Shown: one piece after another, positions 1 to 64,000 of the stretch
Position numbering within the stretch: position 1 is the first letter of the stretch
Layout of the letters: each line of letters starts with the position of its first letter
Source: Octopus sinensis
Lineage: Eukaryota
Assembly: GCF_006345805.1 (NCBI RefSeq)
Contig: NC_043011.1
Span: 62,880,464 to 62,944,463, forward strand
Direction of reading: 5' to 3'
DNA length: 64,000 bases
The notes under the pieces: model-generated
Seen by the model: only the letters and a program-made list of their open reading frames with translations
Told to the model about the DNA's origin: nothing
Databases searched by the model: none
Translations under genes and position numbers: made by a program

Positions 1-400
1 CTCACGAATGAGGAGAGCTCGCTGACAGATGGCATTGTCGTCGTCCAGAATGCAGTTCTTCCTGCTTCACAGATCTCGAAGCTTTCAACGATTGTCCTCC
101 CGCAAACGTTTCGAAAGTTCGCAGTTGATCTCTCGATCGGCGGTCTGGCTCTTGGGAACGATCGATTCAAACAACCGCTGATATCGAAAAAAGAAATCGA
201 TGGACATGCTGTTGATTGAGCATGTTCGGTCATGGACAGGAAGGCATCTTCCATCGTTCACGCTGCTGCTTCGGCGCCGTAAGCTTGTTGAAACATGCTC
301 AATACCTCTGTAGAAGATTTCCCGAATTGATCGCAAAACTTCACGTTGGCTCTTTGTTCCAACTTCCTGTACGTTACAAAATCGCAGACTACAGCATACA
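1..400 (-). mobile_element. Degenerate, internally deleted mariner transposase remnant running off the window start
   Basis: The minus strand gives EQRANVKFCDQFGKSSTEVLSMFQQAYGAEA (mariner N-terminal HTH). It is joined to QQRERWKMPSCP..SMSIDFF..IVPKSQTADREINCELSKRLREDNR..KNCILDDDNAICQRALLIRE, which matches the mariner QWK..SP / FF / LxRLRE / HHDNAP blocks. Stops and frameshifts are present. Confidence 0.85.
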
Positions 401-2328
401 CGGGATCACAAGAACCCACAATTCACGAATTGCGAAATAAACACAGCGATGTGTCTCGGACACTCCCTTATGAAGGTCACTACCGGTCTGACATTTTAGG
501 TGGCTGGGGTGAGACGATTGCATCAACCCCAGTACTCAACTGCTACTTATTTTTTGGGAGCCAAAAGAATGAAGGAAAACTCGATTTCGATGAAGTTTGA
601 ACTCAGAAGTTTAATATTGTGAAGCTCTTCTGCAGCATGCTGAAGGTTCTGGCAACTAGGCACCTTTAAAATAATGCTTTCAAACTTTGGCAAATTCCCA
701 GCAATTTCAGGAGAAGGGGCTAACTGAGCAGAATCGGTCCTGTATTTATTTGGTACTTATTTTATCGCATTGGAAAGTCGATTCGGCGGAATTTGAACTC
801 AGGATTTATAGACTGAAAAAATGTCAGTGTGTATGATATTAAAAGATGAACGGAATGGTACTAAGTAGCCTAAAATATCGACAGTCTAGTGAGGTACATC
901 ATTCAGTACCATAAACTGGAAACTTAATGCCTTACTGCGGGATCGATCCCGGTACGTCTGACAAAGAACTTGTGAACACTGTTATGTCTATGCCTGAAAC
1001 ATTTCAGATATGTTTTTTTTTTCCGTGTCTGCGAACTGGTTTAATGCACTTCAAATGAAACTGTCTATTTTTGTAGAGTGTTGGATTTCATGATATCTCA
1101 ACCTCTATTTTACGAGTCTTAATAAAATTGGCAAAAGCTCTGCTTTGCTTTTCATCATATGCACTACTGGTATTTTTTTCATTAGTTCCTAGTTCTTTCT
1201 TTTCTTTCTTTTTCCGCATCTCCGTTTCACTTCTGATCTAAATTGGTTTCCCCCGTCGTTTATAATTTTCCTTTCAGTATATTTTACTGCTTTCTGCACA
1301 AACACCCACATCCAACCGCCATTCTTTTTTTTGCCATAATCAAACTTCTTTACAGAAACGAACAACAAATATGTGGAAATATAAATCTATATCCATTGGA
1401 CAACGAGCAGAAACTGAGAGTTGAAACCACACAGACACACGCACACAAGCACATACAGACGCACATGGATACACACACACACACACGTGCACACAAACAC
1501 ACATACACGCACACAAACACACAGACATGCACACATAAACACTCAGGCAAACACACACATACGCGGGCAAAATATTTCATGCAGTATCACTTTAGAATCC
1601 ACCCACGTACAGCTATACATTTTCCTTCCGTGTATATGTGATTTATCTTGTATGAAATTTCCATTTTTTATATAGTCATTTGGCTTTGTTGAAGTTGATA
1701 TGCCAGCCTATTAACTGGCACATCCTAAGTATATAGACATTTACGATGCTGCCTTCGGAAAAAAAATATGATGCGTTTTATTTAATATAGCTGTTCAAGA
1801 AAACTAATTTTCCCATTTTACTGCATTGAAGATACATGAGAATTCACGGCGTGTGTTGTTAATATGTGTGCATACACACACAAACACACATACATACACA
1901 CACACACGCATAGACACACACACTCAAGCACACGCATGTGTATATGGATTACATCGACGTCAGTAGTTAACTGGTACTTATTCTATTGTTCCCCCTCCAA
2001 AATGATGACTGGAACAATTGTCCTAGGCGGAATTTCAACACAGAACCTGAAGAGGGACGAAATAGCTGCTATGCATTTGGCCCACGTTTTAACGATTATG
2101 CCTGTTCGCCGTTTTCATGGACACACGCACCGCGCATATACATACACAAACAAACACAAACACACACGGATACATATTTGTACATCTATGTCTATCTATC
2201 TATCTATCTATTTATCTCTCTGTCTGTCTATCTATCTATCTATTTATATGCCATACGGTTTGTGCACAAATTCTGCACTTACCACTATCTGATGTGCTGT
2301 CTATTCTGCATTTGATATAATTGGTTCA

Positions 2329-2390
<62 letters not shown>

Positions 2391-2391
<1 letters not shown>

Positions 2392-2774
2392 CTCTCTCTA
2401 TATAAACGGCAGTTTGTCTGTGCGTGTTTCTGTGTGTCTGTTTGCTTGTACCCTCACCCTGACCACGGCTTTCAACCGATTCTGATGAAACTTGGCACAC
2501 ACATAGCCCAATGTCATAACTCAAAACTAACGCAGCGAAAATTTTGAAAAGTTCCCCCAGTTCCGAAAAAAAAGGATAAATTCGACATGGGGTCGAGAAT
2601 CAGAAACACAAACCGCAAACTGTCTAGGGGACGCAACTCCACCTTTTTTAACTAAAAAAAACAATTTAACATCATTTTTTTCCATTTTTTTGCTATTTTT
2701 TGGCTATAACTCTCTAAAAATGCTTTACAGTTATTTCCCTTACAAACCTGAGCAACGCCGGGCGATACTACTAG
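2391..2774 (+). mobile_element. Non-autonomous Helitron, copy A
   Basis: Starts A|TC (2390/2391) and ends CTAG|T (2771-2774). A GC-rich subterminal hairpin (cctgagcaacgccggg) precedes the end. It interrupts an (ATT)n tract without a TSD. Confidence 0.8.
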
Positions 2775-2801
2775 TTATTATTATTATCGTCATCATCATC
2801 A

Positions 2802-2838
<37 letters not shown>

Positions 2839-3046
2839 GGTGGCGACTAGGTAGAATCCCTAGCATGCCCGATGAAATATCTGGCGGCATTTCGTCTGCC
2901 GCTCTGTTCTGGTTTGAAATTCTGCGGGGGGCGATTTTGCCTTTCATTCTTTTAGGGTCGATAAATTAAGTACCAGCGAACACTGGGTAGATGCAATCGA
3001 CTTATCCCCACCCCGGACATGGCTGCCTATGTGGTAAAATTTGAAA
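2839..3046 (+). mobile_element. tRNA-derived SINE, family 1 (core gcctttcatcctttcggggtcgataaattaagtacca)
   Basis: Has a tRNA-like head, the conserved core and a tail ending aaaatttgaaa followed by (ATT)n. Further diverged copies lie near 520-660(-), 680-810(-), 1950-2090(-), 3560-3760(+), 11650-11840(+), 20445-20600(-) and 59410-59620(-). Confidence 0.8.
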
Positions 3047-3047
3047 T

Positions 3048-3058
3048 CATTATTACTA

Positions 3059-3091
<33 letters not shown>

Positions 3092-3160
3092 TATTATTAT
3101 ATTATTATTATTATTATTATTATCATTATTATTATTATCATTAATATCATTATTGTCATT

Positions 3161-3228
<68 letters not shown>

Positions 3229-3274
3229 CATTATTATCATTATTATTATTATTGTTATCATTATTATCATTATC

Positions 3275-3306
<32 letters not shown>

Positions 3307-3448
3307 TATCATTATTATCATTATCATTATTATTATGATTATTATTATTATTATTATTATTATTAATATTATTATTATCATTATTATCATTATCGTCATT
3401 ATTATTATTATCATTATTATCATTATTATCATTATCATCATTTTATTA

Positions 3449-3491
<43 letters not shown>

Positions 3492-3496
3492 TACTA
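3048..3496. repeat. (ATT/ATC)n trinucleotide microsatellite, probably an expanded SINE tail
   Basis: About 450 bp of ATT/ATC repeats immediately 3' of the SINE. It is the source of the poly-I/poly-L ORFs. Confidence 0.95.
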
Positions 3497-4449
3497 TACG
3501 CTTCTCGAAATTGCTGGCCTTGTGCCAAAATTTGAAAGCAGTATTAGTCATGCACAGGTTTTCGAGCTGCCAGAACTTTTAGCACGCCGGACAAAATGCT
3601 TAGCAGCATCTGTTCCAAAATTAATTTCTCAGTTACAATTTCGCCGTGGTCGATTTTGCCCTTCATCCTTTCAGGGTACGACCTCATGACGATGATCGAT
3701 ACAATTAATTTACACGCTTCCTCGAAATTGATTACCCTTGTGCCCAAAAGAGAATTCAATACAATTCAAATGACGATTATGTCAGCTTGAAGTCGTTTAA
3801 CATACACAAATATTTAAACTTTATGTAAGTTCATATTTATAGTATCCTTGCAGTAAATCCGCTCAATTCAGACGTAAAACAATTTTTATTATTGCTACGA
3901 AGTATTTATTTTGTTTTAATATTATCTACTAGTGTAATCAACAGAACGTTATTTACGGTAACCCATTTATAAACTTTACACACAAATTTGTATTTCTCCT
4001 GGAGTTATTTACATTTTTATGTTTGTTTTACACAAATTGAAATCAAATGAGATTTTTTATCTCATTGCACAAGACGTAACAGTAGATTAGTTCCGCTGCC
4101 TTCACTGAAAATGCAAACGAAAAACAAAGCTTTCAAAACGAGAAAAAAGTTATTCAAAAGCACAATTTACTCACAACTATTTTTTTCATATTTGATTTGA
4201 AGATGTTTGTCAATTTTTGTTGTCTGTATGGCAACGTGAATGGGAAACGGTATGATATTCACAAACAATGTTCTAAATAATGTGGGCGTTTATGTATGTA
4301 ATATCTTATCCATATAGACACACAGGCATAGAAACACACACACACACGCACTCACTCACATATATACTCACACACTTGTACCCCCTATATATATATGTAT
4401 GTGTATATATATAATAATAATAATAATATAATAATAATAATAATAATAA

Positions 4450-4500
<51 letters not shown>

Positions 4501-4564
4501 TACATACATATACACATTACATATATACATGCAGACATCAAAACATATATGTATATTATGTGTG

Positions 4565-5805
4565 TCATACACCATGATTTCAGCAAGGCATTTGACAGAG
4601 TGGACAACAAAAATCCTGCTGAAGAAACTGTCCAAAATTGGAGTCTACGGAAAGCTGCTGCAGTGGATCAAGTGTTTCCTCACGAACAGAACCGAACATG
4701 ATGTGTTTGAGGGAATAGGATCCAGCTCAGCGAAAGTAAGTGGTTGTGTTCCAAAAGGTAAGCGTTTGGGCCGAAACTTCTTCATTATTTACATCAACGA
4801 GATAGTAGATGTCATCAAACATTCTGCATTGAAAATCTTCGCAGATGATTCCAAACCCCGGAAAGCCATATTCGATTGAAGAGACCGAATCTGCCTTCAG
4901 TCAGATCTGTGTGCTATCGTCCAATGGGCGGAAAGAAACAATATGCATTTAAATGAAGATAAGTTTGATTTGATCCACTTTAAGAAAGAGGAAACTCTGA
5001 AATTACCATATGCTCTTCGCTCGGGCGATACCCTAGTGTCAACCAATAATACCAGAATTCTTGGAGAGATTGTTGATAACAATCTAAGCTGGAGGTCCCA
5101 CGTATACAGCAAGGTTTACTTGGCTCGCAAGATGTGCTCCTGGATTCTGAGAACTTTCCGGTCTAGAGATGCCTACATTATTATCCTTCTCTACTTTTGC
5201 CCGGCTTCGCCTTGAGTACTGTTGCCCACTGTGGTTTCTCCATACGAAACGACTCATTATGAAAGTAAAAACATTCCAGAGGTCAATAACATGAAAGATA
5301 GATGGCATGAGATAGCATTGACTCTTGGGGTCGACTAAAAAATAAATACTCGACATCTACTATCTCGAACGCCTCTGGGAGCGCTTCATCATTTGTGTTA
5401 TGTGGGAAATATTCCATCAATGTTGCACAAATGATGTTGGGATCAATTTTAAAACCCATACAAGACTTGGCCCCCGTGCTATCCGCCAACTACAAAAGTC
5501 GACTCGGTACACATAGCAACATTACTTCACAATTACTTTACCTCAACCGACCCAACTCTTTTCAATACCATACCAAAATACGTCCAAACGGAAACGGATC
5601 CCATAAAATTCCAATGTTTACTAGACAAATTTCTTTAAAAAAATCCCGGGCCAACATCCTACACGCGGATATGTCCCCAACAATAATAAAAATGTCTTAG
5701 GGTGGGCTATAGTGCTCCATGTAGGACTAAAGGCTTCACCAGGTGGTGCTACTGAGTTAGACATGGCCCGGGCCTATAATGGGCGAACCTATCAAAGTTA
5801 AAGTT
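4565..5805 (+). mobile_element. 5'-truncated CR1-group LINE (reverse transcriptase C-terminal part), pseudogenised
   Basis: Across frameshifts: DFSKAFDRVD..LLKKLSKIGVYGKLLQWIKCFLTNR..GCVPKG..FFIIYINE..KIFADDSK, then LQSDL..QWAERNNMHLNEDK..LGEIVDNNLSWRSHV..EYCCPLW. These are RT motifs typical of CR1/L2/Crack LINEs. Confidence 0.9.
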
Positions 5806-5868
5806 ATCATATGTACATACATACATATAGTACATGCATGCATTTATCAAAATATACATATATATGTG

Positions 5869-5907
<39 letters not shown>

Positions 5908-5909
<2 letters not shown>

Positions 5910-6698
5910 TAACAAAAAGGGTTCAGCAAAGATTTGCTTCACCACACACCGAAGTTTAGAAATAGCAGCCAAAAATCTTAGCTATTTCTTCTATTTTAAA
6001 AGGGGTTCTCCTGGAGAAACCAAAATACTTGAAGATAATTCACACAAGCAGAGAGTAAAGCAACGAAAATCAATCAATATCTGGTTATCCATGGACGCGC
6101 GTTTCTGAATTAGGTTTTGCATAAAGAATATAAAATTATACTTTACTAAACATATTTTTCATCGGCATGGCTTTCCACGATAATTCGAAGGTACTAGAAT
6201 AGTTGAACAAATCTTTCCACCAAACGGTATTAGAACAGATCAAATTCAATGTTAGCACCGCCGAATTCAAAATATGAATGAGGTTCGCTTAGCTCCCCCG
6301 CCCGCCCGCGTGTGTCTTCAAGTAAACTTCTACAGGAAAAAAATCTGCAGTTTGTTCTCTGGGAGAAAATTCTCTTATCAATAATAACAAATGGTAAAAT
6401 TAATTAATTAAGAAGTAATTAATAATTTCACCAAGTAGAATTCGGTATGAAAAAAGGACCATTTCACGGTAAGTTTAAGTAATATTAACAAAAAGGGTTC
6501 AGCAAAGATGAAAAGTAGAAGAAATAGCTAAGATTTTTGGCTGGTATTTCTAAACTTCGGTGTGTGGTGAAGCAAATCTTTGCTGAACCCTTTTTATTAG
6601 TATTACTTAAACTTTCCGTGAAATGGTCCTTTTTTCATACCGAATTCTACTTGGTGAAATTATTAACTACTTCTTAATTAATTGATTTTACCCTTTGG

Positions 6699-6703
<5 letters not shown>
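5908..6703. mobile_element. Non-coding hammerhead-bearing inverted-arm element (retrozyme/PLE-pLTR-like)
   Basis: The direct repeat aacaaaa(a)gggttcagcaaagat occurs at about 5911 and 6487 (period about 577 bp). 6511-6703 is an inverted copy of 5908-5993 plus 6380-6490. (TA)n flanks both sides. Confidence 0.75.
6089..6170 (-). ncRNA. Variant or degenerate type I hammerhead ribozyme
   Basis: Minus strand: ccatg-CCGATGA-[53 nt, poorly paired helix II]-GAAA-cgcgcg-TC-catgg. Helix I and a palindromic helix III are present. Confidence 0.6.
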
Positions 6704-6761
<58 letters not shown>

Positions 6762-6812
6762 ATATACATATACGTATGTACATACATATATGTCTTTATA
6801 ATATATATATAT

Positions 6813-8080
6813 GAAAAAACAAGTCAAGATAGAAAATGCTAAAATAATTTTATAAAGAACATTTCAGTACCGGTTTCGGACATTTTGAGACCTTTTCAAC
6901 TGTAACGATTAAATAATTAAATTTAGAAAAATTAAAAGAAAAGTAAAAAAAAATTTTTGTATAGTGTTCAAATATCTGCCTTGCTCTGTCTCTCTTGTTT
7001 GCACTTGTGTGTTCGAGGTCCTTGTGAATTCTTGGTAGGGTAGAAGAAGAAGAAGGATGATGAGGAGAAGGGGTGGAAAAATTTGGGAGTGCCTTGATTG
7101 TCGTATTTTGAATGATCAGTTGCAGTTCAATTCAGGAGAATATTTCTATTGAAAGGTTTGTTTATAGAATTTATAGAAAAGCATTGGTGATAAAGTTAAG
7201 AAGTAGAAGGTGGAGCAGAAGAAGAAGAAGAAGAAAAAGAAGAAGAAGAAGAAGAAGAAAAACATGATGATGACGATGTTGATGATGATGATGAAGAAGA
7301 AGAAGAAGGAGAAGAAGAAGAAGATGATGATGATGATGGTGGTGATGATGATGACGACGATGATGAAGGAGAGGATGAAGAAGAAAGAGAAGGGAGAATA
7401 TGAATGAGTGGAAGTAGTGAGGTGTTGTATGACTTGAAGTTGGCACGTTATGGATTATAGCTGTGATTGGGGATGATTTGTAATGGATCATTTGGAATGT
7501 AATATTTGCGTGTGTATTTGTGTTATTCTAAAGCTTGGGTGTATAAATCGTTTGTCGTAGACCCGTTAAGAAGTGGCCTGTATTTTGTAATAAAGAGAGT
7601 TTCTTTACTTATTCGTTGTCTCGAGGTTGTATCGTCCCTGAATTGGTAGAAGGGTAAAATCCTGAAGCCTGGTGTTTTGTTGTTGGCGCAAGTATCTATG
7701 TGTTGGCTGAAAGTTATTTTTCTGTTTTAAGGAATTTTTATCTGGGATCTGTGCAGGGCCATTCTTTTACGCAAACTATTTTTTGTTTGGCCTATGTACT
7801 GCTCTTGACATAATGAGCAGGTTTGTGTGTATATCAGGTTCTCCGAAGCACATGTGAAGTTGCTTTTCACTGTAAACCGTTGTCCCTGTTTGAAGGAGAA
7901 CTCTGATCCCTCAATTAGATAATCGCATATCCCGCAATTGGGTCTTCCACATTTTTTTACTGTCGGCTTCTGTGTTGAAGAGTGTATTCGGGTTTGTGCT
8001 AGGGAGACTTTTCATAGATGTAGGCTGCCTCTTGGTTTTTATGATCGTGTATGTTTTATGATCGTGCGTGTTTTATGATC

Positions 8081-8086
<6 letters not shown>
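6813..8086 (-). mobile_element. Penelope-like element, 5'-truncated copy (GIY-YIG region plus 3' end)
   Basis: Highly similar to 41551-42835. Encodes CGRPNCGICDYL..NFTCASENLIY..EQYIGQTK. Flanked by (TA)n. Confidence 0.92.
6865..6902 (-). ncRNA. Minimal type I hammerhead (U3-A8 variant) in the PLE 3' end
   Basis: cag-TTGAAAA-ggtc-tcaaaat-gtcc-GAAA-ccgg-TA-ctg. Helix II has one mismatch relative to the 41.6 kb copy. Confidence 0.7.
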
Positions 8087-8118
<32 letters not shown>

Positions 8119-8654
8119 TTTAACATAAGTCTCCCTGCTTCTATGCAGGTATGAGTTTCTATATCTAGGCATGTATCTATGTATATATACACAACGGAAT
8201 TTTCAGAAGTTACTGCTCATCAATTTTAAATGTTCTCTCCGAATAGATGGTTCACAATAGATTCTACAAACGTGACGTATAATTTTAACGTAGCTTCCAA
8301 TTAGAATCGACATAATATATTGAGGTGTCTCGCTCATTGAATTCCCACGGAAATCACCCTAACCGACTCATAGAGTGTCCTTCTCAGCACTTTATTAGAC
8401 ATGATTTCGTTACAAGAAGAAAAAGGAATGGAAATGGTTCATGATGCTGACGAAAGGGATTGAACTCACAAACACCTGGATACGAAGTAGACTTCTTGAA
8501 TACTCAGCCAAACCCACGTCGGTATTTTTATCGGTTAGGATTCGCGCCTGTAGAACATACCAGCTATGCAGATAAAAGGAGAGTGTGAGTGTATGCGTTC
8601 GCGTGCGCGTGCACACACGTACATGCACAAATATATACATATTTATATATGCAT

Positions 8655-8708
<54 letters not shown>

Positions 8709-8947
8709 CTTCATATATAAAAATATATACATATATATTTATATGTACGTACATTTCCGAATCACCAAAACATGTATGTGTATGTATATATCTATATATT
8801 TATATCCTATATGTATGTATGTATGCATGTATATATATAGAGAGAGAGATATGCATGCATACATACACATATACGTACATACATATATACATATACAAGC
8901 ACACATATACATATATTTATATGTATATGCGTATATATATATATATA

Positions 8948-10111
8948 CTAGCAGCTTAGCCCGGCGTTGTCCGAGTATGTAAGAGCTCCTAATAGGCAAC
9001 GACTAATCGCAATCTAGTCCTTTCCCTCTGGGGAACGAAGGCGCATGTGTAGGTTGCAATTTCATCTCTTCACCCCCAAATAACTATCAAACAGCTATCG
9101 ATAATTCAACCCAAGCAATTCCTACCAGGAAGAAATTACATTCGAGACTTTACCCCCAACACCGCCATTTCTGCTAATAGTTGCTGCAGCCGCAAGTTAT
9201 TCGAATACATTTTTTGTTTAAACTTTCCTTTTAACTACCACCCCAGACGTTTTACCTTAAATTTTTGACGTACCCTAGGGGTCCTTGGACGCTACTTGCA
9301 AACTCTTGGTTTATTATAAATCGCTTTTGTCATGTGCACCAAAAAACCTTTTCCATTCGTTTGTTCAGTTTGGTCACTTTGACTTTTTCGTTGTTGTCAC
9401 TCACATGGCTGCTCGTTTTTTTGCCGTTTTTGTACATTTTTATACATTTTGGGATATTTATCCCACGTGTTCCGACAATTAAAAGGTCGAGTTGCGTCCC
9501 CTAGACAGTCTGTGATTCGTATTTAATTCACAAATCGGTTTGCTATGTGTGCCACATATGATTTAATCAACCGATTTTTTCCAGTAATAAAGTATCCTAT
9601 TGGAATAAAAAGGGCCATATAGCTCCTTGGAGCAAACATGATGCTCGCTGTGAATTTAAAAAACAAATCCTGCCAATTTGTGAAAGATATTGTCGAAAAT
9701 ATGTCATCTTGAATTTGAACGCGATTTCCCAAAATGGCATGATTTTATCGATTTTTTCTGATGATAAGGTATTGCATGGAAAACTAACGGCAGAATTAAG
9801 TTTCTTAAGGTAACATTAAGCTTCACCATGAGTTTGGTGAAAATCGATTGCAAGTTGCGAAAACTACAACAGAAAATGTGTTGCATTTAAAAAGCTTAGA
9901 TTCTCGACCCCATATCGAATTTATCGATTTTCTTCAGAACTGGGGGAACTTTTCAAAATTTTCGCTGCCTTAGTTTTGAATTATGACAATGGGTTATGTG
10001 TGTGTCAAGTTTCATCAGAATCGGTTGCAAGCCATGGTCAGGGTGAGGGTATAACCTGATAGACACACAGACACACAGACAGACAAACTGCCGTTTATAT
10101 ATATAGAGAGA
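8948..10111 (-). mobile_element. Non-autonomous Helitron, copy B (1.16 kb)
   Basis: On the minus strand it starts A|TCtctctatatatataaacggcagtttgtctg, sharing its first ~200 bp with copy A. It ends with hairpin cggacaacgccggg plus CTAG|T. Confidence 0.8.
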
Positions 10112-10268
10112 TATATAGTGCGTATATTTATGTATACGTACATACACCCGTACATCCACACATATCCACACATATGTTTACATACACGTATAAAAATTCA
10201 CACACACGTACAGAGGTATACAGACTCACGCATATACATATATAAATACACACAGAATGAGAGAGAGA

Positions 10269-10318
<50 letters not shown>

Positions 10319-10793
10319 ATGGAGATAGAGTGAGTGATTTAAGTGACACTGTCAAGAAAAATTATATTTGTTATCATAACTTCTTTAAAACTTTTGTGAA
10401 ATCACCACATTATTTCTTTCGTGACATGAAGATAAATTAAGGCTAGAAAATCAAGAAGCAGCAGAATTATTATTATGTGAGTCACATAATCCTTCATGAA
10501 CGTACTTATGTTGAAACAGTGATTATTTTTTCTTCGCAGAATCTCATCGATTTTCTTCCCGTTTTCTTTGAATTCCTCTTATTTTTTATTTGCCCAATAC
10601 TTCAGTGTACTGTCGTTTATTTTAACCCTGAGAATTTGCTTTTTGGTCCGTGTGTCTTAATCTTTATATTTGTGATTTGTGGTGAAAATATGGTTTTGTC
10701 TTTAAATAATTTCCTTAGAACGAAGACATTCAGTGTTTGATCCTATATCCAGTTAATGCATTTGATTCCAACTATATATATATATATTATATA

Positions 10794-10850
<57 letters not shown>

Positions 10851-10948
10851 TATACATATATATATATACCTACGTACATATATATAGAGAGAAAGAGATA
10901 CATGCATACACACACATACATACATACATACATACATAATACTACTAC

Positions 10949-11019
<71 letters not shown>

Positions 11020-11063
11020 AAATTAGAGTGACAAAGAGTAAACAATGTTATTTTAAGCGTCAT

Positions 11064-11210
11064 GCATTACCTTAGAGTTGTTTCTGCTATAAGTATGCAA
11101 TGCTCTCATAATTGAATGTTTGAACATCACCCGATAGCTTCATCGAAAGCATCAAACATTCAGATTTTAGCATATTGTACCTTAGAGCAGAAAACAGCTG
11201 TAAAGTAATG
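11064..11210. repeat. Imperfect ~150 bp fold-back (MITE-like)
   Basis: cattaccttagagttgtttctgct..tgaatgtttga pairs with tcaaacattca..agcagaaaacagctgtaaagtaatg. Confidence 0.6.
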
Positions 11211-12775
11211 AAGTTTATAACACAACTTTTTTTCGTTCTGTTGCCATTCTAATTTCTCGTTACCACTCTGTACGCGACCAACACTTTGTTCTGAAACATA
11301 CGTATATTGAATTCTAGCACCAGGTTGTTTGTACCGCTATGGCTAGGCAACATAAACATACATTCATATAAATATACACCATAGTACATAGTTTGGGGTT
11401 GTATTTTGAAAGCAATTACGGATACAAATTCAATAGTCCAGAGCCGTGCGTAGAAACGCTGTAAGGGACGCAACTTTGCTATTTACACAAAATAGGAACA
11501 TGTTATATTTTCGGAGGCGCTCCCTCCGCTTATGTTTTTGCATAAGTCCAGTGGCAGGAAGCAGTCCAAGAAGTATACAATACAAGAATATATTTTATTG
11601 TAACGATTCTAAATATTATTTAATATCCTTAAAAAGGTCAGGGACTGGTAGAATTTCTTAGGAAAACATGCTTAGTGGCATTTCGTTCTTCCTTACCTCC
11701 CGAATTCACAATTCGCGGAAGTCAGCTTTGGCGCTTCAGTGTCGCCAAAATAAGTACCAATAACTGTTAATCCCTGGGGTCGATGTGATCAACTTTCCCT
11801 CTCCTCCGAAATGGCGAGCTTTGTGCCAAAAATTGAAACGATACTCTTTAAAGCATCTGCCTTTCTTTATTTGGATTCGTTATTAAAACCCATTTTAACC
11901 CACAGTCCTCGTTTGAGGACAGCTGCATTTGGTTTCTTTACTGCAATAAAGGTTAAATGGACTCAAAATAGCACTTGTGTTTATTTAACCACTGTATTTG
12001 GTTTATTTACTGCAGTAAATCTTAAATGGATGCTTCCGGATGTTTGTTATCCCTACTTATATAACTATCTTCAAACTTTCGACAGGGTTCATCTAGGTTA
12101 AAATGGGTCAATTTATCGCTTCTCAAATCCCATTTCCTTTACGAGTATATCTTCATCAACACTTTCTTCAGTTGCTATCACCTTTCCTTTTCCTCTTCTT
12201 CATCAACATCAACATCAGTTCATTATTACCGTAACCATCATCCTTCTTCTTCTCCTCCTCTTTCTCATCGCCATCATCCTCTCTACGTCTCCATCTTCCC
12301 TAGCCTTCCTCCACCGCCTCTCTTTCAATCTCTTACTCCAGGCCTTCCTCATCATCCTCACCCTTTTCCTTTCAATTTTACTTCTTAATATTTCTCTATA
12401 TATTTCTCTCATCTACAGATTTTCATCGCCATCTCTAGGTTTCTCTTTAAATCTTTTTCTTTCCTCTTCTTCCATCTTCTTTCATTATCTTTCATCAAGT
12501 GCCATAATTTATTTTTCATCTTTTTCGTCCACACTCATTTATGTTAGTTCCTTCTGTTACATCTGTCCGTAATTATTCTTCAATTTTAATTATGCTTTAA
12601 TGTTTACTCAGAAACCTATTCAAATGTGTCTTGGCGGTGAAAACCGTTGATATTACTCTCGAACAGTTCTTACTGTGGTAGCTGCGGCACAAAAATAGTA
12701 GTATGTGAATAATTTCAAAGCAAATGGGACAACCTCAAAAGAGGGAGGGAGAGAGAGCGAGATAGAGAGAGATAA

Positions 12776-12811
<36 letters not shown>

Positions 12812-12822
12812 ATATATATATA

Positions 12823-12878
<56 letters not shown>

Positions 12879-13432
12879 CAGTTTAAACTCCTGTAAAATT
12901 ACATCAAAAGAAGTTGATTTTCATTCAGAACGTTGAGAGAGGACGTCACTCAAAACCAGTTCCATCTGAAGGGCAAATGACGCAGAGATAAAGATAGATT
13001 CTAGTTACTGCATGCCAGAATCACATACATAGCACTAAATACTCACTAGATCATTAACTCGTTGGAATAGATTTCTTCTACTCACCTTCATCTTCTGTGA
13101 ATTCGGAATTTTTCATGAACGTGAAGTAGGTTGATTTTGTTTTGTTTTACGAAGATCTACACTCACTATGATACAGTCCTTAACCACAAGAACGAACCCA
13201 GAAAAAACATAACATAAAAGAAGTAAATGAAAACGTTCTTCAATCAGAGAAGAGATATATTTAGAGAACAAAATTCATAAGAAGTTGCTTTCGCTTGAAA
13301 TGGATGTACGCTTTGATGGACGTGGAACACGTTCTAAATTATAATGATTGTTATATACGGTGACACGCGTCCGCATTTACAGATACAAACACATGCAGCG
13401 TATACATACATACATACATATATATATATATA

Positions 13433-14710
13433 CGAGGGGCGTTCAATAAGTAATGCCCCTGACCCACTTCCCATAGCAGTAGAGCAACGAAACTTGGCAC
13501 ATGTATTAGTCTTTTTCTACATAGGAACAACCCAGAGGTACGCATTTCTCCCATCGTTTGATGCAGTTCTGGAGACCGTTTTCGTAGAAGACCCCAGCTT
13601 AGTCCTCCAACCACGACGTGACTTCAGAAATCAAGGCTGCATCATCTGGGAAACGCTTTCCTTTCAAAAATAACTTCATGGCTGGGAAGAGGTGAAAATC
13701 AGAGGGTGCAAGGTCAGGAGAGTAGGGGGATGTGGGAAGAGTGCATAGCCATACGCCTGTGCTTCTGATCTGGCGACACGCGAGTTGTGGACCGGAGCGT
13801 TGTCCTGCAGGAGGAGGATGCCTTTGCTGATCTTGCCCCGCCTCTTGGTTTCGATAGCTTCTCTTAATTTCCTCAAAAGTGAAGCATAATAGGCTCCTGT
13901 AATTGTGGTACCCTTTGCCAAGAAATCTGTCATCACTACTCCGTCCTGGTCCCAGAAGACTGTGAGCATGACCTTGCCAGAGGAGGGCTGCACCCTTGCC
14001 TTCTTTGGAGTAGGTGAGTCATGGTGCTTCCACTGCATTGACTGGCCTTTGGTCTCTGGATCATAGCGATGGACCCAGGTCTCATCCTGTGTAATCAGTC
14101 TTTTGAAAAATTTTGACTCATCTTCTTGGCATATCCCTAAATTCTTGCTTCTGGAATTCTTGCGTTCTTGCTTCTGGAAAGGTGTGAGCAACCTGGAAAT
14201 CCATCTGGCAAACACTTTTTGCATATGCAAATGGTCATGAATGATAGTTTCCACAGACCCAGTACTAATCTTGACCTCATGAGCTATTTGGCGAATAGTT
14301 ATGCGTCGATCTTCCAAAATGGCAGCCTCAACTTGACGGACAGATGCCTCATCAATGGCAGAAGGGGTGCGACCAAATCTGGGAGCTGTTTCCACAGAGT
14401 TCCGACCATGTTTGAATTCACGATGCCAGCGTTTTACAAGGTCATATGATTGGGCATCATCACCATAAGTTACTTTCATTTCAATAAAAGTCTCCTGTGG
14501 TGTGCGTCATTTCAAATACAAAAACCTGATCACTGCTCGACACTCAACATGCTCCATTTCCCACTTGACTCATTTCAAACACCTGTAAATCAGAAACCAC
14601 AATTAGTTCGGAGCTGTAATTTGCCACTTAATCTATAGAGATATCAATAATTGCACATGTAAAATTTCAGCTAGATCAAACAAAGGCAAGTGGAAATTGA
14701 ACGCCCCTCG
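13433..14710 (-). mobile_element. Full-length mariner (DD34D-type) transposon
   Basis: TIRs cgaggggcgttcaat.. / ..attgaacgcccctcg with TA on each side; about 1.28 kb; transposase inside. Confidence 0.97.
13520..14557 (-). pseudogene. Mariner transposase pseudogene
   Basis: MEHVECRAVIRFLYLK* precedes ORF 13676-14479, which contains WISRLL, ITQDETWV..QSMQW and LLQDNAPVH. A frameshift after HPP puts YSPDLAPSDFHLF out of frame. The 3' coordinate is approximate. Confidence 0.9.
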
Positions 14711-14725
14711 TATCCATATGTATCC

Positions 14726-14781
<56 letters not shown>

Positions 14782-14908
14782 GTGTGTGTGTGTGTGTGTG
14801 AACATATATATATATATATTATATATATATATACATATAATTATGTATGTACATATTGTATGCACACATATGTAGATATTCATAAATTTGTATACATATA
14901 TATATGTT

Positions 14909-14982
<74 letters not shown>

Positions 14983-15001
14983 CATATATATATATGTATC
15001 C

Positions 15002-15040
<39 letters not shown>

Positions 15041-16301
15041 AACATATATATATATATATGTTAATATGCGTTTGTGTCTATATAACAGTATATGGCGATC
15101 TTTTTTTTTTCTAGTGATTTCATTTAAATAATTAGTGAAGACATAGCATGAAAATCCATTAAAATTTGTTATTCGTATCTCACGTAGCTGTGGTGCCTCT
15201 TCCAAATTTTAATGACGGTTGTCTATTCATTCACACGGAAGTATATCGGGACACATACTATTCAATGACTTATGTTTCCGATGGCAGCCGTTTAGCAAGT
15301 TTTCAATAAAAATGATTGGATCACATCCTAAGTCACTTGACCGAAGGACAGAAATCATGTTTAACGACGCCATATTAACGACAGATAAGATCGAATTCCG
15401 AACTTTTTCAACCGTCATAATAATCTCTCTTTTCATAACTTTTACTTCACGTCAAAGAAATTACTCAGACTTGACAAGACTTGACAAGGCTGAGAGTTTA
15501 ACCGTTTCCAATGGATTAATGTATTTATAGATCAATCTAACCTCAAAGGGTGACTTATATTCAATTTGAATTAATGTCTTTATATTCATTTCTTCTTCAA
15601 TTCCTCTTTTCTCCGACATGGATTCGTAGTACCTATTAAATGTTAATGTCACCCGCTTTTATGCTTCTTATCAATTCCAGATTCGTCGGTTATTCATATC
15701 TATGCATCGATGAAAACGCGCATTTCAAATCAAATATATAAGACATTTAAGATTTATATCAAGTGCTTCATCTGGCAAAGGTCCAGACAATTCATGTTCA
15801 TAACTCCCTTAAGAATGTTGAATTTCACAAACCGGGTAGAGCAAAGAGAACTAAATAAATAAGAACTAAAATCATCAAATTTACTTCTTAAGAACTTAGA
15901 ATTTACGTGACACTAAAGAACGGACGGTAGTAATGTGAACAATTCTTAATAAATCAAAATAGGTCGATATATTACAACTCTCTTATCACACAAAATCTAA
16001 TTCTATGTATTTATTTATGAATATATTTATTATATCGCTATTTATTTATTTAGATTTTGTTTTCAAATGCTTTATTGCAAAATACTTAATTCTTTGCATT
16101 TAACTTTATTGTTTTATTCCGATACAGGTTTCGCTCATTGGACTGCAGCCACGTTGAAGTAATACCCGCCACGATTTGGCGACCACAACGATTCCACTTG
16201 TTATTGTAAGACTGACATCGTCTTATTTGTCTTATCTCATAAAATCTTTATATAATAAGCACATAAACAAATATAGGCTCTAAGACACATGGTCACACGC
16301 G

Positions 16302-16336
<35 letters not shown>

Positions 16337-16346
16337 TATATATATA

Positions 16347-16502
16347 GGGAGAGTTTGCCAAAAACAAAAGACGAAGACAGGTGGTGTACAAAACAAACAG
16401 ATAACGCTCAGGAATAGAAAACGTCTTTTACGTTTCGAGCCTACGCTATTCTATAGAAAGGGACACAGAAAAAAAAACAAGGAGAGCAAAAAGGGTGTTG
16501 TA
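16347..16502 (-). mobile_element. Short (TA)n-adjacent repeat, probable PLE 3' end with a degenerate hammerhead-like motif
   Basis: Related copies at about 43695-43870 and 60593-60680, each next to (TA)n. The minus strand has ..agcgtaggctc-GAAA-cg-TA. Confidence 0.55.
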
Positions 16503-16713
16503 CTCCTGATCGTGAGATCGTGGTTTCAGTATTTGATCAGTTGAATAGCTGGTACGTGGTCCACCTTACACTTGTTTCAAAAACGTCCATTTTATGGAGG
16601 CACGGAGGTACTGTACGACGCATACTTTCGATCACTAGACACAATCTGCTTGTCCTGGTCGTTCGGTAAAAGCTGAACACTCGTACGTCGTCTTCAACGG
16701 AACTCTCCATCGT

Positions 16714-16757
<44 letters not shown>

Positions 16758-16774
16758 TGTGTTTGCGTGTGTAT

Positions 16775-17160
16775 TCTTTTGTTTGTTGCAATCATTTGAC
16801 TCCGGCCATGCTGGAGCACCGCCTGTACTCGAACTTACTCTTTATAAGCCTAGTACTTATTCCATCAGGCTCTTTTGCCGAACGGCTATGTTACGAGAAC
16901 GTAAACACACCAAAATCGGTTATCAAGAGATGGTGGGAGGACAAGCACTGATACACAAACGCACATCCACTTATATATATATATATATTATATATATATA
17001 TATATACGATGGGCTTATTTCAGTTTCTGTTTACCAGCTCCACTCACAAAGGTTTGGTGTGTCCGAGGCTATATCAGAAGACACATGCCCAAGGTGCCAC
17101 GAAGTGGGACTGAACCCAGAACCATGTGGTTGGTAAGCAAGCTACATACCACACAGCCAA
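16775..17160 (-). mobile_element. tRNA-derived SINE, family 2 (internal TA microsatellite)
   Basis: Head tggctgtgtggt..ggttcagtccc and tail ggcggtgctccagcatggccggagtcaaatga. Isolated tails occur at about 17260-17310, 24285-24332, 36640-36690 and 43590-43630. Confidence 0.8.
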
Positions 17161-17560
17161 TCCTAATTTTAAAGTACATAATTATAATATAATTATAATT
17201 AAGGGTGTTGACATGTCTCAGCCTATATACTGGAGGTACATGTGAGATACTTACAGTCGTCTCCAGCATGGCTGCAGTCAAATGACTGAAACAAGTAAGA
17301 GAGTAAAAGAATAAAAACCACACATATACACATACATACAAATGGATGCATGCGTTCACCTGTATGTATGCATGGGTATACTATCTCGACGAACCTTACA
17401 TCTTTACTTTGCTGTACAATTTTCTCATACATGGGCTTTTCTACCTGGGGATTCGGTGATCTGAAGAGACACGCTTTCCAAGGAAGAGTATTAATAGGTG
17501 ATACCGATAAACACAACAATTAAGGTATTGCTACATATTTCTTCATTCTAGTAACCACAT

Positions 17561-17895
17561 GTGAAGGCGCATGGCTCAGTGGTTAGAGCGTCGAGCTTAT
17601 GATCATGAGGTTGTCAGTTCGATTCTCGGATCGGGCTGTGTGGTGTGTTCTTGAGCAAGACTCTTTGTTTCACGTTGCTCCAGGTAATGCAGCTGTAGAA
17701 ATGAGTTGCGACATCACTGGTGCCAAGCTGTATAAGCCTTTACTCTTCCCTTGGATAACAACAGCGGTGTGGAGAGGGAAGGCTGGTATGCATGGGCGAC
17801 TGCTGGCCTCCCACCAACAATCTTGCTCGCAATTGTGCCACGGAGAGTAACGTTCTAGGTGCAATCCCATGGTCATTCCTGACTGAAGGGGGTCT
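17561..17895 (+). mobile_element. tRNA-derived SINE, family 3 (CORE-like centre)
   Basis: A box tggctcagtggttagagc, B box gttcgattc, central tgtgttcttgagcaagac. Related heads lie at 56490-56730(-) and about 49535-49650(+). Confidence 0.8.
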
Positions 17896-18117
17896 CCTCA
17901 TGAGTAACAACAAATATGAGTAAAACTGACTTTCAGTTTAGTAATTGAGAGCAAATTTATTCCTGCATCAATGATGTAATACGATCCGTTAAATATTTTG
18001 AGTGTTAAAATTGGTGTGTCTCTATATAAATTGCATGGCTCTGTATTGTTTTAATAACATTTCATAATGAGTATTTTTCTTAACCATCAATTAATGAAAT
18101 TATACACGAACGCGCTT

Positions 18118-18183
<66 letters not shown>

Positions 18184-18280
18184 TATTGATTATGAATATA
18201 ACATAGAAATTAGTAGCAATCCAAAGTAGTTAAATCACTCTCTGTTTCTTAATTTTCTATCTTCTACATCTCTCTATTTA

Positions 18281-18315
<35 letters not shown>

Positions 18316-19021
18316 TACTCATTCTCTTTCTCTATCTGTTCTTCTCTCGCCTCCAGTACCTCGATGCTGTGTATAAACTCATGCAATTAAATTATAATTG
18401 AGATCCGCAGATTGTATATTATATTACATTTCTTTCCAACTGCCCATTAATATTTATTGTCGAATTTATGGTAAACTATAATAAATTGATGATACTGTAA
18501 GCCATATTTGAAACCTGATATTTACTGTTTTTTGTTATTCTTGAAGTTCTTAATGTTTATATTTGGCCTTAACATATTTTCCTTTCCATTTTTTTGGGTC
18601 TTAATTGCTGGTGCTGCTGATGTTGTTGTTGTGGTTGTTATTGATTTTAATGGCGCGGTTTCGGCACATGTTAGCCTAAACGAATGGAGCTATGTTCGAG
18701 TTGTGACCGCTAAGTAAACTAACGTTTACATTTGTCAGACGGCATGATTAAGGGTATAATTAAGGAAATTGGAGTTGTTTCTAGCAGATCAATGAAAAGA
18801 AGGGGAAAGAAATAGCGCCACCATCGTTGAATTGACAAAAAGTTGCCAACATCAGAAAAAAAATTCTATGCGCAGGTGCTCCCAGATTTTGGTGTAATGA
18901 TTTCAAATCCCACCGAAGTTATCTTTGACTTTCGTCCACCTAGTATCCAAATAAAATCATATACCCGTCACGTGATGAGCTTAACGTAACTGAATAATCC
19001 TTCCCCACACATTTCAAGCAC

Positions 19022-19386
19022 TCTGATGATGATGATGAGGTTGAGCGAAGCGGTCTTCGTCCTCTTGGGAGAAGTCCGAAACGTGGTCCTTTGCTATTCG
19101 TAAGGCACGCAGAAGAGAAAGCAGGTCAACCTGCGACACCGAGAGCATCGACGGATGGATGAATGTGCATCCAGGCTCAACGGTTGCGTAGGAAGTCGGG
19201 GACAGTAAACAGGAAGAAAGAGTGAGAGAAAGGTGGAGCGAAAGAGCACAACAGGGGTCGGCACCACCCCTTGCCGGTGCCTCGTGGAACTTTAGGTGTT
19301 TTCGCTCAATAAACACACACTCAATAAACCGCGATCCTCCGCCCGCGAGTCCGCTGTCCTAACCATTGGGCCATTGCACTTCCTTC
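19022..19386 (-). mobile_element. tRNA-derived SINE, family 4
   Basis: Head tggcccaatggttaggacagcggactc with a partly deleted B box. The 3' end is a (CAT)n tail. Confidence 0.65.
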
Positions 19387-20140
19387 AAACCCTCTGCCTA
19401 TAGAAGCAGTTGTTACTGATAGTGACAATTTTTTTGGCGGTCGTCGTTATTGTTGTTGATATTATCGCTGCTTCTCCAGATGTTTTATTGTTGTTATCGA
19501 ATTGTTGTAATTGTTATTGTTTTTGTTTATCACCAAATCAATTACAACATTGCTGGAAATCAGAATGACCATTTTATTTATAAGTAGTATCAAGGATTAC
19601 AATTTTCTGGTCTGTTGTTCATTTAGAATCTATTTCGTGAGATATTTATTATTTCTAGTTAGTCTTGCGACTCGTAGTAGAGGAATGGTAGACTCATTGG
19701 CATTTTTGATCTGGCTTCAAGCATATATTAGAGTTTGGGAGTCAGATGGGGACAGATGTTCCTAAAAAAGCATTCATAGTTGAGGCGAAACTAAATGAGA
19801 AAGTCGATCAACGAGAAGTAAGAATACGGAAAATTAGCCAAGTTAATATTTCAGAATTTCAAGCGAAATGGCATCCTCAGAGTACAAAGACAGTTTTATT
19901 CAGTTAGATTATTTAGTGTGGAAATGGAAATAGAAATTATTCTTATTAAGTTAAACAGATCTTGAGAAGACCAGAGCATGGTGGAGAGTTTGCGTTGCTT
20001 CAGCCGTAAAAACCATTCAGTATTGTTTGTATTAGACTCGTTTTCGTGTAATAATACCTGCGTGGAATTTAAAAAAAAAAAGGAAAAACGCGGGTGTCTC
20101 GGCCTGTATATACGAGATAGGGAAATAAGTTTCATGTTTG

Positions 20141-20173
<33 letters not shown>

Positions 20174-20998
20174 TTGCAAACATAAGGCTTATAATTTGCA
20201 ATGATTTCATTAATTGGAGTCGGTTTTTATTCCGACTGCGATCGAACTCCGAATCTACACGCATTACAGTAATATCGATTGCAGAAATTATATTGGAATA
20301 TTTAGAAAAAAATAAATTTCTGTGCTTTAAACCTGAGCCGCAGGTTCGAATGAATGTAGCTGCCGGTCGTATTTTGGATTCTCATGATGCAGCGACATCG
20401 CCAATGTGGGTAGTAAAGAAATAGGTACAGACATATAATCCTTTTTACTACAGGCACAAGGAATGGATTTTGCTGGGGGCGGGGCGGTTGATCACATTGA
20501 CCCCAGGACTCAAATGCTAATTAATTTATCGACACCGAAAGGATATGAGTCACAATCGACCTCGGCAGAATTTGAACTCAAAACGTTAAGAAGAACGAAA
20601 TACGGTGCAGACTAATAATGAAAGAAAATCCAGACATGACAGTCGCATCGTTTTATTAAGCACAATGACACACAGACAACACCATCCATGGTATCCTTTT
20701 CAAAGCTGATTGACAAGTGGTTGTTTTTTGCTAGTACGAACTTTGGCATCATTCATCAATCTTGTTGGCACGCCACTCATTGTTGTCATTGATAATGGCG
20801 GCGGTGGTGGTGGTGGAGTTTTGTTTTAGAATAATCAATACAATAATTAAAGTGTATAACTAATCAACCCGTTTATATCGTCAGTGGACCAGGTGATAAT
20901 TAGTAAATTTGAATAACAAAGAAAGGCCTACACTCTTGAATGGGGTGAAAAGGATTTCATTAAATGTTAATATCATCATGACCACCATCATCACCACA

Positions 20999-21222
20999 TT
21001 CTTCTTCTTCTTCTTCTTCTTCTTCTTCTTCTTCTTCTTCTTCTTCTTCTTCTCTTCTTTTTCGTTTTTCTTTTTCTGTTTCTTCTTCTTCTTCTTCTGC
21101 TTTTTCTTCTTCTTTTTTCTTTTCTCTTCTCTTCTTCTTCTTCTCTTCTTCTTCTTCTTCTTCTTCTTCTTCTTCTTTTTCTTCTTCTTCTTCTTCTTCT
21201 TCTTCTTCTTCTTCTTCGTCTT
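20999..21222. repeat. (CTT)n microsatellite
   Basis: Direct reading; source of the poly-F/poly-E ORFs. Confidence 0.95.
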
Positions 21223-21251
21223 CTTTTACCCCTCCTCCTCCACGGAGCGAG

Positions 21252-21300
<49 letters not shown>

Positions 21301-21517
21301 AAGATTGAAAGATACGGTGACGGAAAGTGGAAATATTAAATGAGAGAGAAGAATCGGTGAAGATAAATAGAGTACTGACATGGTTATCTAGAATTGGTGG
21401 CGAAGGAGGACAAATACATACACACACATATTTAAATATACATCTACCTATCTAGCTGAATGTCTGTCTGTATGTCTGTCTGTCTGTCTATCTATCTATA
21501 TGTTATATATATTTATA

Positions 21518-21590
<73 letters not shown>

Positions 21591-21638
21591 CTATGTATCT
21601 ATCTGTATATCTGCATTCTGTCTGTCTGTCTTCCCGTG

Positions 21639-21701
<63 letters not shown>

Positions 21702-22451
21702 GTATGTTTGTGTCTCTTTCGGCCCGTCTATTACAAACTTCTACACAGATCCCTTCCACCAAAATTCCCTCAGGAGACGTTGATCAACCTACGGCACCGA
21801 GTAAAAGGAATGAATCTGAATCTACGTGTTTAGTTACAAAAATATTCTTAACCACACAACCATGCCTGTAGCTGTGAACAAAACACATTAACTGTGATCT
21901 TCTGGTTCGTCTTATTCTAATTGTTTTAGATTAATTGCATTTTGTCCTAGAATGGTGTGGTTTCTCCAATCTGTCTACGTCGAATTTGATCTCAGATTGC
22001 AGGATTGAACTAAGATAATCAAGAATGCCTACAAACTGTAAACTTATAAAATGTCTTTCCTTTCAAACGTTCATGAGAAAACCAATGTATCAAATTTAAT
22101 TCATTTTCGTTCAGTGATGCACAACAAAAGAGCCTTTGTAGCAGTTGATATTCAACTCTTAAACATGTCTAGAGAAATTATTGACAAGTAATTGGTTTCA
22201 TGCAGTACTTAGTTATAATGAAACGAGCGATTATCAATGCAAGAGAAATAACTTGATTTAACTCGAGGCATCAAAGTTGTCAAAAATTTTACTTTATATT
22301 ATTATATACAGCAATCAATCCTAGAATTTAGAAACAATTTATATTGTGCGCGTATGTACTTCTTATGGTCAATATTAACAATCTTCAGCGTCTTCTCCGA
22401 TGCCAGGTTAAGATGTTAAGTGATTGTTACATCGCAGTTAAAGCCATTCAA

Positions 22452-22537
<86 letters not shown>

Positions 22538-22864
22538 TTATATATTGAACTTCGTTGTAGCGCGTGTGTCAGGCAATCGGTTAAGAAGATGTCGCATCAG
22601 TGATTAATTACAAGTCTAGGCAATTTGAGGTGACCGGTTTCAGCATGAGATGAACCATCTGTGATACACCAGGTCCGAAATCAATAATTTAGAAGTAATT
22701 TGTAAGGCTACAATATATAAGTGTAGGTGTCTGTGCGTGTGTGTTTCTGTCGTGTGTATATACATTGACACCACAACCCATTCTCATATGCACACACACA
22801 CACATGTGTATATATACGCGACACAAACACAAACGCACACACATATATGCATATATATTTTTGC

Positions 22865-23233
22865 ATCTATTTATCTATCTATCTATCTGTCTATCTATTT
22901 ATCTATCTGTCTGTCTATCTATCTATCTCTCTATCTATCTATATATCTATCTGTCTATCTATTTATCTATCTGTCTGTCTATCTATCTATCTATCTCTCT
23001 ATCTATCTATCTATATATATATCAATGTATCTATATATCTATCTATCTATTTATATCTCTCTATTTATCTATCTATCTATATACCTATCTATTTATATTT
23101 ATCTATCTATCTATCTATCTACATATCTCTCTCCCTCTCACACACTCTCCTTCCCTCTCTCTTTCTTTCTCTCTTTCTCTTTCTTTCTGTCTGTCTGTCT
23201 GTCTCTGTCTCTGTCTGTCTCTGTCTCTCTCTG

Positions 23234-23310
<77 letters not shown>

Positions 23311-23400
23311 AGACACACACATATATATATATATATTATATATATATATATCTATATATAATATATGTATACACACACATATATATATATTATATATATT
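22865..23400. repeat. Compound (TATC)n/(TC)n/(TA)n microsatellite
   Basis: Direct reading; source of the IYLS-repeat ORFs. Confidence 0.95.
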
Positions 23401-24465
23401 AATACACACACATAATTGTGATATGGATATTTCGAAAACTACTTTCATTTCCTCATGTGTTGCCGTTAAGTCTCTCGCCAGTCTCTTCCCATAAATCCAT
23501 CACTCACATCGTTCGACATATGAAGAATATTTAAACGATAAAAAGCATCTTTATAGAAAGAAACAGTCGACTGACGTTTGTTATTGTTAATAGCACTTTT
23601 GGTTCCAGTTAAATGTTTGATATTCCTCAAAGTTTTAAAGTTGGCAGAGCATTCATTTTTAATTCTGGTTTCGCTGCCAGTTCCACTTCTTTTTACCTTT
23701 TCTTCTCTCATCTTATTTTATATGATTCTTTAATGGCGGCAGTAACTTTTAATGTTCATAGTTTGTATATTATTAAACTCTGCAGGGAAAAAACCGAACG
23801 AACTTGTAGGAAAAGATGAAAGCTTAAATTTCGTTATTGCAGCTAAAATTAGGTTTCTTGCAATATTCAGTGGTCTTTATTCTCGTAATTGAAATGGTTG
23901 CTTTCGTCTGGTCATTTGTTTATCAGTATTTTCTATCAGTATTTTCGGTTTAATTCACGCAGAGATATAGAATAAAGAGAATACTACTTGATATCTTACG
24001 ATTGCTCCGTGGTATATCATGACTTAAGTGTGCTGGATTAAATATTTTGATACTTCTCGTTTTGTCCGAGTAATTTCTGCGTCCCCAAACCCCGAGTTTT
24101 CAACTGTAACTTTATGTCTCCTGATATCACTAAAAGAAAAGAAAAAAAAGAAGAGAAACTATGTGTAAAGTTAGTTGTACAAGCCATGGATATTTATTGC
24201 TTCTTCGTTTTTATCTTATTGATTTGGGACGTCTATCGCATACATACAAGCATAAATACTTACATGCATATATTATTTTATTCTTTTACTTGTTTCAGTT
24301 AGTTGACTACGGCCATGCTGGAGCAGCGCCTTGGAGTGTTTTAGTCGTGCTTTTGTACAATGCACAAAACTCGGCCCTTTGTGTCACTATTGCTTTTGCT
24401 AAATATTAATACAGATATACATATTCCCATATTTTGAACTCTGTTTATCCTTTTTTCCATCACTC

Positions 24466-24512
<47 letters not shown>

Positions 24513-24577
24513 TATATATATATATAATATATATATATATACAACATATATACATATACTTAATTCTGTAATCCATC

Positions 24578-24755
24578 TGCAAACCCACAGCACCATCTCT
24601 TCAGTTATCCGATAGCTGAGAAGAGATAGTTGTGTGGATTTCCCCTCGGTATCCGAAACTCAGAGTTTTACCTTGCTACCAATAATTGTCACATTAGAGG
24701 ATTTATATTTACAGATAAATTTCTTTTGTTATCTTAGCGTTTTTACCAATATAAA
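24578..24755 (+). mobile_element. Fold-back element with a degenerate hammerhead (24611-24672)
   Basis: A palindrome is centred at about 24610. The right arm reads gatag-CTGAGAAGA-gata..tatcc-GAAA-ctcagag-TT-ttacc, and the left arm on the minus strand reads gataa-CTGAAGA-gat. It lies between (TA)n tracts. Confidence 0.55.
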
Positions 24756-24762
24756 TATATAT

Positions 24763-24793
<31 letters not shown>

Positions 24794-24822
24794 GTATGTA
24801 ATGTATGTATATATATATATTA

Positions 24823-24873
<51 letters not shown>

Positions 24874-25143
24874 ATAATTATTAATATTTCCGAGTCCACA
24901 GGGGAGGAGAAAATCAATTTAGTAGTACTGAAATGAATTTCTCGCTGTATTATATGCATATATATATAGAGAGGTTTAAGAGACAGAACCACCTTCAAGC
25001 AACTCAAAGAACATTTAACGATATCATGTATGATAGAGATATATAAGATTAAATTTTATTAAATTAATATCTACAAGTACTATTTTGAGTCATATATTAA
25101 ATTATATAGACAACGGGCGTTTCATGACAATATATCTATCAGT

Positions 25144-25272
25144 ATTGCTGAAATAGAAATTCAATACCATATCAATTCGAATATGCTGCCAATCTTCATG
25201 TGTGGATTATATAAAACTAAGTATGGCAGTATATCCGGATTGAAATGGTATTGAATTCCTATTTCAGCAATA
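25144..25272. repeat. Inverted repeat with ~48 bp arms
   Basis: tattgctgaaatagaaattcaataccat..tgctgcca pairs with tggcagta..atggtattgaattcctatttcagcaata. Confidence 0.85.
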
Positions 25273-25614
25273 ACAGGAAGCGGGAGGAAATTTTTGTCTT
25301 TGTTATTCACTGTTACAATTATTTCTGGATGTTTAACCTACCTATAAGATTTTCATTTTGGTAACTACAGCAACAAGAAGCAGACGAGATAAGTGGAGAG
25401 CAAAGAGAATGTTGATAAAAATATAAACAAACGATAGAGAACATATGAAAGAGGAGGAGACATAATGAGAAAGGAGAAAGGTATAAAGATATACGTGTGT
25501 GTGGTCGCCATTTTTTTAAGAGACTATTTGTGTTTGACGAATCACCTATACTGCTAAGCTCATTAGAGGTGCGAAACAATGGTCACCGTACGGCTGGCAT
25601 AACATTCATCATTC

Positions 25615-25669
<55 letters not shown>

Positions 25670-25675
<6 letters not shown>

Positions 25676-25852
25676 GAAGGAGCTTCTACAGGACAGTACT
25701 GTTTCATTCAGAGAAATCTTCAGGAAGCTTCCTGAAGATTTCTCTTGAATGAAACAGTACTAGTCCTGTAGAATCCTTCTATATAATAAATTTTACTCTG
25801 CTATGTATTGAGTAACCTTACTTACTGTGGTTACCCGGATCAACCCGGGACC

Positions 25853-25856
<4 letters not shown>
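25670..25856. mobile_element. Near-perfect ~115 bp palindrome of two diverging hammerhead cores plus a short tail, in (TA)n
   Basis: Centre aagctt at 25725-25730. Each strand reads CTGAAGA-tttctc(t)tgaat-GAAA-cagtact(a)g-TC-ctgtagaa. Confidence 0.8.
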
Positions 25857-25913
<57 letters not shown>

Positions 25914-26057
25914 AAATAATAATAAATTAGAGACAAACCGGTATATCAAATCATACAAAGAAAGACTTAAGCCAATACAATAAAATATAAAATAATTATA
26001 TAAATAAAAATTAACAAATGAATAACCACTACGATCGTATATATATCTATATACTAT

Positions 26058-26089
<32 letters not shown>

Positions 26090-27765
26090 CATACATACAT
26101 ACATATATATGTCATACATGGAACGAAACCGCTAAGACGAGTCGGGTCTAAGCTTTAAATTGGGTTTATCTACAATATACTATCAATACGTAATATATTA
26201 GTTGTTTGCTCACTGTGAACTTTATATAATAATACATAACTATTTGTGGCACCCTTTGTGTTCATGAGCCTAAGTTTTATTCAGTATTTCTAACTGATTT
26301 GTGTGTGTTTATCCACGGAAACATACGCACAAATTAGCTATAAGGACGAGAAGGACGAGTTACACATACTTACAGACCTAAACACAAGAAGTTTCATACT
26401 CATACAGAAAAACAAAGACGTATTCACTGGCGAATACATTCACACATGTCTTGTTACACACGCACACGCATACACACACATGCGTTAATAAACACTCTAA
26501 ATCAATGCATGTATCTGCACATAGGCCAACACGCATAGATCACTTTACATACATTTACGTACGAATGCGATTATCCATATAGGTGCACTAATCTCTGACA
26601 CGTTATGCTGTACATATTAAAATAGCCCCTAGCCGTCGCTGGCATGGGGGTATAACCCTGTACATTGTACAAGGAGTCCGCTACTTGATAATGGGGTCTT
26701 TGTGATTGTGAGCTCTTAAAACTAACCTCTCCCTCTCTTACCACTCTTTCCGGAGTGGACCATGCATGAAGTAAAAGAGCAGAATAAATAGTGTGTGCTG
26801 TCGAGAGCAGTTTTGGTGTTTGACACCCTGAAGCCCTACCATCATTATACAAGGTTATTCAGCAGCTCCATAAGTGTCTTCATCCCCATCTCACCTGAAA
26901 CTGTTCCCGGACTGCGTGTGCGACAGATCACGCACTTGCTTCCATATCTTACTATGCAATAGGCAGGCTGTACCTACACTCTGCTGGTGCTTATTTTCCG
27001 CCGAGAAGCAAATCGCGAAATATCAACAAAAGAGCCTTTTTCAAAGACACCCGAACTACCAACTCCAGAAATCAACGTTTTTTTTTTTTTCTTTTGTCAG
27101 TCCAACAAGTTCACTACAATGCTACAATCCTTCAGTAAAGCAAAAAGTAAAAAAAAAAAAAAAACTTAAACCAAATCAATAACTAAACTGTAAAATTACA
27201 ATAAAACACACTCTGTGAGGCTTTTGATGCTCTTTCTTAATATTACACAATATTTTATATGAGGAAACAATATTTATGTATTGTAATTTCCCTGCAATTA
27301 TAAATCGGTTGAAGAAGGAAATTTATTGCGTGTTATTTACATAAAATTTACAAGGCTTCATTAAAACAACATTTACGGTGTTATTGCTTTATGTAAATAT
27401 TATGAAACTGTTTAAAATATGTAGCAGCTAAGATAATGTGTTGTGTGTGGGAGGAGAATGGGGGAATTCGTTCAAAGGGGCTTTATTTGAAAAGATAATG
27501 TTTAATGAAGTGTTAATGTTTAGTTAACGAATAATTGATCGTGTTTGAGTGTTGTTGGTGGTGGTGGTGGTAGTACGGTGGTGGTTGGTGCAAATTGACA
27601 ATAGTAAGGAGTGGGTGGTTGCTGTGGTAGTGGTGGTGGTGGTGGTGGTGGTGGTGGACCTATGGAAATTGGGAAAAGGAAAATGAATATAAATATACAT
27701 TGAAAGACGGGCATTAATGGAGATAATAGAGAGATTGTTTACACATCGATGGATGAGAACAATAT

Positions 27766-27768
<3 letters not shown>

Positions 27769-27826
<58 letters not shown>

Positions 27827-27934
27827 CAAATAGATAATAGATATAGATAGATAGATAGATAGATAGATATATAGATATATAGATAGATAGATGATAGACA
27901 AATAGATAGATAGATAGATAGATAGGTAGATAGG

Positions 27935-27966
<32 letters not shown>

Positions 27967-27989
27967 CAAATCGAGAGATAGATTATAGG

Positions 27990-28033
<44 letters not shown>

Positions 28034-28070
28034 CAAATAGATTGAAAGATATATATATATAGAGAGAGAA

Positions 28071-28127
<57 letters not shown>

Positions 28128-28150
28128 CAGACAGATTGATAGATAGATAT
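27769..28150. repeat. (GATA)n microsatellite
   Basis: Direct reading. Similar tracts lie at 29555-29855, 30142-30335 and 34720-34893. Confidence 0.95.
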
Positions 28151-29553
28151 ATGTTTTTTATTAGCCACACAGGACTGCACACAGACAGGAAAGATTACAA
28201 AGTAGAGCTTTTTTTTTTTTAAAAAAATAAAAGGTGGGGTAGGTTTTCGATCAAAAGGGATCGTAAAAGGGAAAGAAGAGAAAAAAAAGGAAAAAAGAAA
28301 AGAAACAAAAGAAGAGAAAAAAGAAAAACGAAAAAAAAACGATCAATAGGAATCGTGTATCACAGTGTCATGATGTAAGGTGTAAAGGAGGAAGCAGATA
28401 AGGATTATCCGTGGGAAGAAAAGCCTACGGAAAAAGACTACGGTAACTTCGGTCAATATTGTTACATGTTACTACATTTGTTTGCAAGTAGGTAACCCTC
28501 TGTTTTATATTTCCGGGTTCATAGGATTATGCTCAAGGTCGCTTCGTCATTCACACGTGCCATCCTTGCTACATTCACCCAACATTTTTGAAACATTCGC
28601 TAGACAACACATGCCTCTGTACTCTCACTTTCCTTTTCAAGTGATACTTGAAGAAGTTGATGAGAGATTGACCTGAGAGGACAGTGTTTGTCTCCAATTC
28701 TCTCAGACGAGTCCACCAGATACATTCTTTCGCCATAGCCACAAGGATGATGAAAATAGCTCTTCCTTCCCGTTTGAAGGAAGGAGGCGTGACAATATTA
28801 ACGATAGACTCGTCTGATAAACCGACTCGTCTCACACGTGACAGCAGCTGTTCAAAATAAGCCCATAGGTCGGGCATTGTTGGACACTGCACGAGTGCGT
28901 GCAGAATTGTTTCGTCGCTCTGACCGCATCTCGGGCACGTCGGCCCCGTATTTCTCGAGCCGTGTCTGTAGAGTTTATCCCGAATGGGTAGCGCTTCTCG
29001 GTAGCACTGCCAGGCTAGGGATATCGGGAAGTTGTCCATGGGTCCTGGCCCGAAAGTCGTTCTGAACAGGCGGGTCAGGTATTCCTCGTCGACGTCCAGG
29101 TTCGCTCCGAGCTCGTCGTACTTCCCATCCACTAATCCCCCATAGAATGCTTGGGTTGTGTTGAAGTCACGCAAGGTCGACCCAGGACGGCAAAGTTGCT
29201 TGAGAGCAACGCGACACTCGCGGTGCCATTCGCCCTTCCTCGGCCTCTTCTTAATCCACGACTCCAGTTCGGTCATGGAGACGAGTTGTGGGAAAGCGTG
29301 CCTCACAAACGGTATCACACCTGTTCACCGTCGTCTACGTAGAGCTTGAGATATTGCAATCTCAGCGCGTGTCTATGCATCATCAACCACGGCATGCCCA
29401 GTCCTCCTTTTAACGGTTGTTGACAGCAAATGGATCGCCTGACCATCGGGACGCATCCTTTCCACAAGAAGCGAAAGAGAATACGTTCTAGTTTGGTGAT
29501 GGTAGGGTCGGGACAAGGCGGTGGTAGATGACGGGCGTGTTGTACGAGTTCGT
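28151..29553 (-). mobile_element. 5'-truncated L1-clade (Tx1-like) LINE: post-RT region, zf-RVT and 3' UTR
   Basis: KLERILFRFLWKG..CQQPLKGGLGMP, a stop, then AWQCYREALPIRDKL..CPRCGQSDETILHALVQCP (CCHC knuckle). The 3' end has taataaa directly followed by (TCTA)n. Confidence 0.9.
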
Positions 29554-29677
29554 GAGATAGATAGATAGATAGATATAGAAGAGAGAGAGAGAGAGAGAGA
29601 GAGGTAGACAGACGGGTAGATAGATGCACAGACAGGTAGACAGACAGCCAGACAGGTAGATAGATAGACAGACAGGT

Positions 29678-29718
<41 letters not shown>

Positions 29719-29855
29719 TAGACAGATAGATAGATAGATAAAGAGGTAGACAGACAGGTAGATAGATAAAGAGGTAGACAGACAGGTAGATAGATAAACA
29801 GACATGTAGATAGATAGATAAATAGATAGACAGATTGACAGACAAGTAGATAGAT

Positions 29856-30075
29856 AACTTTCTTTATTGGCCACAAAGGGCAGAACACAGAGGCGACAAA
29901 TACAAATGTAGAGCTTTTCTTTTCGAAAATGAAAAAACAAATGGGGGAAAATAAGAAAAAAGTATAAATTGCAATCGAAACGGATCGGGGAAACCAAGAA
30001 AAAACGAAAAAAAAAAACGATCAAAGGGATCGTGTATCACAGAAGAGTTTTAAAAATGTAGAAATTAAGATTAGG
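29856..30075 (-). mobile_element. Second 3' end of a related Tx1-like LINE
   Basis: Similar to 28151-28365 (tttatt.gccaca..gtagagctttt..cgatcaa..atcgtgtatcacag). It ends AATAAA then (TCTA)n on the minus strand. Confidence 0.75.
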
Positions 30076-30076
30076 T

Positions 30077-30234
<158 letters not shown>

Positions 30235-30270
30235 AATATAGATAGATATATAGATAGATAGAGAGGTAGG

Positions 30271-30337
<67 letters not shown>

Positions 30338-31044
30338 CAGACAGATGGACAGATAGAAAGCTAGATAGAGAGAAGATGATAGATAGAGAGACAGGTAAAG
30401 AGAGAGTGGATTGCAGCGAAGGAGAGAATAACTAATTTTGCATGTGTAAATGGCATTAGTAAACGGAAGATAAATTGATTGATTAAAAGATAGAGAAGTA
30501 GACAGAGGGAAAACGAGAAATATGAGGGGAATTTAGAAGGAATGTAATAAAGATGTACTGAGTAGAAAAGGGATGAATGTAATACGAACTGGAGAAACAG
30601 GCAATAGGGAAAGAACGTAGCACATATTGAGCACACGCGCACATACACAGAGGCACGCACACACAGACGCAGACGCACACACACACGTGCGTTCATAAGA
30701 ATACGGCACCAGACTGGACGACATTGTTTTGATAGGGACGAAGTAGCGCATCTGAGAGGAAATTACCTCGGGTTTAGCGACAAGAACTTTTACTGATGGC
30801 GGCAGAAGCGTGAACACTCAGACGCGCAAACGAATATACATACAGACAGAAAGGATGCAAAAAGTGGTACGAAAGAGAGAAAGAGAGAGACGGAGTGAAA
30901 AGGGAGAGAGAGAGTGAGGGGGCAGAGAAGGGAGAGAGGAGTAGAAGAAGAAATATATGAAAATGCCTAATGCCAAAATCAGTCACGAATGCACGACGCC
31001 AAATGCGCGGCGCCAGAAAACTGTAACATGTCTCACAAATGAAC

Positions 31045-31083
<39 letters not shown>

Positions 31084-31085
31084 TA

Positions 31086-31600
31086 CTAGCAGTATCGCCC
31101 GGCGTTGCTCGGGTTTGTAAGGGAAATAACTATATAAGCATTTTTAGAGAGTTACTTCCTTTATAAATGCCAATTCGGGCTTTCTTAGCCATTTCTGTTT
31201 TGGTGTCTTCAAGCCATGAAGTCGTTGTTCTAAAAGAACGCTGGTCTCCTTGACAACGCATTACGACGTTGATTTCCTTACACTCCCTTCCCCACAGCTT
31301 CACGTGGGAGGGAAGAAGGGGAAGAAGCAAACACAGGTGCAGGTGTTTGAGCGTGGACACCAACTCCGCCGCCATCGACACACGAAAAATTATGCATTGA
31401 AATGGAATAAAAAATGATGTTAAATTATTTTTAAAATCGTAGACTCATTGTAGACGCGCGCTAATAGCCAGACGGGCTTGATATTAATCACGACTATAAG
31501 ATACCCGAATTTGGTTAAACTGCACCGCAAAATGTGGGAGGAGTTAGGAATCTAAATCGAAGGGGACAGACACTCACACAACTACAGTTATATATATAGA
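31086..31600 (-). mobile_element. Non-autonomous Helitron, copy C
   Basis: The minus strand starts A|TCtatatatataactgtag and ends cccgagcaacgccgggcgatactgCTAG|T. The last ~70 bp match the 3' end of copy A. Confidence 0.8.
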
Positions 31601-31610
31601 TATATATATA

Positions 31611-31654
<44 letters not shown>

Positions 31655-32320
31655 AATGAACATGTATATATATATGTATATCGAGAGAAAGAGAGGGAGA
31701 GAGACAGAGAGAAAGACAGAAAGACAGACAGGCAAGGAGACGAAATGAGAAAGAAAAGAGAGAGGGGGAAATGGGACAAAGAGTGAGGGAAGAGAAGAGA
31801 GATTAAGAGATAGTGGAGACTTTTTTTAGTTGGTGCGATGCTAAAAAATCATCCCATCCGTATTCATCTCCAAATTTTATTTAAATTTGATGACAAAATG
31901 TTTTTAACCGGCCTTCCATTTTGTTAAAATCTCTATTGTGAGCTGTAAAAGAAATTTGGTTCATATTTCAAGCAGGCAGAACGACCGTATCCATCTACCC
32001 TTCTAAGATTACTCAGTGGCAGAATATTCGCCTTTTGTTGGCCGACCGATGTGACGAGGACTACCCAGTGCTTGGGATGAGATGTTTCTCTGCCCGTGTC
32101 GATAGGGAATTGTGATGCAAGTTGGAAATCTGATGGCGCTGGGTTTCCTGACCTCCCTGAAATGCTTGACAGGTAGAAAAATAGAAAGATTTACGCATCT
32201 AAAATTAGTTATTTTCTAGTTCACTTCGGCTCTCACTTTACATGTCTGTCTGTCTATCATCTTCCTTCTATCTAGCAGTCTATCTATCTGCCTGACTCTC
32301 TGTCTGACTATTTATCTATC

Positions 32321-32386
<66 letters not shown>

Positions 32387-32399
32387 ATCTCTCTCTCAC

Positions 32400-32454
<55 letters not shown>

Positions 32455-33545
32455 GTATCTATCTATGCATGTATGTATCTATCTCTCTCTCTCTCTCTCT
32501 CTATATATTATATATATATATATATATCTATGTATCTATCTATGCATGTATGTATGTATGTATGTATCTATCTATCTATCCATTTATTTCTGCATCTATA
32601 CACCTGTCTGATCATTTCAGTTTCGCATGTCCTTGTGGACAGCTGACCGCTATGTGCCTTTGTCTGAGCTGTCTGCCCCTTCGTGTTATGGCTAATGCAG
32701 AAGCTCGTTGGAAAAGCGTTTAATGTGCCTTTCAAGTGCTGCGCTATATGAGAAATACGAACCGATATAACTTGATCTTTGATATTCGAGGTTACGTCAC
32801 CAATATAATTAATACACCTACACTAAACGGATACATTATGTATTTAAACTCGCCTACCACTTACCGTAAATAAAATTTTACATTATAGTTAGGTAGATTT
32901 CATAGACTTTCAACTAAATTATACGTAACTTAAACAAAATGAAAATATATCAAAAGAATCTATTTCTGAGAATTTCTAAAATTAAGGATACAGATATAAA
33001 GTGCTTCAAGCGCAAACATTTGTACAACTAATTTTGTCGAATGTCACGTGGTGCACCAACTAATTAAGCGAATGATATTCACACGAGTAAAGCTGGACTA
33101 AAACCGCTCGACGCACTGACATTCATCGTTTCACACATGACTGGAGTGCTAAAATTCCACCGAGACAGAAGGTATAAAATATTTACTATTTAATTACTAT
33201 CAAACTGTGAACATATTCGCAAGATACGCTTACATCCGGAAATGTAATCAAAGTTTGGAAACGGAATGTTTTTATTTTAAGATGGCGGAATTTAATTTCG
33301 ATGCGCTCTGTGCTACATAACAATGAGAACTAGACAGACACATAGTGATCTATGAACAGAGACAAGCATAAGAACATAAAAAAGGAGTGTCAAACGTGAG
33401 TATGTATATATATAAATGTGCATACATACATACACATATGCACACATATATATGTATGCATACATACGTTCATATATATATTATATATAATGTACATATA
33501 TTCATATATATACATACATATATATACACACGCACACACACACAC

Positions 33546-33610
<65 letters not shown>

Positions 33611-33851
33611 TATATACAGTACAAAATGAGCATAAATTAGCGTATTTAACATTTAGAAGAAAACTACACACAGATACAGGTACACTCCCTCACCCAAACA
33701 CACGCACGCACAAACATATTCACATACACACACACATGCACACAGGTGGTTTAAAATTCAAATCTATGGAGTGGTCTTCAGCAATATATTAAGCCGTAGC
33801 GAACCGATCGACAAGCAAAACACATATACTGATTATATGCTTCGATAAGAA

Positions 33852-33893
<42 letters not shown>

Positions 33894-34664
33894 CAGTTTA
33901 CCTATAGGAAAAAGACTACGCAATTTCCCATCAAACCACGAAAATAGTGATTTGAAATAGAGCCCAAATCACCAGGGCTGCAAGTTAACCTCTGCTCTTA
34001 TCTTCCACCACGAGACAAAACGGTTCCAGAATCAGGAGCATGCGTTCTTCACTGTGTTCTTGGAAGTCACTTAGAGTACTTCCTTGGTCTACGGTGCCAG
34101 GTTGAGGTTTGGGTTACGCAGACGATGGTTGGTGTTGCAGCAGGAGCAGTTGGTGCGCGCATTTTAACCGCTCCTCACATTGAGGAGTCATTGAGATTAG
34201 AACTGTGGAAATTAGGAGGCCGCGATTGGCTCTGTTGACGACGCAAAAGTTTTTCACCAATAACTTTTGACCCTTTTTTCCCGTGATATAGCTAGGAGCC
34301 GAAATATGCTGTCACACATATGTACTTTCAGCAACAAATGTCTCCATCAAGCAGCTTCGAGCTTAAGGCTTTGTACTAAGATGTGGGACGAATTCCTGTA
34401 CATTCATGCATTCGATATGCATGCCGTGTCTCTTCCTACTGGCCACGATTTTATAGGCTACGTTGCAGCGTCCATTATCACGTGTCCATGCCACGAGTTA
34501 CAGATTTATACTGATTTAAGAGCATTGAGAAGTTTTCCTGACGTCACTGTCTTTATGCTTGGCATCGCCGCAGAATGTTCACCGATATATGAAGCTCTTA
34601 ATATAGATTATCTTACAGCACGCACAAACAATATGTATATATGTATATAATATATATATACACC

Positions 34665-34709
<45 letters not shown>

Positions 34710-34717
34710 ATATATAT

Positions 34718-34787
<70 letters not shown>

Positions 34788-34797
34788 GGATGGATAG

Positions 34798-34894
<97 letters not shown>

Positions 34895-35624
34895 ATAGAA
34901 GTGGAATAGATAGGTAGATAAGGATAGTATATAAATGTTAATGGTGGTATCAACAAACAGAAAAAATAGTGTATTTAATAAAATGAATTGCAATTTTATA
35001 GCATTTAATTATTTGGATATCCATATTTTGGGCATCAATTTATTAATCTGCCCCATCATTGGCAGAAAAAGTGGGTAATCGTATGAAAGTTGGTTAAAGG
35101 ATGCAAATTTCTGATTGGTTAATCAGAGGTTGACGTCAGATTTCTGCTGCGTGAAACATTTCCCGTTTTGAATAATGGCTATCTAATAGGAATTTCTCTA
35201 TAAAATGGCAAGATTTCTTTTTATTATTGTTTTGTGGAGGTGTGGGTGTATGTTCGTGTGTGTGGTGTGTGCGTGTGGGGTGTCTGTGAGTTTGGAAAAG
35301 GGAAGAAATATAAAGAGGAAGAATAAATAATTGTGTTTGATATTTATACTACTATATATATATATATATATATATAATTACATTATATAAAAGGGCTTAG
35401 TAAAATAAATTACTTTGCCGCATACTGAACTCATTAGAAATAGCAGCTAAAAAAACTTTTTTTAAACTATTTCTAATACTTAAAGAAAGGGGAAAGCAGA
35501 AATTCTTCGCTTGCATTTTTGAGTTTGTTGGCACTGTTAGTTACGAGCAGATCTTCAGAAGCGATAAGAAGCCGAAAGGGTATGCTCCCACTTTCAGTGT
35601 TTTCAAATCCAAACCAGGGAGTTC

Positions 35625-35677
35625 TGAGCTGATGATAGAAATGTCGAGTTTGACTAATCTTGAAACGTACGTTCTCA
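35625..35677 (+). ncRNA. Type I hammerhead ribozyme, unit 1
   Basis: tgag-CTGATGA-taga aat gtc gagttt gac taa tctt-GAAA-cgtacg-TT-ctca. Helix III is palindromic and the triplet is GUU. Confidence 0.8.
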
Positions 35678-36179
35678 AATAACCTTTGCACTTGATTTTT
35701 TAATGTCTCTACCCCCATATTTTCGTGAGTTGAATTGAGCAAACACTATATGAGAGAGGTTTTCTTTAAGTATTAGAAATAGTTTTAAATTTTTTTAGCT
35801 GCTATTTCTAATGAGTTCAGTATGCGGCAAAGTAATTTATTTTACTAAGCCCTTTTATATAATGTAATAATTTGAATTCGCCTTAATGGTCCCTTTGCAT
35901 ACTGAATACTTGGTGAAATTGATTAATTAATTAATTAATTTTACCCTCAATTGTTGAAATTATAATTCATCTCTCTCTATATAATGCCTCGGATTTTACC
36001 GAAAAAAGCATAGTGTTTACTGATTTTAACCCACGCTGGTGGAAAGGGGAGAGCAGAATTCTTCGCTTGCATTTTTGAGTTTGTTGGCACTGTTAGTTAC
36101 GAGCAATCTTCAGAAGCGATAAGAAGCCGAAAGGGTATGCTCCCACTTTCAGTGTTTTCAAATCCAAACCAGGGAGTTC

Positions 36180-36232
36180 TGAGCTGATGATAGAAATGTC
36201 GAGTTTGACTAATCTTGAAACGTACGTTCTCA
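36180..36232 (+). ncRNA. Type I hammerhead ribozyme, unit 2
   Basis: Identical to 35625-35677. Confidence 0.8.
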
Positions 36233-36519
36233 AATAACCTTTGCACTTGATTTTTTAATGTCTCTCTACCCCCATATTTTCGTGAGTTGAATTGAACAAA
36301 CACTATATGAGAGAGGTTTTCTTTAAGTATTAGAAATAGAGTTTTAAAAAAGTTTTTTTAGCTGCTATTTCTAATGAGTTCAGTATGCGGCAAATTAATT
36401 ATTTTACTAAGCCCTTTTATATAATGTAATAATTTGAATTCGCCTTAAATGGTCCCTTTGCATACTGAATACTTGGTGAAATTGATTAATTAATTAATTA
36501 ATTTTACCCTCAATTGTTG

Positions 36520-36576
<57 letters not shown>

Positions 36577-36587
36577 ATTTTATATTG

Positions 36588-36619
<32 letters not shown>

Positions 36620-36714
36620 GTAGAAATATGATTGATTTTTGATTTTTCCAGTTTCAGCTAATGAGCTGTGGCCATGCTGGGGCACCGCCATTTGAATGTT
36701 TTGAAAAATAATAT

Positions 36715-37216
36715 AAAATACACGTTATTGGACAAACAGGAATTTCGCTCCGTCAAAGTATCACCATTCACAGAGAGCAAATCTGCCACCCACAATACAG
36801 ACAGTTAAAGGTGAGTGAAGACATAGAAAGATGTGCCATGAATCTTAATCCCAATTTCCAAATATTTCCCTTTTACCAATGCTCACAGAACACCACAATG
36901 CAACAAAGGTTGAATAAAGAGTCATTTTTCATCAACAAATTTCTCCCCCAACTGAATGTGAACACACAACTCAATACAGAACACCACTAACTCTTCAATT
37001 TAAACCACTAAACCCTATACACTTTCTACATCACTCACATTTCTAATTCCTGAACTACTTACCTCTCTTATACATATAATCCAGAACTACTTACCTCCCT
37101 TACAAATAATCTCTTTTCTCAGGAACCATTAGACCTGACACCGTTTACTAACCGGTGTTGTTCAACCGATGAATAGTTAACGCGAAAACCAATTGGTTCC
37201 GTTTCAGTCTCTTACC

Positions 37217-37279
<63 letters not shown>

Positions 37280-37410
37280 TCATATAATCATCAATAATAA
37301 TGGCCTTTTTGACTGGTAATACTCTTAATGTATATATTTGTCACTACCTGTCATAAATAGACTTTTTATATCTACAATATGCATTTTCATTGATTTTTCC
37401 TTTTTTAGCC
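36715..37410 (+). mobile_element. Penelope-like element 3' fragment (GIY-YIG C-terminal half), second family
   Basis: 36721-36990 reads HVIGQTGISLRQSITIHREQICHPQYRQLKVSEDIERCA..FQIFPFYQC..RLNKESFFINKFLPQLN, which is not in the ORF track. A degenerate HHR follows at 37166-37199 (CCGATGA..GAAA-accaattggt-TC). Confidence 0.85.
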
Positions 37411-37411
37411 C

Positions 37412-37442
<31 letters not shown>

Positions 37443-37469
37443 TATATTATATATATATATATTATATAT

Positions 37470-38012
37470 ATACAATGCTACACTATGTTTGTTAAATTAT
37501 AAATTGAAAGATTTGTCCTTCAAGGTATGATGAGCAAAATTTCATAAGGTCCATACTTGAAAAAGAGACTTTCTTGTGTTGAAGTTACAGGTGACAGAAT
37601 ACAAACTGACAACCACTGTTGTCTGATCTTCAATTGATTTAGTCTAATATCTCACTGATTGAAAGTTAAATAAATATCAAGATTTATCATACAGGAGCAA
37701 CTGGTTCCCACAAATTAACGTGAAATGGTTTCATCCAAATATTAGAATATCCTTTGTTCAATGTTGTATTTTCAAAAACCAAAACATATGTGTAGAACTG
37801 TGTGTGTTTAATACAGTTTACTTAACAAATTTGGTCCTTTATCTGGTACAGCTTATTATAGAGATATTTTCAGCCATTCAGTTTGGGAGAGAACTTAGTT
37901 ATGAAATATTTTTCCATATTCCTCCTGAAGCTGAAGGAGGTGTCATTCTTTAGACATTTGTAGAAGGGAAAGATCTTAAATGTTCCTTCTCCCCATGAAG
38001 AGTGTTCGAAAA
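37470..38012 (-). mobile_element. Penelope-like element 3' fragment, third family
   Basis: The minus strand at about 38012-37870 reads FEHSSWGEGTFKIFPFYKCLKNDTSFSFRRNMEKYFITKFSPKLNG*, the typical PLE GIY-YIG C-terminus. The extent of the 3' UTR is approximate. Confidence 0.75.
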
Positions 38013-38869
38013 CTTTCCCTATTTCATCGTATAGTTTCCTCTTTTTTTCTTCCTTTCTCCAAACTCACAGAAACCCCACAGCCACAGACACGCGCGCACA
38101 CACATACACACACACCTCCACAAAACAATAATAAAAAGTAATCTTCTTCTCTAAAACCCCAAAGCGATTTGACCATACTTCATTAAACACACACACACAC
38201 TCTCACAATGTTAAAAAGAAAATATAATTTGTGGTCTACCTTCCCTCCCCTTCCTTCTTTTTTCTCTTCTTTTCTAGCAATCCCTCGAGATACAAAACAC
38301 ACACACACACATGATCTCACTTTCTCCCCATTCACCACCCTCTTATACTGTGTTATTTCCATCCCCGCCACTACACACTCAATAACACTATAAAATGGTC
38401 AAAACTTAAATTCTTTTTCCCAAAATCTTAGACCCCCTTTGAAGTAAACATCTTGACGAGCAAACAATTTTTTTCTTCTTCTTCCCGCTCCTTTCCCCTC
38501 TTTTACTTTAACACTCCTAAATACAAAAACACACACACGCGTACACGCACACACACATGCTCTCTCTCTCTCTCTCTTTCACTTTCTCCCCATTCATCAC
38601 CCTCTTGTACTATCTTATATCCCACCTCATCACTACACACTCAATAACACTATAAAATGGTCAAAACTTTTTTCACAGGAACTTAGTTCGATTTGAAAAC
38701 CCCACTAGAATGGGAGAAAGCGATAATATATGATCTAAGTTAATATGATGTGTAAAAACATGTAATATACAAATAAATATATGTAAATATAAAATCGTCC
38801 GAATTTGTGAGTACCTCATTTTTTCCTAATATAAAATACCTGTGCATCATCTCCACACCTTCCAATATA

Positions 38870-38940
<71 letters not shown>

Positions 38941-38945
<5 letters not shown>

Positions 38946-39648
38946 TAAATATCAGGGTAGCAACAAATTCCAGAAAAAATTCTCCGCTACCAGCGGTCTA
39001 GTGAGAAAGGTAAAATAGTCAAAGACTATATAATATACATTCAACAATATAGGAATGGCCCTGATAGGCCATTCGACTCACTAGAAAGAGCAGCCAAACT
39101 CAAACCGCTAAATAGTTATAATTCTGAAATTGGAAGAGAAATAAAAACAGTTACTCTTTTCATCTCTGGACTATACATAGTTTCGACAAACTTTGTAAAC
39201 AAACTATTTTTTCTTTCTCACTAGACCGCTGGTAGCGGAGAATCTTTTCTAGAACTTTTTGCTACCCTGATATTTATTAATTAATGATTTTTAGCTAATT
39301 TTGAACTTAAATCAGCAGTTTACATTTGCCACCGAGAAAACCGCGCGGTAGCGGTGGACTTTGAAAATTTAGAGCATATAGGCTTGAGGTTCCCTTGCTG
39401 TAGCCTCGTGGACATATTCTCGTCCTAGGCGTCTCTGCTGATGAGACACACCAGTTGTAAGCAAATTTATTTTAATTTAATTAATTTGTTTAAAAAAGTT
39501 TGTCGAAACTATGCATAGTCCAGAGATGAAAAGGGTAAATGTTTTTATTTCTCTTCCAATTTCAGAATTACAACTATTTAGCGGTTTGAATATGGCTGCT
39601 CTTTCTAATGAGTCGAATGGCCTATCAGGGCCATACCTATATTGTTGA

Positions 39649-39649
<1 letters not shown>
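38941..39649. mobile_element. Retrozyme-like element with interleaved inverted repeats A-B-A'-C-B'
   Basis: A 38941-39018 pairs with A' 39204-39281, and B 39040-39203 pairs with B' 39485-39649. Microsatellites flank both sides. Confidence 0.85.
39432..39526 (+). ncRNA. Type I hammerhead ribozyme with canonical core
   Basis: tctctg-CTGATGA-gaca[52 nt]tgtc-GAAA-ctatgcatag-TC-cagaga. It has a 6 bp helix I, G10.1-C11.1 and a palindromic helix III. Predicted GUC cleavage is after 39520. Confidence 0.9.
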
Positions 39650-39742
<93 letters not shown>

Positions 39743-40192
39743 ATATATGTTTATATGTGGAGTACAACACAGTTTTATATATGTGTACATATATATATAT
39801 ATGTGTGTAAATTCAATGATATAGGTATAAGATATGTATTATATATCACGTAATATATTTGACTGTAAATGAATATGTTATGTTCTTTTCCCTTGCGCGT
39901 ATGCACATACGTGTATGCGTATGCGTGCGTGAGTGTTTGTGTGACCATGTGTTTGTGTGTGTGTACGTGTGTACGTGTGTGTCACTGTGTGCTTATGTGT
40001 ATGTATGTACGTATCTATGTATGTATGCATGTATGTATGTATATGTGTGCGCATGTGTATACGTATTAAAAATTATCTTTGGATATTCTATCTCTGCTCG
40101 TTAAGATAATTTATAGTATCTCATGTTCCGAATCTGTGATGCTGTCTGACACAATAAAGTACTAATCATATACTTATCCAAAGCATATGGCT

Positions 40193-40296
40193 TTCGTATC
40201 TTTTGAAACTTGGCACGCTGTTCCAAACAAATGCTCTCGGCTTTAACTTCAGGCCAATTATTTATACTTGCAATACCTTTACATATACATACATAC

Positions 40297-40331
<35 letters not shown>

Positions 40332-40692
40332 TGTATATGTAACCTGTTTAGAATATATTTGCGTATTAGGTTTTAGAACACTTTCTGTGTGCTTTCGTTG
40401 AACTTACACATGTCGGGTGTACATATGAAAGACTTATCATGTTACGAAACTGAAATACCGTGCCCCACAATAAAATACTGCTTGTTACGCATGCATACAG
40501 CATACGTAGCTTTTGAAACTTGGAAACTTCCAAATAAATTTTCTCGGCTTTAATTTCAGTCCGACCATATATACTTGAAATTCGTTTCTAAAAATAACGT
40601 TCTCTTAATATGTTTGTGTATTAGCTTTTAGAACACTTTCTGCTTGGTTTCATTCACCTTACATATGTCTAATATATATGTGAAAGACTTAT
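40193..40692. repeat. Diverged tandem duplication (two ~190-250 bp units)
   Basis: cttttgaaacttgg..ctcggctttaa.ttcag..tatacttg..gtattag.ttttagaacactttctg..tgaaagacttat occurs at about 40193-40440 and 40504-40692. Confidence 0.75.
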
Positions 40693-41503
40693 ATTAACAC
40701 TTTCACCACTACCTAATTATATATTATATATTATTTACATTCTCCTCCGTTTTATATTAAATATATATTATCGCTAAATTGAACGTTATTTTTTCTTTAT
40801 AGAGGTCTAATTTTATAGACCTCTATAAATTATTAGAAAATTACTTCGTATCAAATTTTAGCCAACGTCTATACAATATTTTAAAACCTTTCGATATAGC
40901 GAAGACACTACGCCATATGGTGGTGTCTAGACTTCCCTGAAAAGAGCTAATTGCAATGAAATATGAGTAGAGCAGTGTCGCGCAACCATTTTACACTTCT
41001 GGTACACCAATATTCTTTTCAAAGTTCGGCGGCACACCTGAACTAAAAAAATAGAACTAAGAATGTAGGGAAAAACCAGATAATCAGGTTGCACTGTGGC
41101 ATATTTTACATCGTTTCGAGGCAAACGAATGTGCCGCGTCACACCGGTTGCGGAGCATTGATCTAGAGTTGTGTCCCGTTTTCTTCAAATAATGAATAAT
41201 TATTACCTGCTGATCTTTACTCCATTTTTTCTCAGTATATGTATGTGGGGGTTGATTCAACATCGTGGCAACAGTTTACGCAGCCTATTCGGAATTTAAA
41301 ACGATTTCACTGCCAATACAAATCAATATAGACAAAAGAAATTTACTGCTGAAATTTCACTGCACTACTAACATAGATAGCTCCATTTATAAACTGGAAA
41401 TGTTTTTTTTTATGTAATATGGCCATTTAAACAATATATGGTTTCCAAATGTTGGAATGATACACTGAAGTACGTGATTCCTACGACATACATAAATACA
41501 TAG

Positions 41504-41545
<42 letters not shown>

Positions 41546-41550
41546 TATAT

Positions 41551-43526
41551 GAAAAAAACAAGTCAAAAATAGAAAATGCTACAATAATTTTATAGTGAAC
41601 ATTTCAGTACCGGTTTCGGTCATTTTGAGACCTTTTCAACTGTAACGATTAGATAATTAAATTTAGAAAAAATAGAAGAAAAGTTTTTTTAAAGGAATAT
41701 TTCTATAGTAGTGTTCAGATATAAGTGGAATTCTGCCTTTCTCTGACTCCCTTGTTTGCACTTGTGTGTTGGAGGTCGTTGTGAATTCTTGGTAGGGTAG
41801 TAGAAGAAGAAGGCTGATGAGGAAAGGGGGTGGGAAAATCTGGGAGTGCCCTGATGGTCGTATTTTGAATGGTCAGTGGCGGCTAGCAGTCGCAGTTTAA
41901 TTCAGGAGAATATTTCTATTGAAAGGCTTGTTTATAGAATTTGCGTAGGTGTTATAATAAAAAAAAATTGGTGACAAAGTTAAGGGGTAGAAGGTGGAGA
42001 AGTAGTATAAGAAGAAGATGACGATGTTGATGATGATGATGATGAAGAAGAAGAAGAAGAAGAAGGAGAAGGAGAATGACGATGATGATGATGGTGGTGA
42101 TGATTATGACGACGATGATGATGATAATGATGATGATGAAGAAGAAGAGAAAGAAGAAGAAAAAAACAGAGAAGGGAGAATATGAATGGGTGAAAGTAGT
42201 GAGGTGTTGTATGACTTGAAGTTGGCATGTTATGGATTATAGCTGTGATTTTAGCTGTGATTAGTAATGGATTCTTTGGAATGTAATATTTGTTTGTGTA
42301 TATTTCTTTTATTCTAAAGTCGAGGTATATTAATTGTTTGTCGTAGACCCGTTAAGAAGTGGCCTGTATTTTGTAATAAAGAGAGTTTTTTTCCTTATTC
42401 GTTGTCTCGAGGTTGTGTCGTCCTTAAATTGGTAGAGGGGGAAAATCCTGAAGCTTGGTGTTTTTTGTTGGCGCAAATATCTATGTGTTGGCTAAAAGCT
42501 ATTTTTCTGTTTTGGGGAATTTTTATCTGGGATCTGTGCAGGGCCATGTGTTTACGGAAACTATTTTTTGTTTGGCCTATGTACTGCTCTTGACACCCGG
42601 AGCAGGTTCGTGAGTATATTAGGTTCTCCGAAGCACATGTGAAGTTGCTTTTCACTGTAAACCGTTGTCCCCGTTTGAAGGAGAACTCTGATCCCTCAAT
42701 TAGATAGCCGCATATCCCGCAATTGGGTCTTCTATATTTTTTTACTGTCGGCTTCTGTGTTGAAGAGTGAATTCGGGCTTGTGTTAGGAGACTTTTCATG
42801 GATTTAGGCTGTCTCTTGCTTTTTATGATCGTGTGTGTTTGGAGGATTGTGTTCATTCTGTGGTCTTTTTTTAGGAGGGGTATGTTGTGGAGGATGGTGC
42901 CGAAGGCTCTGTTATTGAGAGGGTTGTGTGTGGAGATGTATGGTAAGGCTTTTGGTTGTAAGTTTTTCTTTGATTTGGGATGTCTCAGTTTCTTGATGGT
43001 AAGTTGAAGGGCACGTTGAATGCACTTGTCAATAAGTGAAGGTGGATAGTTCCTGGTGATAAGGGTATCTTTTAGTTCTTGTAGTCGTGTGTCTCTGGTG
43101 TTTGCGTTAGAGACTATAGTGCATATCCTTTTTGCTAGGTTGAAGGGGATATTCATCCTGGTGTGTCTGGGGTGGCATGAATTGAATGGAAGATATTGCT
43201 TAGAGTCTGTGGGCTTATAATATATGTCTGTTTCTATTATATTATTAGCTTTCTTAATGAGGATATCGAGGAAGGGGAGTTGTTGCTGGCTATATTCCAT
43301 CGTGAATTGGATGTTTACGTCCAGTCCGTTTAAAATTTCCTGGAATTCTATGAGTTTTTCTATATTTTTATGCCAAAGAATGAAACAGTCATCTAGATAT
43401 CTCTTCCAGTTGTTTTCTATGTAGATGGAGAAAGGGCTGCCATATCTTTCTAGAACCTTACGATACAGACTGATCTCTAGATATCCTACGACTAGGTTGG
43501 CAAAGGAGGGGGCCATTCGTGTACCC
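41551..43526 (-). mobile_element. Penelope-like retroelement, 5'-truncated (RT C-terminal half, GIY-YIG and 3' end)
   Basis: Contains ORF 42395-43528 and a 3' region shared with 6813-8086. Flanked by (TA)n. Confidence 0.95.
41605..41642 (-). ncRNA. Minimal type I hammerhead (U3-A8 variant) in the PLE 3' end
   Basis: cag-TTGAAAA-ggtc-tcaaaat-gacc-GAAA-ccgg-TA-ctg. Helix II is perfect, helix III is the palindrome ACCGGT and the triplet is GUA. Confidence 0.78.
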
Positions 43527-43528
43527 AT
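42395..43528 (-). pseudogene. PLE reverse transcriptase / GIY-YIG endonuclease ORF fragment (377 aa)
   Basis: MGTRMAPSFANL, WKRYLDDCF, LPFLDILI, YYKPTD..SCHP, CGIC, then FTCASENLIY..CSGCQEQYIGQT. It is truncated at the N-terminus and frameshifted near the C-terminus. Confidence 0.93.
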
Positions 43529-43541
43529 ATATATATATATA

Positions 43542-43585
<44 letters not shown>

Positions 43586-43638
43586 TCCTAGTTTCAGCTC
43601 AGAGCTGCGGCCAAGCTAATGCACCGCCGTTATATATG

Positions 43639-43670
<32 letters not shown>

Positions 43671-44189
43671 CATATATATAATTGGAATATACAAAAGAAC
43701 AAACATAACAAAAGACAACGACCGGTGTGTAAACAACAAGCAGATGTATTAGTTTAACGCTCGGAAAGTGAGAAAGTCTATTACGTTTCGAGCCTACGAT
43801 CTTTATCAAAAAGGAACATAGAAATAATCAGAGAGAGAGAGAGAGAAAGAAAAGAAAATGTTTAGTGGCTAGCAATCAATATGTATATATATATATAATC
43901 TTCTCGAAATAATAAGTTCGATCATTGCCATTCTTGGTTTTCCCCTCAAGGCAAAATATACACCAGGATAATCCGGTCTGTACTGCTTGCTTTCTTTTGG
44001 CCATTTGAAAAGTTTAAGAAGTCTCTTTTTAAATATGTGAAGTGTGTCGTAACAGATATATGCTAACAGAAGTGTGTAATATGCCGTAACAGATATACCT
44101 TCCAAGTTACCTAAATAAAACTATTCTTGATGCATGAAGAATTAAATTATTTAACAAATGTATAATGCAATGTCAATTTTGTTACTTGA

Positions 44190-44397
44190 TTGCCCACAAG
44201 GAGCTAAACATAGAGGGGACAAACAAGGACAGACAAAGGAATTAATTCGATTACATCGACACCAGTTCGCAATGGTACTTAATTTATCGACCCCGAAAGG
44301 ATGAAAGGCAAAATCGATCTCGGCGTAATTTGAACTGAGACGAAAAGCCACTAAGCATTTCGCCCGCGTGCTAACGTTACTACCAGCTCGCCGCCTT
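44190..44397 (-). mobile_element. SINE family 1
   Basis: Reverse complement of ggcggcgagctgg..gcctttcatcctttcggggtcgataaattaagtacca..tgtctgtccttgtttgtcccctct. Confidence 0.85.
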
Positions 44398-45717
44398 GTC
44401 AATGCAATGTCAATTTTGCAATATGAACTCTTTTATCTTGTGAGATATAAGTCTGCGTTGCTTACAAAACTTAGCATAGACAGCTTAGCATGTCGTTGTC
44501 CTGTATTCCAAAACTGCCGAGGTGGTGTCGACTGACGGGGTATTTAGTGCACTACATGGGGGTGACTGCTGAATATGTTTCAGCTTTTTCACGGATTTCC
44601 TGTTCCATTTACATTTACCATCCAAATGAATATGCAAAGTCTGATGAAAAGATCTTGGCTTCAAGGGTACATTCAGAGTTCTTCTACAGGGCTTAGAAAA
44701 ACTGCAGGACCGCTGCAACAGGTTTGCGAATATGAAAAATGAATATCTTGACTAAAACCATAATTAACTGATCCTTTAGTATTTTATTTTATCTAAAGCT
44801 AGGAACTTTTCAGCACCCGCTCCTATGAAGTGTCCACTTAGTTTCTTACTCTGCTAGAAGTAGGCTGCAAATCCCTTTCAAATATTACACAACGGATGGT
44901 TATAAAATGGAGGGTGCGTTGGTTAACATAAATCAAAAGAGAGAAAATATAGATAACGTCATGTTTGCAACATCTCTAATTAAACATTCGCTCGGTAAGA
45001 GTTTGACTTCTTGATGAATAGCAGCAGTTGCAGTCACATCTGCAACAACTGCGCACTCATCTGCAATTCAAACTGGCAGGCATGTTTGTTGCTTTTGTTT
45101 CCGTTTTATTGAAATTAACACGCAACTTAAGAGATCAAAATTCTCAGATTAAAAGTTGTTATCGCGAAAACAAATCTCTCTTGCGTTCAGCTGAATAAAT
45201 AATAGACGAATAAATATAAAAATAAAAATAGAATCAAAAATCAGAAAGCTGTGTATCGATCTGTTATTTCAATACTTTGTTTCTTTGATTTTTAGCTTAC
45301 AGGCGATATTCTAAAAAACAAGATAAATATAAAAAAAAGAGATACAGCAACAAACACATCTAAATGAAGAACATAAAGAACAAGAGAAGCTACAACAACA
45401 ACAACCAGAAAACAACAACAATAACGACAAAAAAAGGAAGTCTGGTAGTATTGCTTAATCAAATGGAAATATTTGATAACGAAATAGAACTTTACACTCT
45501 ATATTTGCGTATTTATGCATTCAATGTGAGGCAACGTAGTAGAGACGTTAGAGCTTTGGACGAAATAGCGTTGGGTATTATCCAGCAACTCCACATTATG
45601 AGATCGAGTCTAGCTAGACCGACTTTGCTTTTCATGATTCCGGAATCAGGAAATAAGATATTCGTCAAGGGATATAGAGCGTCGCTGTGATCAGAAGGCT
45701 TAAGTGCAAACCCCAAA

Positions 45718-45900
45718 TTATTTATTTACATTATTTACATTTGGCGGATATTTGTCTTCATCTTGTTTGTTGTTAACACAAAGTTTCGGCTGATATATCC
45801 TCCAGCCTTCATCAGGTGTCTTGGGGAAACTTTGTCAAATGTAAATAATGTAAATGATGTACATAATTCCTCATCTCTTAAATATAGAACTGTATTACCA
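45718..45900. mobile_element. Short inverted-arm element with a hammerhead on the minus strand (45775-45820)
   Basis: Inverted arms tttacattatttacatttg / caaatgtaaataatgtaaa. The minus strand reads gacac-CTGATGA-a-ggctg..cagcc-GAAA-ct-TT-gtgtt, with helix III disrupted. Confidence 0.7.
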
Positions 45901-45973
45901 AATATATTCGTTCTAGCTCTTTCTGATTAGGTTATATAATTGTATGCTGATAACAGAGTAATATCTGAGTTTT

Positions 45974-46008
<35 letters not shown>

Positions 46009-46192
46009 GTGTGTATATATATGTATATATGTATATATATATACAAAAAGCAATAAAGATTCAAGTTAATTTAAATGAATTTACTTGAATATGGTACCTA
46101 ACTTAGATGCACCAAAAAAAACTATACTGTTTTAACAATACAGTAATGTGGGGTGATTATAAGCGAGAAAGAAGCAACAAGAATGGATAGGT

Positions 46193-46283
46193 TTTTAGTA
46201 CAATCGTTTCATACAAGGACAGGCTTTATTAAAAGTTGTAAAAATTACAGCATATAAATGTGTCCCGTACTCATCAGCTAAAA
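46193..46283 (-). ncRNA. Type I hammerhead ribozyme with extended helix II
   Basis: ttttag-CTGATGA-gtac gggaca..tgtcctt gtat-GAAA-cgattg-TA-ctaaaa. It lies in a ~550 bp unique segment (about 46045-46600) between (TA)n tracts. Confidence 0.82.
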
Positions 46284-46628
46284 TACATGTGAGTTCTCTA
46301 GACATCCTAGTGGTTAAGGCTATACTCATGAAGTAATGAAGATAATTAAGTAACATAAACATATACAGATATCCAAAGTTCATTAAAGTTCTTTAAAGAT
46401 GATGTACAGTCTTATCACAGAATTTTAAAAAAGTTCTAATAGCAACCCAGAGAAGGTGACCTAATCCATAGTGCACATATGAATTTCCAGAGATATGATG
46501 AGGGATTACATACTCACAGAAGACAAATTCATCCATTGTTAATCACAACGAGGTGGGTCTCAATTCCTGCTTATTAGCATTACAGAGAGGGTGAATTAAT
46601 CCTTTGTATAGATGCACAATGTATATAT

Positions 46629-46681
<53 letters not shown>

Positions 46682-46712
46682 GTATATATATATATATATA
46701 TATACTTGTATG

Positions 46713-46744
<32 letters not shown>

Positions 46745-46745
46745 A

Positions 46746-46776
<31 letters not shown>

Positions 46777-47094
46777 ATATATATGTACGTATAGATAGAT
46801 AGATATAACCGATTAACAGAGTGATTTGAAAGTCGAGTTTATTGTAATTCTGCATTGCGGGTTCAACTCGTAGTAAAGTAGAATGGGGTGGGAGACTTAA
46901 TCTGCTCTTCTTTGCACTTAACATAGTCGTGTAGATGTTGGGAAACCTTTCTCAGTATCCTGACTCGCCAGCATTCGAAACCAGTTGAGGACTGGCAGAT
47001 CATCATTTGTATTACACTTGCTCGTTAAGAATCGGTAGAAAAATCTCGAATAGGAATGAATTATTGAATTAGGTAAGTATAGAATATATTTTTA

Positions 47095-47281
47095 CTACCA
47101 CCACCACCACCACCGGCACCACAACCACCATCACCACCAGCACCGACACCACCACCACCGGCACCATCACCATTACCATCACCACCAGCACCGGCCCACC
47201 ACCACCGGCATCACCACCAACACCACCACCACCAACACCACCACCACCACCGGCACCACCACCACCACCACCACCACCACC
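47095..47281. repeat. (CAC)n-type trinucleotide repeat
   Basis: Direct reading; source of the poly-G/V ORF. Confidence 0.9.
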
Positions 47282-48534
47282 TTCGTCTTCATTTTCGTCG
47301 TCATTCCTTACTCCCATCATAATCATCATAAATCATAATCGCTTATAATTGTCCCCTATTTTAGAATGCCCCACCCACCAAATGAATAAATTAATAAATA
47401 AATAATTAGATAAATAAAAACGAAAGGCAAATTTGACATGATTTGAACACTGTGTGTCAAGAACTGACACTCTTTTACTTTCGTTTAAGAAACATTACGT
47501 CATAACATTAACAAGAAGTGTTATTTCATAAGAAGTTAGAATTGCAATCTTTAACTAACTTCCTAACTTTTTCACCTTCTCAACAAACAATTCGATAATT
47601 TTCTAATACTCGTAGATTTTAAGGGAAAGAATCGGAACAGAAACTTAATAAACGCTTGAAAGGTCTTTCTTTTTTTTCCGTGTGTTAACGGAAACTATTT
47701 AGTTTATTTTGGTGGGATGCTTTTAAATTGCCTTCAGAAGTTCATGTCTTCAAATAATTAGTGTTCTGGAATTAGAAGAGAATTGCTGCTATTCTAAACC
47801 ACATGAGTTTTTGTTTAAGCTTTTAATTTGAAAGTAGAATATTTTTACGGTAATGAAATTAAAAAGGTAATCATTTTCTTGCGCTTTTTAACTAAAGAGT
47901 TAAAAATAAGGAAGCGTTTCTGTTAATTCTGTTAATGGCAGCACGTTATGTCATGTGCTTCAGAAGTATGCTACGCTACTTTGAGATTCGTGGTTCATTT
48001 CGTGAGATCTTAGGCAGGCGTTTTCCAACATTTCGTGGAATAAAACCTTTTGCGCAGAAGTCAGTTGACAAGAAGCGATGTGGAACGCCATGCTTGTGTT
48101 TGAGTGAGTCATAATCCGTAATTCGATTTTTACATCCACGTATTTAATGAGGCATATCCATGTATTTAATGGAGTTTACTCTATAGCCAAACCGACCTAT
48201 CTGAGTACTAACTTGTACAGTCTTCCCACTAGAATCGGAGGCTCTGCATAAAAACTTTTAAAACATGGAAAAAGTAGATTCTTATATTCCTTTTGTGACT
48301 GAGCCATACAAACCAACAACAATTAAAAGAGCAGGACTATTATTTCTGGAAGAACAATTAAAATATACGTAAAGTATACTAGCCATCTCAATATAGCTAA
48401 CCACTAAGGGTGGGTGTTACTGTAGCTTTTAGCCCCATGAGATCATCGTCTCCAGCTGGCTTTAGGCTCACTTTCTGTGCCCTTATGGTATTTGCAAAGG
48501 GAGGTAATCCCTCTCTCGTAAACCTAAGTGATAC

Positions 48535-48577
48535 GCACGGACTTCAGTTTCGAGGTATTTGCCTCTTGTCAACGTAC
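48535..48577 (-). ncRNA. Type I hammerhead ribozyme (U3-A8 variant)
   Basis: gtacg-TTGACAA-gagg caaata cctc-GAAA-ctgaag-TC-cgtgc. Confidence 0.8.
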
Positions 48578-48830
48578 GGCAATCACCGGTTTTCGATGAA
48601 GGAAGACCTGTTTGCAAATATTTATTTATTGTTTTTCCCAGTTACTTCCGTCACTGATTTCGAAAAACTGTCTGCAAGCGATAATAAATCTCTGAACGAG
48701 ATGTAAACAGTAACCACTCAACAACGTAAAGTATAATAGCCATCTCATTATGGCTAACCACTAAGGGTGGGTGTTACTGGAGCTTTTAGCCCTAGGAGAT
48801 CATCGTCCCCATGGAAAACCGGTGATTACC

Positions 48831-48873
48831 GTACGTTGACAAGAGGCAAATATCTCGAAACTGCAGTCCGTGC
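48831..48873 (+). ncRNA. Type I hammerhead ribozyme (U3-A8 variant)
   Basis: gtacg-TTGACAA-gagg caaata tctc-GAAA-ctgcag-TC-cgtgc. Helix III is palindromic, with predicted GUC cleavage after 48868. Confidence 0.85.
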
Positions 48874-49821
48874 GTATCACTTAGGTTTAAGAGAGAGGGA
48901 TTACCTCCCTTTGCAAATACCATAAGGCACAGAAAGTGTGCCTAAAGCCAGCTGGAGACGATGATCTCCTGGGGCTAAAAGCTACAGTAACACCCACCCT
49001 TAGTGGTTAGCTATATTGAGATGGCTATTATACTTTACGGTGTCGAGCGGTTACTGTTTACATCTCGTTCAGAGATTTATTATAAATTAAAAAATATTTA
49101 ACAGGCAAAAAATGCAAAATAATTTTAAAATCGCGCAAGTCTGTTTTAATTACAGAAAATTATACCCAGGTATTCGATTTATGATTACAGACCAGCTTAT
49201 GAGAAATTTCATCCTCACACTTTGAAATAGATTTTATTGCTATTTTTATGACATTCTTGCCATTCTTTTTAATATTCATTAAATCCATTTCTGTCCAAGA
49301 ACACAATAACGGTAGAGTGTATCTTCATCGCAGAGGTCACGTCATAGTGGAATCGATTAGTAACGCAGAACTGTGGCATACGTAAAATTACTAATCAATA
49401 TTGATTCATACGAAGTCGGTAGGCTGAGAGAAATTATATGAAGGACTTAAGAATGGTGAATTGGCTGATTCTGTAGAATATCAAGCCAAATGTGATGCGG
49501 CATTTAATGAGCGCTCATAACGCTCTTAGAGAAGATGCGCGGTGAGAACGTTTCAAGATGATAGTTTCGATTCCTGGAGCGGGTTGGGCGTTATGTTCCT
49601 GGGCAAAACATTCATTTTCCCATTGCTGCAGTCCGCTGAGTTGTACATAAGAGACCATGCAGCGGTTTAGGGGCAACTTTGTGATGTCGGTCACTTATAG
49701 GCTATGAGAGCTTGGGTCGGGAATCGCATATGTCCTAGAAGTTACTAACCTCAGGCTCAGATTAAATCCTGCCGGGGCCATCTTTGACGCTCGCCGTTTC
49801 CTCTGTTGATAAAACGAGTTT

Positions 49822-50056
49822 CTTATTTCTTTACTACCCACAAGGGGCTAAACATGGAGGGGACAAACAAGGACAGACAAACGTATTAAGTCGATTATAT
49901 CGACCCCAGTGGGTAACTGGTACTTGTTTAATCGATCCCGAAAGGATGAAAGGCAAAGTCGACCTCGGCGGAATTTGAACTCAGAACGTAGCGGCAGACG
50001 AAATACCGCTAAGCATTTTGCCCGGCGTGCTAACGTTTCTGCCAGCTCGCCGCCCT
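49822..50056 (-). mobile_element. SINE family 1, well-preserved copy
   Basis: Complete head (ggcggcgagctggcagaaacgttagcacgccggg..gagttcaaattcc), core and tail on the minus strand. Confidence 0.9.
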
Positions 50057-52277
50057 TACCAATGACAAATGAGTTCTTCGTGAATACTAGTGTCGATAGA
50101 GATAATTGCCTTTTCCGTCGTCACTTTTAGATTTGCACCTCCATAAGGCATTTTTACGTTATTTCGCCATTCTATGTTCATATTTAATTTTTTGTTTTTC
50201 TCATTCGACCTACATCAACGAAATTAATAGCACAATCATATTAATTGAGCTAAGAGATAAATTAAAATTCAGATATGAGTCAGGTAGAAATCCATTTACA
50301 TATTTCGTACAAACGATCAGTAATTTTGATCTATGTCTCGTGAAAGAACCTCTAAAATGTTGGTTATATCCCGCGTGTGAATATGATGAAACGAGAAAGA
50401 GAAAGAAAGAAAGAGAAAGAGAGAGAGAGAGAGAGTGAGTGAGAGGAAGAGAGCAAATGTGTGTGCGCGTGTGTGTGCACATGCGCATGCGTGCTTGTGC
50501 ATAATTTTGTTGTTACTTTGGTCAAAATTACCTGTTTATAATATCTACTTTGAGCTTATTCAGTAAATTAATGTACCCGTTCCCTAATCCGTTTGTTGGG
50601 AATTATCTGTTTCAACGGATAGTATGTAATAGCTCTGACTATAATAACGTCATACTAGGGTTTAAATTAAGCCCCAAAATAAAAATTGAAACAAAAAGAA
50701 TTGCCTATTACTTAGAAGCATTAATTTCATATCGATCTCATTGCATACTTCTTTACGCAGAAACCATTCCTGGAAAGCAGGTTTATACATGAAGTATTCC
50801 GACCTTGACTATTCTATCTTCATTTCAAGCATCGCACATATCGTACTACATGGTACATTGCGTTCATCTTTTCCAAGATGGGAGGACCTGATTTGAGTTA
50901 TATTTTATTATTTCTGCCTCCGCCTGAGGTTATGTAGATGCCCTTCATTGACTCATTGACTATAGTAGAGAAATGTGCCATTCCATAAAACTTAGGTGCA
51001 AGTACTAGGACAATTGGAGTTTAATATCTAGGCTATTGGCTCGAAATAGCCGATATAAATGCGTTACATTTTGGTTAGTAAACGGACATTTTAATACTTG
51101 CTAAGGTATTTGTGTTTCCTTCTAAATATTAATATATATTAAGCATTCTCTAAAATATTTTGCCTAATTAAAGGCATTCAAAATCGACTTGCATAGCTAT
51201 TCCTTACAACTTTTTACAGATTTTATATATTTGGAGATAACATGTTACAAGTCTGAAAGCTATAAGGGAAAGTAACAGAGAATATAGCGAGCGAAACATG
51301 AATGATCAATTAAAATACAGTTATAACATGGAATCCATAATTTCTCTTTACACTAGAAAAGTTTTTACGCTCTTTACACTTTCAACGCTGAGGGAAAAAT
51401 TAATTTTGACTTCAGAATATTGATTTTTTCACTTCAACGAAATGCTGTCGAGTATACTGTTGAAATATCCATAATATATGCTCAATAACCACTAACGTAA
51501 TTAGATTAAATCAGCTCGTCGAGCCTCCTTCACATTTATCACTCTTCCTCCTACTCTTCGTCTATAGATATTTTAATACCTCAGCCAGTTAAATCCATAA
51601 TTGTTCTGCAAGCTGCGGTGGCGAGTGTTTTTGAATCACCGTATGTTAAATACACAAGATAACAATGATTTCATAAGAAAATCAAATGAGTGTGGAGGAG
51701 CGTCGGTGTAATGCTTATTGTATAATTTTGCTCTTAGTTTATCAAAATATCGCTATTATAAAACTGGAAGAAAGGAGATATCATCGAAAACGCACCTCTG
51801 GAAACAGCAATTGTATGTAGGAGAATACAATTAGTTTTGATGTGCCAAAATATTGTTGCATGAATTTAATTAGTACGATGTACAAACTAATTACTAATTA
51901 TACAAAGCCTACAAGACAGTATAATAGTGATCTGCATACGTGAGCTAGCAAACTAATTTTATTGTCGGAGCCGAATGGAAGCAAATGTTAACATGTATTA
52001 ATTAAATTAATTTGAAGCATTTGTAATTATATAAAAAAATTATTCCTTCTCGTTAGGAATTGAAACATTACGAAAATAATGTTTAAATAAAAGTAGAAAA
52101 ATAAAATCACTATTAACCTTCTCTCTTATTGAAACTATGTTTTAAAACACAATAGACTGTTAAATATAGATTGTAGCACGATGAGTTTCAACGATGCGTC
52201 TCCATGCACACATTCCTATAAGCATTAGGTGTATGTGTGCGTGCGTTTGATTGTGACTGTATGTATGTTTGTGGATG

Positions 52278-53035
52278 GGCGGCGAGTTGGCAGAAACGTT
52301 AGCACGCCGGGCGAAATGCGTAGCCGTATTTCGTCTGGCATTAGGCTCTGAGTTCAAATCCGAGGTCGATTTTACCTTTCATCATTTCGGGATCGATAAA
52401 TTAAGTACCAGTTACGCACTGGGGTCGATGTGATCGACTTAGTCAATTTGTCTGTCCTTGTCTGTCCCCTCTGTGTTTAACCCCTTGTGGGTAGTAAAGA
52501 AATAGGTATTTCGTCTGCCGCTACGTTCTGAGTTCTAATTCCGCGGAAGTCAACTTTGGCTTTCATCCTTTCAGGGTCGATTAAATAGGTACCAATTACG
52601 CACTAGGGTCGATATAATCGACTTAATCCATTTGTCTGTCTTTGTCCCTTGTGGGCAGTAAAGAAATAGGTATTTCATCTGTTTTTACTTTGTCAGTTCA
52701 AATTTCGCCGAGTTTGACTTTGCCTTTCATCCTTTCGGGGTCGATATATTAAGTACCAGTTACGCACTGGGGTCGATGAAATCGACTTAATCCGTGTGTC
52801 TATCCTTGTTTATCCCCTCTATGTCTAGCCCCTTGTAGACAACAAAGAAATAAGAAACGTTAGCACGCCGGGTGTAATACTAGTTGTATTTCGTCTGTTG
52901 CTACGTTCTGAGTTCAAATTCCGCCGAGGTCGACTTTTCCTTTCATCCTTTCGGGCTCGACAAATTAAGTACCAGTTGCATACTTTGGTCGACTAGCCCC
53001 CTCCTCCAAAATTTCGGGTCTTGTGCCTAGAGCAG
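52278..53035 (+). mobile_element. SINE family 1 tandem multimer (four core units)
   Basis: The core ctttcatcctttcggggtcga recurs at about 52376, 52560, 52724 and 52940. Confidence 0.9.
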
Positions 53036-54624
53036 AAAAATATATATTCTTGTGTATGTTATAATAAGTTTGAGCTTCAAATAAAAAGTGCTTCATACAC
53101 ATGGAATTTGTGGATCTTCGTCGTTAAACGAAGAGGATTTCCTCGTTCGATATATTGATTGACATGCTCAGTGAATTAACACATAAACGATTTATCTCTC
53201 GACCGATACTTGTACCGCTAATGTAATTCCCTGAACGAATGAACGAGACAACGTTTGTGATAAAATTTGTACTATCTAAATAACAGACACAGACCATCTT
53301 ACGGCTTTCTATACAGTTTCTATTTATCAAATTTCATTTACAAATTACGAGTCAACCCATATGTCCATTGTTTGTTATTAATGTCCATCAACGAAATTCC
53401 TCGTTGTCCACCTTAAAAGGAACAGTGTATTTGCCGCTGAATTATTTTCCCACACAAAACGCACTTGTGGGATGTCCCGGCACTGTTAGAATTATGACGA
53501 TAGAGTGTACGTTCGATTTTGTTTTTACACATTCGTTGTGTTTCTCTGCATACGAGGGGCCCATGCGTACTTTTTGGCAACTAGAAACATCTATAATCTC
53601 TAAAATAACTGTCAGTCTTACAGAAAGCACCCTCACCAGGATCGAACCTGACATCACCTCGATATGAACATTGTTTCCTAAAGACACAACCATTGCTGCA
53701 GAATATTTATAATACTTCATTAGCTCCATTTATAGTTATATAAACCTGCAGAGCCGAGTAAATAGAAAGATCGAGGCAGTGCTAAATATCGGTATCTAAG
53801 AGGTTAGAAACCTTTTCTATGACAATCTCACACCGTCGCCAAACTTCCCTGAAATACAGGAACGATGAAAACAAAGAAATGCAATACGAAAAAGGAAAGA
53901 AAAAGAAGGAATTTCACAAAGCAAAACCGAAAAAAATAAACGAAACAACCAAAGAGGAAGCAAATACAAAATTCAATTTTCAATGAAATCTTTACCACAG
54001 AAAAAGGTTTGAATAAATTTTCTATATGTCTATTATTCCTAGAGTGAATATTTCTTTAAATACAGCTGTTACAATGAAGCGATTGTTAATGTTCAATATT
54101 TGTTCTCCTCAAGTGTTTAAATACAATATATCTTAAAGCCTGCGTTAATACATTTACCGTTGCACTTTCTCTTTTCTTTAATTTTGTTTATGTTTTCGTT
54201 CTTTTTTTTTAAGGTATACGATAATCATTATTCCAATTATAATGTATAGAACAAACAATGTTGGTAATTTTCCAAACGTGAAATGAATTTGTATATTTCT
54301 ATTGTGTGAGTCTGTAATAGAATTCCTAAACTGTACAGATATACACTTGGAGGTAAGGAAGACAGAAAGGGAAAATAAGTATCAGAGGAAGACGAATTGA
54401 AAAAGAGCGGTGGAGATTAAGCTTTGGCATGTATGTATATCTGTGCTATGTATGCATGTATGTATGTATGCCACTGTTCAGTTGTTTCATTTGAAGAGTA
54501 CTTGCCAATAGAGAGACTGTTTCGAACCTAGATTCAAGCCTCCTTCATTGGAATTTCAACATCAACCACAATGTATATTTGTATGTATGTATACATGTAT
54601 GTATGTATGTATTCTTATGCATAT

Positions 54625-55000
54625 AGTTTCATATCTAGTCATGCTCATATATATTTAAATGCTAAACTTCTAGGAAGTTTTCCAGATTTTTACAGGTCCA
54701 GTGATGGATTGGATCTGTAGTCTTACAATTAGCTTTCCGTTTCTGGTTTTGGGAAGCCTAATTTCTCACGATTGATATCTAGGCAGTGTGTTACATATCC
54801 CAGGGCCCTAGTAATCGCAAGCATAAATCTCAACTCTTCAACGAGATAGAGTGACTGTAGGTTTCTCAATAGTTCAGCATAGGTGATCTGTATTTCATTG
54901 CTCTTCAGCTTTATGTTAAAACCCGCAGTGCAGATAATTTCCACAACATTGCCCAGTTTCTCAAATCATTATATTAGGTCAGTCGTGCAGCTGGACCTGT
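54625..55000 (-). mobile_element. 3' end of an RLE-type (R4/Dong-like) non-LTR retrotransposon
   Basis: HD*PNIMI..NVVEIICTAGFNIKLKSNEIQITYAELLRNLQ..RFMLAITRALGYV..LQIQSITGPVKI resembles the restriction-like endonuclease C-terminus (RPD..E..KY..L..GALG..LQ..GT). Confidence 0.7.
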
Positions 55001-55719
55001 GAAAAGGAAATTTTTTTATATAGGTAAACATGTATATTTTCAATAATCTTATTGATCTACATTAATGAATAAAATCTTCTACATGTTCCCCCCAATAACG
55101 ATGCCAAGAGGGATGAACTTTATAAGATTCACATTAAAATCTAACTCCGCGTTAGAACTTCAGCGCATTCTCTGATGATGCCTTCGTACAACTGGTCCAT
55201 TTGTGATTTTCATTAGGTATAATTTCTCGTTCAGAATAGCGGAGAAAAAGCAGACAAAAGGATCAATATCTGCTGCCCGCGGTACCCACCCCACACTGCA
55301 ACACATATATGTATATAAGTGTGTGTGTGTGTGTGTGTGTGCCTACGCGTGTGTATGTATGTGTGTGTATGTACTTCTACATATACCTGTGTGTGTGACG
55401 GACAAAGAGAATATTCGAGATTATGTGAATATGATTGTATAGTCTGTATTTAACACTCTGTCAGTGTACAGTTTCTTTCTACGGAGTGGCCCTGGTAGTG
55501 AATTTGCCAAACAAATGCTGTACACTGTTTTAGGACAGCAGACATATTTTGGTTTGCAATTGCGTTTTCTGGTACTGTACATATAGTATCTTGGCTCGAA
55601 TTTAGGTAGAAATCTACGTAGGAAATGTTAGGTGTATGAAAGTTGTATATGTAATTCTTTCCTAAGAATCGCACGTCGGAGATGAAGGTTTTGGTTTTAC
55701 TATTAAAATGTTGCACTTT

Positions 55720-55767
<48 letters not shown>

Positions 55768-56192
55768 TATATATGAGTTTCTATGGGGTGGATAAAACCA
55801 CGCGTAACTAATGCAACGAATTCTACATATCATACATACAGTTTTAAATAACACTTCTATGATAAATACTTCTGCCAACCAATATAATGCTGCACTTTAG
55901 ATATCTAGGTTTCCATTGATAGATATATTGGGAAGTAAATAATAACAGCAGACATTTTAAGAAATATTCCTCACGCATTAGTAACAGTTATGAGTTGCAG
56001 ACGGCCATTTGGCTACTAGCGGGACGCACATCAAATAAATTCCACGCTACAGGACCGAGAAGACGGCGATTGATTTTGTTTTTTCTCGAAAGATTTCCAG
56101 AGGAATGAGTCCTTACGCAGAAATATTGAAATACTAAGTACACTGTGAAACTGTTTCCGGTTTATAAATTGCATTGGTCTGGTTTCATATAA

Positions 56193-56231
<39 letters not shown>

Positions 56232-56489
56232 TGTGTGTGTGCGTCTGTGTGTGTGTCTGTGTGTGTGTCTGTGTGTGTGAGTGCCTTTGTGTCTGTGCGT
56301 CTCCGACCCTCCGTTTGGAAACTGGTATGGATTCGTTTATTTCACCATTCATAGAGATTCGGTAAAAAAGAATGATAGCATAAGTAAAAGACATTATAAA
56401 CGAGAGATGTGTTTGATTTGTTCGGCTAAAGGCATCAACATCGGCTTTATTGCTTAACCAACGTTGTTATGGCTGAAGAAGGAGAAATG

Positions 56490-56730
56490 TTCCGTTCTCA
56501 AGCCATGCCAGGCTCACAAAAGCCGGTTTCAGTGGCGTAGAAATTCCCCACCTGGACGGGACGCCGATCCGTGGAAGGATTACTCATTTCCGCCAGCTGA
56601 GTGGACTGGAGCAATGTGAAATGAAGTGTTTTGCTCAAGAACACAACGGATCGCCCGCTCCAGGAATGGAAACCACAAACTTACAACCGTGCGTCCCACA
56701 CCCTAACAAATAAACCACGCGCATCCACCT
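56490..56730 (-). mobile_element. tRNA-derived SINE related to family 3 but with a different 3' half
   Basis: Shares tgtgttcttgagcaa..tttcac.ttgctccag with 17561-17895, then continues ggcgtcccgtccagg..gaaaccggc. Confidence 0.75.
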
Positions 56731-56987
56731 CACGATTTTACTGTTATTACTGACAGAACGTCGCAGCATCTACCGGCGTATATTACGATAACATCTGTCT
56801 TGTGTTGGGGTTTGTAAGTTATAAGTTACTCCAAATGGCTTCTGTTTTCGGGCCAATATGCTGACAACAGGTACTCGAACACTCTTCTCTATTTTCATAA
56901 AGAACAGAAGTGTATATTGCGATGATCTAAATTGCGACTGGTTGCGTTTCTAGTTCACGATGTTTTACATTATTTCTTCCAACTCAA

Positions 56988-57365
56988 GGAGGCGAGCTGG
57001 CAGAAACGTTAACACGCCGGGCGAAATGCGTAGCCGTTACGTTCTGAGTTAAAATTCCGCCGAGGTCGACTTTGCTTTTCATCCTTTCGAGGTCGATAAA
57101 TTAAGTACCAGTTACGTACTGGGGTCGATATAATCCACTTAATCTGTTTGTCTGTCCTTGTTTGTCCTCTCTGTGTTTAACCCCTTGTGCGTAGTAAAGA
57201 AATATATATTTTATCTGTCTCCACGCTCTGAGTTCATATTCTACCGAGGGCTACTTCATCTTTAATCATTTCTGGGGTCGATAAACTTAGTGCCAGTTGC
57301 GTACTGGTTTCGATCTAATCGATTGGCCCTCTACTAACAAATTTCGGGCCTGGTGCCTAAAACAA
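56988..57365 (+). mobile_element. SINE family 1 dimer
   Basis: Head ggaggcgagctggcagaaacg with two core units, followed by (TATC)n. Confidence 0.85.
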
Positions 57366-57416
57366 AATTACAAAAAAAATATTTCTTTCAACTGATGAAC
57401 CTGTATGTATGTATCC

Positions 57417-57652
<236 letters not shown>

Positions 57653-57717
57653 AGCAAGCTATCAACTAATTTATTATCTAAATATAGATATCTACACACA
57701 CACACACATAAGCACGG

Positions 57718-57773
<56 letters not shown>

Positions 57774-57781
57774 TTGTATAC

Positions 57782-57817
<36 letters not shown>

Positions 57818-57867
57818 ATGTGATCCATCCGACTGACTTTCTCTTCTCTCACTCTCTCGCTTTCCCT

Positions 57868-57899
<32 letters not shown>

Positions 57900-60204
57900 C
57901 CTCTAATTGGTATTAATGGTATTATGCAGACATCTCATAAGGAAAATCGTTTCTCTGTTGGATTGATAACATTATGTAATTTTTTCATATTGCTTCCCTG
58001 CCTTTGAAGTTTTTATTTCTCCGCATGTAAACAACATCATCATTTCGCCATTCCATCCTAAACACTCGCACATTCAAACCCACATACAAAGCTTAAAAAA
58101 TCATTAACATGGAAGTGTCGGCGTTTGATGTGAACGGACGAAAGCATTACTGCAAATCGTTAGTAGCATTAAATGTCTGCTTGTTCTGGTTTTTCTGGCT
58201 TTCCTCACTAATAAAAATATGTTCGAAGCTGATGGGGTTTTGTAAAGTGCAAATAATCATACTTCTAAATTTATTGTGGGGGTCATGTAAATGGTGTTGA
58301 GATAAACCTACAGACGACATAATTCGTGAAGCATTAATTTTAATATCAGCTCATTGGGGTGTCGAAAATTATCTTTATTGAGGCTCTTCTCGCACTAATT
58401 TCAAATTCCATATGATCAACGTTGTATTTAATCTCCCAACGGAGTCAAAAACAGCAAATGCCAGCCAAGAAATAGAGACAACATTATCGATTAAATCTAC
58501 CCTTAAAAACTGCTGGTCTTCTACCTGAATTAATAGTAATTATGTATATTACAGATTCTTCGAAAATTGGACTGAATGGTTTGCCGTATAAAAAATAAGC
58601 AGAACTCGAACCAGTTTTCTAGAAAATGCTCTGCATGGTAATCGTACCACTCCTCAATACTAAATACAAGACCCGATTAATCGATCAATGTTATATTGAT
58701 TATAATTCAATCCTCCACCCTATATGTATCCATGCGCATTGTTGCCTTCTTTTTATCATCTGTAAAAGTTTAATGCGCTGTTTGAAATGTAATGCCTATA
58801 AAAATAACCTGTTGCGAAAAAAATATCTGAATATATGTCGATAATCACCAACGGTTACAATGAAAACCAATTATCATGAAATATTACAAAGGGTTAAATG
58901 TGCAACAGGGATTTTTATAGTAGTTATCAACTCAAGAGATCTGACGATAACTGAAGCGTGTCGTGATTTTACGTTCACTTGAAGCACATTATGTGACATC
59001 ATCCCGTAGAGAATGTGTGTGAGTGGATCCACTCAACTGAAGCACAGAATTATTCAGTTAGATTAGAGATTGATTACTCCGCTTTAAATTATCGATCTCT
59101 CAAAGATTGATTGCGAACCGTTGCAGAGAATTGTGTGAAAAACATATTTCCCGCCCCTTTCTATACATAAGCGATGCGTATTTATATATTTTTCCAACTT
59201 CTCCACTATTTATCAACCCATGATGAGTGAAATTGATATGGTACAAACGTAACAGATCAATGATCTAAATGAATTTTTCAAAAGTTTCTCAAACTCAATT
59301 ATCTAGAACTAAAAAATTTCAATAATATATAAGGAAGACATATTCACCATAACCTCTATAGGAAAATGGGTTTCATAAAGCACACCTCTGTTCAAATTGG
59401 TTAGATATTGGCTTCAAAGTTTGGCACAAAGCAAGGAGAGGAGAGAATAATTAGATTACATCGAAGCCAGCACTCAGCTGGTACTTATTTTATCGACCTC
59501 AAAAGGATGAATTGAAAAGTCTACCTCGGCAGAATTTGAATTCAGAATCTAATGGCAGTCGAAATGCTGCTAAGCAATTTTCTTCTGGCGCTGTAACGAT
59601 TCTGCAATCTCACCGTCTTAAACAGACTTCAGCGATATAGAATTCATGTCGGGTGAGAATAGATTCCATTCAAGGGAGTGTCATAACATTGTAACATCTA
59701 TGGGGTTACATTTTGCTACTCTCTTTGAATAAGTAGATCAATAATTCTTTGTAATTTTGGAACAATGAGGTCAGCAATATTAAGGGGAAGTAGAAATCAA
59801 TTTCATCCATTTTTGTACTCACCCAAATCATACATGCGTTCCTTAAAACTCACTAAAATGTCTAACTACTTCATAGAGCCACAGGAAACATTATTCAAGA
59901 CGAAGTATTTAATAAGTTCCTGTCAGCACGGTTATTATCTGTTACAAATATCATTTCTTTAACAATGTAGGTCAGTGTGTCGTCTCGGTGACTGGGGCTT
60001 TGGCTCGTAGCAATTTTCGCTAAATGAAAATATTTTAGTACAATTTGCAGAATATTTCTAAGAGAGGCCTTTATATTACAGAAAATTACTTTATAAAGTA
60101 TTTAAATATATAACACAATCTATTTGAGTGATTTCACTACAGGCATTTTAGGTGCATACATAAACAGATACTCTCCTTTATTTACACATATACTTCTAGG
60201 TCTG

Positions 60205-60302
<98 letters not shown>

Positions 60303-60312
60303 CGTCTGTCTT

Positions 60313-60377
<65 letters not shown>

Positions 60378-60436
60378 ATATCTATCTATCTATCTATCTA
60401 TCCGCCTTTCTGTTTGTCTGTCTGCCAGTGTCTCCC

Positions 60437-60470
<34 letters not shown>

Positions 60471-60561
60471 CTCGTGTGTATATATATGAATGTATGTATT
60501 ATGTATGCATATATATGTATATATATATATATATATAATATATATATATATATAATATATA

Positions 60562-60592
<31 letters not shown>

Positions 60593-61189
60593 GGGAGAAT
60601 TCACAGAAAAACAAATGACGAAGACAAGTGGTGTAGACAACAAATAGATGTATTAGTTTAATGCTCGGGAAGTGAAAAAGTTTATATATATATTATTTCT
60701 AGAAAACATCCCTCTATTTACATAATATCTAGCTCACATTCATTCATTTCACGTCAAATTATTAGTATTAACATATATATATATATCGGTTTTGTATTTA
60801 GGTGGCAAGATCCTTTAAGTGAATTTTTGTGTTGAAGGATATTTTATTGTGTCTGAGGAGATTCATTCTGTTTACATGCATTATTAATGAACACAGTCAC
60901 CGGTTCGCTTTCCACTCATTTACTTTGTTATCTTCCTAAAATTTTCGTTGCTTCTTGCCACCTCTTTAATACTCTTTAAATATGTCCGTTATCGGAGCTG
61001 CATTAGTTTTGTTTGTTTCCTTGTGTGCATGTGTATGCGTCAGTTGCTCATGTATACACATGTATGTATTTATGCATGTAGACAGGTAGGTAGCTAGGTA
61101 TGTACGTGTGTGTGTGCTTTTTGGTTTTTATTACCTATATACATATCTACCTATTTCTCTATCAGTAGTTTACTTACAAATCCATGTAC

Positions 61190-61223
<34 letters not shown>

Positions 61224-61289
61224 ATATATATACGTCTATATAACAGCCTACTAACAAATCTTCCTGTTTGTGTATTCTGTCGATATTGG

Positions 61290-62450
61290 GGTGTCACTAC
61301 CTTCTATATATATTTCCAATTTAGTACTGGGGATGTTTAATTTATAAGGACACACTTCTGTGTTTGTCTGAGCGTTGGGTTTTTCGAAGGCGTGGATAAA
61401 TTTCCGGATACCAAATCGACCCAGTATGACTCCACATTGAACTTTGGCATGTTGGTAGAGTATAAAGGACTGTTCGTTTATTCTCATGTTGTCTCATATG
61501 TCCATTTTATCCGTCCGCAATGCTTCTAGATATCTCAGCAATATGTAAGTCTCGTCCTTGTCTTTACAAGCAGTCTCTATGCACCTTATGTAGTAGACTA
61601 CATATCTAGATCTACAATTACTCCAAGGTTTAACCTTACATACTATGCAGTTGGTGCATGCGATATTCTTAAATGGGTACGTCCTACATCTGGCTATTCA
61701 AATGTTGAATTTGGCCTCCTTCAGAACTTTTCTAAATCTGCAGGCTGGTCCTACTTGGGTTGCGGCCCCTACAAATATAACTGTCGGCCTTGTGCCATGT
61801 GTTCACCTGGTTTGCTTTTTCAGAAAATCCCTGTGTCCTATTCCAGTCTTTATTTCTCTATCTAGTACTGCTACCACTGGTTTCATTACGTATAACTTCT
61901 TTCTAGCTTGCCAGTATACCCGACCCCTATCATTTTGGTCATATCCAGAGAACTGCATGGAGTGCATGGAGTTCTGTAAATGTTTCTTTGTTTCATACGG
62001 TTAGCATATGGAGGACACATTGTCTATTGTCCTAAATAAGTCTGCTATAATTATGTTGATTTTCATGTTGTTTGACAAAGCTGAGTTAGGAATTGTATGG
62101 GGCAGTCGAGACGGTTTAGGATCTGTCACAGGCCTTTTCTACTCACAGTCTCGAACACTTTTGTCAGATCGACTATTCTTGCATGAAGTGCTTTGTTTTG
62201 CACCCGGAAATTTTCTTAGAGCTGCCTGAGAATGAAACGCACATATGTTGTGCCCCTGCTGGTTCTGAAATCACATTATCTTTCTGGGAGAGGATTTTCG
62301 GCGATGGACAGAAGAGGTCTGTTGAGAAGTAATGTTACTCCTCCATATAGGTTTGTTGACATGCTCGCTAATCATTATGGTGGTTATAAATCTTTTGTAC
62401 CCCTACATACGACCTAAACTCCTGGTATCTTCCTAGCTCATTTAATGGTC
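61290..62450 (-). mobile_element. Old, degenerate Penelope-like element of another family
   Basis: Across frameshifts the minus strand reads SMQFSGYDQNDR..TVIFVGA..YPFKNIACTNCIVCKVKPWSNCRSRYVVYYIRCIETACKDKDETYI..EISRSI..SFILYQHAK. This is a PLE thumb/linker plus GIY-YIG. The 5' limit is uncertain. Confidence 0.7.
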
Positions 62451-64000
62451 ATTATAGCTTTGTTTGTTCTCTCACTCAAGGCCATCTTGGGCTGGACTCT
62501 AGTTGTATTCCCATTATGGTCAGATATCGTTGTATTGTTTGAAATTCTATGTATCCTCTGATGAAAACACTTCTCCGCCATGGTGAAATGTACTCATTCT
62601 TCAATAAATGCGTTAGAAATGGGCTGCAATGAACTGATATTTATCCACCGTCTATTATTTATTTATTTCCTCATAATACACAGAAAGAGATTTACTGTTA
62701 AGACTTAAATTTCCTCTATACATAACCTGAATATTTCATTAAAAGTACTGCAGTACCCATTGTATTTATTCCACTAAAGCTCACGTTTACGAGTTAATTG
62801 AACCCAACATGGAGCATAACATTTAATCACCTGATTCTCACCGGAACCTCACTTTTGTGTGTCTGTGTGTGGGGTGGGGTGGGGGTGGGGGTGGGGGGCT
62901 ATGTGTATACTGAGTCCCCCTGTTCGAAAATTTAAGGACACAGATATTGTGTTGTATAGCCAGCCCGAAACGACGTTTCCTGGGGCTAAACGACAGTAAC
63001 ATTTGTCCTATCCAAGACTGTCACATTACGTTCGCAAATAGACTTTACTCTAAAGTATTGTCACCGAATATCTCTCTTTGTGAGATTTAGAAATAATAGC
63101 GTTTATATATATATATATATATAGCGTTTATAAGAGTGCGAAAAAGACGTGTTCAAATGAAATTAAGACAGAGATAAAGAAACATTAATCTTAGAACAAA
63201 CATTAAAATCAAGCCAACGACTTTATATATAACACCATATGCCCGAACATTTGATCATATATAAATATTACCATGGTTCTTAAGCATATAAAATACACAT
63301 ACACACACACAAACACAGACACACATGTTGAATATTCTGCTCTGAAATTTTCAGATATTTAATATAGGTCGAAACTTCCGTAAATAATCTTAGCATCGCG
63401 TGTTTTCCTTCCCCATTACCCCATTACAGTGTTTTTGTAGTTGTGTAGTTGCTAATGATAAAAGCTCTCATCTTTTTTCATTAGTATACCGTTTTATTGC
63501 TAATAATGTCTCCACGTTTTGCACTATTTCCGCTGAACTGAGAACATCCATCACACTTTAAACAAGCAAAGAAAAACAGCGCATGATATTGGCCCCCCAA
63601 AACCTAACCTTTTACACCAAAATCAACTTGCTTCCGTTTTTATTTTCCTTTTTCTTATCTTTCATCAAGTCATTTATTTTATGTGTATTTAGTGTATGTG
63701 TTTTTACATCATGTTATTGTATTTCATTTTGTCCAACAATCTTTGTTAATTTTAGGTGTTTCATACCTTCTCCGTGTGAAATCTTGAATATGAGAATAGA
63801 ATATGTGTGTTTGGTGACACAGATTATATGTATATGAGGAACCGAGTTAGTAAATGTTTTTATTTTCATTTCACTAAATTTATCTAGCTTCTGTGTTTCT
63901 AGCACATATTTCGCCTTAATGTACTGATATATGAATAATATATGGCCTGAGTTAGTTTCACCAGCGATAATAATTAATTTTATTTTATCGCAATTTGACT

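What the first reader, a model, noticed from the sequence alone, without database searches (positions are those of the whole stretch)
35377..36522. Young tandem hammerhead dimer able to release a 555 nt monomer
Two identical hammerheads lie 555 bp apart in near-identical direct repeats. Cleavage at both (after 35673 and 36228) would excise a unit-length RNA that could circularise, which is the defining retrozyme arrangement. The palindromic ACGTACGT helix III would allow dimeric folding. The GUU triplet and U-U helix II closure are non-optimal and could attenuate cleavage.
Basis: partly seen in the sequence, partly recalled or inferred. Interest (0 to 1): 0.8.

Follow-up and report, generated by a model that had tools for sequence, protein, structure and literature searches.

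The report
Hammerhead repeat hitchhiking on Penelope retrotransposons
This is one of hundreds of copies of a 555-base non-coding repeat that carries a predicted self-cutting RNA, and its two-armed insertions into TA runs look like those of Penelope-type jumping genes, which likely copy it, probably from a small RNA circle.

Summary
Real, and a new member of a known kind. Two identical type I hammerheads lie 555 nt apart (predicted cuts after 35673 and 36228). The locus is not a local dimer. Across 81 loci, 48 of 51 simple two-arm insertions have divergent arms, one ending near unit position 288 and the other near 190. A young autonomous Penelope-like element (PLE) in the same genome follows the same rule. 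So this is a non-LTR retrozyme, likely mobilised by a PLE reverse transcriptase that primes at two internal sites. The template was homogeneous: outside one locus, 0 of 124 unit-private variants recur in the other arm. That favours a monomer circle but does not prove it. Helices covary with a sister family, and the GUU triplet and helix II mismatch are conserved there, so they are not decay. Cleavage, circles and the helper element are not shown.

The parts
35353..35376 (.). (TA)n target, left flank
   Evidence: sequence; (TA)4 or longer at both flanks in 71 of 81 loci and at one or both in 81 of 81
35377..35488 (-). Inverted 5'-truncated arm (unit positions 88-198), ending at the short end
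35485..35488 (.). Central junction of the two arms, 4-nt overlap GAAA
   Evidence: 23 of 51 two-arm loci show a 2-7 nt overlap
35485..36523 (+). Direct arm: 5'-truncated tandem array, unit positions 369-555, 1-555 and 1-288, ending at the long end
35615..35688 (+). Type I hammerhead 1 (core 35629-35635 and 35662-35665; GUU; predicted cut after 35673)
35674..36228 (+). 555-nt cut-to-cut monomer (predicted circle); no coding function evident
35754..35963 (+). Conserved three-hairpin region (unit 81-290) holding both end sites: short site about 35854-35872 in a predicted loop, long site about 35957-35964 after the last hairpin; likely the reverse-transcriptase recognition signal
   Evidence: fold z -5.9; inherited variants in 8 of 210 columns vs 32 of 268 elsewhere, p=0.0014; related region in sister families
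36170..36243 (+). Type I hammerhead 2, identical to the first; predicted cut after 36228
36522..36619 (.). (TA)n target, right flank

Best explanation
This locus is one insertion of a non-coding, hammerhead-bearing 555-nt repeat family that lands in (TA)n as two divergent arms with two fixed ends, and it was likely copied in by a Penelope-like reverse transcriptase, probably from a self-cut, re-ligated monomer RNA circle. Steps: (1) inferred: arrays are transcribed, the hammerheads cut slowly (possibly as dimers through ACGUACGU), and monomers are ligated. (2) Shown as a pattern, inferred as mechanism: a PLE endonuclease cuts both strands of (TA)n, and two reverse transcriptases start internally, one at about position 190 and one at about 288 of the unit. 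(3) Shown: both arms read through the cleavage site seamlessly, stop at scattered points and are joined, often through a few shared bases. (4) Shown: some long arrays were rearranged later by unit duplication. My odds: non-autonomous PLE/retrozyme about 0.9; circle as the usual template about 0.6.
For: Family: 260 exact cores; 126 matches in the 40 scored of 2202 candidates. Architecture in 81 loci: 51 simple two-arm loci, all divergent; 48 have one long and one short end, 0 long-long, 1 short-short, 2 other (48 of 49, p=2e-13). (TA)n flanks in 81 of 81 vs 9% of random 50-nt windows. An autonomous RT + GIY-YIG family also ends in (TA)n with one long and one short end in 15 of 15 two-arm insertions (14 by script, 1 by eye). 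PMC11167929 shows a PLE protein cutting and extending both strands and starting at two internal RNA sites. Homogeneous template: 0.8% difference within an arm, 1.0% between arms, 2.0% between loci. Unit-private variants shared with the other arm: 0 of 124 in 26 loci, 11 of 17 in L057. Locus-unique variants are fixed in both arms in L041, L094 and L027+28. 204 of 223 cleavage-site junctions are exact. Ribozyme conserved: 4 of 14 pairs change on both sides, 98% of cells paired; inherited variants in 3 of 77 ribozyme columns vs 32 of 268 (p=0.052).
Against: No cleavage, transcript or circle is shown. L057 has variants mirrored in register in both arms (11 of 17) that occur nowhere else in the assembly; this points to a heterogeneous multimer template, or arm-to-arm conversion, at least once. 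A very young homogeneous master array would also give unmirrored arms, and only 6 of 34 testable loci carry a locus-wide variant found in at most 2 loci. The hammerhead fold is 5-6 kcal/mol above the predicted minimum, and it does not beat shuffles on its own. Only 1 of 9 predicted Xenopus dimers cleaved in vitro. In the anole PLE, ribozyme mutants did not affect insertion in vitro. No autonomous element sharing this sequence was found. Loci were picked by best match or exact core, which favours young, ribozyme-intact copies.
Confidence: 0.6

Rival explanations
1. Same non-autonomous PLE, but the template is an uncleaved linear multimer read from a young master array. The hammerhead is a slow or late-acting relic of a PLE terminal repeat, and circles, if made, are by-products.
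For: L057 mirrored variants. 5' ends do not pile up at the cut site: 3 real of 146 arms start within 6 nt of it. Unprocessed RNA was the dominant substrate for the anole PLE. The autonomous family here forms seamless tandems without a canonical hammerhead. 6 of 72 unbiased arms start at unit 494-508, just before the ribozyme, which could mark a transcription start (weak).
Against: 26 of 27 testable loci show no variant sharing between arms. Locus-unique haplotypes fixed across both arms need a single-unit bottleneck. Ribozyme helices covary, and inherited variants avoid the ribozyme.
Confidence: 0.3
2. A DNA-level satellite or foldback element: arrays and inverted arms arise from unequal crossover, slippage or DNA rolling-circle copying, with no RNA step.
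For: Periodic variants inside single arms show later duplication of units (L044 period 4, L040 period 2, L053, L027+28).
Against: Fixed outer ends with scattered inner ends, strict long/short pairing, (TA)n targeting and the same anatomy as an RT-encoding family are not explained by DNA recombination.
Confidence: 0.07
3. The duplication or inversion is an assembly or long-read foldback artefact.
For: The two units differ mainly by small indels in runs, as long-read errors do.
Against: The two arms end at different fixed positions across dozens of loci. The units carry private substitutions. Contigs from runs of four studies and two organism labels hold 90-100% alike pieces of the unit.
Confidence: 0.02

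Closest known systems
Non-LTR retrozymes of animals (Cervera and de la Pena 2020, PMC7229834; Li, Clavereau and Pollet preprint 10.64898/2026.07.22.740005)
   Same: Non-coding, low-GC tandem units, each with a type I hammerhead; dispersed monomers to multimers; strongly self-paired unit. The axolotl HHR_Amex2 has the same 2-bp helix III with tetraloop and U.U at the base of helix II. PLEs were proposed as the mobiliser.
   Different: The unit is 555 nt (170-400 nt in the 2020 paper; within the 51-972 bp of the preprint). No target-site duplication can be recognised inside (TA)n. Two divergent arms with two fixed internal ends are not described in the parts I read. Expression is not shown here.
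Penelope-like elements, EN+ (pLTR, inverted 5'-truncated copy, tail; PMC8557442, PMC11167929)
   Same: Partial tandem plus an adjacent inverted 5'-truncated copy; a tail at one end only; (TA)n preference (reported for Naiads); hammerhead in the terminal repeat; two internal start sites.
   Different: No ORF. The tail is about 100 nt rather than 30-40 nt. The ribozyme keeps a helix III, whereas PLE ribozymes are usually minimal. No sequence link to an autonomous family was found.
Newt satellite 2 / dimeric hammerheads (PMC6155905 passage)
   Same: Tandem units with a weak, palindromic helix III. The 8-bp duplex is predicted at -9.8 kcal/mol vs +2.4 for the hairpin. Palindromes are kept in four families here: ACGTACGT, ACGTTAACGT, ACGCGCGT, ACGATCGT.
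   Different: Dispersed short arrays in (TA)n with inverted arms; GUU triplet; dimer cleavage not tested.
Plant LTR retrozymes
   Same: Two hammerheads predicted to release a unit-length RNA.
   Different: Those have type III ribozymes in LTRs with PBS, PPT and 4-bp TSD; this element has a type I ribozyme in tandem units.

Membership tests
Non-LTR retrozyme | Type I hammerhead with intact core in each tandem unit | tested here: met
   core intact in 200 of 209 units (sample biased to intact cores)
Non-LTR retrozyme | [quoted passage not shown] | tested here: met
Non-LTR retrozyme | No protein-coding capacity, no LTR | tested here: met
   arms consist only of unit sequence in the loci mapped; the ORFs of 200 codons or more in L001-L076 lie outside the arms; PBS and PPT were not searched
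Non-LTR retrozyme | Self-cleavage in vitro | not testable with these tools
   fold predicted accessible at a cost of 5-6 kcal/mol
Non-LTR retrozyme | Expressed as linear and circular monomers | tested here: inconclusive
   only contigs from runs guessed to be RNA
Non-LTR retrozyme | Large target-site duplications (when present) | tested here: inconclusive
   cannot be read inside (TA)n flanks
Non-autonomous Penelope-like element | Partial tandem with adjacent inverted 5'-truncated copy | tested here: met
   51 of 81 loci simple two-arm, 5 complex, 25 single-arm
Non-autonomous Penelope-like element | Tail at one end only (two internal start sites) | tested here: met
   48 of 51 one long plus one short; about 100 nt apart instead of 30-40
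Non-autonomous Penelope-like element | Sequence similarity to the terminal repeat of an autonomous PLE | tested here: inconclusive
   none to the one autonomous family examined (40 stretches); no linked PLE ORF next to sister families; other PLE families not surveyed
Autonomous PLE | RT plus GIY-YIG ORF | tested here: not met
   none inside the element; PLE fragments nearby are separate insertions
LTR retrozyme | Type III hammerhead in LTRs | tested here: not met
   helix I is the open helix; tandem units

The most novel reading that the evidence does not exclude
A dimeric Penelope-type reverse transcriptase grips one circular ribozyme RNA at two fixed sites 100 nt apart and rolls round it from both ends of a cut (TA)n, writing two divergent concatemers. 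These insertions would be a direct genomic record of rolling-circle reverse transcription of retrozyme circles, and the long/short rule a general, asymmetric feature of PLE integration.
Probability: 0.4. Interest if true: 0.72.

Novelty: new member of a known kind. Interest (0 to 1): 0.45.

Why it matters
Who mobilises animal retrozymes, and whether circles are the template, has rested on co-occurrence and similarity to PLE termini. This family adds mechanical fingerprints: PLE-type inverted arms, two fixed start sites used once each per insertion, and one haplotype per insertion. A young autonomous PLE with open reading frames, the same target and the same end rule lies in the same genome, so a defined RNA-enzyme pair can be tested in vitro. 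The strict long/short pairing also refines the in vitro finding that start sites did not appear to differ between strands.

Tried and rejected
Rfam at gathering score: no hit. The whole-window repeat search was swamped by microsatellites. RNA runs: no RNA holder listed; 14 of 19 rows were only guessed to be RNA. Four of these were laid as contigs; they hold pieces of the unit, but none of the 32 listed pieces (271 not shown) bridges a cut site with 31 letters on each side, and contigs cannot show ends, strand or level. 5' ends at the cut site, as a sign of cleavage in vivo: 3 real of 146, about 1.6 expected, rejected. The idea that all two-arm loci copy one heterogeneous multimer came from L057 and was rejected. 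A source locus for the L057 variant: none in the assembly. Helper hunt: the young Neptune-like family shares no sequence and has no canonical hammerhead; sister families B, C and D have no attached ORF in 20, 20 and 30 stretches; other PLE remnants in the window end in (TTA)n or (TTC/TCA)n. Pfam found nothing for partial ORFs at 1e-3. The scan's earlier findings held nothing. Paper searches found no description of this family or of the long/short rule; the library lacks most subscription papers, and I read no supplements, where such families could be listed. Dropped before counting: L056 (no match) and L100 (apparent duplicate of L034); L027 and L028 were counted as one locus.

Full report
Observation. 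Two hammerhead cores start at 35629 and 36184 and end in GAAACGTACGTT at 35673 and 36228. They are type I: helix I (UGAG/CUCA, extended by GUU/AAC and CAGGG/CUUUG) is the open helix. Helix II is AGA/UCU plus GUC/GAC closed by U.U, helix III is two pairs with a GUAC loop, and the triplet is GUU. GUU is listed among active NUH sites in a review passage. The 160 nt around the two ribozymes are identical; the repeats differ by 3 substitutions and 9 indel events in 485 columns. BLAST of the region also shows that 35377-35488 is an inverted copy of unit positions 88-198. The whole is (TA)n, inverted short arm, 4-nt overlap, 1.87-unit direct arm, (TA)n.

Family. The genome (2.72 Gb; from recall it looks like an octopus-type genome, not verified) holds 260 exact copies of the 49-nt core, control 0. 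A 461-nt query gave 126 matches in 40 scored of 2202 candidates. I mapped 81 loci, the window included, picked from these two lists, so they lean to young, ribozyme-intact copies. All 81 touch (TA)n, 71 on both sides, against 9% of random 50-nt windows. There are 25 single-arm, 5 complex and 51 simple two-arm loci, and the simple ones are all divergent. Outer ends are fixed: a short end in the UAUA-rich stretch at about 188-200 and a long end at about 288. Of the 51, 48 use one of each, none uses two long ends, one uses two short ends and two have another end (p=2e-13 for 48 of 49). Inner ends are scattered. Junctions show a 2-7 nt overlap in 23, are blunt in 10, carry inserts in 15 and longer overlaps in 3. 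118 of 146 arms run through the cut site, and 204 of 223 such junctions are exact; the rest are point or run-length changes.

This is Penelope anatomy. Craig et al. (PMC8557442, passages) describe partial tandems, an adjacent inverted 5'-truncated copy, a tail at one end and a (TA)n preference. Frangieh et al. (PMC11167929, parts 1-2 of 4) show a PLE protein cutting and extending both strands, starting at two internal RNA sites that bound the tail, and predicted to be a dimer. In this genome a young autonomous family (132 matches at 95-100% identity, open frames of about 811 codons, RVT_1 and a weak GIY-YIG match) also ends in (TA)n. It has one long and one short end in 15 of 15 two-arm insertions (one classed by eye). 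Its linker motif suggests the Neptune group (motif seen, described for Neptune and Nematis; no tree built). It shares no sequence with the 555-nt unit and shows no canonical hammerhead, so it is a candidate helper only.

Template. Internal priming needs no RNA 3' end, so a circle can serve. A cleaved linear monomer could give at most 288 nt, yet most arms are longer and cross the cut site, so the template was a circle or an uncleaved multimer. Units differ by 0.8% within an arm, 1.0% between arms and 2.0% between loci. If the template were a transcript of an aged array, its unit-specific variants should appear in both arms. They do in L057 (11 of 17, in register from the outer ends) and in none of 124 cases in 26 other loci. 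L057's variant is found nowhere else in the assembly. Variants unique to a locus yet fixed in all covering units of both arms occur in L041, L094 and L027+28; 6 of 34 testable loci carry a locus-wide variant found in at most 2 loci. This points to a single-unit bottleneck, as rolling-circle copying predicts, but a pristine master array is not excluded. Periodic variants inside single arms (L044, L040, L053, L027+28) show that long arrays also change after insertion.

Selection. Private variants are even along the unit (0.3-0.4%). Inherited variants fall in 3 of 77 ribozyme columns and 8 of 210 columns of region 81-290, against 32 of 268 elsewhere (p=0.052 and 0.0014). Region 81-290 folds into three hairpins (z -5.9), with the short site in a loop and the long site after the last hairpin. 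A 567-nt sister family, 70-85% alike, keeps the core, GUU, a helix II mismatch (A.A) and a palindromic helix III. Four of 14 pairs change on both sides, 98% of cells pair, and slid controls reach 21-44% (9 related rows, so suggestive only). Against activity: the ribozyme fold is 5-6 kcal/mol above the minimum; 1 of 9 Xenopus dimers cleaved (preprint 10.64898/2026.07.22.740005, parts 1-3 of 5); and anole PLE ribozyme mutants still inserted in vitro.

Comparison and verdict. It meets every sequence criterion of a non-LTR retrozyme that could be read here (PMC7229834, passages and parts 2-4 of 6) and the insertion criteria of a non-autonomous PLE. Cleavage, circles and a sequence-related helper are open. 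An octopus repeat annotation (PMC13282606, passages) lists recently active Penelope families and does not mention ribozymes. PMC6155905 and PMC3138052 were seen as passages only; no supplements were read. Verdict: new member of a known kind, interest 0.45. The added value lies in the long/short rule and the one-haplotype arms, which make the retrozyme mobilisation model directly testable.

Noticed in passing
window 5903-6700: Older sister family (B) in (TA)n with a related hairpin end region; type I hammerhead near 6170 on the minus strand (GUC, ACGCGCGT) whose core reads CCGAUGA here, probably inactive; 52 matches in 40 scored of 607 candidates.
   Followed up: partly
window 46060-46600 (-): A further hammerhead repeat (family D type, GUA) between TA runs; a close relative has 2046 first-look candidates and no attached ORF in 30 stretches.
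   Followed up: partly
L166-L185: 567-nt sister family C, 70-85% alike to the 555-nt unit, with similar two-arm anatomy and compensatory changes.
   Followed up: partly
L134:4288-6720 and L104-L143: Young autonomous PLE family with open RT + GIY-YIG frames, (TA)n target, 40-nt tail, seamless tandems and no canonical hammerhead.
   Followed up: partly
window 36727-37216 (+), 42470-43528 (-), 7565-8002 (-): Remnants of another PLE family (52-57% protein identity to the young family) that end in (TTA)n or (TTC/TCA)n; different PLE families seem tied to different microsatellites.
   Followed up: no
L057:3138-6719: Both arms carry the same unit-specific variants in register from the outer ends, including a GAAA to GAAT change in one ribozyme per arm; unexplained exception.
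   Followed up: yes
L034 and L100: Apparently one insertion present twice with similar flanks on different contigs.
   Followed up: no
window 52482-52809: Two head-to-tail copies of a 164-nt repeat, 81% alike.
   Followed up: no
window 2391-2601 and 9899-10109: 211-nt inverted pair, 90% alike, probably two copies of a dispersed repeat.
   Followed up: no
window 25600-25900: Short inverted pair between TA runs with CTGAAGA...GAAA on both strands, possibly another small two-arm ribozyme-like element.
   Followed up: no

What the first reader, a model, noticed from the sequence alone, without database searches (positions are those of the whole stretch)
48368..49083. 357 nt retrozyme-sized monomer in a head-to-head arrangement with ribozymes on both strands
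The left arm is about 1.2 units on the minus strand and the right arm about 0.75 unit on the plus strand with a different endpoint. Each carries a compact U3-A8 hammerhead. The arms differ by scattered substitutions, from age or from two different RNA templates. A read-through transcript would form a duplex of more than 200 bp.
Basis: partly seen in the sequence, partly recalled or inferred. Interest (0 to 1): 0.75.

Follow-up and report, generated by a model that had tools for sequence, protein, structure and literature searches.

The report
Ribozyme retroelement inserted head-to-head
This is one old insertion of a 357-base non-coding mobile element whose two inverted arms each carry a hammerhead-ribozyme motif with a rare compensated core; its layout matches the known insertion pattern of Penelope-like retrotransposons, which likely copied it in, so it is an instructive but ordinary member of a known class.

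Summary
Window 48368-48811 holds 1.24 units on the minus strand and 48810-49083 holds 0.77 unit on the plus strand of a 357-nt repeat. Each arm carries one type-I hammerhead motif with a UUGACAA (U3-A8) core. Rfam does not detect it, but 115 copies from four sister subfamilies in this 2.7 Gb genome support the fold: 90.8% of cells are paired against 18-50% in slid controls. The core 3-8 pair covaries as C-G, U.G and U-A.

The head-to-head layout is a family trait. In 46 loci of this subfamily, 23 are inverted composites, and all 54 opposite-strand junctions across the four subfamilies are 5'-to-5'. Inner junctions vary. One outer end stops at unit position ~357 and the other carries a 32-50-nt "tail". 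Variable target-site duplications flank the whole composite, and targets are AT-rich.

This is the published insertion architecture of Penelope-like elements (PLEs). PLEs are very abundant in this genome, and one lies 5 kb away with its own U3-A8 hammerhead. It is not a TIR DNA transposon.

Each arm has only one ribozyme, so this locus cannot release a unit-length RNA. Cleavage, expression and the autonomous partner remain untested. It is a new member of a known kind.

The parts
48356..48367 (.). Left copy of the imperfect target-site duplication (AATTAAAATATA)
   Evidence: It matches the right flank AATTAAAAAATAT apart from a 2-nt length difference. The DNA is AT-rich and low in complexity, so this single case is weak; the family-wide statistics carry the argument.
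48368..48724 (-). Full 357-nt unit of the left arm (unit positions 1-357); the outer end stops at position 357 (...CTTTACG)
48725..48811 (-). Upstream 5'-truncated partial unit of the left arm (unit 271-357), head-to-tail with the full unit (pseudo-LTR-like partial tandem)
   Evidence: (92% identical to 48368-48454, spacing 357).
48523..48593 (-). Hammerhead motif of the left arm with the helix I extension. The minimal motif is 48534-48578, with predicted cleavage after C17, between 48540 and 48539. This copy has a private change that makes loop III ACUGAAGU, which is not palindromic.
48809..48814 (.). Inverted junction. The arms overlap by 2 nt (48810-48811) inside CCATGG.
48810..49039 (+). 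Right arm, a 5'-truncated unit (unit positions 127-357)
48815..48885 (+). Hammerhead motif of the right arm. The minimal motif is 48830-48874, with predicted cleavage between 48868 and 48869. Loop III is the palindromic ACUGCAGU, and helix II has one G.U pair.
49040..49083 (+). 44-nt 'tail': the unit runs on past position 357 into positions 1-44 and ends at ...GATTTATTAT. It is present at this end only.
   Evidence: PLE tails are described in PMC8557442 and PMC3846280 (passages read).
49085..49097 (.). Right copy of the imperfect target-site duplication (AATTAAAAAATAT)

Best explanation
Window 48368-49083 is a single insertion of a 357-nt non-coding, hammerhead-bearing repeat (a non-LTR retrozyme-type element), flanked by one imperfect target-site duplication, that was likely made by the reverse transcriptase/endonuclease of a Penelope-like element (PLE).

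Shown:
- The two arms are 5'-truncated at different unit positions and face each other 5'-to-5'.
- One arm is a partial tandem.
- Only one outer end carries a ~44-nt extension.
- The same rules hold across the family, and the hammerhead fold is conserved by compensatory changes.

Inferred:
- A PLE endonuclease made a staggered break in AT-rich DNA.
- cDNA was primed on retrozyme RNA from both nicked strands. One cDNA started at unit position 357 and the other about 44-48 nt further on.
- The two cDNAs were joined in the middle through 0-10 nt of microhomology.
- I put this twin-priming detail at about 0.5 on its own.

The DNA cannot tell whether the template was a circle, a multimer, or linear units joined by template jumps.

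After insertion both arms decayed by about 2-3% each. With one ribozyme per strand the locus cannot release a unit-length RNA. If it were transcribed through, it would form a ~230-bp hairpin.
For: Architecture of subfamily A (46 unique loci: 30 from the unit search, which favours loci with an uninterrupted unit, and 16 more from the exact 34-nt ribozyme pattern):
- 23 of 46 loci are -/+ composites and none is +/-.
- Subfamilies B, C and D give 17, 9 and 5 head-to-head junctions against 0 tail-to-tail.
- 7 of 7 opposite-strand pairs among the 68 exact pattern hits are -/+, with 0 hits for the reversed control pattern.
- Inner junction positions differ between the arms in 22 of 23 composites. 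The gap or overlap at the junction runs from -10 to +32 nt.

Outer ends:
- 16 of 23 composites are scored as '357 plus tail' with the 40-nt HSP filter.
- The 4 scored '357/357' have tails of 32-38 nt in the unfiltered lists, giving 20 of 23.
- The other 3 have a tail plus a longer extension (63-81).
- 0 of 69 scored ends lie at the predicted cleavage site, unit position 185/186.

Target sites:
- The duplication score is >=8 in 26 of 46 loci, against 29 of 230 mismatched-flank controls.
- Flanks are 78.6% AT against 64.8% in DNA 600-900 nt away. (TA)>=4 lies within 30 nt of an end in 19 of 46 loci, against 9 of 92 control segments.

One source lineage: arms of one locus share non-majority variants at 38 of 3847 columns, against 226 of 74457 for arms of different loci.

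Ribozyme (alignment of 115 segments, 87 distinct):
- 90.8% of cells are paired, against 18.3-50.3% when slid.
- 127 cells have a change on both sides, against <=18 when slid and 39.9 +/- 9.7 when shuffled (0 of 500 shuffles reach it).
- The 3-8 pair reads CG 38, UA 33, UG 14, other 2.
- Per subfamily the core is UUGACAA in 46 of 56 (A), UUGACGA in 22 of 24 (B), CUGAGGA in 8 of 25 (C, with 12 not parsed by the regex) and CUGAUGA in 8 of 10 (D).

PLE context:
- The window ORF 42395-43528(-) has 202 longer homologues, and the listed ones are 664-817 aa and carry PF00078 and/or PF01541.
- The endonuclease domain has 15211 first-look candidates in the genome, with open frames up to 784 aa.
- 6 of 6 PLE pairs within 6 kb in that list are -/+.

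Literature (passages read): PMC8557442 and PMC3846280 describe partial tandems, an adjacent inverted 5'-truncated copy, a 30-40-bp tail at one end, target-site duplications and AT-rich or (TA)n targets. PMC4209133 reports U3-A8 hammerheads in Schistosoma PLEs and dual motifs on opposite strands.
Against: - No sequence similarity links the unit to the one abundant PLE family examined: best E 0.46 in the window, and only chance neighbours or microsatellite hits in 30 plus 8 PLE loci. The partner is unidentified.
- Rfam's hammerhead models do not score the motif, and cleavage is untested.
- The window's own target-site duplication is imperfect and sits in low-complexity AT-rich DNA.
- In 0 of 19 loci is the partner arm the nearest relative of both arms.
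- In L009 and L026 the two arms carry different core subtypes, so some composites used two source lineages or arose in two events.
- Among genomic copies the ribozyme span is no better conserved than the rest of the unit: 144 of 4190 non-majority cells against 602 of 17113.
- The covariation cells come from four subfamilies, so they represent few independent events.
Confidence: 0.78

Rival explanations
1. The same one-event PLE-type insertion, but made by a single reverse transcriptase. It copies sense RNA starting from position 357, then continues on an antisense RNA (or self-primes). The tail end would then be run-off at the 5' end of an antisense transcript and not a second priming site. 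This differs from the best explanation only in how the inverted arm is made.
For: PMC3846280 (Discussion passage read) argues from the prevalence of head-to-head junctions and junction palindromes that PLEs may self-prime on an antisense template. This would explain why exactly one end carries the tail (20 of 23 composites). It would also fit the CCATGG at the window junction.
Against: Simple snap-back copying of the first arm is excluded: the arms start at different unit positions in 22 of 23 composites. No antisense RNA or promoter has been shown. Five of 23 single-orientation loci also end in a tail, which under this model would need insertions made from antisense RNA alone.
Confidence: 0.3
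2. Two independent insertions of the same family, in opposite orientation, into one AT-rich hot spot.
For: Targets are AT-rich or (TA)n hot spots. L009 and L026 have arms of different core subtypes. In 0 of 19 loci is the partner arm the nearest relative of both arms.
Against: All 54 opposite-strand junctions are head-to-head and none is tail-to-tail, whereas independent hits should give both. Target-site duplications flank the composite as a whole. Arms share rare variants 3.3 times more often than unrelated arms. The arms abut with -10 to +32 nt between them and no target DNA in between.
Confidence: 0.06
3. A DNA-level origin: a TIR or foldback DNA transposon, or a palindrome formed by replication template switching within a satellite array.
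For: The long inverted arms are 94-97% complementary, and the outer end sequences recur.
Against: The arms are unequal and their inner ends vary. 23 of 46 loci have one orientation only. The two outer ends are not reverse complements of each other (position 357 against position ~48). Target-site duplications vary in length from about 8 to 26 bp. No transposase is associated; the only DDE fragment in the window is a mariner-like ORF 34 kb away.
Confidence: 0.03

Closest known systems
Metazoan non-LTR retrozymes (Cervera and de la Pena 2020, PMC7229834; sections and passages read), especially the ~350-390-bp mussel repeats
   Same: A short (357 nt), AT-rich (42% GC), non-coding repeat with a type-I hammerhead: helix I of 6 bp, helix II of 4 bp, and a 2-bp helix III capped by a palindromic loop. 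It has thousands of copies and target-site duplications longer than 4 bp, and it coexists with PLEs.
   Different: The core is U3-A8, not C3-G8. Copies are mostly dispersed, 1-2 units long and often inverted, not long tandem arrays. That paper does not use the word 'inverted' (0 occurrences). No circular RNA or cleavage data exist for this family.
Penelope-like element insertion architecture (Arkhipova et al. 2013, PMC3846280; Craig et al. 2021, PMC8557442; passages read)
   Same: 5' truncation, a partial tandem (pseudo-LTR), an adjacent inverted 5'-truncated copy placed head-to-head, a short tail at one end only, a target-site duplication around the whole insert, AT-rich or (TA)n targets, and a hammerhead in the repeat.
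   Different: There is no RT/GIY-YIG ORF, so the element is non-autonomous. The tail is 32-50 nt, against the 30-40 bp reported. No sequence similarity was found to the ends of the PLE family examined.
U3-A8 minimal hammerheads of Schistosoma mansoni PLEs (Cervera and de la Pena 2014, PMC4209133; passages read)
   Same: The same compensated core pair. Motifs occur on opposite strands 100-700 bp apart. Helix III is palindromic, which implies action as a dimer.
   Different: Here the motif has full-size helices I and II and sits in a retrozyme-type unit. Sister subfamilies in one genome show all three states: C-G, U.G and U-A.
Dimeric hammerheads of newt satellite 2 (Forster et al. 1988, seen only as cited in PMC4209133)
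   Same: A weak helix III whose palindromic loop can pair between two motifs. Here the inner pairs covary as GC 36, CG 22 and AU 12.
   Different: A different sequence and host. Activity was not assayed here.
L1 twin priming (recalled; no call)
   Same: Two cDNAs primed from the two strands of one staggered break, giving an inverted insertion inside one target-site duplication.
   Different: In L1 the inverted part comes from an internal region of one polyadenylated RNA. Here both outer ends are 3' regions of the unit.

Membership tests
Hammerhead ribozyme, type I | Conserved core: C3 U4 G5 A6 N7 G8 A9, G12 A13 A14, A15.1-U16.1, H17 | tested here: met
   Both arms read U U G A C A A / G A A / A...U / C. 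Positions 3 and 8 are changed together to U and A. The 3-8 pair across 87 distinct sequences reads CG 38, UA 33, UG 14, other 2.
Hammerhead ribozyme, type I | Three helices around the core, kept by compensatory change; helix I open | tested here: met
   19 pairs, 90.8% of cells paired against 18-50% when slid, and 9 pairs with changes on both sides. Example pairs read AU44/GC36, AU52/GC29 and AU72/CG12. The cells come from four subfamilies, so the number of independent events is small.
Hammerhead ribozyme, type I | Match to the curated Rfam hammerhead models | tested here: not met
   No hit at gathering score on the window or at E<=10 on 48200-49250. The U3-A8 core and the 2-bp helix III are the likely reasons (inference).
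Hammerhead ribozyme, type I | Self-cleavage after position 17 | not testable with these tools
   No assay was possible, and the runs laid were contigs without read ends.
Metazoan non-LTR retrozyme | Type-I hammerhead inside a 150-450-bp, low-GC, non-coding repeat without LTR, PBS or PPT | tested here: met
   The unit is 357 nt and 42.3% GC. The longest stop-free stretch in the locus is 101 aa, and no ORF of 150 aa or more overlaps it. PBS and PPT were not searched for explicitly.
Metazoan non-LTR retrozyme | Tandem copies, so that two ribozymes flank a unit that can be released and circularised | tested here: not met
   At this locus there is one motif per strand. Elsewhere in the family two same-strand motifs one unit apart do exist, for example C5:19033433 and 19033786 and L016 and L040.
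Metazoan non-LTR retrozyme | Expression as linear and circular RNA | not testable with these tools
   No run on record as RNA holds the stretch. The contigs laid show neither ends nor strand.
Metazoan non-LTR retrozyme | Coexistence with autonomous PLEs | tested here: met
   an RT plus GIY-YIG ORF in the window, and 15211 first-look candidates in the genome.
PLE-type insertion (non-autonomous PLE derivative) | Variable 5' truncation, partial tandem, and an adjacent inverted 5'-truncated copy placed head-to-head | tested here: met
   23 of 46 loci are composites, and junctions are 54 head-to-head against 0 tail-to-tail.
PLE-type insertion (non-autonomous PLE derivative) | [quoted passage not shown] | tested here: met
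   The window tail is 44 nt (49040-49083). 20 of 23 composites have one plain end and one tailed end.
PLE-type insertion (non-autonomous PLE derivative) | Target-site duplication of variable length around the whole insert; AT-rich or microsatellite targets | tested here: met
   26 of 46 loci against 29 of 230 controls; AT 78.6% against 64.8%; (TA)n in 19 of 46 loci.
PLE-type insertion (non-autonomous PLE derivative) | Sequence shared with the pseudo-LTR or 3' end of an autonomous PLE in the same genome | tested here: not met
   None was found for the one abundant PLE family sampled. Other PLE families were not sampled.
TIR DNA transposon / MITE | Constant terminal inverted repeats, fixed-length target-site duplication, constant internal structure | tested here: not met
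   The outer ends are not each other's complement, the inner junctions vary, the duplications run from 8 to 26 bp, and half of the loci have one orientation only.

The most novel reading that the evidence does not exclude
Animal retrozymes integrate with the complete Penelope signature: an inverted 5'-truncated copy, a one-sided tail, a variable target-site duplication and (TA)n targets. This is direct structural evidence that PLE machinery mobilises them, starting cDNA at fixed internal sites and never at the ribozyme cut. In addition, four sister subfamilies in one genome record the hammerhead's catalytic 3-8 pair moving from C-G through U.G to U-A while each kept amplifying to thousands of copies. 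That means the ribozyme core is under selection for propagation and tolerates the wobble intermediate.
Probability: 0.45. Interest if true: 0.6.

Novelty: new member of a known kind. Interest (0 to 1): 0.45.

Why it matters
That animal retrozymes depend on PLEs has so far been argued from two lines:
- co-occurrence of the two element types;
- pseudo-LTR similarity in frogs (PMC7229834, PMC7761336 and preprint 10.64898/2026.07.22.740005; abstracts, sections and passages read).

None of those three texts mentions an inverted or tail-type insertion signature for retrozymes. Term counts: 'inverted' occurs 0 times, 1 time (in the reference list only) and 1 time (that passage was not displayed); 'head-to-head', 'tail' and 'opposite' occur 0 times wherever they were searched. 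A further search found no paper linking retrozymes with head-to-head arrangements.

The family here gives that missing structural line of evidence. It also offers a natural series of core variants (C-G, U.G, U-A) that could be assayed directly.

For annotation, it warns that such loci are neither MITEs nor assembly artefacts. It also shows that hammerheads with a covarying core escape Rfam.

Tried and rejected
- **Rfam.** The gathering scan of the window and the permissive scan of the locus gave no hammerhead. The only hit was a chance c-di-GMP match at E 6.1.
- **Plain CUGAUGA search.** No match in the locus; 14 matches in the window against 10.3 expected.
- **RNA evidence.** No RNA holder is listed.
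- **Four runs guessed to be RNA.** They gave only short contigs confined to 48358-49083, with no ends, strand or unit-junction information, so nothing can be said on expression or circles.
- **Three larger runs.**
  - Contigs crossing the left junction (47900-48385 and 47900-48392) and the right junction (49063-49600 and 49056-49600) appear under organism labels B and D.
  - The right junction (49056-49600) appears under label C.
  - No empty-site contig was listed.
  - Summed depths are not copy numbers.
- **Nearest-neighbour test of the arms.** The partner arm was closest for both arms in 0 of 19 loci. The family is nearly star-like, so the test has little power, and I replaced it with the shared-rare-variant count.
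- **Purifying selection on the ribozyme among genomic copies.** None seen: 0.034 against 0.035 non-majority cells. Of the 46 loci, 16 were picked by an intact ribozyme pattern, which biases the count towards conservation, and still none appears.
- **Local Pfam scans of the PLE-like ORF.** They gave 0 families. Its identity rests on motifs read and on precomputed domains of homologues.
- **Search for a parent PLE.** Unit against the masked window, against 30 PLE loci and against 8 further loci with long open frames: no shared ends.
- **Earlier notes of this scan.** Nothing on record.
Full report
**1. What is there**

The window holds a direct repeat with a spacing of 357 nt (48367-48454 and 48724-48811, 92% identical). 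It also holds three inverted-repeat segments that are 94-97% complementary.

I took the reverse complement of 48368-48724 as the unit. On that basis the left arm 48368-48811 is unit 271-357 followed by 1-357 on the minus strand, or 1.24 units. The right arm 48810-49083 is unit 127-357 followed by 2-44 on the plus strand, or 0.77 unit. The arms align with 222 identical columns.

Each arm holds one copy of a motif that reads as a type-I hammerhead:
- helix I: CGUACG/CGUGCG, with an outer extension
- core: UUGACAA
- helix II: GAGG/YCUC
- then GAA, helix III AC(UGNA)GU, and C17

The 34-nt pattern is expected 0.00 times in shuffles of the window. Rfam does not report it at gathering score or at E<=10. 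A read-through RNA of the whole locus is predicted to fold into a ~230-bp stem (-482 kcal/mol, z -43.8).

**2. The family**

The window lies in a 2.7 Gb genome of 13516 contigs. The unit has at least 3370 first-look candidates there, and the listed copies are 93-96% identical to it. The exact 34-nt ribozyme pattern occurs 68 times, against 0 for the reversed control.

I analysed 46 unique loci. Thirty came from the unit search, which favours loci with an uninterrupted unit. Sixteen more came from the ribozyme pattern, which favours an intact ribozyme but is blind to architecture.
- Twenty-three of the 46 are inverted composites, always with the minus-sense arm on the left and the plus-sense arm on the right, so the 5' ends face each other.
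- The inner ends vary widely (unit positions 1 to 314) and differ between the two arms in 22 of 23 composites. The arms abut with -10 to +32 nt between them.
- The outer ends are regular. An arm stops either at unit position ~355-357 (...CTTTACG) or runs on for another 32-50 nt (...TTATTGCT).
- With the 40-nt filter, 16 of 23 composites have one end of each kind. The four scored otherwise have tails of 32-38 nt in the unfiltered lists, giving 20 of 23. The last three have longer extensions.
- None of the 69 scored ends lies at the predicted ribozyme cut, unit position 185/186.
- In the less biased set, 13 of 24 arm starts fall at unit positions 6-70. I cannot explain this.

**3. One event per composite**

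- **Target-site duplications.** They flank the whole composite. The score is >=8 in 26 of 46 loci, against 29 of 230 controls pairing the left flank of one locus with the right flank of another. Lengths run from about 8 to 26 bp.
- **The window's own case.** AATTAAAATATA against AATTAAAAAATAT is imperfect and AT-rich, so it is weak on its own.
- **Target composition.** Flanks are 78.6% AT against 64.8% in DNA 600-900 nt away. (TA)n of four or more repeats lies within 30 nt of an end in 19 of 46 loci, against 9 of 92 control segments.
- **Nearest-neighbour test.** The partner arm is the nearest relative of both arms in 0 of 19 loci.
- **Shared rare variants.** Arms of one locus share rare variants at 38 of 3847 columns, against 226 of 74457 for arms of different loci.
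- **The window locus.** Its arms share 2 rare variants and carry 3 and 5 private ones over 230 columns. The scattered differences are best read as decay after one insertion from one source lineage.
- **Exceptions.** In L009 and L026 the two arms carry different core subtypes.
- **Age.** Contigs filed under other organism labels show the same left and right junctions under labels B and D, and the right junction under label C. No empty-site contig was listed. The insertion is therefore not private to the assembly.

**4. The ribozyme is a conserved structure**

Three PLE loci happened to contain relatives of the unit at 62-78% identity. Searching with them showed three further subfamilies:
- B: 2004 candidates, 94-96% identity
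- C: 2751 candidates, 82-90% identity
- D: 2916 candidates, 78-84% identity

An alignment of 115 ribozyme segments (56 A, 24 B, 25 C, 10 D; 87 distinct rows) was scored against the fold read from the window copy.
- 90.8% of cells are paired, against 18-50% with the partner slid.
- 127 cells have a change on both sides, against at most 18 when slid and 39.9 +/- 9.7 when shuffled (0 of 500 shuffles reach it).
- The catalytic 3-8 pair reads CG 38, UA 33, UG 14, other 2.

The core heptamer per subfamily is:
- A: UUGACAA in 46 of 56
- B: UUGACGA in 22 of 24
- C: CUGAGGA in 8 of 25, with 12 not parsed
- D: CUGAUGA in 8 of 10

The more diverged subfamilies carry the canonical pair and the less diverged ones carry U.G or U-A. 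The G8-to-A8 step sits in a CpG (seen directly in the sequences). The counts are of sequences and not of events, and four subfamilies give few independent changes.

Helix III with its loop is a different 8-nt palindrome in each subfamily: ACUGCAGU, ACUAUAGU, ACUCGAGU and ACCCGGGU. The four nested pairs, including two that cannot form within one hairpin, are kept in 93.4% of cells, against at most 33% when slid. This fits the dimeric mode described for newt, schistosome and PLE hammerheads (PMC4209133, passages read).

Among the genomic copies of subfamily A, the ribozyme is no better conserved than the rest of the unit, as expected for copies that decay after insertion.

**5. Link to Penelope-like elements**

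Five kilobases from the locus, the ORF 42395-43528(-) reads YLDD ... CX2C ... NLIYSRTCSGCQEQYIGQT.
- Local Pfam scans find nothing.
- It has 202 longer homologues. The listed ones are 664-817 aa and carry RVT_1 and/or GIY-YIG domains.
- It is therefore the C-terminal part of a canonical endonuclease-bearing PLE.
- A few of those homologues carry source names from bivalves or bivalve-associated bins. That is only a weak hint at the host group.

About 750 nt downstream on the same strand lies a minimal hammerhead-like motif, again with a U3-A8 core (UUGAAAA) and a palindromic CCGG, followed by (TA)n.
- The motif is present in 27 of 30 sampled PLE loci and in 6 of 8 further loci.
- It is about five times better conserved than the rest of that 3' region: 14 of 1322 non-majority cells against 1066 of 19617.

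The endonuclease domain has 15211 first-look candidates in the genome, some in open frames of up to 784 aa. The six pairs within 6 kb in that list are all -/+. I found no sequence similarity between any retrozyme subfamily and the ends of this PLE family, so the autonomous partner is not identified.

**6. Comparison with what is known**

Craig et al. 2021 and Arkhipova et al. 2013 (passages read) describe PLE insertions with these features:
- 5'-truncated partial tandems
- often an inverted 5'-truncated copy at the 5' side
- a 30-40-bp tail at one end only
- one target-site duplication around the insert
- AT-rich or (TA)n targets

The window locus has every one of these features except the ORF.

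Cervera and de la Pena 2014 report U3-A8 hammerheads in Schistosoma PLEs, and dual motifs on opposite strands 100-700 bp apart. Cervera and de la Pena 2020 define animal non-LTR retrozymes, including ~350-390-bp mussel repeats, and propose PLEs as their mobilisers. A 2026 preprint supports this from co-occurrence and pseudo-LTR similarity in frogs.

None of the three retrozyme texts mentions an inverted or tail-type insertion signature (term counts). A further search found no paper that links retrozymes with head-to-head arrangements.

**7. Mechanism**

I commit to a single PLE-type target-primed reverse transcription event at an AT-rich site.
- Shown: the anatomy and its regularity.
- Inferred: that a PLE enzyme did it, and that the two arms are cDNAs primed from the two nicked strands.

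An alternative for that last step is one enzyme that continues on an antisense template, as Arkhipova et al. suggested for PLEs. The data exclude only simple snap-back copying of the first arm, because the arms start at different positions.

Because no insertion end lies at the ribozyme cut, cDNA synthesis did not start at a ribozyme-generated 3' end. The DNA cannot tell whether the template was a ligated circle, a multimer, or linear units joined by template jumps.

**8. Verdict**

The locus itself is an aged, inert copy. It has one ribozyme per strand, and the left one carries a private change that breaks the palindrome, so it cannot release a unit-length RNA. What is worth keeping is the family-level evidence for PLE-type integration and the natural C-G / U.G / U-A series in the catalytic core.

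Noticed in passing
window 41545-43615 (-) and about 6650-8050 (-): Two 5'-truncated copies of an endonuclease-bearing Penelope-like element. The first keeps a 406-aa stop-free frame (RT motif C to GIY-YIG). The copies are 83% identical over 1382 nt, and each ends in a U3-A8 minimal hammerhead-like motif (41602-41639 and 6862-6899, minus strand) followed by (TA)n.
   Followed up: partly
L062-L090 (PLE loci of G000): The 52-nt PLE 3' hammerhead motif is about five times better conserved than the rest of the 3' non-coding region: 14 of 1322 non-majority cells against 1066 of 19617. This suggests selection on it in the propagating lineages.
   Followed up: partly
G000, genome-wide: The PLE endonuclease domain has 15211 first-look candidates, some within open frames of 780-784 aa. 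The six pairs within 6 kb on one contig are all -/+ (head-to-head).
   Followed up: no
L023, L024, L027; one arm each of L009 and L026 (rows A39 and A51-A56 of alignment A3): A minor lineage on the subfamily-A backbone has the core C(C/U)GA(A/G)GA and helix II CAGG/CCUA. Several copies have C at position 4, which should disable a hammerhead, yet the lineage reached at least three loci. In L009 and L026 the two arms of one composite are of different lineages.
   Followed up: no
alignment A3, subfamilies C and D: The first pair of helix II (10.1-11.1) is C.A in many copies of C and D and U-A in others (ACGGG against ATGGG, a CpG site), whereas A and B have G-C or G.U. That pair is unpaired in 35 of 87 distinct rows.
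   Followed up: no
16 pattern-derived loci among L031-L060: Arm starts cluster at unit positions 6-70 (13 of 24), so many arms are just under one full unit. This could reflect a preferred template 5' end or a stop after one turn of a circular template. It remains unexplained.
   Followed up: no
window 47900-49600 in runs X18, X19, X20: The same insertion junctions occur in contigs filed under organism labels B and D (both junctions) and C (right junction; 18 differences over 545 nt of mostly flank). The insertion is therefore shared across these labels.
   Followed up: partly
window 13676-14479 (-) and 28575-29318 (-): A mariner-type transposase fragment (PF01359, E 7.9e-24) and an ORF with a zf-RVT domain (PF13966, E 5e-08). 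The window is rich in decayed mobile elements.
   Followed up: no
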